This document shows positions 1 through 64,000 of a DNA stretch of 64,000 bases, one piece after another; within the stretch, counting starts at the first letter, position 1; each line of letters starts with the position of its first letter. Made by a program: the position numbers and the translations under genes. Location: positions 11,408,001-11,472,000 of the forward strand of contig NC_043026.1 of NCBI RefSeq assembly GCF_006345805.1, read 5' to 3'. Origin of the DNA: Octopus sinensis. Lineage: Eukaryota. The notes below the pieces were generated by a model. The model saw only the letters and a program-made list of their open reading frames with translations. It had not been told where the DNA came from and did not search any database.

Positions 1-154
1 ACGGGCTTCTTTCAGTTTCCGTCTACCAAATCCACTCACAAGGCATTGGTCGGCCCGGGGCTATAGCAGAAGACACTTGCCCAAGATGCCACGCAGTGGG
101 ACTGAACCCAGAGCCATGTGGTTGGTAAGCAAGCTACTTACCACACAGCCACTC
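1..154 (-). mobile_element. tRNA-derived SINE head (octopus OR/OK-like family), truncated by the window edge
   Basis: A box TGGCTGTGTGG, B box GGTTCAGTCC, CORE-like cttgggcaagtgtctt. Confidence 0.88.
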
Positions 155-576
155 TAATTTTCGCCACTACTATATGTATAAGGCCTGTGCGGGGGTCGGA
201 TGTGAGATGCTATGTACAAATTACACTATCACTTTCACGGCTGGGACACTTTCCCCTCACTCACGTCAATTCTATTTGCTGCAATAAAATCCAAATTGCC
301 TACCTCGTATTTCAGTTCGTTATGTGTGGATATGACTAGGGCTCGTTTAAGGTTAACATGCAATTCCGAAGAGAAAACAGGATCGAAAGAATTGGATGCA
401 TCACCGAACCCAGATCAGATGTCCCCATTGCTTGCCCAGAACAACCCCTTATCCTACCTCGGCGATCAAAAGATCGTGCTTCGAACGACACCACGTAGCG
501 ACACGTATATCGTGAATAACAAATAAAATCGCAGATCTATAGAAAATCGATAGTTTACAATCACGAAAATGTAGGT

Positions 577-592
577 GGCCCTTAAAAGGACC
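577..592 (-). promoter_or_regulatory. Histone 3' stem-loop of H2B
   Basis: Minus strand GGTCCT-TTTA-AGGGCC, 6-bp stem/4-nt loop, 23 nt after the stop. Confidence 0.93.
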
Positions 593-615
593 GTTTTTTT
601 TCAAGAGACCAAGAT

Positions 616-993
616 TTACTTGCTGCTGGTGTATTTGGTAACAGCCTTGGTACCTTCAGAGACGGCGTGCTTAGCCAACTCCCCAGGGAGAAGCAGACGG
701 ACAGCAGTCTGCACCTCACGGCTACTGATGGTTGAACGTTTGTTGTAGTGGGCCAAACGGCTGGATTCAGAAGCTATTCTTTCGAACAAATCGTTGACGA
801 AACTGTTCATGATGGACATAGCTTTGCTGGAAATACCAGTGTCGGGGTGGACTTGTTTCATTACTTTGTAGATGTAGATGGAATAACTTTCCTTCCTCTT
901 CTTCTTGCGCTTCTTGTCTCCTGCGGGACGTGAAGTTTTGGCCTTGGAAGCCTTCTTGGCTCCTTTCGAAGCGGTAGCTGGTGCTGGTGGCAT
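616..993 (-). CDS. H2B: Histone H2B (replication-dependent, intronless)
   Basis: 125-aa ORF with canonical [27 protein letters not shown]...AVTKYTSSK; 3' stem-loop downstream. Confidence 0.99.
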
Positions 994-1240
994 GATGTCA
1001 CTAGCGCTACTGCTAACTCTGCAGCTACCCTATTTATAGCTGTCAAGTAGGCTCAGCAGATGAACAGTTTTTGCAAATCGGCGCCGTTCATTTTCATTGG
1101 TTGAATTTGGCAACTATGTCACGTGACAAAAGCCCGCTTATTTTTCACCTGCTTCTCGACTGCTGGAGCCGATTAAGCAGTATTTAAAGGCGAAAAGCTC
1201 TATATAATTTTTAGTTACACACTAGTATCGAACTTTGAAA
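994..1240. promoter_or_regulatory. Bidirectional H2A/H2B promoter
   Basis: TATAAATA on minus (~1031-1038), TATTTAAA on plus (~1181), CCAAT on minus (~1096), palindromic GTCACGTGAC (~1118-1127), octamer-like ATTTGCAA on minus (~1071-1078); core nearly identical to 10672-10927. Confidence 0.8.
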
Positions 1241-1618
1241 ATGTCTGGACGTGGTAAAGGAGGAAAAGTGAAGGGAAAGAGCAAGACCCGTTCATCCCGT
1301 GCTGGACTTCAGTTCCCTGTCGGTCGTATCCACCGTCTTCTCCGTAAGGGAAACTATGCCCAACGTGTTGGTGCCGGAGCTCCAGTCTACTTGGCTGCTG
1401 TGATGGAATATTTGGCTGCCGAAGTGTTGGAATTGGCAGGAAATGCTGCCAGAGACAACAAGAAATCGAGAATTATTCCCCGTCATTTGCAGTTGGCCAT
1501 CCGTAACGACGAGGAGTTGAACAAACTTTTGTCTGGAGTGACCATCGCCCAAGGTGGTGTTCTTCCCAACATCCAGGCTGTTCTTCTCCCCAAGAAGACC
1601 CAGAAGGCTTCCAAGTAA
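1241..1618 (+). CDS. H2A: Histone H2A (canonical)
   Basis: MSGRGKGGK...[22 protein letters not shown]; true ATG at 1241 (the ORF track starts at an upstream TTG); no SQEY tail. Confidence 0.99.
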
Positions 1619-1651
1619 GCGCTTTCTGTGGAGTCTACCTTCAGCATCAAC

Positions 1652-1667
1652 GGCCCTTTTCAGGGCC
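1652..1667 (+). promoter_or_regulatory. Histone 3' stem-loop of H2A
   Basis: GGCCCT-TTTC-AGGGCC. Confidence 0.95.
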
Positions 1668-2680
1668 CGCTACATCATAATTTTAGTCTACTTACCGTTT
1701 ATTTTGCGATCCGATTCTTCATAACACATCACGAACCGTTATTCCATAGATACAGTTTATGGTCATCAGCTCGAGTTGGGTGCTTCGTAATCATCTTATC
1801 TGTTTAAAGCTATTGTATTCTTTTGATTGAACTCCTAGCTATTTGATGTTTTTACATAACTCTTATGAATTACTGTCGGATGGTTCCAGGTGATGACCTC
1901 GCTAATATTCTAAGATTACGGATTTTCAAAATGTTTTAAACTGTGACTGGGAGAAAATGGGTATATTTTAATACTGAAAGTTTCGAAATTTGCCGAAAAA
2001 TATTGGGTCATCAAGGTAAAAGGGAACAAGGCTACTTGGTGTGGTAAGATCTAAAACGAATTTGGGTTAAAAAAATGACTCCCAGCAATGACCTCTCTGA
2101 TATTTTGACTTTATAAATAAGGGATGGGGGTGAAAAAGTTGGAATTTCAGAATTTTATTAAAAATATAAATGTAGCGAAATTTGCCGAAAAGTATTAGTC
2201 ATCAATGTAAGTAAAAAAAAAAGGCTAATAGGTGTAAAAAGATCTAAATCATTTTGAGCAAGCGATCGGAGATGGCTTTCGGGAAATTCACACGATCCGA
2301 TTTTTCCCTCATAACTTTCAGGAAAAGTATCTTTTAATGAAAGTTTATACAAATACCTTTTCAAACAGCGTAGGAATTTGAGGAAAACTTTTTTCTCGGT
2401 GGACAGGGTAGAAGTTTCGGATCAGAAAGACTACATAGCTATTTTTTTTAATTTCCCACCATCCAGACCGATTTTTGGCCTAGGAAAGGACAGGAAAGAG
2501 TGTAATTTGACGGAGATTTGGCTATTCTTTCTAGCACATTCCAGGGCTACCCTCGTTACTTTCTCGTTCACGCATGTATTAATGTTTCCCAATATTCTTC
2601 TCCCCATGAACACATTTATGCTATAAAGAGAAATATTCAACATTTGTGATTTTCTGTCAGCCCTACTCTCCGCCTCTGAT

Positions 2681-3062
2681 TACTCTTTTACTTGTTTCAG
2701 TCATTTGATTGCGGCCATGCTGGAGCACCGCCCTTAGTCGAGCAAATCGACCACGGGACTTATTCTTTGTAAGCCCAGTACTTATTCTATCGGTTTCTTT
2801 TGCTGAACCGCTAAGTGACGGGGACGTAAACAAACCAGGATCGGTTGTCAAGCAATGCTGGGAGGACAAACACACACATACATACATATATATACATATA
2901 TACGACGGGCTTCTTTCAGTTTCCGTCTACCAAGTCCACTCAAGGCTTTGGTCGGGTCGGGGCTATAGAAGACACTTGCCCAAGATGCCACGCAGTGGGA
3001 CTTGAACCCGGAACCATGTGGTTGGTTAGCAAGCTACTTACCACACAGCCACTCCTGCGCCT
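2681..3062 (-). mobile_element. Full-length tRNA-derived SINE (head, microsatellite, tail)
   Basis: Same family; tail ...gcatggccgcaatcaaatgactgaaacaagtaaaagagta. Confidence 0.9.
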
Positions 3063-3192
3063 ATTGTTTCTGTTTGTAATTTAAAATATTGGAGAGACTG
3101 GGGTCATTTCTGGCATTTATCCACTGGTTTTAAGAAAAGAAATAGGTAAGAGATTAATTTTAAATAGCATAATTTCTGTTAGAAAATGTTTT

Positions 3193-3618
3193 GGCAATCT
3201 TTCGTCTCTAGTAGACCTTTCCGTCGATTTCCGTAAAAAAAATTTTTTTTTTTTTTACATATGGGCTTGCGGGAACTTTTGAAGTAATGAGAGCGAAAGA
3301 GACTAAGAGAAAGCGATTGTATGACGAGGGAAGTTCTTTTGAAGTTACCGTCCAGGGGAAGCATTGATATACATGTGTGTGTGTGTGTTTGATGGGGTGT
3401 GGGAGACAGACAGTATGTTGTGTAAGTGAAGTGCTTCTGTTAGTGTGTGTGAAGAGACAGAGTAATGTGTGAAAGAAAGAGATAACTGAAATTTTTTACT
3501 CGGTGTATGTGTATATGTATGTATATTACTTCAAAAGTTCCCGCAAGCCCATATGTAAAAACAAAAAAAAATTTTTACGGATATCGACGGAAAGGTCTAC
3601 TAGAGACGAAAGATCGCC
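3193..3618. mobile_element. Merlin-like MITE (copies 12050-12454, 55602-56002)
   Basis: ~95-bp TIRs beginning GGCAA/GGCGA; 8-bp TSD aatgtttt; empty site visible at ~8316-8340 on the opposite palindrome arm. Confidence 0.82.
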
Positions 3619-3910
3619 AATGTTTTTTCTCTTAAACACAGACATGGTCCAATGGTATCATTAAGGATGGTGGGGAAAGAAAAAGTAACTTCCAAACGGT
3701 TTTTTTCACAAAAGGATGCCCCCCTCGTCATTTCGAAGGTTGTGGTGAAAACCAACTGGAAAATCCCCGTCAAAATGGAGAAATTCCAACTTATGTGGTC
3801 TTCTTCATCCGAAACACTTCTCCCCACTCGCCTTGGAAAAAAGTTCCTCCCACAAATTTCTTTATAATCGTAATCTATTCCGTTTGAAAAGAAAAAAAAA
3901 CATTTACTCT

Positions 3911-4283
3911 CTACTCTTTTACTTGCTTCAGTCATTTGACTGTGGCCATGCTGGAGCACCACCTTTAGTCGATCGAATCGACACCGGGACTTATTCTTTG
4001 TAAGCCTAGTACTTATTTTATCGGTCTCTTTTGCCGAACCGCTAAGTTACGGGGTTGTAAACACACCAGCATCGGTCGTCAAGCGACGTGGGAGGGGGAC
4101 AAACACACATATATAATTTCTTTATTATTCATACGGATTACCACAGATGGGGACAATACATATATACGATGGGCTTCTTTCAGTTTCCGTCTACCAAATC
4201 CGCTCACAAGGCTTTGGTCGGCCCGAAGCTATAGTAGAAGACACTTGCCGGAGGTGCCACGCAGTGGGACTGAACCCGGAACC
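3911..4283 (-). mobile_element. SINE, same family, 5'-truncated
   Basis: Homology to 2681-3062. Confidence 0.85.
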
Positions 4284-4833
4284 ATTTATATAAACTTTCA
4301 TTAAAATATAGCTATTTTCCTGAAAGTTATGAGGGAAAAGTCGGATCGTGTGAATTTTCCGATGGTCCCCCATCCCCCACTCTCGTTCGTGTGCGCTAAT
4401 TTTTTACATTCGTTTTCTACACATTTTTAAATAGGTTTAAATACCTATTAGACTAGTTTTTTTGTTTTTAGTCACTTTGTGTCAATGAAACAAGGAAGGT
4501 AGTCATGGGAAGTGCTAGAAATAACAGCTAAATCTCCCTTAAATCGCCTTTTCGTCTAGGTTTCTCCCATGGTTTATTAGTGCATCGTGCCAAGAAATAA
4601 TAATAATAATAATTTCAACCCTCGAAACATTAAACTCATTTGCGTTAAACATTTTACCAACTCAATATATATTTCAATGACAAAATACCTGCGTATGATT
4701 GATTGATTGATTCTAGTTTCAGCTCATGAGCTGTGGCCATGCTGGGGCACCGCCATGTTTGCTGTTCTTAGTTAATACCACGGAGAAACTCGGAAATATT
4801 TTCAGCATCCAAGGATTAAATTAAAATCCGAAA

Positions 4834-5346
4834 TCTATATATATAAAACTGTAGTTGTGTGAGTGTCTTTCCCCTTCGATTTAGATTCCTAACTACTCCC
4901 ACATTTTGCGGTGCAGTTTAACCAAATTCGGGTATCTTATAGTCGTGATTCATATCGAGCCCGTCTGGCTATTAGCGCGCGTCTACGATGAGTCTACGAT
5001 TTTAAAAATAATTTAACATCATTTTTTATTCCATTTTAATGCATAATTTTTCGTGTGTCGATGGCGGCGGAGTTGGCGTCCATGGTCACACCTGCACCTG
5101 TTTGCTTCTCCCCCTTCTTCCCTCCCTCGTGAAGCTGTGGGGAAGGGAGTGTAAGGAAATCAACGTCGTAAAGCGTTGTCAAGGAGACCAGCGTTCTTTT
5201 AGAACAACGACTTCATGGCTTGAAGACACCAAAACAGAAATGGCTAAGAAAGCCCGAATTGGCATCTATAAGGGAAGTAACTCTCTAAAAATGCTTATGT
5301 AGTTATTTCCCTTACAAACCCGAGCAACGCCGGGCGATACTGCTAG
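4834..5346 (+). mobile_element. Non-autonomous Helitron
   Basis: A|TC 5' end, subterminal GC-rich hairpin-like cccgagcaacgccggg, CTAG|T 3' end, no TSD. Confidence 0.82.
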
Positions 5347-5569
5347 TTTAAAATGAAACTAATGAGCTGAAGGTATATTAGACTATTTAAAGTCATAAAT
5401 ATATGTTCAGGATGTGAGGGTATCCATAGCTGTGCAATAAAAAGCTTATTTCGCAACCGTGGTTCTAGATTCAATGCGCGATCGGCTGACGTGTGGCACT
5501 TACCAGCGATGACACGCAATGGGACCGAACCCGGGACTTGGTGATGGCAAAGCAAACGTAACCATTTCG

Positions 5570-6133
5570 GACGTGTGGGTTTATGCCGAACACCTGTTGT
5601 CAGACGGAAGAAGAGTTCAGCTGTCGTCTGAGTCAATCTTAAAAATTGACCCGCCTGGTTTCATGACGAACGAAGGTAAGCATTGCTTTCTCGTGACGGT
5701 AGCAGTTGCGAAAGGGGTTATATGGAAGACTAGAGTGAAAGGTATAATGTCTGTCAGACACCATGATCTCTGGCACCGCCCTAACGAACTTTTTCAGGTT
5801 CCATCTGAAAAGGAAGGTGGGGCTAGAGAAAAGGTGTCTGTCAGAGTCTGTATTCAAAAAGAGATGGATGCTAGGTGTGAAAGGCCTTGCATGAACACGC
5901 CGTGATCCCTTACCAAAAGGTTTCAGTTAAAATAACAGGGCTCGTGGGGTCGGCTAACCTGTTCTTTTGACTTCATAAGTCCCTTTTTGTTTGTTTGTTC
6001 TTATTCGATTTCATTTTCATTATAACTCCATTGTAAATAACCCATCCGATTTCACTGTAAATAGTTCCATTTCATCCACATGACCCCCAAAATCATCGTA
6101 TTGTCCCCATCCATGTAAACCCTTAGGGGTAAT
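5570..6133 (+). mobile_element. 5'-truncated L1/Tx1-like LINE (further 3' fragments ~13465-13720 minus, ~16617-16711 plus)
   Basis: 20-bp TSD aagcaaacgtaaccatttcg (5550-5569, 6134-6153); ORF2 C-terminus-like VWVYAEHLL...IWKTR; 3' hairpin + aataa. Confidence 0.72.
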
Positions 6134-8373
6134 AAGCAAACGTAACCATTTCGTTATATATTAATCATGAAATCAGATTTTATTGCTGTCTCGATAACGG
6201 CGGAAGGGAGATAACTCGGACGTAAACTGGCTGACAACATTTTAGCGAATATCAAAAATATTTGTGTCTGCTTTGATAATTTCATGAATTTGAGGTCTTG
6301 TTCTGTTATAAAACATTAACGGATTAACACAATCAATAGACAGCATAAAGCTTTACATCAGATCGTAATTATTATAAAAACTGCAGTAATAACGTCCCTC
6401 CTCCAGCTGGTTGTGAATGTTCCCCTACTCCTAGTCAAACCGGATCGAGCAAACTCATGGCCAAGCACTGTCACATCCAGTCTTTTCATGGATATCTACG
6501 GATATATTTTATTATATTATATCTTTTGCCTTCCATGGAGGTATAATGTGGTTCGCTGTTGATTTGGCTGGTATCAGCACAGCGAGAAGACTACATACAG
6601 ATCATCCAGTTTAGAGAACAAATCACCAACTATAAATTATTTCGGATGTCGTTTCGTAATCTAAAACTGTACAAATTTTATTTCTGTATTGTTTCTTGTG
6701 AATTAATCACAAGAAACAATACACATTGTTTCTAAGATGCTCTCTCATTTACAGAATTGCGATGTCAACACTAAAAATACTTTTTCTCATCGCACTTCCG
6801 AATGGAATATTTAGACATTCTTTAGATCGCCTAATACTTTACTTTATCGTTAATATGATGTAGATCCAGGGATCTAAGGTACACAAAGCCAAAATTTTAA
6901 ATTAAGGAGTGAAATTTGAAAAAAATTTCGCCTTTGCCACCTCCGACATCTAAAGCGTAAGAATCCGTAAAATACACTTTTCAAGGAGGTGCGATGTTAA
7001 AAAAAAAAGCCTCATAGCCAAGCATTCTTTCATCCATGGATATTTAGGGATATATTTTATTATATTGTGTCCTTTTCATGTGAAATTAAAGTGTTCATTT
7101 TTTTTTTTTGTTTTGAAAGTTACAAAAAAATATGAATGCAGAAATAAAAGCAAACTCTTTTGAAAAGAGAAAAGTAGAAATTGCAAGAGAAATACTGCGA
7201 CAAAATGAAATTAAAGAGAATCATTTTATCAACGCAAAACATCGTGTGTGTATGGAACTGAAAATGGTCTTGCTCATTTGAGATTTGGCTGTTATTTCTA
7301 GCATGTGGATAGCCAGCCTGCTTGAAGGCCAAAAATTGGGAGGAGAGGGTGTTGGGGGTATTTTGTCATTCTTTTTAAAAAATTGAAATTTTACAATTTT
7401 TTTTTTCAGAATCATAATCTTCGTAATTTGCAAAAGAAAATTTCCAGAAAAAGTGAAAAATGAAGAATAGGGGTCTAATGGGGGAGCTGGAAATTGAAAT
7501 TTTGAATTTGCGATTTTCGAAAATCTTTTTTTCAGAATCGGATTCTCTATAGCCGAAAACGTGGGTTTCCGGGAAGAAAAAAATCGATGTATATCCATTT
7601 TCCTGAAAGCTATGAGGGAAAAATCAGATCTTGTAGGCTGGCTTTTATTGTTTTCGTCAACAGATGGGGATCTTTATATTGATCCCTCCCTCCAGAGTAA
7701 TTTTGGTCAATTTTCTTGGCATGATGCCCTTATGGGAGAAACTAAACGACAGGTGATTTAAGGGAGATTTGGCTTTTATTTCTAGCACTTCTCATGACCA
7801 CACATGTTTCATTGACACAAACGTGTATTTCAATATTTGGTGACTCCAGGTCAAAGAAACAGATCCCCGTCTAATAGGTTTTAAAAAATGTGTAGAAAAC
7901 GAATATGAAAAATTTGCGCAAACAAAGGGGTGTGGGTGGGGAGAGGACCTTCGGAAAATTCATACGATCCGATTTTTCCCTCACAACTTTCAAGAAAATA
8001 GGTATCTTTTAGTGAAAGTTTATACAACTGTTTTTCAAACGGCATAGGTCACGATTATAAAGAAATTTGTAAGAGAAAAGCTTTTACAACTCGAGTGGGG
8101 AGAGGTGTTTCGGGTCAAGAAAACCACGAAATTTGGTATTTCTCCGTTTTGACGGGGATTTTCCAATTGTTTTTCATCACAGCCTTCGAAATGCCATTTT
8201 ATGAAAAAACGGTTTGGAAAATTTTTACCCTTCCCACCACCTTGAAGATACCAATTGGACCACACGCTTGCTCCATTGGTGATACAAGCATCAACAACAA
8301 ATAAGGCTGTGTGTCTAAGAGAGAAACATTTTCTAACAGAAAGTACGCTATTTAGAATTAATTATCTCTTACA

Positions 8374-8563
8374 TACTCTTTTACTTGTTTCAGTCATTTC
8401 ACTGCGGCCATGCTGGAGCACCGCCTTTCGTCGAGCAAATCGACCCCGGGACTTATTCTTTGTAAGCCCAGTACTCATTCTATCGGTCTCTTTTGACGGG
8501 GACGTAAACACACCAGCATCGGTTGTCAAGCAATGCTAGGGGGACAAACAGACACAAACATAT

Positions 8564-8645
<82 letters not shown>

Positions 8646-8818
8646 ACATATATACGACAGGCTTCTTTCAGTTTCCGTCTACCAAATCCACTCACAAGGC
8701 ATTGGTCAGCCTGGGGCTATAGCAGAAGACGCTTGCCCAAGATGCCACGCAGTGGGACTGAACCCGGAACCATGTGGTTGGTAAGCAAGCTACTTACCAC
8801 ACAGCCACTCCTGCGCCT
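8374..8818 (-). mobile_element. SINE, full length with internal (CA)n(TA)n
   Basis: Homology to 2681-3062. Confidence 0.9.
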
Positions 8819-9458
8819 ATTTTTTTTTTTAAATCAGTGGATAAATGCCAGAAATGACTTCGGTCTCTCCAATATTTTAAATTATAAACAGAAACAATCA
8901 GGACTGAAAGAAAATTATAAATCTTCAAATTTTTTTAGTGTTTATGGGGACTAAAATATTGGAAAATATCAATACATGCGTCAACGAGAAAGAAACGACA
9001 GCTAAATCTGCTTTAAATCACACTTTTTCCTCTGAAAATACTTACAATTTTCTAATTCTTTCACCGAAAAGTATTTAAGAGCGAAAAATTTGGTCCGGAA
9101 GGCGGGAGTTTCAAAATATAACTTATGTGGTATTTCTGATCCGAAACTGTTTTCCCTACCCACTGGAAAAAGACTCCCTAAAAATTCTAAATTGCAATCT
9201 ATGCTATTTGAAAGATATCTGTATAAACTTTCATGAAAAGTTACCCATCTTTCCTGAAAGTTATGAGGGATCGTGTGAATTTCCCGAAAGCCATCTCCCT
9301 CGTTCGCTCGCCCAAATTGTTTTAGATCTTTTTACACCTATTAGCCTTTTTTTTTTACTTACATTGATGACCAATATTTTTCGGCAAATTTCGATACATT
9401 TATATCTTTAATATAAGAAATACTAAATCTCTCGTAGAGACATGTACGGTGGTGGGGC

Positions 9459-9618
9459 GATAGAATGGTTGTATACTGTCAATCTAACACGAACGTGACA
9501 GTAGGGGTGTACACCACCGCTGTGTAGCCCTAGGAAATGCTTCCTAGGGCTATACAGCGGTGGTGTACCCCCTTACAGTCACGTTCGTGTTAGACTGATA
9601 GTATACAACCATTCTATA
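9459..9618. repeat. Near-perfect 160-bp palindrome
   Basis: atagaatggttgtatactgtc...ccctaggaa / ttcctaggg...gtatacaaccattctat; arm related to ~63330-63370 plus ~63795-63820. Confidence 0.9.
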
Positions 9619-10243
9619 TTTTTAATAAAATTCTGAAATTCCAACTTTTTCACCCCCATCCCTTATTTATAATGTTAAAATATCAGGTCATTGCTGGGAG
9701 TCATCCTATAGTGACTTATAAAGGGTTGTGTAAAATATTTCTTTTAATAGAATTTTCCCAAATGTTTCAATCATCTTTTCTTACTTAAATCCCAGCAATG
9801 GACAACGCGTGAGTCACTCCGGCTGTAAAACATCAACATGTGAGTGACAAAGAAACGAAGTGTGGGCTAGAAACAACAGCCAAACCTCCCTTATATCAAA
9901 CCTTTGTAAGCGACTCCACCTAGTTTAAATTAAGCCCCGACACACGCAATTCGGATAGACTGGTTCCACATCACAGCACCGCCTGCCCGCTCTTTCTGTA
10001 TTGACACCGTATCCGCTTATTGTATCGCCACTGCCCTTAACATCCAAGAAATTATTGTCAGAAAGAAGTTACTTAAAGGATAAAAATTGCTGTCCACGAT
10101 ACGATCTCTTGGGTAATCTGTATTAAAAAAAAAACGGATTGGTGTTGTTTTACCGTTTCCTATGTTAGAAACGGGCAAGATAAACCACCCACATTAAAGA
10201 TCGCAAAGAAAACCGGCAAGAAGACTATGTGTAGAAAATGAGG

Positions 10244-10259
10244 GGCCCTGAAAAGGGCC
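10244..10259 (-). promoter_or_regulatory. Histone 3' stem-loop of H2A copy 2
   Basis: Reverse complement GGCCCTTTTCAGGGCC. Confidence 0.95.
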
Positions 10260-10293
10260 GTTATACGAAGGCAAACGCCATCAGCGAAGGCGC

Positions 10294-10671
10294 TTACTTG
10301 GAAGCCTTCTGGGTCTTCTTGGGGAGAAGAACAGCCTGGATGTTGGGAAGAACACCACCTTGGGCGATGGTCACTCCAGACAAAAGTTTGTTCAACTCCT
10401 CGTCGTTACGGATGGCCAACTGCAAATGACGGGGAATAATTCTCGATTTCTTGTTGTCTCTGGCAGCATTTCCTGCCAATTCCAACACTTCGGCAGCCAA
10501 ATATTCCATAACAGCAGCCAAGTAGACTGGAGCTCCGGCACCAACACGTTGGGCATAGTTTCCCTTACGGAGAAGACGGTGGATACGACCGACAGGGAAC
10601 TGAAGTCCAGCACGGGATGAACGGGTCTTGCTCTTTCCCTTCACTTTTCCTCCTTTACCACGTCCAGACAT
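10294..10671 (-). CDS. H2A: Histone H2A, second copy
   Basis: Protein identical to 1241-1618; stem-loop at 10244-10259 (minus). Confidence 0.99.
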
Positions 10672-10927
10672 TTTCAAAGTTCGATACTAGTTTGTAACAA
10701 AACAGGGAAGTGAATTTTTTTTTCAGCCTTTCGCCTTTAAATACTGCTTAATCGGCTCCAGCAGTCGAGAAGCAGGTGAAAAATAAGCGGGCTTTTGTCA
10801 CGTGACATAGTTGTCAAATTCAACCAATGAAAATGAACGGCGCCGATTTGCAAAAACTGTTCATCTGCTGAGCCTACTTGACAGCTATAAATAGGGTAGC
10901 TGCGAAGTTACCAGCACTAGTGACATC

Positions 10928-11305
10928 ATGCCACCAGCACCAGCTACCGCTTCGAAAGGAGCCAAGAAGGCTTCCAAGGCCAAATCTTCGCGTCCCGCAG
11001 GAGACAAGAAGCGCAAGAAGAAGAGGAAGGAAAGTTATTCCATCTACATCTACAAAGTAATGAAACAAGTCCACCCCGACACTGGTATTTCCAGCAAAGC
11101 TATGTCCATCATGAACAGTTTCGTCAACGATTTGTTCGAAAGAATAGCTTCTGAATCCAGCCGTTTGGCCCACTACAACAAACGTTCAACCATCAGTAGC
11201 CGTGAGGTGCAGACTGCTGTCCGTCTGCTTCTCCCTGGGGAGTTGGCTAAGCACGCCGTCTCTGAAGGTACCAAGGCTGTTACCAAATACACCAGCAGCA
11301 AGTAA
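10928..11305 (+). CDS. H2B: Histone H2B, second copy
   Basis: 125 aa, one substitution versus copy 1 (AKTSRP/AKSSRP). Confidence 0.99.
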
Positions 11306-11326
11306 ATCTTGGTCTCTCGAGAAAAC

Positions 11327-11342
11327 GGTCCTTTTAAGGGCC
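11327..11342 (+). promoter_or_regulatory. Histone 3' stem-loop of H2B copy 2
   Basis: GGTCCTTTTAAGGGCC. Confidence 0.93.
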
Positions 11343-13902
11343 ACCTATATTTTCGTGATTGTAAACTATCGATTGTCTATTGATCTGCGATTTTAGTCCG
11401 TTACTCACCGCATAGATGTTGCGCGAAGACGATTCCACTTTTTTTCCTTTCTAGTCTGCACCGTGCATCTTGCCTTCTACACTAGCAACCGGCGAGCGAA
11501 CTTGTCACCACCGTTACCGTATTTTCCCGTGTAGCAGCCACTATTTTATTTTTAATCTAATAAAGAGTTATTGTCGAAATATTTGTAGTAAAATACAATG
11601 ACAATACGGTACTGTTTGAGAAGGGCGGTCCCTACGCTTGTACGCGTATGCAAATTAATAGATGGGTTTCTTTACACAAAGTAAATGGTTTTACAAAGTA
11701 ATTATTTTTGAAAAGCAATGTATAACACCTGTTTTTAGCACCCCCCCGACTGAATTTGTATGAACATTTGTTATAGGATCGACAATTTTTGGAATGGGTT
11801 TATCTTGCAATTTGCTCCTAATCTATTTACGTTGTTTGGAAAGAACAATTTAGTTAACTTGATTTACTAATAAATCAAGTCCTTTTCAGGGGCTAATGCC
11901 GTCACACCTTGAAAATGCATTTTTTAAGAAAATTATGTCAGATGAAAGTGCACCCGTTAACGGGAGCAAAAAGAGGCAGCCTACTGGGTGCGCAAACGAA
12001 CCTAGGGAGTGGGTACCCTCGCAAAATTCACAAGATCCGATTATTCCCTTGCAAATTTCGTCTCTAGTAGACCTTTCCGTAAATTTTTTTTTTTTTTTTA
12101 CATATGGGCTTGCGGGAACTTTCGAAGCAATATACATACATATACACATACACCGAGTAAAAGATTTCAGTTATCTCTTTCTTTCACACATTACTCTGTC
12201 TCTTCACACACTAACAGAAGCACTTCACTTACACAACATACTGTCTGTCTCCCACACCCCATCAAACACACACACACATGTACATCAATGCTTCATATGC
12301 ACGGTAACTTCAAAAGAACTTCACTCGTCATAAAATCGCTTTCTCTTAGTCTCTTTCGCTCTCATTGCTTCAAAAGTTCCCGCGAGCCCATATGTAAAAA
12401 AGAAAATTTTTTACGGAAATCGACAGAAAGGTCTACTAGAGACAAAAGATTGCCAACAGCTATTTCCGTTTGACGTAATTTTTCAACGCATAACGAAAGA
12501 ATACCGAGGTGGTCGTGGGATGTGCTTGTAATAGCTAAGGTCTCCCTAAACACCCTATCGTCTGAAAATGTAATTTTGTAAACAAATGGTTTTAAGTGCG
12601 CAGTGCCAATAAAGTCTAGTGGAAGGGTGAAAATTAATTTTTCAAAATATTTGTTCATGAACATGCTATCATTTGAACTCCGTGAGAATCAATTTGTGGG
12701 CGTATTTTATATTTGTTTTTTTTCCTTGTAAATAACTGCTACTGTTTGCCATTGGTGAGGTTGAAAGGTCAATAATGTAAACATGAGTGCCTTATCCATG
12801 TACATTTAGGACGATCCCACATATTAAAATAGCCTTCAGCTGCACTTATGCAGAACTCTTTGGGAGTAATATTGATTTTCGCAAAAACATACAACCCGAT
12901 ATCCAAATCATTAAACCATCGGGTTTCGGGCGACCACGCATAGTGTTAAACCAGGTCAAAAAAACAACTTCCTCTGAACGAATATGAAAAAAAAAAAAAG
13001 CGCGCACGCGGTGGGGGAGAGGCCTCGGAAAATTCACATCGGGAAGTTCCGAAAGCGTCTGAGGGGCTGACCCGGGCACCAAAACAAAAAAAAATAGTGT
13101 AATATGTGTAAAACAACTTGCTCTAAACGAATATGATGATAAAAAATGCGCGCTCGCGAAAGAGGGGTGGGGGAGAGGCCTCGGAAATTTCACATCTTCA
13201 GTCCACGGCCTTTTAAACTAAGAAAAAAATAGTGTAATTGGTGTAAAACTACTTGTTCTAAACGATTATCAAGAACACACATGAATCATAAACTCTATTT
13301 TTGTACGTATTTCGCAACAAAAAAGAGAAATTCTGGAAAAAGTGAAGAAATTTTAAAGTTAAAGAAAACATTCCTTATGAGATAACTTAATTTCACTTGT
13401 TAGTACCATGTTTTTCTACAAGATCTTTTCAAGAAATACAGTTACATAAACACACTTAGGTCATATTTCTTTATTACCCACAAGGGGCTAACGAAGAGGG
13501 GGACAATACATCATGATTTGGGGTCATGAGACACAGATGAAATTTACATATAAATGATCTTTAAAAATTATTACATGAGATTGAAAACAAAAATCGAAGA
13601 AATCGAATGATACACAAATTTTTACAGCACAACATAAAAACGACACATGAAGTGGGAACACCGGGATTGCCGACCCCACGAGCCCTGTTTTTCCCACCGA
13701 AACTCGGCAGCCAACTTACGGCGAAACATTCTTTGATTGGTTTATTTATAATCCTTCCGAGTGAATATGCAAATATCGCAGTTAATCTTTCTCTTGCTGT
13801 CAACTAATAGATGACCTGCTGGTAATTGAAATGAAAATATTCTGAAATTAGAGCAAGACATATGCAAATTGTTAGGCTTTTTGGAAAATTATGATTAATA
13901 TA

Positions 13903-14170
13903 GGCGCAGGAGTGGCTGTGTGGTAAGTAGCTTGCCTACCAACCACATGGTTCAGTCCCACTGCGTGGCACCTTGGGCAAGTGTCTTCTGCTATAGCCCC
14001 GACCCGACCAAAGCCTTGAGTGGACTTGGTAGACGGAAACTGAAAGAAGCCCGTCGTATATATGTATATATATATATATATATGTGCGTGTACGTAAGTC
14101 CCGGGGTCGAGTTGCTCGACTAAAGGCGGTGCTCTAGCATGGCCGCAGTCAACTGACTGAAACAAGTAAA
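13903..14170 (+). mobile_element. SINE, internally deleted
   Basis: ggcgcaggagtggctgtgtggtaag head and gactgaaacaagtaaaa tail. Confidence 0.88.
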
Positions 14171-14981
14171 ATGTTACTTTGTTATTCTAGACTCAGGGAG
14201 GAACGACCAAATTTATCTCACTACCTATTTTTCCACTGAACAAATTTTAAAACACTTGACATTTGTTTGATAGATAGATACCCGAGAATTTTAAGAGGGT
14301 ACATTACAAACGTACATTTATATTATTCTTTAAAAAAATTGATCTGCTTACTTTTTATTTTATTGTTTTTACTGGAACTTAAATACAATCATACAGTATA
14401 GTATAACCTATTGTAGCCGACTAAATAAACAACTGACTGCAATCTTGCTACGCTAGTAAATCTGTAAAATACCCAACGGATGCTTATCTGAAATGGAGAA
14501 AATACTTAAACTTTATCAAGCCGAATAAAATTCGGTAAAAACGACTAAGCAAAGAGAAAGATGAGTTGTTTTACACTATCACAATTTTTTAATTTTTGTT
14601 TGGTGCCCGGATCAGCCCCTCAGACGCTTTCCCGAGGCCTCTCCCCCACTCCCCTTTCGCGTGCGCGCATTTTTTTTTCATATCCGTTTAGAAGTTGTTT
14701 TACGCCTATTACACAATCTTTTTATTTTGACCGGGTTTAACCGAAAGATCGTGGGTCCGCTCGTAAACAAAAGCAAAACAAGAAAGGGTCTAACCCTGAG
14801 GTTAAAATGGAAAATCGAAGAAAAAAATGCAAAAGGCAAAACTTTGGAAAAGCTGCAAACTGATATCTGTGAAACAAACGAAAAAGATTGAGAAACTCAA
14901 GGAAGAAACCGAAGCAGATATTCAAACTAAATCTACTTAAGCATATCGAAAAGGTGAGGTGGCTTACATTAAGATATGAGT

Positions 14982-14997
14982 GGCCCTGAAAAGGGCC
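14982..14997 (-). promoter_or_regulatory. Histone 3' stem-loop of H4
   Basis: Reverse complement GGCCCTTTTCAGGGCC. Confidence 0.95.
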
Positions 14998-15045
14998 GGG
15001 TTTTGTCGCTACTCACGACCTCGAAGTTAGAAAAACTTCACCAGT

Positions 15046-15360
<315 letters not shown>

Positions 15361-15614
15361 TCAGATATATAGTTACTTACAAGCAAAAATGCATTAACGG
15401 ATAGACTCTGTAGCAAGTATTTATACAAAGCACGCAGACGTAGCAGAAAACACCCCAACTTAGAAATCACGTGTTTGAATCAGCGAATCATAGCAATGCG
15501 TTCGGCAGCTGCTGTTTGGTGCTTCGTCTTTGTGTTCTGAGAGAATGTGTTGGCGCTTAATTTTGTTTGTAGATAAAAAGTTTAGCCCGCCGCTGCAGTG
15601 TATATAAAGCGTAG

Positions 15615-16064
<450 letters not shown>

Positions 16065-16098
16065 ATTGAAAATAATGAAGCTAATGCTTTATCCCAAC

Positions 16099-16114
16099 GG
16101 CCCTTTTCAGGGCC
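16099..16114 (+). promoter_or_regulatory. Histone 3' stem-loop of H3
   Basis: GGCCCTTTTCAGGGCC. Confidence 0.95.
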
Positions 16115-16786
16115 TCTAAATTTTTTCGTAAAGTTCTGCTAACCCTTAAGATAGTGTTATGTTTCGTGTTTTCGTGTCGTGAATTGTTTATTCGAAATAA
16201 GATCGATATATTCTTTTCCTGAGGCTGAGGATGGCGATTTAAGCATTGGACTTATTCGTTCCGCCAAGTGTAATTCTAAATTAAACTTATTCATTCCTCT
16301 AAGTGTAATTTTAAATAGGGCTCGGCAATTTCGGTGATAGTATGTCCGGCACGGTTTTGTTTTCCCGAATCGCTCGTTTGTATTTTGTATTTGTATCTAT
16401 ACGGATCTTGCATCACAAATAAACCGCGATGATCGTTAGTTTCAGTCTTGAGATATTTAGATTTCGAAGCTTTCGTTGCGAGTGAATCGGAACGAATTGT
16501 CCGTTGGATCAGGTTCCATTTTTTAGTAGTTTCGGGAAATCAAAAGTTGACTGGCACTCGCATTTCATACTAACGCATAACGTCTGCAGAGTAGTCTAAA
16601 TTGTGATGTATGCGCTTTCGATTTCACTGTAAATAGTTCCATTTCATCCACATGAACCCTAATCGTTGTATTGTCCCCATCTATGTAGACCCTTATGGGT
16701 AATAAAGAAATAGCATCCGATCTGAAAGGTATTTATTTGAAGAATACTTACGGACTGCCCGTTTTGGAAAATCTTACTCCCCTGTT

Positions 16787-16834
16787 GTGGTGAGAGCTTA
16801 AATGAAAATAAGGCCACTAGCCCTTTTCAGGGCT
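16787..16834 (+). pseudogene. Orphan H3 3'-end remnant with stem-loop
   Basis: gtggtgagagcttaaatgaaaata resembles the H3 end gtggtgagagagcctaaattgaaaata; followed by AGCCCTTTTCAGGGCT (16819-16834). Confidence 0.7.
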
Positions 16835-17881
16835 TCGAAATTTATTTTCATCGCTACTTCGTGTACAAAGGGCTTTTTTTTTTTATATCGCACCTCATTG
16901 AAAAGTTTATTTTACGGACTCTTACGTTTTAGATGTCGGAGGTGGCAAATGCGAAGTTTTTTTTCAAATTTCACTCCTTAATTTAGAATTTTGGCTTTGT
17001 TTACCTTAGATCCCTGGATCTACATCATATTAACGATAAAGTTAAATATTAGGCTATCTAAAGAATGCCTAAATTTTCCATTCGGTAGTGCGATGAGAAA
17101 GAATATTTTTAGTGTTGACATCACACTTCCGTAAATGAGAGAGCATCTTAGAAACAATGTGTATTGTTTCTTGTGAATTAATCTCTTCGAAAGAAATAAA
17201 ATTTGTACAGTTTTAGATTACGAAACGACATAATTTATAGTTGGTGATTTGTTCTCTAAACTGGCGGGATGATCTGTTTGTAGTCTTCTCGCTGTGCTGA
17301 TACCAGCCAAGTCAACAGCTAACCACATTATACCTACATGTAAGCGAAAGGACACAATATAATATAATATATCCCTAAATATCCATGAATAGACTGGATG
17401 TAACAGTGCTTGGCCAGGAGTTTGCTCGATCCGGTTTGACTAGGAGTAGGGGAGGATTCACAACCAGCTGGAGGAAGGACATTATTACTGCAGTTTTTGT
17501 ATTAATCTGCAATAAATTTTTAGTCTATCTATAAATTGTGTAGATCCATCAATATTTTAGAACAGGACAAGACCTCGAATTCATAGAATTGTCAAAGCAG
17601 ACACAAATATTTTTGATTTTCCAGAATAAATTGTCAACCGTTTTTACTTCTGAGTTATCTCCCTTATACTGTTATCGCGACAATAAAATCTAAGTTCGTT
17701 GACGATTCATAGCCGGGTGGTTACGTTTGCTTTTTGGGGGGGGTTTGTATACTATATAAGTATTATTTGAATATCGAAAAGCTTTCACAAATAAACCGAT
17801 GTGTGCGCTTCCGCATCCGATTTGGAAGTTATTTATTTGTAGGAGACCTATTTAAGAATATTCAATTTTATGCAGGACTGG

Positions 17882-17925
17882 GAGCTTAAATGAAATTAAC
17901 GAAACCACTAGCCCTTTTCAGGGCC
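17882..17925 (+). pseudogene. Second orphan histone 3'-end remnant
   Basis: gagcttaaatgaaat...AGCCCTTTTCAGGGCC (17910-17925), inside a diverged duplicate of ~16710-17010. Confidence 0.6.
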
Positions 17926-18161
17926 TCGATATCTATTTCCAAAGTTACTTTGTGTACACCGGGCATTTTTTTTTTTTTTTTTTAATATCGTAACTCCTTT
18001 AGAAGTGTATTTTTCGGATTCCTACGTTTTAGATGGAGATTACGAATATGCGAAGGGAAAATCAGCTTTTCAAATTTCACCCCTTTCCCACTCGAATAAA
18101 AAAATTTGGCTTTGTTTACCTTAAAGAGATCTCAGCGAATTGACCAACATGCAAATCGAAA

Positions 18162-18528
18162 TCTCTCTCTATATATAAAGCTGAAGTTGTCTGTGTGTGT
18201 ATGGCAGGTTTGGTAGCCTTCAACTAACACTATCTCCTCCGAGACCCTGCGGCGCAAGTTGACCAAAATTGAGAGTATGATAGAAGGCTTACTCTTCCTT
18301 CCGTAGAAGAAAAAATTCAAATCGGACCATGTTTACATCAAAAAGGTGCTTTTTTCTATGAAAATCCCTATTTTTTACTGCTGTGTTGCCATTTTTCGGT
18401 GTATTTCAACCGGGAAAATGTTCACTTAAAGAGAATAACAAGCTACATAATGCAAAATTTTTACTTTTCAAAAATTCCAATTCTAAAGGGTCGAAACAAA
18501 CCCGAGCAACGCCCGGCGATACTGCTAG
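18162..18528 (+). mobile_element. Non-autonomous Helitron (related composite copies ~26371-27273, ending ~36333 and ~44837)
   Basis: A|TC...gcgatactgCTAG|T. Confidence 0.8.
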
Positions 18529-19071
18529 TTAGTTATAAAGCGGAAAGAAATTGTTTTTTACTTGTTTGCCTTAAATAATTGTAAATGTGAATTAGATATA
18601 GATCATTTTACGAGAAACGAACGTTAATGCCATGTTGGCATAACTACAGATTTTTGTCCCCACCCTAAATTTGGATGATCATAGCTTTCAGAAAAATGGA
18701 TGTTTTCTAATGAAATTTCCTACGAATATACAAGAATATTGATGATGCATACAATTCTTAGATGCCAATATCATTTGTTATTCCTTTTCCACTGTGAACT
18801 GTATGGATGACTTTATTGAGTTCACATGATCTAACAGCACTTGGACATCTTCCTGGTGGGGACAGAGTATAAAGGTGTATTGTGACCTTTAAATAATAAT
18901 GTGTGTGTGAGCTTATGTATTTCTCTCTAACCTCTTCCACTATTACTTGCTAACTAGTGCTGGTTTGTTTATGTCCCCATAACCTAGCACTTCAGCAAAA
19001 GTGATGAAGAATAGCCTAATAAAAGGCACAGGTTCTGGGGTAGATTCATTCAAGTAAATAAAACCCTTTAA

Positions 19072-19275
19072 CCCTTTCGTTACTGTATATATTTTGAGAT
19101 GCTCTGTGTTTCTTTCAATTATTTTAAATATAACAAAGAACTTAGTAAAATAACTTAGTTATCATTAAGCTAGTGTTAGGAACATAAATTGTGACTAAGG
19201 TTTGGTGGAAGATTTAAATTCAAAACTTATGAAAACAAGACATTTTACCACAGAGCCAGGTTAGTAACAAAAGGG
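19072..19275. mobile_element. piggyBac-like MITE
   Basis: TTAA|CCCTTTCGTTAC...GTAACAAAAGGG|TTAA. Confidence 0.82.
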
Positions 19276-19860
19276 TTAAGGCTGGGCTTCAACATTAGTC
19301 CTATTTCAATGATTTAAATTTTTTAAAATTTGTACTTCAATAACAATGGCACAGAAAAAAAATTCAAACAATTTTTTTTTAAATATTACAAATTTTATTA
19401 AATTGTTTTTTGGCTTTGGTAATTTGTCATTTATAAAAAAACATCTTTTAATATAGCTATTTACTGCTTGTTTTTTTTCTATCCTTCTCCTTCTGATCAT
19501 CACGTCTGAATGTGGCAAGGAAGACACCAAACTTTATCACAAGAGTCTACATGACAAACTACAAGACATCACCAAGTTGACAACGGTTTGTCAGCCTGTT
19601 GTTGAGCACAGGAGATTTGTGCTGTGCTCAAAATGTATCTCACAAACGATATCAGATTTCTTTCACTTCAGACTGCTCGACTCTGATATACTGTACAGCT
19701 TTCTGTCTGGTATCATTTCATTTATCTACATCTGCATTTTCAGCCTTAGTCTTGGGGACTTTATTGAAATTTTAAAGTAATTAAAGTAATTTTTCTAAGA
19801 TTTAGTATATTGTAAGCTTTTTGAAAAATAGATAACTTTGTTTCAATTTGTCTTATTTAA

Positions 19861-21183
19861 CCCTCTTGTTACCATATTTGTTGAGATGCTCTGTGTTTCT
19901 TTCAATTCCTTTAAATATAACAAAGAATTTAGTAAAATAACTTAGTTATCATTCAGCTAGTGTTAGGAACATAAATTGTGACTAAGGTTTGGTGGAAGAA
20001 TTTAATTCAAAACTTATGAAAACAAGACATTTGTACTAAAGAGCCAGAGGTGGTTTCAGCCGGGTTGATATCAAAAGGGTTAAGAATTGTTTCTCTATTA
20101 TATATTTTAACCCTCTTGTTACCATATTTCTGTTGAGATGCTCCGTGTTTCTTTCAATTATTTTAAATATAACAAAGAATTTAGTAAAATAACTCAGTTA
20201 TAGATTTTTAATTCAAAACTTATGAAAACAAGACATTTGTACTACAGAGCCAGAGGTGGTTTCAGCCAGGTTGGTATCAAAAGGGTTAAGAATTGTTTCT
20301 CTATTATATATTTTAACCCTTTTGTTACCATATTTCTGTTGAGATGCTCCGTGTTTCTTTCAATTCCTTTAAATACTCTTTACTCTTTTACTTGTTTCAG
20401 TCATTTGACTGCAGCCATGCTGGAGCACCACCTTTTAGTACTTATTCTATCGGTCTCTTTTTGCCGAACCGCTAAGTGACGGGGACGTAAACACACCAGC
20501 ATCGGTTGTCAAGCAATGCTAGGGGGACAAACACAGACACACAAACACACACATATATACGACAGGCTTCTTTCAGTTTCCGTCTACCAAATCCACTCAC
20601 AAGGCATTGGTCGGCCCGGGGCTATAGCAGAAGACACTTGCCCAAGATGCCACGCAGTGGGACTGAACCAGCAACCGTGTGGTTGGTTAGCAAGCTACTT
20701 ACCACACAGCCACTCCTGCGCCTATATAACAAAGAATTTAGTAAAATAACTTAGTTATCATTGAGCTAGTGTTAGGAACATAAATTGTGACTAAGGTTTG
20801 GTGGAAGAATTTAATTCAAAACTTATGAAAACAAGACATTTGTACTACAGAGCCAGAGGTGGTTTCAACCAGGTTGGTATCAAAAGGGTTAAGAATTGTT
20901 TATTATATATTTTAACCCTTTCGTTACTGTATTTCTGTTGAGATGCTCTGTGTTTCTTTCAATTACTTTAAATATAACAAAGAATTTAGTAAAATAACTT
21001 AGTTATCATTCAGCTACTGTCAGGAACATAAATTGTGACTAAGGTTTGGTGGATGATTTTAATTCAAAACTTATGAAAACAAGACATTTGGTTTGGTGGT
21101 ATATTTTAATGAAAAACTTATGGAAACAAGACATTTGTACTACAGAGCCAGAGCCGGTTTTGGCCGGGTTGGTAACAAAAGGG
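19861..21183. mobile_element. Tandem array of four piggyBac-like MITE units (dimer also at ~50926-51398)
   Basis: Units bounded by TTAA-CCC...GGG-TTAA and separated by a shared spacer. Confidence 0.85.
20374..20723 (-). mobile_element. SINE inserted in a piggyBac-like MITE array
   Basis: Family homology; splits the MITE unit. Confidence 0.88.
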
Positions 21184-21469
21184 TTAAAAAGTGGACTAGT
21201 AAGAGAAATGCTGGCACAGGAGTGAGAATCTTAATAAACTGATGCTAGAAAAGTTCAGGGTAAGAAGTAGAACCGAAATAATATGACAGCTAAAGTTGGT
21301 ATCCTCTCATGTGTATATGTAACTGAGACTGTTCCCAATGGCTTATGTTCTGTCTTAGATTTTCAGTATTTTGGGGAAGATCAGGTTGGCGTCATTCAAA
21401 GGCTAAAACACTGCAAACGCATTGTGACCAGCGATGTGTAACAATATCTGATGGTCTGGTCGGTCACGT

Positions 21470-22628
21470 GATATGAATAACTACACATTTTGTTAATTGC
21501 ATCTTTTGAGGGAAAGACCTTCCACAGATAACACACTGATATGGTTTCTTTCTTGTATGAGTAAATGTGTTTTTACTTAAGTGACCATTTTGAGAGAATG
21601 ATTTACCACAGATATCACTTGTTTCAGTCAGTTGACTGCGGCCATGCTGGAGCACCGCCTTTAGTCGAGCAACTCGACCCCGGGACTTATTCTTTGTAAG
21701 CCCAGTACTTATTCTATCGGTCTCTTTTGCCAAACCGCTAAGTGACGGGGACATAAACACACCAGCATCGGTTGTCAAGCAATGCTAGGGGGACAAACAC
21801 AGACACACAAACACACACACGCGTGGTTGGCGTTAGGAAGGGCATCCAGCCGTAGAAACACTGCCAGATTTGACTGGGCCTGATGAAGCCTTCTGGCTTC
21901 ACAGACCCCAGTAGAACCGTCCAACCCATGCTAGCATGGAAAACGGACGCTAAACGATGATGATGATGATGATGATGATGATCACAGAGGTACGGCTTCG
22001 TCGTCCTATGATTTTGTTTCTGTTCAGCAAAATAATCAATTTGAGAGAATGATTTACAACAAATTTCAGTAATAGGCGGAGGAGTGGCTGTGTGGTAAGT
22101 AGCTTGCCTACCAACCACATGGTTCCGGGTTCAGTCCCACTGCGTGGCACCTTGGGCGTGTGTCTTCTACAATAGCCTCGGGCCGACCAGAGCCTTGTGA
22201 GTGGATTTGGTAGACGGAAACTGAAAGAAGCCTGTCGTATATCTATATATATATATGTGTGTGTGTGTGTGTTTGTGTTTGTCCCCCTAGCATTGCTTGA
22301 CAACCGATGCTGGTGTGTTTACATCCCCGTCACTTAGCGGTTTGGCAAAAGAGATCGATAGAATAAGTACTGGGGTTACAAAGAATAAGTCCCGGGGTCG
22401 AGTTGCTCGACTAAAGGCGGTGCTCCAGCATGGCCGCAGTCAACTGACTGAAACAAGTAAAAAGAGTAACATAGTTTCTGTCCATTATGAATATGTTTGT
22501 GTTTAGTTAAATGACTACTTTGAGAGAATGATTTACCACAAATATTACAGCAATATGATTTCTCTCCAGTATGAATACGTTTGTGTTTAGTTAAATCGTC
22601 ATTATCACAGAAAGATTTACGACAAATA
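21470..22628 (-). pseudogene. Decayed, out-of-frame zinc fingers downstream of the ZNF-A stop, interrupted by SINEs
   Basis: Finger sequences (e.g. [23 protein letters not shown]) in other frames, split by SINEs at 21617-21982 and 22075-22468. Confidence 0.8.
21617..22468. mobile_element. Cluster of SINEs (21617-21820 minus tail; 21821-21982 plus (GAT)n-tailed piece; 22075-22468 plus full length)
   Basis: Family homology; (GAT)n tail. Confidence 0.85.
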
Positions 22629-25600
22629 TTAGTGATATGGTTTCTCTCCTTTGTGAATATGAATACGTTTGTGTATCTCAGAATAACTTTTTCGAGAGAA
22701 TGATTTACCACAGATATCACAGTGGTATGGCTTCTCTCCTGTATGACATCTTTTGTGAACAGTCAAACTATCGGTTCGAGGAAATGATTTACCACAGATA
22801 TCACAACAATACGGTTTCTCTCCTGTGTGAATGCGTTTGTGTCTCTCACACTGATATCTTTGAGAGAATGATTTACCACAGATTTCACAATGATATGGAC
22901 TCTCTCCTGTATGACTTTGTTTGTGTACAGTCAAATGTTCATTTCGAGAGAATGATTTACCACAGATATCACAGCAATACGGTTTGTCTCCAGTATGAAT
23001 ACATATGTGTTTAGTTAATTCACCATTATCGCTGAAAGATTTACCACAGATATCACAATGGTATGGATTCTCTCCTGGGTGAATACGTTTGTGTTTATCA
23101 AAGTTGCTTCTTTGAGCGAATGATTTACCACAGATATCGCACTGATATGGTTTCTCCCCTGTATGAATACGTTCGTGTTTGGTTAAAGTGCCACTTTGAG
23201 AGAATGATTTACCACAGACGTCACAATGATATGGCTTCTCTCCTGTATGTATACGTCTATGTTGAATTAATATGCTACCTGCAGAAAATGAGTTACCACA
23301 AATATCACAGTGAAATGGTTTCTCTCCTGTATGACTTTGTTTGTGTCTCTCAGACTGATATCTTTGAGAGAATGATTTACCACATATATCACAGTGATAT
23401 GGTTTTTCTCCAGTATGAATGTGTTTGTGTACAGTCAAATATTCATTTCGAGAGAATGATTTACCACAGATATCACAGTGATATGGTTTCTCTCCTGTGT
23501 GAATGCGTTTGTGTCTCTCAGACTGACATCTTTGAGAGAATGATTTACCACAGATATCACAGTGATGTGGTTTCTCTCCTGTGTGAATGCGTTTGTGTCT
23601 CTCAGACTGATATCTTTGAGAGAATGATTTACCACAGATATCACAGTGATATGGTTTTTCTCCTGTATGACTTTGTTTGTGTACAGCCAAATGTACATTT
23701 CGAGAGAATGATTTACCACAGATATCACAGCGATATGGTTTTTCTCCTGTATGAATACGCTTATGTGTATTTAAATCATACTTTTGACGGAATGATTTAC
23801 CACAGACATCACAGTGATATGGCTTCTCTCCTGTGTGAATGTGTTTGTGTACAGTTAAAGCATATATTCGCGAAAATGATTTATCACAGATATCACAATG
23901 ATATGGTTTTTCCCCTGTATGAACACGTTTGTGAATAGTTAAAGAATTTCCTTTAGAGAATGATTTACCACAGATTTCACAGCGATATGGTTTCTCCCCT
24001 GTATGACTTCTTTTGTGTACAGTTAAGGAAGAACTTTGATGAAATGATTTACCACAAATATCACAGTGATATGATGTCTCTCTTTTGTGAATACATTTGT
24101 GGTTATTAAAGTGACTTTTATGAGCGAATGATTTATCACAGGTATTACAGTGATATGGCTTCTCACCTGTATGAATCCGTTTGTGTACAATTAAACCATC
24201 AATTTGATGAAATGATTTACCACAGATATCACAACAATATGGTCTCTCACCTGTATGATATCTTTTGTGTATAGATAAGCCATCAATTCGACAAAATGAT
24301 TTACCACAGATATCACAATGATATGGCTTCTCACCTGTATGAATACGTTTGTGTTGGGTTAAAACATAACTTCGAGAGAATGATATACCACAGATATCAC
24401 AGTGATATGGCTTCTCTCCTGTGTGAATACGTCTATGCAGTGTTAAGAGATCCTTTCTTGAGAATGATATACCACAAATATCACACTGATATGGTTTTTC
24501 ACCTGTATGGCTCCTTTTGTGTACAGTTAAGCCATCATTTCGAACAAATGATTTACCACAGATATCACAGTGATATGGTTTTTCTCCAGTATGAATACAT
24601 ATGTGTTTAGTTAAATCACCATCATCGCTGAAAGATTTACCACAGGTAACACACTGATATGGTTTCTCTCCTGGGTGAATACATTTGTGTCTATCAAAGG
24701 GACTTCTTTGAGCGAATGATTTACCACAGATATCGCACTGATATGGTTTCTCTCCTGTATGAATACGTTTGTGTACAGTTAGGCCATCAAATCGATGAAA
24801 TGAATTACCGCAGATATCACAACAATATGGTTTCTCTCCTGTATGAATACGTTTGTGTTTGGTTAAAACATAACTTTGAGAGAATGATTTACCACAGATA
24901 TCACAGTGATATGGCTTCTCTCCTGTATGAATATGTTTATGGAGGGTTAAGAAATATTTTGTTGAGAATGATTTACCACAGATATCACAGTGATATGGTT
25001 TTTCTCCTGTGTGAATGCGTTTGTGTACAGTTAATTGACGTGTTTGAGAGAATGATTTACCACAGACGTCACAATGATATGGCTTCTCTCCTGTATGAAT
25101 ACGTCTATGTTTAATTAATATGCCACCTGCAGAAAATGATTTACCACAAATATCACAGTGAAATGGTTTCTCACCTGTATGACTTCGTTTGTGATCAGTA
25201 AGGTGATTACTTCGAGAGAACGATTTACCACAGATATCACAGTGATGTGGCTTCTCTCCTGTATGAATACGTTTATGGAGGGTTAAGAAATATTTTGTTG
25301 AGAATGATTTACGACAGATATCGCACTGATATGGTTTCTCCCTTGTATGAATACGTTCGTGTTTGGTTAAAGTGCCACTCTGAGAGAATGATTTACCACA
25401 GATATCACAGTGATATGGTTTTTCTCCTGTATGGCTTCGTTTGTGTACAACTAAGTAGCCACTTTGAGTGAATGATTTACCACAAATATTACAGCAATAT
25501 GGTTTCTCTCCAGTATGAATACGTTTGTGTTTGCTTAAAGCACCACTTTGAGAAAACGATTTACCACAGATATCACAGTGATAGGATGGTTTCAGTTTCT

Positions 25601-25685
25601 CTTCCTTTATATCACTGGAAAAACCAATGCTTCCAATCTGTAATTTAGATTCAAACTTATTCTCACATAATTCATTTTCCATCAT
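22629..25685 (-). CDS. Poly-C2H2 zinc-finger protein (ZNF-A), 35 fingers, 1018 aa
   Basis: Tandem CxxC-x12-HxxxH units with TGEKP linkers after a ~34-aa leader; no KRAB/BTB/SCAN domain visible. Confidence 0.95.
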
Positions 25686-26039
25686 TGTTCTTTCCTCACT
25701 ACAATTTCCAGGTGTTTATCTTCTTCACTTTTATATATTTTATTGCTAATAAATATTTATACTACTGTGATCTTTGCTGATATATCATGGACGTTGCAAA
25801 TCCCTCTATAAATCCACTGAAGTTCTTTTCAGATGCAAAATAATCTTGGACACATTCCAGACAGTCAAGAATGCAGTTTTTGTTATCAATCTGAGTTCAG
25901 GAGAAAATGTTTGGCTGTAATATTCCAAAGATTTATATAAGCAGAGTTATATGTGTTCTGCATAAGATTTTCTTTTGAGTCTTTAAACAAGGATATTGAT
26001 GATGTATACCATTCTTAGATGCCAATGTCATTTGTTATT

Positions 26040-26949
26040 CTGAAACAGTAGAGAAAAAAACAGAATAAGATATAGCAGACACTTAAAATAAAGCAATAGA
26101 AATTCTAGAATATTTTTTATATTATAATTGAACTGTTTCCCTCTATTTTCAAGATGTAGATAAATAAATGAGTGTGTGGTAACGAAATTTATTTTCTAAC
26201 CATGTGGTCTTGATTTCAATCCCTCTTTGTGCAACTCACTTCTGCTTTGGGCAACAAGTTAACCAAAGCCTTGTGTGTGGATTTGGTAAACAGCATCAGT
26301 GTGGAAACTTATGTGTATGTATGTTTATATATGTGTGTGTGTATGTACATACATCATACATATATATATATCTATATATATAAAACTCAACGTGTATCTG
26401 TGTGTTTAACTTCCCGGCACAACTCCTCCCAGCCAACAAATCGTAGAACCACCAAAAATGGGTCACTTAAAGTTTAGGCGAATGAAAATTGAACTGTGCT
26501 ATTTCTGTTCCGAAATTCATCTCGCAAGTGCAAAAATCGATAATGTGTTTGTTTAGGCCTTATCCCATGCATTGAATAGTGAACTTTACTCAGTCAGCTG
26601 TTTGACGTGAACTGTGTTCATCACGCGTAAATTGCATGAAAAATAAAAAATCAAGAAATAAAAACGAATCGCCGTAAACATTGTAGAACTTCGGCAAAGG
26701 AATGAATTTTCGGGATGTAGCCTGGAGGGTTTTTTCATATTAATATATATATATACATATATATATATAATTATAATAAAGGGTTAATTGCAACAAGTTG
26801 CTTACACCACATACCGAAAATATTAGAAATAGCAGCCAAATAGGTTACCATAATTATATATAATCCTTACCGAATATGCTCATTTCCATACCGAAAAAAC
26901 TACTAGGTGAAATTTATTGATTTTATTAAATTAATTATATTTCACCCTT

Positions 26950-27003
<54 letters not shown>

Positions 27004-27272
27004 AGGGTATGATAGAAGAAGGCTAACTCTTCCTTCCGTAGAAGAAAAAATTCAAATCGGACCATTTTAACACCAAAAATTATTTACATCAAAAAGTTGC
27101 CTTTTTTCTATGAAAATCCCAATTTTTTTACGATGTTTTGACTCCTGTGTCGCCATTTTTCGTTGTTTTTCACTTAAAGAGAATAACAAGCTACATACTG
27201 CCGAAGTTTTACTTTTCAAAAATTCCAATTCTAAAGAGTCTAAACAAACCGCAATGCCGGGCGATACTGCTA

Positions 27273-27327
<55 letters not shown>

Positions 27328-28042
27328 TGAGAAAGTTGGTTTGTGAAAACACGTGGTTGAATATATAGAAAATAGTAAAAAACTACAAAAGGCTTGTTTT
27401 AAAATATATATTTTTTAACCTTTTAAAACAAGCCTTCTGTAGTTTTTACTATTTTCTATATATATATATATATACTTAATAAAAAGGGTTCAGCAAAGAT
27501 TTGCTTTACCACACCGAAGTTTAGAAATAGCAGCCAAATATCTTCTACTTTAAAAAGGGACTCCTTTTAAAGTAAAAAAAATAGCTAAGATTTTTGGCTG
27601 CTATTTCTAAACTTCGGTATGTGATAAAGCAAATCTTTGCTGAACCCTTTTTATTAAGTATTACTTAAGTTTACCGTGAAACGGTCCTTTTTTCATACCG
27701 ATTTCTACTTGGTGGAATTATTGATTACTGCTTAATTAATTAATTTTACCCTTTGTTATTATTGATATATATATATATATATATATATTTAAAAGGGCGA
27801 TCCCAGTAAAACCAAAGCACTTATTTTGGTTTTACTGGGATCGCCCTTTTAAGTAGAAAGAATAGCCAAAACTTTTTGACTGCTATTTCTAAATTCGGTA
27901 TGTGGTGAGGCAAATCGTTGCTGAACCCTTAATTAATTAGTATTACTTAAACCTTCCTTGAATGGGTCTTTTACATACCGAACTCTACTTGGCGAAATTA
28001 ATGATTATTTTTAGATTAATTAATTTCACCCTATATTATTGA

Positions 28043-28080
<38 letters not shown>

Positions 28081-28215
28081 GCATGCATACACAGGTATTT
28101 CAGTACATATAAATTTATAAATAACTAGAAGAGATAGCTGGCATAGCTCATGACACATGGAACTGAACGATTAGACATTTCTTTTATATTTTCTCTAATG
28201 AACTGGAATACTTAC
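26040..28215 (-). other. Predicted 5'UTR intron of ZNF-A (paralogous introns 31908-37626, 41239-46844, 50679-55214, 62546-beyond the window)
   Basis: Minus-strand donor CG|GTAAGT and acceptor polypyrimidine tract + TTTCAG|AATA at homologous positions in the paralogues; no RNA evidence. Confidence 0.65.
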
Positions 28216-28249
28216 CGTTTGAATTTCATCAAAATTCCAGATTAAGAAT

Positions 28250-28320
28250 TTTATCGACTAGTCACGACTAGCTAGTGCGGATGCGCGCACCGGGACCATT
28301 CTTCTTTAAATAGTACCCTA
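28250..28320 (-). promoter_or_regulatory. Putative ZNF core promoter (copies at ~37665-37730, ~46882-46945; related at 55450-55530 and 56068-56130)
   Basis: CpG-rich motif CTAGTCACGACTAG...GGATGCGCGCACC (NRF1-like TGCGCGCA) just upstream of the predicted first exon. Confidence 0.5.
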
Positions 28321-29281
28321 ATAAAATCGTTATACACGCCACCTGAAAGGTATTCGTCCAAAATTTTAGCTTTAAAACATCCAGTTGGCTTATTAAAAAA
28401 AAACTGGCGACGATAGTTAAAAGTACATAGTTTTTACACATGAGTTGTTATGTCTAAAGTTGGTGGAGAACAGAATTAATATTATTGTCTGACAAGCAAC
28501 ATCAAACGTTTTACAATAAACATATCCAAATACCTTTACAAAAATATTTCTATTATTATATCTTACCGGTAATGATACATAAATCTGGGTTTATAAATGA
28601 AATATCTTCAATTACAATAGACACGTGCTTTCACTGACAGCAAACAATAGAAATTGGCTTTCACACTAGAAATGACAAAACCCGACTAGGAAACAAAAAC
28701 GAGGGAACGAAATTAGTTTCTATTTATAAGCGCCTACAAAATCATATATGTATTATTTCGAAAACTGTTATTTTGAAATATAAAAACTGTATAAAACTTT
28801 ACTTAAAATACGAACACAGGGTAATTCTATACATTTTCTCCGCCGACAATATCCGATCGGCTGAGTCGTGTCGGAAGGGACAATAAAACTCAGTGCTATA
28901 ATTCTGAATATGTTTCTGAAGAACAATGAAATATCGATCTAGCTTCACAGGAGCTCAAAAAAAAAGACGTAAATATCATTCCCATTTTAACTGTTTCTCA
29001 AAGTTAAAGAATGTATACAGAAGTTGACTGTCCTAATTTTTAGTTCGTTTCGTTTTATCCATATCGGTGTTTCAAGTGGTGCCGTGAAATTTTAGTCCGA
29101 GTTGAATGGACATCACGAAATATACTGATTAGCCACAAGAAAAATAGATTAAAAATAGAAAATACATGGAGAAATACAAATAAGAATTTTAGTCGGCTGT
29201 GGGAAAATAATTACTGCTTTTATTGATTCATTGTATAATATAAGTAGTATTAAATATATAGTCCATGATATATATATACCA

Positions 29282-29512
29282 GGCGGCGAGCTGGCAGAAA
29301 AGTTAGCACGCCGGGCGAAATACGTAGCCGTATTTCGTCTGCCGTTACGTTCTGAGTTCAAATTCCGTCGAGGTCGACTTTGCCTTTCATCCTTTCGGCG
29401 TTGATTCAATAAGTACCAGTTACGCACTGCGGTCGATGTAATCGACTTAATCCGTGTGTCTGTCCTTGTTTGTCCTCTCTGTGTTTAGCCCCTCGTGGGT
29501 AGTAAAGAAATA
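29282..29512 (+). mobile_element. Second tRNA-derived SINE family (copies 38699-38930, 47911-48125)
   Basis: A box-like TGGCAGAAAAG, B box GAGTTCAAATTCC; 3' hairpin gcccctcgtgggt + aaagaaata. Confidence 0.8.
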
Positions 29513-29513
29513 G

Positions 29514-29545
<32 letters not shown>

Positions 29546-29619
29546 TTACACCATCCTGTACAAGATGTCGGGCGGGTTATGGACTGACGTGGTCTGAACA
29601 GTCAGCTTTACCCCAGAAA

Positions 29620-31553
<1,934 letters not shown>

Positions 31554-32416
31554 TGTTCTTTCCTCACTACAATTTCCAGGTGTTTATCTTCTTAACTTTT
31601 ATATATTTTATTGCTAATAAATATTTATACTACTGTGATCTTTGCTGATATATCATGGACGTTGCAAATCCCTTTATAAATCCACTGAAGTTCGTTTCAG
31701 ATGCAAAATAATCTTGGACACATTCCAGACAGTCAAGAAAGCAGTTGTTGTTATCAATCTGAGTTCAGGAGAAAATGTTTGGCTGTAATATTCCAAAGAT
31801 TTATATAAGCAGAGTTATGTGTGTTCTGCATAAGATTTTCTTTTGAGTCTTTAAACAAGGATATTGATGATGTATACCATTCTTAGATGCCAATGTCATT
31901 TGTTATTCTGAAACAGTAGAGAAAAAAACAGAATAAGATATAGCAGACACTTAAAATAAAGCAGTAGAAATTCTAGAATATTTCTTATATTATAATTGAA
32001 CTGTTTCCCTCTATTTTCAAGATGTAGATAAATAAATGGGTGTGTGGTAACGAAATTTATTTTCTAACCACGTGGTCTTGATTTCAATCCCTCTTTGTGC
32101 AACTCACTTCTGCTTTGGGCAACAAGTTAACCAAAGCCTTGTGTGTGGATTTGGTAAACAGCATCAGTGTGGAAACTTATGTGTATGTATGTTTATGTAT
32201 GTGTGTGTGTATGTACATACATACATCATACATGTATGTATATATCTAAATATATATAAAACTCAACTTGTGTCTGTGCATGTATCTGTGTGAATCGCAG
32301 TAAACATTGTAGAAATTCAGCAAAGAAATGAATTTTCGGCATGTAGCCTAAAGGGGTTTTTGTATTAATATATATATATATGTATGTAAATATATATATA
32401 TATATATATATATATA

Positions 32417-33550
32417 CTTTGATAGGTTTTGGCCATGTCTAACTTAATAGCACCACCTGGTGAAGTCTTTCAAGTCAGAATTTGGGCACTATGGCCCACT
32501 CAAGCAGAGAGTTATTGCTTACAGAGACATATCCGGGTGTAGGGGCTTATCCGGGATTTTTTTAAGGAATCTGTCCAAAGACTTCTTGAACCCTATAGGG
32601 TCTGTTTCTGTTTTAATGTGTTTTGGTGTAATGTTAAAGAGAGCGGGGTCAATTGAGGTGAAATAATCGTGCCGTATTGTTGTTATGAGATGAGAGTGCG
32701 CTTTTTGTTTTGGACGGATGGCACGGGGCGCAAGCCTTGGATGTACCTTAAAGGTGATGCCAACATCATTTGGGCAATGCTGATGGAATATTTTCCACAT
32801 CATGCAGATGCTGAAGCGCTCACGGCGACGTTGAAGAGAATAAAGTTTTAGCTTTTCTAGTCGACCCCAATAGTCGAGGCCTGTCATGCCATCTATCTTC
32901 TTTGTGATTGCCCTTTGAGGTGCTTCAACTTTTATGATACTTTGTTTTGTGTGGGGAGACCACAGTGGACAACAGTATTCAAGGTGGGGTCAGGCAAAAG
33001 TAGAGAAGAGAAGGATAATGGTGTGGATATCTCTCGACTGGAAAGTTCAGAGAATTCAGGAACACATTCTGCGGGCCATGTCAACTTTGGTGTTTATATG
33101 AGTGGCCCAGCTTATGTTGTTGTCCACAATTACTCCCAGTCTCTGATGTTGTTGGATGCCACGAGAGTTTCACCTGAAGGAAGGGAGTATGGGAGTTTCA
33201 GGGCATCCTCTTTTCCAAAGTGGATTAACTCGAATTTATCCTCGTTCAGCAGCATATTGTTCTTTTCTGCCCATTGGATAACAGCCAGTAGATCTGACTG
33301 AAGGCATGTCCGGTCACTCGCCTTATTTATGACCTTCTAGAGCTTGGAATAATCTGCAAAGATTTTTATGTTGCTGTGCTTGATGATGTCATTAATGTAG
33401 ATGATGAAAAGAAGTGGGCCCAGCACAGTGCCTTGCGGAACACCACTACTGGCTTTGGCTGGGCTTGATTTTACTCCTTCAACTACAACATGTTGAGATC
33501 TGTCTGTCAGGAAACACTTGATCCATTTCAGTAACTTTCCAGAGACACAG
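32417..33550 (-). mobile_element. CR1-like LINE fragment (RT to 3' end, degenerate)
   Basis: SGVPQGTVLGPLLFIIYIND...IFADYSK and YWGRLEKLKLYSLQRRRER motifs. Confidence 0.88.
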
Positions 33551-33627
<77 letters not shown>

Positions 33628-33843
33628 CACGAAAGTCTCGCAGAAAATGCAGAACCTCAGCGATGTTGCATACCTGCAGCAGGAGTTGGACTCAATCTAC
33701 TGATGGGCTGAGGATAATAATATGCAGTTTAATGTCTCATTTAAAAATATATAAATATATATATATATATATAGATATCATCATATATATATGTAAATAT
33801 ATATATATATCATCATCTATATATGTATGTAAATATATATATA

Positions 33844-33874
<31 letters not shown>

Positions 33875-33919
33875 GCATTAATAAATCTCCGAACGAGATG
33901 TAAACAGTAACCACTCGAC

Positions 33920-34348
33920 AACGTAAAGTGTACTAGACATCTGAATGTGGCTAGCCACTGGGGGTGGGTGTTACTGACGCTTTTAGCCCCAGGAGATCGA
34001 TGTCTCCAGCTGGCCTTAGACACAATTTTCTGTGCCCTTCTGATATTTGCAATTTTCTAAATCAGTGACTGTGGTTGCTGGGAAAAACATTAAATATTAT
34101 TTGCAAAGGTCTCCTTCATAGAAAACCGGTGTTTACCATACGTTGACGAGAGGCAAAAACCTTGAAACTATATTCCGTATGTATCCCTTAGGTTTTCGAG
34201 GGAGGATGACCTCCCTTAGCACAAGAGCACAGAGCACAGGAATTGTGTCTAAGGACAGCTGGAGATGTCGATCTCCTGGGGCTAACAGCGTCAGTAACAC
34301 CCACCCCCAGTGGCTAGCCACATTCAGATGGCTAGTACACTTTACATT
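33920..34348. mobile_element. Foldback/MITE-like element (rearranged relative at 56836-56959)
   Basis: ~115-bp inverted arms 33921-34035 / 34232-34348. Confidence 0.75.
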
Positions 34349-34395
34349 ACATACATATGTGTATATATATATATATATATGTGTGTGTGTATATG

Positions 34396-34463
<68 letters not shown>

Positions 34464-34631
34464 ATATATATATGTATATATATATATATATATGTACGTA
34501 TATATATGTATATATATATATATATACATATATATGTATATATATATACATATATATATATAATATATATATATATATATAATATATATAATATATATAT
34601 ATATATATGTATATATATATGTGTGTATATG

Positions 34632-34666
<35 letters not shown>

Positions 34667-34677
34667 GTGTGTATATG

Positions 34678-34708
<31 letters not shown>

Positions 34709-34774
34709 ATGTATATGTATGTATATATGTATGTATATATATATATATGTATATATATAATATATATATATATG

Positions 34775-34824
<50 letters not shown>

Positions 34825-34938
34825 GTATATATATATATGTGTGTATATGTATATATATATGTATGTATATATTATGTGTATATATATATATGTGTATATA
34901 TATATATATATGTATGTATATATATATGTGTATATATA

Positions 34939-34972
<34 letters not shown>

Positions 34973-34997
34973 CATATATATATTATATATATATATA
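34349..34997. repeat. Long compound (TA)n/(TATG)n microsatellite
   Basis: ~650 bp of TA/TG repeats. Confidence 0.97.
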
Positions 34998-35790
34998 TGA
35001 AAGTCTCGCAGAAAATACAGAACCCCAGCGATGTTGCAGAATTCCAGGCCCTGCGCTACCAACATCCAAAACTGAATATTAAACTTACAGGATACACCGG
35101 TCCACAAAGAATTTCAATCACAGAGCCTAAGTCTGTGAGGGACCTGGGTATCCAAGTGCACATTACCAGGATGGCGACAAAGTGCAGACGACTGGCTGGG
35201 TGGATCCTAAGAACATTCAGAACCAGAGATAAGGAAACCATGATGTTCCTCTAGCAGACATTCGTCCTCAGCTGCCTGGATTACTGCTCACAGCTATGGT
35301 CACCCACCAGTATAGAATTAACAGCGGACCTTGAAGCAATCCAGAGAACATTCACAAAGAAGATCGTCTCTTTGCAACAGCTCAGCTACTGGGAAAGGTT
35401 GAAACAGTTAAGACTCTACTCCCTGGAGAGAAGACGGGAGAGGTATGCAGTAATATATGTCTGGAAGATCCTGGAAGGAATTGTGCCAAATTTTGGCATT
35501 GTAGGCTACACCAATGCTAGAACGGAACGACACTGCATAGTGCCAAAGATCCCAACAATGCCATCACGCATCAGGACCAGCTTCTGCAACAGCCTGGGTT
35601 TCAAGGACCCACAGCTTTTTAATATTCTCCCAAAGAGTCTGAAGAACTTGAACAAAGTAGATGTAGCTTTCAAAGCTGGACATCAAGACTCTTCACCAAG
35701 TGCCACATATTAGACGAGGTTCGTCGTAATAACAGTGTAGCACAAAACAGCGGTGCATCAGCATGGCCGCAGCTCTGAGCTGAAACTAGA
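34998..35790 (+). mobile_element. CR1-like LINE 3' fragment, different subfamily (short related piece 33630-33735)
   Basis: VRDLGI...LAGWILRTF...LDYCSQLWSP...YWERLKQLRLYSLERRRERY. Confidence 0.88.
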
Positions 35791-36000
35791 AAAAAAATAT
35801 ATATATATAATTATAATAAAGGGTTGATTGCAACAAGTTGCTTAAACCACTTACCGAAAATATTAGAAATAGTAGCCAAATAGGTTACCATAATTATATA
35901 TAATCCTTACCGAATATGGTCATTTCCATACCGAGAAAACTACTAGGTGAAATTTATTGATTTTATTAAATTAATTATATTTCACCCCTAATGTGTATGT

Positions 36001-36041
<41 letters not shown>

Positions 36042-36337
36042 CATACATATACACACACACATATATATATATATATGAGAGTATGATAGAAGACTAACCC
36101 TTCCTTCCGTAGAAGAAAAAATTCAAATCAGACCATTTTAACACCAAAAATTACTTACATCAAAGAGGTGCCTTTTTTCTATGAAAATCCCTATTTTTTA
36201 CGATGTTTTGACTGCTGTGTCGCCATTTTTCACTTAAAGAGAATAACAAGCTACATACTGCCAAATTTTTACTTTTCAAAAATTCCAATTCTAAAGCGTC
36301 TAAACAAACCGCAATGCCGGGCGATACTGCTAGTATG

Positions 36338-36389
<52 letters not shown>

Positions 36390-37160
36390 TGAGAAAGTTG
36401 GTTTGTGAAAGCACGTGGTTGAATATATAGAAAATAGTAAAAAACTACAAAAGGCTTGTTTTAAAATATATATTTTTTAACCTTTTAAAACAAGCCTTCT
36501 GTAGTTTTTACTATTTTCTATATATATATATATACTTAATAAAAAGGGTTCAGCAAAGATTTGCCGAAGTTTAGAAATAGCAGCCAAATATCTTCTACTT
36601 TAAAAAGGGACTCCTTTTAAAGTAAAAGAAATAGCTAAGATTTTTGGCTACTATTTCTAAACTTCGGTATGTGATAAAGCAAATCTTTGCTGAACCCTTT
36701 TTATTAAGAATTACTTAAGTTTACCGTGAAACGGTCCTTTTTTCATACCGATTTCTACTTGGTGGAATTATTGATTACTTCTTAATTAATTAATTTTACC
36801 CTTTGTTATTATTGATATATATATATACATATTTAAAAGGGCGATCCCAGTAAAACCAAAGCACTTATTTTGGTTTTACTGGGATCGCCCTTTTAAGTAG
36901 AAAGAATAGCCAAAACTTTTTGACTGCTATTTCTAAATTCGGTATGTGGTGAGGCAAATCGTTGCTGAACCCTTAATTAATTAGTATTACTTAAACCTTC
37001 CTTGAATGGGTCTTTTACATACCGAACTCTACTTGGCGAAATTAATGATTATTTTTAGATTAATTAATTTCACCCTATATTATTGATAATTATATATATA
37101 TATATATATATAATATGCATGCATACACAGGTATTTCAGTACATATAAATTTATAAATAA

Positions 37161-37535
37161 CTAGCAGTATCGCCTGGCGTTGCTCGGATTTGTAAGGGAA
37201 ATACCTATATAACCATTTTTAGAGAGTTATAGCTGAAAAATGCATTAAAAATGGAAAAAAAAATTATAGTAATTTTTTTTTTTAAATCGTTGACTCATCA
37301 TACATTTTAGAGAGTTACTTCCCTTATATAATAGCGAAAAAATGCACTAAAATGGAAAAAAATGATGGTAAATTCTTTTTTAAATCGTAGACGCGCGCTA
37401 ATACCCAGAAGGGCTCGATATGAATCACGACTATAAGATACCCGGTTTGGGTTAAACTGCACCGCAAAATGCGGGAGTAGTTAGGAATCTAAATCGTAAG
37501 AGATAGACACACAACCTTACTTTTATATATAAAGA
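37161..37535 (-). mobile_element. Non-autonomous Helitron (copy 46379-46753; absent from the unit at ~28125)
   Basis: Homologous to 4834-5346; TC...CTAG termini on minus. Confidence 0.82.
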
Positions 37536-39073
37536 CTAGCAAAGATAGCTGGCATTGCTCATGACACACGGAACTGAACGATTAGACATTTCTTTTATAT
37601 TTTCTCTAATGAACTGGAATACTTACCGTTTGAATTTCATCAAAATTCCAGATTAAGAATTTTATCGACTAGTCACGACTAGCTAGTGCGGATGCGCGCA
37701 CTGGGACCATTCTTCTTTAAATAGTACCCTAATAAAATCGTTATACACGCCACCTGAAAGGTATTCGTCCAAAATTTTAGCTTTAAAACATCCAGTTGGC
37801 TTATTAAAAAAAAACTGGCGACGATAGTTAAAAGTACATAGTTTTTACACATGAGTTGTTATGTCTAAAGTTGGTGGAGAACAGAATTAATATTATTGTC
37901 TGACAAGCAACATCAAACGTTTTACAATAAACATATCCAAATACCTTTACAAAAATATTTCTATTATTATATCTTACCGGTAATGATACATAAATCTGGG
38001 TTTATAAATGAAATATCTTCAATTACAATAGACACGTGCTTCCACTGACAGAAAACAATAGAAATTGGCTTTCACACTAGAAATGACAAAACCTGACTAG
38101 GAAACAAAAACGAGGGAACGAAATTAGTTTCTATTTATAAGCGCCTACAAAATTATATATGTATTATTTCGAAAACTGTTATTTTGAAATATAAAAACTG
38201 TATAAAACTTTACTTAAAATACGAACACAGGGCAATTCTATACATTTTCTCCGCCGACAATATCCGATCGGCTGAGTCGTGTCGGAAGGGACAATAAAAC
38301 TCAGTGCTATAATTCTGAATATGTTTCTGAAGAACAATGAAATATCGATCTAGCTTTACAGAAGCTCAAAAAAAAAAAAAAAGACATAAATATCATTCCC
38401 ATTTTAACTGTTTCTCAAAGTTAAAGAATGGATACAGACGGTGACTGTCCTAATTTTTAGTTTGTTTCGTTTTATCCATATCGGTGTTTCAAGTGGTGCC
38501 GTGAAATTTTAGTCCGAGTTGAATGGACATCATGAAATATACTGATTAGCCACAAGAAAAATAGATTAAAAATAGAAAATACATGGAGAAATACAAATAA
38601 GAATTTTAGTCGGCTGTGGGAAAATAATTACTGCTTTTATTGATTCATTGTATAATATAAGTAGTATTAAATATATAGTCCATGATATATATATACCAGG
38701 CGGCGAGCTGGCAGAAAAGTTAGCACGCCGGGCGAAATACGTAGCCGTATTTCGTCTGCCGTTACGTTCTGAGTTCAAATTCCGTCGAGGTCGACTTTGC
38801 CTTTCATCCTTTCGGCGTTGATTCAATAAGTACCAGTTACGCACTGCGGTCGATGTAATCGACTTAATCCGTGTGTCTGTCCTTGTTTGTCCTCTCTGTG
38901 TTTAGCCCCTCGTGGGTAGTAAAGAAATAGCTATATATATATATATATACTTACACCATCCTGTACAAGATGTCGGGCGGGTTATGGACTGACGTGGTCT
39001 GAACAGTCAGCTTTACCCCAGAAAGCATAATGATATGGCTTTTACCTTGTTTGAATACGTGTGTGCATAGTTA

Positions 39074-39317
<244 letters not shown>

Positions 39318-39593
39318 TTACTGTGAGAGAATGATTAACCACAGATATCACAGTGATATGGTTTTCCACCTGTGTGAATATGTTTGTGGTTGATTAAATT
39401 TTACTGTGAGAGAATGATTTACCACAGATATCACAGTGATATGGTTTTCCACCCGTGTGAATATGTCTGTGGTTGGTTAAATTTTACTGTGAGAGAATGA
39501 TTTACCAGAGATATCACAGTGATATGGTTTCTCCCAAGTATGAAAACATTTGTGATCAGCTGAATTCTCACTTCCAGAGAATCATTTACCTTA

Positions 39594-40884
<1,291 letters not shown>

Positions 40885-41587
40885 TGTTCTTTCCTCACTA
40901 CAATTTCCAGGTGTTTATCTTCTTCACTTTTATATATTTTATTGCTAATAAATATTTATACTACTGTGATCTTTGCTGATATATCATGGACGTTGCAAAT
41001 CCCTCTATAAATCCACTGAAGTTCGTTTCAGATGCGAAATAATCTTGGACACATTCCAGACAGTCAAGAAAGCAGTTGTTATTATCAATCTGAGTTCAGG
41101 AGAAAATGTTTGGCTGTAATATTCCAAAGATTTATATAAGCAGAGTTATATGTGTTCTGCATAAGATTTTCTTTTGAGTCTTTAAACAAGGATATTGATG
41201 ATGTATACCATTCTTAGATGCCAATGTCATTTGTTATTCTGAAACAGTAGAGAAAAAAACAGAATAAGATATAGCAGACACTTAAAATAAAGCAATAGAA
41301 ATTCTAGAATATTTCTTATATTATAATTGAACTGTTTCCCTCTATTTTCAAGATGTAGATAAATAAATGAGTGTGTGGTAATGAAATTTATTTTCTAACC
41401 ATGTGGTCTTGATTTCAATCCCTCTTTGTGCAACTCACTTCTGCTTTGGGCAACAAGTTAACCAAAGCCTTGTGTGTGGATTTGGTAAACAGCATCAGTG
41501 TGGAAACTTATGTGTATGTATGTTTATGTATGTGTGTGTGTATGTACATACATCATACATATATATATATCTATATATATAAAACTC

Positions 41588-42956
41588 GGTTAATATAGGG
41601 CGTAACAAATATCAGAAAATCAAAAAAAAAATGAAAGCGTCTGAACCGGGCACAAAACAAAAACAAAAACAGCGTAATAGGTGTAAAACAACTTGCTCTA
41701 AACGACTATCATGAAAAAAATGCGCGCTCGCGAAAGGGGGGTGGGGGAGAGGCTTCGGAAATTTCACATCTTCAGTCCACGGCCTTTAAACTAAGAAAAA
41801 ATAGTGTAATTGGTGTAAAACTACTTGTTCTAAACGAGTATCAAGAACACACACTCACACATGAATCATAAACTCCGTATTTCGCAAAAAAAAAAATAAA
41901 GAGAAGAAATTCTGGAAAAAGTGAAGAAATGTTGGATCTCATTCCTTGGTTAAAGCTATTTTAAACATTAAATTTATGCTTTTCTTTGAAATAGTTCAGA
42001 TATATGCAATTCTTCTCACTTATTAAGATGCATTTATCAGAAAAAAAGAGACAGAAAAAACTATTATTTTGTGTCAATCCTTCCCTAATTATCCTTTATT
42101 AATTAGTTTTGGCGTGTATTTTTTTCCCAAATTTATTTTTTCACCTTTACAACACTGTTTATTAAAGCAATTAATTATCTTTATAATTTGCATATTTGAC
42201 TTATTAATCAAAATTCTCTAGATGTAATATATACTAAGTAATGCATCCTTCATTTATGTGTTCCGTTCTGTATTATGCATGCGTGACTGTTTGTATGTAA
42301 GTGTGTTTAACTGTGCACATGAATGTGAATATTAAAGAACATATTTATTTACTATGATTGTTATTTTCAGAACAAATAAATCTTTTGGCTGTTATGTTAT
42401 TGATGTTATTATTATTGCTAGTTAAAGGGTGGTGACTTGGCTGAATATTTTGAGTCTTGTAGTATGTAGTTGTGTTAGTCAATATTCTGAGTTCAAATCC
42501 AACTCATTTCTTTATCATCATTATCGATGGACCACTCAAAGAGGTATGTATACATTATCATTTTCGTAACATAATTTCTGTAGTATTTCAAGATGTTTCT
42601 GACACGTATTTTGATTCACATGGCGGAGATCCAACATTTCTTCACTTTTTCCAGAATTTCTTCTCTTTATTTTTTTTTTTTTGCGAAATACGGAGTTTAT
42701 GATTCATGTGTGAGTGTGTGTTCTCGATACTCGTTTAGAACAAGTAGTTTTACACCAATTACACTATTTTTTCTTAGTTTAAAGGCCGTGGACTGAAGAT
42801 GTGAAATTTCCGAAGCCTCTCCCCGAGGCCTCTCCCCCACCCCCCTTTCGCGTGCGCGAATTTTTTTTTTCATATTCGTTCATAGGAAGTTGTTTTACAC
42901 CTATTACACACATTTTTTTTTTGATTTTCTGATATTTGTTACGCCCTATATTAACC
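41588..42956. mobile_element. Non-autonomous TIR DNA transposon (related element ~12944-14742)
   Basis: ~45-bp TIR GGTTAATATAGGGCG..., 8-bp TSD taaaactc, ~200-bp subterminal inverted repeats, empty site at 26381-26388. Confidence 0.9.
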
Positions 42957-43549
42957 TAAAACTCAACGTGTATCTGTGTGTTTAACTTCCCGGCACAACT
43001 CCTCCCAGCCAACAAATCGTAGAACCATCAAAAATGGGTCACTTAAAGTTTAGGCGAATGAAAATTGAACTGTGCTATTTCTGTTCCGAAATTCATCTCG
43101 CAAGTGCAAAAATCGATAATGTGTTTGTTTAGGCCTTATCCCATGCATTGAATAGTGAACTTTACTCAGTCAGCTGTTTGACGTGAACTGTGTTCACCAC
43201 GCGTGCAAGCATGTGTAAATTGCATGAAAAATTAAAAAATCAAGATATAAAGACGAATCGCCGTAAACATTGTAGAAATTCGGCATGTAGCCTGGAGGGT
43301 TTTTTCATATTAATATATATATATATATATATCATCATATATATATGTACGTATATATATATATATATAATTATAATAAAGGGTTAATTGCAACAAGTTG
43401 CTTAAACCACATACCGAAAATATTAGAAATAGCAGCCAAATAGGTTACCATAATTATATATAATCCTTACCGAATATGCTCATTTCCATACCGAAAAAAC
43501 TACTAGGTGAAATTTATTGATTTTATTAAATTAATTATATTTCACCCTT

Positions 43550-43593
<44 letters not shown>

Positions 43594-43653
43594 TATATAT
43601 ATTTGAGGGTATGATAGAAGAAGGCTAACTCTTCCTTCCGTAGAAGAAAAAAT

Positions 43654-44633
43654 GGCATAGTTTCGGTTGTAGTAGCACAGATTTCCGTCGATTTCCGTAA
43701 AAAACTTTTATTTTTTTACATAAGTAATGAGAGCGAAAGAGACTAAGAGGAAGCGATTTTACGACGAGAAGGTTTCTCTTTGAAGTCGGCCTGTGTGTGT
43801 TTGATGGGGTGTGGGAGACAGACAGTATGTTGTGTAAGTGAAGTGCTTCTGTTAGTGTGTGCGAAGAGACAGACATACATATACACATACACCGAGTAAA
43901 AAATTACGATGAATCGGCCATACATACATACACACACACACATACATAGATACATACACACACACACACATAGATACATACACACACACACATACATGCA
44001 GACATACATATACACATACACCGAGTAAAAAATTACGATGAATCGGCCATACATACATACATACACACACATACATACATAGATACATACACACACACAC
44101 ACATAGATACATACACACACACACACACATACATATACACATACACCGAGTAAAAAATTACACTGAATCGACCATACATACATACACACATACATACACA
44201 CACACATACATACATAGATACATACACACACACACATACATGCAGACATACATATACACATACACCGAGTAAAAAATTACGATGAATCGGCCATACATAC
44301 ATACACTCACACATACATAGATACATACACACACACACACATACATGCATACATACATATACACATACACCGAGTAAAAAATCAGTTATCTCTCTCTTTC
44401 ACACATTACTCTCTCTGTCTCTTCGCACACACTAACAGAAGCACTTCACTTACACAACATACTGTCTGTCTCCCACACCCCATCAAACACACACAGGCCG
44501 ACTTCAAAGAGAAACCTTCTCGTCGTAAAATCGCTTCCTCTTAGTCTCTTTCGCTCTCATTACTTATGTAAAAAAATAAAAGTTTTTTACGGAAATCGAC
44601 GGAAATCTGTGCTACGACATGCGAAACTTCGCC
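43654..44633. mobile_element. Merlin-like foldback MITE with an internal tandem array
   Basis: ~220-bp inverted arms, GGC termini, 8-bp TSD gaaaaaat, empty site at ~27043-27051; about five internal ~120-bp CA-rich units. Confidence 0.88.
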
Positions 44634-45016
44634 GAAAAAATTCAAATCGGACCATTTTAACACCAAAAATTACTTACATCAAAGAGGTGCCTTTTTTCTA
44701 TGAAAATCCCTATTTTTTACGATGTTTTGACTGCTGTGTTCACATTTTTCACAAGCTACATACTGCCAAATTTTTACTTTTCAAAAATTCCAATTCTAAA
44801 GAGTCTAAACAAACCGCAATGCCGGGCGATACTGCTAGTATGTATATATATATATATAATATAAAATAAAATAAATATAAGAGAGTGGTCACTATATGGC
44901 TCACTCTAGCACCAGTTAATCCAAAAGGTTTCAACCACAAAAATACATGTTTCCCATGAAAGTCAGTACGATTGTTAGCTCACACGGACAGGGCAAATAA
45001 AAAATAACAAAAATAC

Positions 45017-45110
45017 AGATTATTTTGGGACAATTGTTTCGCTATTAATGAATTAAATGTAATTTTACTTACAAAAAAATCCACTTGTAGCTCGTCAGCC
45101 AAAACTATCT
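45017..45110 (-). ncRNA. Type I hammerhead ribozyme motif
   Basis: Minus: TTTTGG-CTGACGA-GCTA[loop]TAGC-GAAA-CAATTG-TC-CCAAAA; intact CUGANGA/GAAA core, GUC triplet, stems I-III paired. Confidence 0.82.
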
Positions 45111-45226
45111 GGATGAAATCCACTCAATCACACGCCAGATTCTACCATAACGATAAATACGCGTGTGGTTCAATTGATTACATCCGACGTTATAATTCAA
45201 ATGCCCCAGCTAACAGCGCGCCAAAC

Positions 45227-45526
45227 TTTCTAAATTAATTATATATATATATATATATTTCTAAATTAATTATATATATATATATATATATATATTTCTA
45301 AATTAATTATATATATATATATATATTTCTAAATTAATTATATATATATATATATATATTTCTAAATTAATTATATATATATATATATATTTCTAAATTA
45401 ATTATATATATATATATATATTTCTAAATTAATTATATATATATATATATTTCTAAATTAATTATATATATATATATATATATTTCTAAATTAATTATAT
45501 ATATATATATATATTTCTAAATTAAT

Positions 45527-45548
<22 letters not shown>
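45227..45548. repeat. Minisatellite (TTTCTAAATTAAT(TA)n), about 10 copies
   Basis: Direct reading; adjoins the hammerhead-bearing insertion. Confidence 0.92.
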
Positions 45549-45565
<17 letters not shown>

Positions 45566-48125
45566 GGGGGGAGAGAGAGAGAGATGAGAAAGTTGGTTTG
45601 TGAAAGCACGTGGTTGAATATATAGAAAATAGTAAAAAAGTGAAAAAACCACAGAAGGCTTGTTTTAAAATATATATTTTTTAACCTTTTAAAACAAGCC
45701 TTCTGTAGTTTTTACTATTTTCCATATATATATATATACTTAATAAAAAGGGTTCAGCAAAGATTTGCTTTACCACACCGAAGTTTAGAAATAGCAGCCA
45801 AATATCTTCTACTTTAAAAAGGGACTCCTTTTAAAGTAAAAGAAATAGCTAAGATTTTTGGCTGCTATTTCTAAACTTCGGTATGTTATAAAGCAAATCT
45901 TTGCTGGACCCGTTTTATTAAGTATTACTTAAGTTTACCGTGAAACGGTCTTTTTTTCATACCGATTTCTACTTGGTGGAATTATTGATTACTGCTTAAT
46001 TAATTAATTTTACCCTTTGTTATTATTGATATATATATATATATATATTTAAAAGGGCGATCCCAGTAAAACCAAAGCACTTATTTTGGTTTTACTGGGA
46101 TCGCCCTTTTAAGTAGAAAGAATAGCCAAAACTTTTTGACTGCTATTTCTAAATTCGGTATGTGGTGAGGCAAATCGTTGCTGAACCCTTAATTAATTAG
46201 TATTACTTAAACCTTCCTTGAATGGGTCTTTTACATACCGAACTCTACTTGGCGAAATTAATGATTATTTTTAGATTAATTAATTTCACCCTATATTATT
46301 GATAATTATATATATATATATATATATATAATATGCATGCATACACAGGTATTTCAGTACATATAAATTTATAAATAACTAGCAGTATCGCCCGGCGTTG
46401 CTCGGATTTGTAAGGGAAATAACTATATAACCATTTTTAGAGAGTTATAGCCGAAAAATGCATTAAAAATGGAAAAAAAAATTATAGTAATTTTTTTTTT
46501 AAATCGTTGACTCATCGTAGACATTTTTAGAGAGTTACTTCCCTTATATAATAGCGAAAAAATGCACTAAAATGGAAAAAAATGATGGTAAATTCTTTTT
46601 TAAATCGTAGACGCGCGCTAATACCCAGAAGGGCTCGATATGAATCACGACTATAAGATACCCGGTTTTGGTTAAACTGCACCGCAAAATGTGGGAGTAG
46701 TTAGGAATCTAAATCGTAAGAGATAGACACAACCTTACTTTTATATATAAAGACTAGCAGAGATAGCTGGCATTGCTCATGACACACGGAACTGAACGAT
46801 TAGACATTTCTTTTATATTTTCTCTAATGAACTGGAATACTTACCGTTTGAATTTCATCAAAATTCCAGATTAAGAATTTTATCGACTAGTCACGACTAG
46901 CTAGTGCGGATGCGCGCACCGGGACCATTCTTCTTTAAATAGTACCCTAATAAAATCGTTATACACGCCACCTGAAAGGTATTCGTCCAAAATTTTAGCT
47001 TTAAAACATCCAGTTGGCTTATTAAAAAAAAACTGGCGACGATAGTTAAAAGTACATAGTTTTTACACATGAATTGTTATGTCTAAAGTTGGTGGAGAAC
47101 AGAATTAATATTATTGTCTGACAAGCAACATCAAACGTTTTACAATAAACATATCCAAATACCTTTACAAAAATATTTCTATTATTATATCTTACCGGTA
47201 ATGATACATAAATCTGGGTTTATAAATGAAATATCTTCAATTACAATAGACACGTGCTTCCACTGACAGAAAACAATAGAAATTGGCTTTCACACTAGAA
47301 ATGACAAAACCCGACTAGGAAACAAAAACGAGGGAACGAAATTAGTTTCTATTTATAAGCGCCTACAAAATCATATATGTATTATTTCGAAAACTGTTAT
47401 TTTGAAATATAAAAACTATATAAAACTTTACTTAAAATACGAACACAGGGTAATTCTATACATTTTCTCCGCCGACAATATCCGATCGGCTGAGTCGTGT
47501 CGGAAGGGACAATAAAACTCGGTGCTATAATTCTGAATATGTTTCTGAAGAACAATGAAATATCGATCTAGCTTCACAGGAGCTCAAAAAAAAAGACGTA
47601 AATATCATTCCCATTTTAACTGTTTCTCAAAGTTAAAGAATGGATACAGACGGTGACTGTCCTAATTTTTAGTTCGTTTCGTTTTATCCATATCGGTGTT
47701 TCAAGTGGTGCCGTGAAATTTTAGTCCGAGTTGAATGGACATCATGAAATATACTGATTAGCCACAAGAAAAATAGATTAAAAATAGAAAATACATGGAG
47801 AAATACAAATAAGAATTTTAGTCGGCTGTGGGAAAATAATTACTGCTTTTATTGATTCATTGTATAATATAAGTAGTATTAAATATATAGTCTATGATAT
47901 ATATATACCAGGCGGCGAGCTGGCAGAAAAGTTAGCACGCCGGGCGAAATACGTAGCCGTATTTCGTCTGCCGTTGCGTTCGAGATCGACTTTGCCCTTC
48001 ATCCTTTCGGCGTTGATTCAATAAGTACCAGTTACGCACTGCGGTCGATGTAATCGACTTAATCCGTGTGTCTGTCCTTGTTTGTCCTCTCTGTGTTTAG
48101 CCCCTTGTGGGTAGTAAAGAAATAG

Positions 48126-48161
<36 letters not shown>

Positions 48162-48239
48162 TTACACCATCCTGTACAAGATGTCGGGCGGGTTATGGAC
48201 TGACGTGGTCAGAACAGTCAGCTTTACCCCAGAAAGCAT

Positions 48240-49419
<1,180 letters not shown>

Positions 49420-50298
49420 TTACCATTGAAATGGCTTCCTCCCTATGTGAATGCATTTGTGTTTGGTTAAAGTGCTATGAAAAGGGAATGATTTACCACA
49501 GATATGACAATGATATGGTTTCTCTCCTGTGTGAATACGTTTGTGATCAGTTAAATTCCCTCTTCGACAGAATGGTTTACCACAGATATCACAGTAAAAT
49601 GGCTTCTCCCCAGTATGAATACGCTTGTGGACAGTTAAATTGCTACTTTGAGAGAATGATGTACCACAGATATCACAGTTATATGGCTTCTCACCAGTAT
49701 GAATACGTTCGTGATTAGTCAAATTCCTTCTTTCAGAGAATGATTTACCACAGATATCGCAGTGGAATGGCCTCTCTCCAGTATGAATACGCGTGTGAGA
49801 TATTAGGGCACTTCGAAAAGAGAATGATTTACCGCAGATATCACAGTGAAACGGTTTCTCTCCTGTATGATTATGCTTGTGAGATGTTAGAGAACTTGCA
49901 GCAGGGAATGATTTACCACAGATATCGCATTCAAATGGCTTCTCTCCTGTATGAATACGTTTGTGAGAAGTCAAAATGCTACTTTGAGAGAATGATTTAC
50001 CACAGATATCACAGTGAAATGGCTTCTCCCCCGTATGAATACGTTTGTGAGATCTCAAGGAACTTCCACAAGAGGATAATTTACCACAGATATCACAGGG
50101 AAATAGCCTCTTACTAATATGAATACGTTCGTGATTAGTTAAGTCACTTCGAGCAAGGAATGATTCACCACAAATATCACAGTGGAACGGCTTCTCTCCT
50201 GTATGAATTCGTTTATGGGTAGTTAAACTATGTTTGTAAGTGAAAAACGTTTTACAGATATTGCACTGATATCTTGGTTGTGGTTTCTCTTTCGACAT
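49420..50298 (-). CDS. Poly-C2H2 zinc-finger protein (ZNF-C1), 10 fingers, 292 aa
   Basis: MSKEKPQP leader followed by 10 tandem fingers. Confidence 0.92.
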
Positions 50299-51949
50299 CT
50301 CTTCACAATAATAATATATTTTCCAGCTTTCTCACACAATCCATTTGTCCATTATTTTATTGTCATGATCACATGGATATATTTCCTGTTTACATTCAAA
50401 AGTTTATTCCAAACAAATAATTTTACAGCCTTATTTCCATTGACTGCTGTCTCTGCTAATGTCTAAAGCTGATGTAAGATTCTGTTTAAAATTATCCAAG
50501 TTTAATTTGTGTATAAAATCATTTTGTAGACATTCCACACAGTTAAGAAATATTGCTATCAATTTCAGTTCAGAAGAAATATTTTACTGTAATTCTCTAG
50601 GGTTATTATTTTCTTTCAGCTTTGAAGGTGATAAATTTTGATGGAAACAATGCTGCGATGCCAATGTCGTCTGATATTCTGAAATAAAAAAAGAAAAACA
50701 ATAGTGTAAGTTATAGAGGACATTTTAAAACAAAGTTAAAACAGTGGATCACAACTAAAACCTTCACCATCATTATTTCCAATCCTTGTGATAGAAGCTG
50801 AATTTTTCTATAAAAAACGTCTGATAATTTTGCAGCTTCAATAAAAAAATATATTACTCTACTTTTGGTATTCAAGTACTACTTTTTCTACTCTTTTTCG
50901 CATCTGTGTGCTCACCTCTGTTTAACCCTTTCGTTACTGTATTTATTTTGAGATGCTCTGTGTTTCTTTCAATTACTTTAAATATACCAAAGAATTTAGT
51001 AAAATAACTTAGTTATCATTAAGCTGGTGTTAGGAACATAAATTGTGACTAAGGTTTGGTGGAAGATTTTAATTCAAAACTTATGAAAACAAGACATTTG
51101 TACTCAGAGCCAGAGGTGGTTTCAACCAGGTTGTTATCAAAAGGGTTAAGAATTGTTTCTCTATTATATATTTTAACCCTCTCGTTACCATACTTCTGTT
51201 GAGATGCTCTGTGTTTCTTTCAATTAATTTTAAATATAACAAAGAATTTAGTAAAATAACTTAGTTATCATTAAGCTGGTGTTAGGAACATAAATTGTGA
51301 CTAAGGTTTGGTGGAAGATTTTAATTCAAAACTTATGAAAACAAGACATTTGTACTCAGAGCCAGAGGTGGTTTCAACCAGGTTGGTATCGAAAGGGTTA
51401 AAATGTCACACAGTGGGAATGTACCTAGAACCCCACGGTTGGGAAGCAAGCTACTTCTCACACAGCCATGCGTACAGACACAGGATCCTTTCTGTTTGAA
51501 CGGCAGTTTTTTCTAGCGGTGTCATATGAAATTGTCACCCATAATTATGACCCTTGTATCGATCTATTGCATTTCAACCTGTTTTAGGGTTAGGGGTGGG
51601 GGGAAGGGTATCTTTTTTTTTCTTCAGAAATGTAAATAAACCCAATCTGTTTCTTAAACGAGGGACATATTCATATGGCACACATTGTTTTCACCTCAAT
51701 AGACGTCATTGATTGGTTGAAATTGCAGAAATTGAAGAGAAAAAAACAACAAATATCTTACAAACCATAGAATTTTCTCAATAAAGCCAAGAGAAAAAGA
51801 TGTTTTATAAACACATTCTACCAGTATACGAAGTTTAAAAGTGTTTAGTTACCTAGAAATTATTTTAAAAAAAACTGCCGGTGAAACCGAAAAGAACCGG
51901 CACATATTTTATGTATTGGTTATGTTGGCACGTTACATACTCTCTCTTT

Positions 51950-53490
51950 TTCTCTTTTCCTTGTTTCAGTCATTTGACTGCGGCCATGCTGGAGCACCGC
52001 CTTTAGTCAAGCAAATCGACCCCGGGACTTATTCTTTGTAAGCCCAGTACTTATTCTATCGGTGTCTTTTGCCGAACCGCTAAGTGACGGGGACGTAAAC
52101 ACACCAGCATCGGTTGTCAAGCAATGCTAGGGGAACAAACACAGACACACAAACGTACACGCACATCTATATATACATACATTTTTACGACGGGTTTCTT
52201 TCAGTTTCCGTCTACCAAATCCACTCACAAGGCATAGGTCGGCCCGGGGCTATAGCAGAAGACACTTGCCCAAGATGCCACGCTGTGGGACTGAACCCGG
52301 AACAATGTGGTTGGTTAGCAAACTACTTACCACACAGCCACTCCTATATACATATATACGACAGGCTTCTTTCAGTTTCCGTCTACCAAATCCACTCACA
52401 AGGCTTTGGTCGGCCCGGGGCTATAGCAGAAGACACTTGCCCAAGATGCCGCGCAGTGGGACTGAACCCGAAACCATGTGGTTGGTTAGCAAGCTACTTA
52501 CCACACAGCCACTCCTATATACATATATACGACAGGCTTCTTTCAGTTTCCGTCTACCAAATCCACTCACAAGGCATTGGTCGGCCTGGGGCTATAGCAG
52601 AAGACACTTGCCCAAGATGCCGCGCAGTGGGACTGAACCCGGAACCATGTGGTTGGTTAGCAAGCTACTTACCACACAGCCACTCCTATATACATATACA
52701 CGACAGGCTTCTTTCAGTTTCCGTCTACCAAATCCACTCACAAGGCTTTGGTCGGCCCGGGGCTATAGCAGAAGACACTTGCCCAAGATGCTGCGCAGTG
52801 GGACTGAACCCGCAAACATGTGGCTGGTTAGCAAGCTACTTACCACACAGCCACTCCTGCGCCTATGTTTATGATTTATATACTGTTCATGATTTGACAA
52901 CATTACATAAACATCACAAATTATGGGCTGTCTCTGTAGTCATTTTTGATTCCTCTCACAATTCACTTTCATTTTCCAAAACACTTTGCTTTCCGTTTTT
53001 AAACAATTTGCATTCGCTATTTTGGGACTGAAAACTCAAACGTTACTCTTTTTACTTGTTTTAATCATTTTGACTGCGGCCATGCTGGAGCACCGCCTTT
53101 AATCGAGCAACTCGACCCCGGGGGACTTATTCTTTTGTAAGCCCAGTACTCATTCTATCGGTCTCTTTTGCCGAACCGCTAAGTGACGGGGACGTAAACA
53201 CACCAGCATCGGTTGTCAAACAATGCTAGGGGGACAAACACACACATATATATATATACTCTTACTCTTTTACTTGTTTCAGTCATTTGACTGCGGCCAT
53301 GCTGGAGCACCGCCTTTAGTCGAGCAACTCGATCCTCGGGGCTTATTCTTTTGTAAGCCCAGTACTCATTCTATCGGTCTATTTTGCCGAACCGCTAGGC
53401 GACGGGGACGTAAACACACCGGCATCGGTTGTCAAGCAATGCTAGGGGGACAAATACAAACACATACACACACACACACATATATATATA
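51950..53490 (-). mobile_element. SINE cluster: one tail with four tandem heads (52188-52864, period 171 bp) and two tandem tails (53044-53490)
   Basis: Head units start at 52188, 52359, 52530 and 52701. Confidence 0.9.
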
Positions 53491-53708
53491 TATAGATAGA
53501 TAGATAGATAGATGAGTGTATTTTTACCTTGTTAACAATTAACACGGAAAAAATAAATAAATAGTTACCAGGGCAGCAAAAATCTCACAAGTAAAGATGT
53601 TGTAACTCCTTGTTTATAGAGGTAGAAACTTCGTGTTTACGTTGAATATTTTGAATAATATATGAATAAATAAATGGAGTTTAACGCAGGTGTAAACAAA
53701 TATTTTTT

Positions 53709-53794
53709 ACTTTCTACACATGTTTCGAAAATTCCACTGATACTATTCAAAAGAATAAATGGTATAAACAATGCAATCTTCTCCTCAGGAAAGT
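53709..53794 (-). ncRNA. Type I hammerhead ribozyme motif
   Basis: Minus: ACTTTC-CTGAGGA-GAAGATT[loop]AATTTTC-GAAA-CATGTG-TA-GAAAGT; intact core, GUA triplet, 6-bp stem I, 7-bp stem II. Confidence 0.82.
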
Positions 53795-54025
53795 GAAAAA
53801 AGCGAAACTTGTCAATATGACATTTTAGCAAAAAATGATGGATTTGTATAGCGATAGACAGAATGCTATTAATATTGTTTAAAAAAACGGTATATGATAT
53901 AACGTCATAAGTAGCTAACAGAAAGAGTAGGGATACCAATAGTGAATGTTGAATATAAAGGAAATTAAAGTTTAAATTATATATAATGATAGAGACTACT
54001 TATATGCACTAAATGTATATATATA

Positions 54026-54612
54026 TACGACAGGCTTCTTTCAGTTTCCGTCTACCTAATCCACTCACAAGGCTTTGGTCGACCCGAGGCTATAGTAGAA
54101 GACACTTACCAAAGGTGCCATGCAGTGGAACTGAACCCGGAACCATGTGGTTGGTAAATATATATATATATTTACCAACCACATGGTTCCGGGTTCAGTT
54201 CCACTGCGTGTCACCTTGGGCAAGTGTCGTCTACTATAGCCTCGGGCCGACCAAAGCCTTGTGAGTGGATTAGGTAGATGGAAACTGAAAGAAGCCTGTC
54301 GTGTATATATATATACATATATATATACATTTAGTGCATATAAGTAGTCTCTATCATTATATATAAAATAGTATATTAATTTTCTTTATATTTAACATTC
54401 ACTATTAATATCCCTACTCTTTCTGTTAGCTACTTATGACGTTATATATATATATATATATATACGACAGGCTTCTTTCAGTTTCCGTCTACCAAATCCA
54501 CTCACAAGGCTTTGGTCAGCCCGAGGCTATAGTAGAAGAAACTCGCCCAAGGTGCCACGCAGTGGGACTGAACCCGGAACCATGTGGTTGGTAAGCAAGC
54601 TACTTACCACAT
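54026..54612. mobile_element. Three SINE heads (54026-54156 minus, 54171-54302 plus, 54463-54612 minus)
   Basis: Family homology; the first two are the centre of a palindrome. Confidence 0.88.
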
Positions 54613-56268
54613 GTCTTTCAAAATTGTGACAGCGAGAATAAACATGCGGCATTTTCCCGAAATAATGGTAATTATAGTCGAGCAACATGTCATATAAAAG
54701 GACGGAAGTTGAAAGCAGAAGCTTGCGATCAGAGATAAATTTTACAGATCATCAATTAAGGCCATAAACTTAAGCTAGAATTATAAATCTTTTAAACCAT
54801 TCAATATGTTGATCATAATCGTTGCACAAATTATATCTCAAGCATTGATATTCCCCAGTGGAGAATATAATTTCGAAAAACCTCATGAAAAATTCGAAAA
54901 ATCTTTTGAAAAATTCCAAACAATGAATTTCGGTATATAAAATAAATTATCAAAACATTTATCTCGTTATGTCGCTTCACGTGTATAATAGAATGCGTCT
55001 ATTTAAGAAAAAGGGATTGATATTTCAATCTGAAAGTATTACCCTGTATGTAAAAGTCAGCAAACGGACAACTTGCGGGAGTAAATATCTTTGTCCTAAT
55101 GTTAACATGGGTTTCCCTTGCTGTATCGTGGAATGATTCGCAGAATAACAATTCTCTCACTTACACACACACATTATACAGATCTATTATTCAAGTAAAT
55201 CTTTGCCAACTTACCGTTCTCCGTTCGCAATCAGTCGGTGCACAATTAGCAATTAAATCGACCTCTTTCTTATCATGTGCAATCTGCAACGTATGAAGTT
55301 GTTCCCCTTCATATATTATGAACTTCTTTGACTCTCCGGAAGAGAAAGAAAGTGGGTCGCCAATTAAAACTAGCAAAAAGCACAAATTAAAAGTGAAAAG
55401 TACTTTAAAATGGTAGCGGAGCAAAAAAAAATCGAATAAACAGATGTAGGTACTACTAGCGAACGGTGGTCCCGGATGTGCGCACACGCGCAGTCGCGCA
55501 TCCGTGCTAGTTAGTCGTAAGTAGTCGATCCTACAACGACTACCTAGCAAAGTCAATAAAACACAAAATAGATATTTTTTTTTACACAAAGTAAATATTT
55601 TGGCAATCTTTCGTCTCTAGTAGACCTTTCCGTCGATTTCCGTAAAAATTTTTTTTTTTACATATGGGCTTGAGGGAACTTTTGAAGTAATGAGAGCGAA
55701 AGAGACTAAGAGAAAGGGATTGTATGACGAGGGAAGTTCTTTTGAAGTTACCGTCCAGGGTAATGTGTGTGTTTGATGGGGTGTGGGAGACAGACAGTAT
55801 GTTGTGTAAGTGAAGTGCTTCTGTTAGTGTGTGTGAAGAGACAGAGTAATGTGTGAAAGAAAGAGATAACTGAAATTTTTTACTCCATGTATGTGTATAT
55901 GTATGTATATTACTTCAAAAGTTCCCGCAAGCCCATACGTAAAAAAAAAAAAAATTTTTAACGGAAATCGACGGAAAGGTCTACTAGAGACGAAAGATCG
56001 CCAGCACAAAAACAAAGTAAATAATTTTTTAAACAAAGTAAATAAAGCACAAAAACACAAAGTAAGGATCAACTAGTCATGACTAGCTGGCGCGAGTACG
56101 CGCACCGGAACCACTGTTCTCAAGTAGTACCCAGATGTAAATATCAGAAGATTTATAATAAAAATCTCAGTTCTACTTAAATTAAAATCAAATTACCATC
56201 ATGTTTTTTTTTTATGTTTACTGCTGTGCAACGTTACCGGTGAAGTAGCAAAGAGGGAACCTATAGAC

Positions 56269-56606
56269 CAATGTGTCTCAACCTTTTTACCCTTGCGTAA
56301 CCCTTAAAATAAATAACATGTCTCAAGGAACCCCTACACAAAAAAAAAATATATATATATATCATATCTTTCTCATATTTTTTCATCGTAGTTCACGTGG
56401 TAAATATCATATATATGTGTGTTGTATTTTTTGGATAACATAATAGGTTAGATAGGATGATGTCTATATTACAATAACCAATATATTGTGCATGTAATAT
56501 TACGATTATGAAATTAGCATTAGCTTATCTCACTCTTTCTCGGAGAACCCCTAGGAAATTTTTGCGGAACCATAAGGTTCCGGGAAACCCCGGTTGAAAA
56601 ACACTG
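56269..56606. mobile_element. hAT (Charlie-like) MITE
   Basis: CAATG/CAGTG termini, near-TSD ctatagac/ctgtagac (8 bp). Confidence 0.75.
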
Positions 56607-57239
56607 CTGTAGACAATGACCTATCTTGCAAACTAGTTAACGAACTGGTCGATAGAAAAGGAACTTGGGCTTTAATAGTGTTTCGCATCCTCTCTCACGT
56701 TTTAGATTTTTAACACACAATAATCAACACTTCAGAACATCCTTGTTTGTAGTTATTTTTACGCATAGCATAACAAAAGCTATATTCCATAATGTTTTGG
56801 AAGAACTAATTGAAAGCGAAAAAAAAACTGAAAATAACGTAAAGTGTACTAGCCATCTCAATGTGGCTAGCCACTGGGGATAAGAGAACAGAAAGTGTGT
56901 CTAAAGCCAGCTGGAGACGATGATCTCCTGGGGCTAAAAGCTTCAGTAACACCCACCCCTACAGGTCTCTCCAATCGAAAACTGAAAATAGTTCTTAGTA
57001 AAAAATTGAATAAGTATGTGTCAATATCACTAGGTTTATATTAAAATCTTCATTTCTACTTGAATTAAATGCAAATATCCGTCAAATGAAAGTAAAGTAT
57101 CAAAAGATTTATTTTTTTAAATTTCAGTTTAATCAAAATCAAATTTACGGTTATCAATTTGTGTTGCAAGATTCCTGATGTGAAATTATGTGTAGAAATT
57201 CGTGTTGTATTTCAGGACGGTCATTTTTTTTTTTTTTTG

Positions 57240-57555
57240 GACAAATAAACACACGCACTATATATTTTTTTCTTCACCTGTTTATTACTGTTCTTATTCT
57301 ATTATTATAACTCATGTCCATTGTCTGGAAATCTTTCGTCACACATTAGCAACCTCTTCAGTGACACTTTTCGTTTTCGTGTGAGTTCTTCCTCCGCCTG
57401 AGCAGAACACACATGAAAACGAAAGTGTCGCTGAAGAGGTCACAGACGTGTGACGAATGATTTCCGGACAATAGATGTGAGTTAGAATTTTTAAAAATAA
57501 GAACAGTATGAAACGAGTGAAGAAAAATATATAGTGCGTGTGTTTATTTGGCAAA
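57240..57555. repeat. Diverged ~315-bp palindrome
   Basis: Arms aaataaacacacgcactatattttt...gagttct / agaacacac...atatagtgcgtgtgtttattt. Confidence 0.85.
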
Positions 57556-57709
57556 AATTTTTTTAAAAATTAACATTCTTGTTTCCATGTTTACTCCTGT
57601 AGGACATTGCTGGTGAACTTGCAAGAGACGAACTATTGACAAGGACCTGCAAAGTACATAATGAACTGGTCGACAGAAAAGAGACTAGCTTTAATTGTGG
57701 TTTGCATCC

Positions 57710-58220
57710 TATTGAACCAGCCAGGATCCCTGGTCTGGTGGTACGTAAAAAGCACTATCCGACTCGTGGCCGTGGCACGTAAAATACTCCAATGCGACCG
57801 TACGACAGGCACCCATGCCAACCCCCTTTGCTTGTGAAGACATGTTGGGGCAAGCGAAATCGAAATCGAAATCGAATTGAACCAGCCAGGATCCCTGGTC
57901 TGGTGGTACGTAAAAAGCACTATCCGACTCGTGGCCGATGCCAGCACCGCCTCGACTGGCTTCCGAGCCGGTGGCACATAAAATACACCAATCTGACCGT
58001 GGCCGTTGCCAGCCCCGCCTGGCACCTGTGCAGGTGGCACGTAAAAAGCACCCACTACACTCACGGAGTGGTTGGCGTTAGGAAGGGCATCCAGCAGTAG
58101 AAACATTGCCAGATTAGACTGGAGCCTGGTGCAGCCTTCTGGCTTCCCAGAACCCTGGTCGAACCGTCCAACCCATGCTAGCATGGAGAACGGACGTTAA
58201 ACGACGATGATGATGATGAT
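57710..58220 (+). mobile_element. (GAT)n-tailed SINE/RTE-type 3' element (related copy 62699-62999 minus with a 25-bp TSD at 62674-62698/63000-63024)
   Basis: Tail aacccatgctagcatggagaacggacgttaaacgacgatgatgat; long TSD. Confidence 0.75.
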
Positions 58221-58549
58221 CCTCTTTTATGTTGCCAATTAATTAACACAATATAATCAACACTTCAAAAACATCCTTGTTTGTGATTATTTTTACGCAT
58301 AGCATAACAAAAGCTATATTCCGTAATGTTCTTGAAGAACTAATTAAAAGTGAAAAAAAAAAAAGACTGAAAATAGCATCTCTGTGAAAAATTGAAGAAG
58401 TATGTGTCAATATCAAAAGATTATATTAAAAATTTCAGTTCTACTTCAATTAAAGACACAATAACATAATTCCTTTAGTGGAGAGGTACTAAAATATCGT
58501 CTGAGGTTTTATAATAGTGGTAATAGGATACCTTGAAATAAAATAATTA

Positions 58550-58956
58550 GGATCTTTCCGGTTTGAACGGCAGTTTTTTAAAAATAATTTCCATGTAACT
58601 AAACACTTTTAAACTTCGTATACTGGTAGAATGTGTTTATAAAACATCTTTTTCTCTTGGTTTTATTGAGAAAATTCTATGGTTTGTAAGATATTTGTTA
58701 TTTTTTTTCTGCAATTTCAACTAATCAATGACATCTATTGAGGTGAAAACATTCTGTGCCGTATGAAAATGTCCCTCGTTTAAGAAACAGATTGGGTTTA
58801 TTTACATTTCTGAAGGAAAAAAAAAGATACCCTTCTCCCCTAACCCTAACCCTAAAACTGATTGAAATGCAATAGATCGATACTAGGGTCATAATTATGG
58901 GTGACAATTTCATATGACACCGCTAGAAAAAACTACCGTTCAAACCGAAAAGATCC
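58550..58956. mobile_element. TIR MITE (oppositely oriented copy 51483-51898)
   Basis: TIR GGATCTTT..GGTTTGAACGG, 8-bp TSD aataatta, internal CCCTAA-like motif. Confidence 0.85.
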
Positions 58957-59227
58957 AATAATTATCAGTCCATGCAGATGTGAATGATTGACAACTTTCA
59001 AAAGGCTTAAGAAAACAATAATTTATTGTAAGAGGAATTGGCGATAACATTAAATCAAAACTTGTCTGCCAGTATACAGGGTACAGCATTCAGAGATATG
59101 GCATAACAATGTCCTAGATGAACAGAAGAAAAGTTCAAGCTCCTTTTTGTCAGGTAACACTTATTGTTACTGCACAGTGTAAAAATGCGGAACATGATAA
59201 ATGTTCAAACAGTCCAATAAACAGTTG

Positions 59228-59742
59228 TAGGAGTGGCTGTGTGGTAAGTCTGTAGCTTGCAAGCTGGGTATATTTGGCACCAGGTAAGTGTGGCCGGATC
59301 AAGAAGTAAAGGTTCTACCCAGATGGCTGGGTTCCTTGCCCTACTATGTAACATTAAAATTGTAAACTCTATATTGTAAATATTGTACACATTATATTGT
59401 AAATACTAAAACGTTTTAAGCTACTACACCCTATATGTTTGTCTGTATTTGTATGTCCCCTCTATGTAATGCCTTAATGGCGAATTTTCATGAAATAAAG
59501 TAGCTTGCTTATGATCCATATGGTTCCGGGTTCAGTCCCACTGCGTGACACTTTGGGTAAGTGTCTTCTAATATAGCCTTGGGCTGACCAAAGCCTTGTG
59601 AGTGGATTTGGTAGATGGAAACTGAAAGAAGGATGAAAAGTAAAGTTGACCACAGCAGAATTTGAACTCAGAAGACAAGGACAGATGAACAGCTACTAAG
59701 CATTTTGCTCAGTGCCATAGCAATTCAGCCAGCTCATCGCCT
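59228..59742. mobile_element. SINE head interrupted by a LINE-like 3' fragment (~59250-59499), followed by a second SINE fragment
   Basis: gtggtaagt|insert|agcttgctt splits the head consensus. Confidence 0.7.
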
Positions 59743-60045
59743 TAGGTTCTACGCATATCATATTCCCTATAGTCTTCCTTTTGCATTACTGCCTTTAGGC
59801 AGTACTTGATAGCTTCTCTACAGGCAAGTGAAACTGAAGGAAAATCCAATAGCAGTTATGATTAATTATCCAGAACAAATATGTAGACATAAATACACAT
59901 ACACAAACACACACGTGTATTCAAGAGTTGTTGGATCAATAGTGGATGGTGTTAGGAAGGGCATCCAGCTGTAGAAACCATGCAAAATTGGACTATGGTC
60001 AAACCATCCAACCCATGCCAGCAGAGACAATGGACGTTAAATGAT

Positions 60046-60420
60046 GAATGTGAAGACGCAGGCTGGAAAGCGGAACATTTTCCTATCGAAGTCGGTTGTA
60101 GAGGGTTTGTTGGACACAGCATGAGACGACTGTTGTTATCGCTAGGCCTAACTCATCGTAAAGTCAATACCACCATGACTGATATCCAAGCTACAGTGGA
60201 GAAGGCTAGCCACTGGATTTGGTTAAAAGGAGACGATGAGCGATGGCTAGAAGTATATTGAGTTCTTCATAACCAGCTGATCTAACAAGCGGGGCCTCAT
60301 ATCAGTGAGTGGGGCCGGTGTGCATTGATGCCATCGAGAGGTAGGCTCCGAAACGGCGCGCATTCTCTCCTGATGACCCCATACACTTGCTGGCTTCCGG
60401 TATGTGGAGTTCTCAACTGG
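60046..60420 (+). mobile_element. Hero-clade (RLE) non-LTR retrotransposon 3' fragment
   Basis: GWKAEHFPIEVGCRGF...EKASHWIWLK..W resembles the Hero RLE C-terminus; 3' boundary approximate. Confidence 0.75.
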
Positions 60421-60705
60421 TAGCACTTGCATGTGCAAGTTGCTTGCAAGACATCATTATATACACCTATGCATACAGAATGTGGCAATGACATGTATAT
60501 CAAAGAAAGAACAATGATGAGTATGATTATAGAAAAGAGTTGATGGATCTTCTGATTTAGCAGAATAAAAGACATTATTGGTTGTTTTCAGATGCAATGA
60601 ACTTTGACAAAGATATAGTCACATTTTTTATATGCATAGATATATGTCTATTCAAGTGACAGTTTGAGAGAATGATTTACCCTAAACAGCAGAATGATAT
60701 GCTTT

Positions 60706-61734
60706 CTACCTTGTGTGAATACGTTTGTGCATAGTTAATTTACCTTTTGCAGGGAATGATTTACCACAGGTATCACAGTGAAATGGCTTCTCCCCTGTGT
60801 GAGTACGTATGTGCAGACTTAATTTACCTTTTTCAGAGAATGATTTCCCACAGATATCACACTGATATGGTTTCTCCCCTGTATGAATACGTTCGTGTTT
60901 GGTTAAAGTACCACTTTGAGAGAATGATTTACCACAGGTATCACAATGAAAAGGCTTCTCACCTGTATGAATACGTTCATGTTTATTTAATATGCTACCT
61001 GAAGAAAATGATTTACCACAAATATCACAGTGAAATGGCTTCTCTCCTGTGTGAATACGTATGTGCAGGGTTAATTTACCATTTTCAGAGAATGATTTAC
61101 CACAGATATCACAGTGATATGGTTTCTCCCCTGTATGAATACGTTCATGCTTGGTTAAAGTGTTACTCTGAGAGAATGATTTACCACAAATATTACACTG
61201 AAATGGCTTCTCTCCAGTATGAATTCGCTTGTGAGATGACAAGCCACTTCCAACAGAGAATAATTTACCACAGATATCGCAGTGAAACGGTTTCTCTCCT
61301 GTATGAACACGCTTGTGAGATGTTAAAGCACTTCCAACAGAGAATGATTTACCACAGGTGTCGCATTCAAAGGGCTTCTCACCTGTATGAATACGTTTGT
61401 GATAAGTCAAAACGCTACTTTGAGAGAATGATTTACCACAGATATCACAGTGAAATGGCTTCTCCCCCGTATGAATACGTTTGTGAGATATCAAGGCACT
61501 TCCACAAGAGGATAATTTACCACAGATATCACAGGGAAATAGCCGCTCACTAACATGAATACGTTTGTGCTTAGTTAAGTCACTTCGAACAGGGAATGAT
61601 TCACCACAGATGTCACAGTGGAATGGCTTCTCTCCTGTATGAATTCGTTTGTGGGTAGTTAAACTATGTTTGTAAGTGAAAAACGTTTTACAGATATTGC
61701 ACTGATATCTCAACTGTGGTTTCTCTTTCGACAT
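60706..61734 (-). CDS. Poly-C2H2 zinc-finger protein (ZNF-C2), 12 fingers, 342 aa
   Basis: Leader and first fingers homologous to ZNF-C1. Confidence 0.92.
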
Positions 61735-61964
61735 CTCTTCACAATAAAAATATATTTTCCAGCTTTCTCACACAATCCTCAATTTGCTTTTATCAGCACA
61801 ATACAGGCCGAGGCATTTCCTGTTCCATTCGACAGTTTATTCCTAAGAAGTATATTTACTGTTCTCTTTCCTTCGGCTGCATTCTTTGTTAATATCTGAA
61901 GATGCTGTAAGAGTCTTTTCAAAATTACCCAAGTTTAATTTGTGTATGAAATCACTCTGTAGAC

Positions 61965-62365
61965 CAGTGCTTTTCAATCTTTTTGCTGGAGCGGAACCCC
62001 AAGGAAACATTCCACTGGCTTGAGGAACCCCTGTGCAATAATTTAATAGTCTTATGCACACATATCTGCACAGGAGAATTAAAAATTAGTCGATTTTAGC
62101 ATTTTTGTAACTTCTTGCGGAACCCTGGTTGAAAACCACTGAGTTAGACACAGTCAGTTAGACACTAGTTAGACCGGTGCTTTTCAATCTTTTTGCTGGA
62201 GCGGAACCCCAAGGAAACATTCCACTGGCTCGAGGAACCCCTGTGCAATAATTTAATAGTTTTATGCACACATATCTGCACAGGAGAATTAAAAATTACT
62301 ACAGTTTTGTAATTTCTTGCAGAACCCCTGGTCTGTACTGGCGGAACCCTGGTTGAAAAACACTG
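61965..62365. mobile_element. hAT (Charlie-like) MITE dimer in the predicted ZNF-C2 5'UTR exon
   Basis: Two CAGTG...CACTG units; outer near-TSD ctgtagac/ctgttgac; empty site at ~50525-50535. Confidence 0.8.
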
Positions 62366-63029
62366 CTGTTGACGTTCCAAACATTTAAGGAGAGAAATGT
62401 TGCTATCAATCTCAGTTCAGAAGAAATATTTCACAGTAATTCTCTAGGGTTATTAAAAATCTATTCTGAACAACATTTTCTTTCAGCTTTGAAGGTGATA
62501 AATTTTGATGGAAACAATGCTGTAATGCCAATGTCGTCTGATATTCTGAAATAAAAGAGAGAAACAACAGTATAAGATTTAGAGGACATTTTAAAAGCAG
62601 AGATGAAGCAGTGGATTACAACTAAAACCAACCTTAACATTACGTCAGGTTTGGAATACCAACATCATTCTAAAGGCTATGCTTCTCATAATGTGTCATC
62701 ATCATCATCATCATCATCTTCGTTTAGCGTCCGCTTTCCATGCTAGCATGGGTTGGACGGTTCAACTGGAGTCTGGGAAGCCAGAAGGCTGCACCAGGCT
62801 CCAGTCTTATCTGGCAATGTTTCTACAGCTGGATGCCCTTCCTACCGCCAACCACTCCGTGGGTGTAGTGGGTCCTTTTTACGTGCCACAGGCACAGGTG
62901 CCAGATGTGGCTAGCAAACAGCCACGGTTGGATTGGTGCATTTTACATGCCACCAGCACGGAAGCCAGTCGAGGCAGCGCTGGCATCGGCCACGATTCGA
63001 GGCTATGCTTCTCATAATGTGTCAATGTA

Positions 63030-63320
63030 AATATATCAGGGATGATGTTCTATTCCCCTTGCATAACCCTTCCAACACCAAGATAGAAAGATACGGAACT
63101 AGATTATTCAAGTTCTTCAAAAGCATAGCACTATCCATCTCAGTACAGGACACACTAGTCAACTTTTTAGCTGTTACACTAGATCTAATTCCCAGTGTAT
63201 TCAAACCATACTATAAATCTAACTACAATGTTAAATACATAAACTACAATAGCATTCAACCCAAATGCATAACTCAATCCATAGTCAGAAACATTTCCAC
63301 TTGCATAGCCAAAGAAAACA
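63030..63320 (+). mobile_element. Penelope-like retroelement RT fragment
   Basis: YIRDDVL...VNFLAVTLDL...FKPYYKSN...YINYNSIQP matches the PLE RT pattern YRDD / FLDV / YKP..YIN..SNHP. Confidence 0.75.
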
Positions 63321-63381
63321 ATAATTGCTATAGAGTGGTTGTATACTGTCAACATAACGTGACAGTCCCGTGAAGGGAATT

Positions 63382-63784
63382 CTTACTTACTTACTTTCTT
63401 AAGCACTCCGTCGGTTACGACGATGAGGGTTCCGGTTGATCCAAATCAACGGAACAGCCTGCTCGTGAAATTAACGTGTAAGTGGCTGAGCACTCCACAG
63501 ACACGTGTACCCTTAACGTAGTTCTCGGGGATATTCAGCGTGACACAGAGAGTGACAAGGCCGGCCCTTTGAAATACAGGTACAACAGAAACAGGATGTA
63601 AGAGTGAGAGAAAGTTGTGGTGAAAGAGTACAGCAGGGATCACCACCATCCCCTGCCGGAGCCTCGTGGAGCTTTTAGGTGTTTTCGCTCAATAAACACT
63701 CACAATGCCCGGTCTGGGAATCGAAACCGCGATCCTACGACCATGAGCCCGCTGCCCTAACCACTGGGCCATTGCGCCTCCACA
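63382..63784 (-). mobile_element. Third tRNA-derived SINE family
   Basis: Head tggcccagtggttagggc...ggtttcgattccc, (TAAG)n tail, 9-bp TSD aagggaatt. Confidence 0.85.
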
Positions 63785-63910
63785 AAGGGAATTACTCCAC
63801 CGCTATTTAGCCCTAGGAAGCATCGACGCTTCCTGTCGGCTTTGACACATTACCTGTGTCCTTATATTTGCAAAGGGGAGGCAAGCACCCCCACCAGCTA
63901 GGACTAGCAA

Positions 63911-63956
63911 CCTGAAGACACGCATGTTTCTGGGTTTTGCTCGTCATCAGTGCAGG
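63911..63956 (-). ncRNA. Degenerate type I hammerhead motif
   Basis: Minus: CCTGCA-CTGATGA-CGAGCAAAACCCA-GAAA-CATGCGTG-TC-TTCAGG; core intact, stems I and II mismatched; near a Penelope RT fragment. Confidence 0.6.
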
Positions 63957-64000
63957 GTAGCATGTCCTGCCAGTTGAGATACTTGCCAAGCCTTCGCAAA

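What the first reader, a model, noticed from the sequence alone, without database searches (positions are those of the whole stretch)
53709..53794. Second, unrelated hammerhead in the ZNF-C1 intron
Seen: minus strand ACTTTC-CTGAGGA-GAAGATT...AATTTTC-GAAA-CATGTG-TA-GAAAGT, with a perfect 6-bp stem I, 7-bp stem II and GUA triplet. Stem sequences differ completely from the 45 kb motif while the topology is the same, including an enlarged loop II of about 40 nt. It lies in a ~480-bp AT-rich insertion (~53515-54000) beside a microsatellite. Inference: a distinct large-loop-II hammerhead retroelement family.
Basis: partly seen in the sequence, partly recalled or inferred. Interest (0 to 1): 0.75.

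Follow-up and report, generated by a model that had tools for sequence, protein, structure and literature searches.

The report
Long-armed hammerhead of linkerless Penelope element
This is a hammerhead RNA motif, predicted to cut itself mainly when two copies pair, at the tail of a broken copy of a recently active Penelope-like jumping gene; its side arm is over twice as long as in published relatives, and the element's enzyme lacks the zinc-binding module thought to aim insertions at TA repeats, yet its copies still end in TA repeats.

Summary
The motif is real: a complete type I hammerhead at 53794-53709 (minus strand), not matched in 100 shuffled windows. It is not a small stand-alone retroelement. 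The 53504-54018 insertion is the 5'-truncated tail (last codons, 3' UTR/pseudo-LTR) of an autonomous 2.86-kb Penelope-like retrotransposon related to the Hydra clade. Two copies have intact 775-aa RT + GIY-YIG ORFs and are 99.8% identical; the ORF evolved under purifying selection (dN/dS 0.16). The '40-nt loop II' folds as a 55-nt extended helix II (published Hydra range 10-24 nt). The family triplet is GUC; GUA is this copy's variant. Helix III is palindromic, so cleavage likely needs a dimer; it is untested. Genomic 5' junctions are not enriched at the cut site, and 3' ends fall at two fixed sites downstream of it. The lineage has lost the CxCX5C linker (0 of 39 pieces, against 98 of 100 homologs) yet still ends in (TA)n, which tests a published targeting hypothesis. 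The intron location is unverified.

The parts
53709..53794 (-). Type I hammerhead motif; predicted cut between 53715 and 53714 (GUA; family norm GUC)
53727..53781 (-). Extended helix II, 55 nt: 7 bp, G.G mismatch, 5 bp, UUU bulge, 4 bp, C.A mismatch, 5 bp, hexaloop (predicted). The proximal 12 pairs are largely kept in the older subfamily (one broken); the distal part is re-registered.
53716..53723 (-). Self-complementary helix III (ACAUGUGU): 2 bp as a monomer, 8 bp between two copies (predicted duplex -8.0 kcal/mol)
53504..54018 (-). 5'-truncated 3' end of the Penelope-like element (unit positions 2351-2859; 95% to L031)
53996..54016 (-). Last codons and stop of the RT/GIY-YIG ORF (..FSAYK*)
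   Evidence: sequence compared
53504..53657 (-). Optional ~150-bp tail between the two fixed 3' ends of the family (unit 2710 and 2860)
53480..53512 (.). (TA)n/(GATA)n microsatellite at the 3' junction, inside a composite SINE-like repeat
54016..54313 (.). Palindrome of two ~149-bp SINE-like pieces at the centre of a fold-back inversion
54325..54452 (+). Inverted second arm of the element (unit 2351-2478), without a hammerhead, ending in (TA)n

Best explanation
The motif is the pseudo-LTR hammerhead of an autonomous, recently active Penelope-like retrotransposon related to the Hydra clade, left here in a 5'-truncated copy, and it likely cuts tandem read-through RNA only when two copies pair through the palindromic helix III (or with the element's protein assisting). 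[quoted passage not shown] Inferred: the nuclease nicks TA microsatellites; the RT primes internally on uncut or re-ligated RNA at two AUAU-containing sites that give 4-6 nt of microhomology to the target; it stops at random and often folds back. Cleavage does not set the ends of genomic copies. The extra arm of helix II is likely tolerated so long as it stays folded. The lone copy in this window has no partner motif in cis, so it would be expected to be nearly silent.
For: Copies extend 5' into RT-EN frames. L031 has 475-bp direct pseudo-LTRs. Intact ORFs in L070 and L071 are 99.8% identical, and the L070 pseudo-LTR pair is 99.6% identical. dN/dS against the older subfamily is 0.16 overall and 0.07 in the nuclease, while private changes in young copies give 0.62. 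The AlphaFold model (pLDDT 84.5) matches telomerase RT best, E 6e-9. 781 homologs were found, and the 120 listed show the Hydra motifs. Piece ends followed by a TA run: 44 of 54 at unit 2860 and 37 of 47 at 2710, against 5 of 52 other ends and a 4-10% background. The core is kept across two subfamilies about 80% alike, with one U-A to C-G change in helix I and one-sided G.U to G-C and U.G to U-A changes in helix II. The active dimer is predicted at -44.8 kcal/mol against -36.2 for two monomers; the active monomer fold has probability 0.015. Published PLE hammerheads cleave weakly, as dimers or with protein (PMC4209133; PMC11167929).
Against: Cleavage was not assayed and no RNA evidence was obtained. 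Covariation rests on two lineages only: pairs with double changes were reached by 182 of 500 shuffles, one proximal pair is broken in the older subfamily, and 3 of 9 distal pairs fail in about half the rows. Within each subfamily the core is no better conserved than its surroundings (7/407 vs 14/1587; 14/363 vs 51/1515), as expected for neutrally decaying copies but giving no support. The protein is a long branch whose place in the tree is unsure, and it lacks the Hydra linker and has RWL for RWK.
Confidence: 0.85

Rival explanations
1. Mechanistic alternative within the same identity: the hammerheads cut tandem RNA to 2860-nt units, these are ligated into circles, and the RT copies the circle for more than one round.
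For: 21 of 22 copies holding the ORF start are preceded by the element's own 3' end; 15 of those 21 run back beyond the upstream cut site, and both fixed 3' ends lie past the cut site, so a linear cut monomer cannot be the template. Proposed for PLEs in PMC4209133.
Against: An uncut linear tandem transcript gives the same anatomy. For the Anolis PLE, unprocessed RNA was the main substrate and hammerhead mutants inserted normally in vitro (PMC11167929).
Confidence: 0.3
2. The hammerhead no longer cuts in this lineage and is a passenger whose helix II drifted long.
For: No excess of 5' junctions at the cut site; no enrichment of conservation in the core within subfamilies; no loop 1/loop 2 contact is evident.
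Against: All 11 scored core positions agree between two subfamilies whose synonymous sites differ by 39%, and helix I has a compensatory change.
Confidence: 0.12
3. One reading: a small non-coding retrozyme-like family of about 480 bp that makes small circular RNAs.
For: Hundreds of short copies exist (at least 498 exact pattern matches), and such a small element does exist at 45 kb (535-bp tandem unit).
Against: 5' ends are variable and run into the ORF; the window copy itself starts inside the last codons; the tandem unit is 2860 bp.
Confidence: 0.03
4. The copy has been co-opted to cut a ZNF pre-mRNA.
For: It lies on the same strand as the flanking ZNF frames, and its core is intact.
Against: It is an ordinary 95%-identical repeat copy with no second hammerhead in cis; cross-pairing with the 45-kb motif is weak (-4.1 vs -8.0 kcal/mol); the intron status is unknown.
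Confidence: 0.02

Closest known systems
Hydra-clade Penelope-like elements, including Hydra-1_Obim (Craig et al. 2021, PMC8557442; seen: abstract, outline, section 11, passages, supplement parts 2 and 7 and search hits)
   Same: Under 3 kb, one ORF with RT and C-terminal GIY-YIG, DKT motif, no CCHH, CxxC and CxH flanking the catalytic E and N, hammerhead near the 3' end with palindromic helix III, (TA)n target, tandem and inverted copies.
   Different: No CxCX5C linker; RWL instead of RWK; helix II 55 nt against 10-24 nt in the 26 Hydra rows of File S2; tail 150 bp against 30-40 bp. By eye a different family from Hydra-1_Obim (775 vs 709 aa, unrelated hammerhead stems).
Minimal PLE hammerheads (Cervera and De la Pena 2014, PMC4209133; seen: text parts 1-2 of 4)
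   Same: Type I, in pseudo-LTRs, G10.1-C11.1 pair, palindromic helix III implying dimers, mostly found as single motifs in truncated copies.
   Different: Helix II far beyond the 7-8 bp they call large; no extra nucleotide between A9 and G10.1.
PAc Poseidon element of Anolis (Frangieh et al. 2024, PMC11167929; seen: passages and section 3 part 2)
   Same: Two internal RT start sites bracketing an optional tail; AT-rich targets; the hammerhead cut site is not an end of insertions.
   Different: Here both start sites share 4-6 nt of TA microhomology with the target, the tail is 150 bp, and the hammerhead is in the 3' UTR rather than overlapping the start codon.
PLE-X1 hammerheads of Selaginella (PMC8557442 File S2)
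   Same: Long helix II/loop 2 (for example 9 + 35 + 9 nt), a printed precedent for long arms in PLEs.
   Different: Plant, nuclease-less, rDNA-targeting elements.
Non-LTR retrozymes (PMC7229834, passages; bioRxiv 10.64898/2026.07.22.740005, listing and passages)
   Same: Type I hammerhead with short helix III in an AT-rich repeat.
   Different: Retrozymes are ~300-bp non-coding tandem units; this unit is 2860 bp and coding. The 45-kb element fits that class better.

Membership tests
Type I hammerhead ribozyme | CUGANGA / GAAA / NUH core with helices I-III in type I order | tested here: met
   0 strict hits in 100 shuffled windows
Type I hammerhead ribozyme | Self-cleavage after N17 | not testable with these tools
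   needs an in vitro assay
Type I hammerhead ribozyme | Match to an Rfam hammerhead model | tested here: not met
   likely due to helix II length (inference)
Canonical metazoan hammerhead | 4-bp helix II whose loop contacts helix I | tested here: not met
   helix II is 55 nt with a terminal loop about 21 pairs from the core
PLE minimal hammerhead | Palindromic helix III, G10.1-C11.1, position in pseudo-LTR | tested here: met
PLE minimal hammerhead | [quoted passage not shown] | tested here: not met
   CUGAGGA is followed directly by G10.1; 7 of 26 published Hydra rows also lack it
Penelope-like elements (EN+) | Single ORF with telomerase-like RT and GIY-YIG nuclease | tested here: met
   nuclease by motif and alignment; Pfam gave no hit
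Penelope-like elements (EN+) | Pseudo-LTRs from partial tandems, 5' truncation, inverted 5' pieces, optional tail | tested here: met
Hydra clade | Under 3 kb, C-terminal EN, hammerhead present | tested here: met
   2860-bp unit
Hydra clade | DKT motif; CCHH absent; CxxC and CxH beside the catalytic E and N | tested here: met
   SDKT at 121, one Cys only in the GIY-YIG core, CLLCNSE at 735, RCKH at 762
Hydra clade | RWK motif | tested here: inconclusive
   RWL at the same place; homologs show RWK 51, RWR 17, other 4
Hydra clade | CxCX5C linker before the nuclease | tested here: not met
   0 of 39 family pieces; 98 of 100 homologs match, the other 2 keep cysteines with other spacing. Filed as a Hydra-related variant, not a plain member.
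Hydra clade | (TA)n insertion | tested here: met
   81 of 101 fixed ends against 5 of 52 other ends
Hydra clade | RT phylogeny with named references | tested here: inconclusive
   only a quick tree of 47 unnamed homologs, no outgroup, long branch
Non-LTR retrozymes | Short (~300 bp) non-coding tandem unit | tested here: not met

The most novel reading that the evidence does not exclude
A still-active Penelope-like lineage that discarded the zinc-finger linker credited with microsatellite targeting and instead aims through RNA-target TA microhomology at two internal priming sites, copying a 2.86-kb RNA circle made by a hammerhead whose long helix II is needed, for example as a docking site for the element's own protein.
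Probability: 0.15. Interest if true: 0.7.

Novelty: new variant of a known kind. Interest (0 to 1): 0.4.

Why it matters
Hammerheads in Penelope-like elements are known, including one octopus Hydra family, so the basic finding is ordinary. Two things go beyond what I found in print. First, long helix II arms escape Rfam and short-arm descriptors, so these motifs are under-counted. Second, this family is a natural knockout of the CxCX5C linker, which PMC8557442 associates with (TA)n targeting, yet it is autonomous, young and still TA-targeted. With intact 99.8%-identical copies in hand, it offers a direct test of what aims PLE insertion and of what the PLE hammerhead does, both stated as open in PMC8557442 and PMC11167929.

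Tried and rejected
Rfam: no hammerhead hit. Pfam: no RT or GIY-YIG hit for family frames or 4 homologs. PDB sequence search: nothing significant. Cut site as the RNA's 5' start: 3 junctions exactly at the cut (L183-L185) looked like a footprint, but the wider pattern (95 rows, by-eye tally 47 junction rows, about 42 after removing 5 duplicates, over 35 positions) gave 3 at the cut, 2 one base later, and 5 each at two other positions, so there is no enrichment. Searches used a minority variant and were repeated with the majority. Expression: no RNA holder listed; contigs of 4 runs cover the element's 3' end but cannot show strand, ends or level. No read evidence on the intron question was obtained, so it stays open. 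Origin of the SINE-like pieces in the fold-back from the right flank: not supported beyond background (92.9% vs a best background of 92%); the two element arms differ at a site polymorphic in the family, so a single fold-back event is likely but not certain. Homology between the 45-kb unit and this unit: none. The careful tree did not finish. A look-up by sequence and one near the place found no earlier notes. Literature searches: hammerhead + octopus, Penelope-like + hammerhead ribozyme, hammerhead/retrozyme/'long stem II' (phrase absent in the 20 listed), Penelope/Hydra clade/cephalopod from 2021; none described this family, the long arm in cephalopods, or linker loss. PMC13282606 (passages) has no mention of ribozyme or Hydra. 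I saw only 2 of 59 parts of the PMC8557442 supplement plus search hits, could not see bioRxiv supplements, and had no Repbase or Dfam, so the family may already be catalogued there.

Full report
Observation. The minus strand at 53794-53709 reads helix I (6 bp), CUGAGGA, a 55-nt helix II region, GAA, ACAUGUGU, A17 and the closing strand of helix I. A loose type I descriptor found only this motif and the 45-kb one in the window; 100 shuffled windows gave 0.1 loose and 0 strict hits each. The 41 nt called loop II fold into a continued hairpin (22 of 1000 shuffles fold as well). Rfam has no hammerhead match. Repeat content, genome size and C2H2 arrays suggest an octopus-like host; this is inference.

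What carries it. The 496-bp insertion has 3125 first-look candidates in G000; the 40 scored include 39 other near-full matches at 95-97%. Exact 22-25-mer patterns give at least 398 + 100 copies. In the 30 loci fetched, the 3' end is shared and runs into microsatellite, while the 5' extent varies and leads into RT and GIY-YIG frames. L031 holds a full copy between 475-bp direct repeats, defining a 2860-bp unit: ATG at 51, stop near 2372, core at 2581, cut after 2654. Of the top hits for the ORF start I fetched 20, plus L031 and L032. Of these 22, 21 are preceded by the element's own 3' end, 13 end at unit 2710, 8 at 2860, and 1 runs off the locus (L063 duplicates L031). L070 and L071 have intact 775-aa ORFs, 99.8% identical, at distant loci. 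The window copy is unit 2351-2859 plus an inverted arm 2351-2478 around a SINE-like palindrome, all set in the (TA)n of a composite repeat.

Protein. A search gave 781 homologs; the listed ones are 27-40% identical, and one is labelled from Argonauta. They show the motifs that PMC8557442 section 11 gives for the Hydra clade. The model (pLDDT 84.5) matches telomerase RTs first. Of 120 homologs, 100 reach the nuclease; 98 have a CxCx4-7C linker and 2 a respaced one. This family has none in 39 of 39 pieces spanning the region, older subfamily included, whereas sister families in the same genome (L129, L130, L136, L137) keep it. The nuclease residues are intact, and the ORF was under purifying selection between the young and old subfamilies: dN/dS 0.16 over 562 codons, 0.07 in the nuclease, and 1 non-synonymous against 3 synonymous changes in the cysteine-less linker; private changes in young copies give 0.62. 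The element is therefore autonomous. The quick tree groups it with five close homologs, but on a long branch and without outgroup.

Target and ends. Across 80 loci, 153 piece ends were scored: 44 of 54 at 2860 and 37 of 47 at 2710 are followed by a TA run, against 5 of 52 other ends and a 3.7-9.9% background. The ratio of the two ends is biased by how loci were chosen. Both ends coincide with short TA-containing sequence in the element, so microhomology priming could explain targeting without the linker (inference). Both ends recur in the older subfamily. This matches the two internal RT start sites and optional tail shown for PAc (PMC11167929), here with a 150-bp tail.

Ribozyme. The family triplet is GUC; the window's GUA is a point variant, and A at N17 occurs in several published Hydra motifs. 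The core is intact in 30 of 37 young and 21 of 33 old copies, with no excess conservation within subfamilies (duplicates and the window row dropped). Between subfamilies (16 old and 14 young rows of those held), helix I has one compensatory and one wobble change, and proximal helix II two supportive changes and one broken pair; the distal arm shifts register but still folds. With two lineages this is weak evidence. Helix III is self-complementary; the active dimer is predicted at -44.8 kcal/mol, near the dimer minimum of -45.2, against -36.2 for two monomers. This agrees with the dimer model and low activity in PMC4209133. Published Hydra helix II inserts are 10-24 nt in 26 rows; Selaginella PLE-X1 offers a long precedent. 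Three loci of another Hydra-like family in this genome have 57-65-nt arms.

Does cleavage shape copies? Not visibly. Fifteen of 21 tandem copies extend past the upstream cut site, and 5' junctions are no more frequent at the cut than nearby (by-eye tally). The template is uncut tandem RNA or a re-ligated circle; these data cannot separate the two.

Earlier notes. My reading was recorded before the first look-up. Six notes report long-armed Hydra hammerheads in this and similar genomes; they are unchecked AI notes and not independent support. One look-up for linker loss found nothing.

Verdict. A real hammerhead of a known class of retroelement, in a variant form: long helix II, 150-bp tail, and a nuclease without the zinc linker. 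Function at this locus is unlikely. Interest 0.4.

Noticed in passing
window 44850-45226 (-); L038-L062: The 45-kb hammerhead (51-nt helix II) belongs to a younger (98-99% identical) 535-bp non-coding unit found in tandem arrays of up to at least 4, with PLE-like inverted arms, two recurring 3' ends and TA targets; no ORF was found in 25 loci within 1.5 kb of flank. It looks like a retrozyme-type non-autonomous partner of a PLE.
   Followed up: partly
L125, L134, L138, L139: Another Hydra-like family with the linker intact and a GC-rich 57-65-nt helix II hammerhead about 430-540 nt after the nuclease.
   Followed up: partly
L083-L112 cluster (38 loci): The best-scoring Hydra-like family for the P0002 nuclease has a long microsatellite-like 3' UTR; my descriptor found no hammerhead within 900 nt.
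   Followed up: no
G000 rows; L183-L185: 5' junctions mostly join to an inverted piece of the element's own 3' end through 3-5 nt of microhomology; some whole insertions are only ~100 bp.
   Followed up: partly
window 552-597, 1647-1692, 10219-10264, 11322-11367, 14957-15002, 16094-16138: Six histone 3' stem-loop matches below the gathering score, suggesting a histone gene cluster in the first 16 kb.
   Followed up: no
window 22632-25715, 30360-31583, 39691-40914, 49423-50331, 60709-61767 (all -): Tandem cluster of C2H2 zinc-finger frames, including one with 35 fingers; 28.4-31.4, 37.8-40.8 and 47-50 kb are ~86% duplicates.
   Followed up: no
window 52177-52858 and 53043-53466: Tandem copies (171 bp x4, 216 bp x2) of the two halves of the SINE-like repeat whose internal (TA)n received the insertion.
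   Followed up: partly
PMC8557442 File S1: Naiad_Ovul is annotated 'HHR_half_core' (core halves 35-50 nt apart); not examined here.
   Followed up: no
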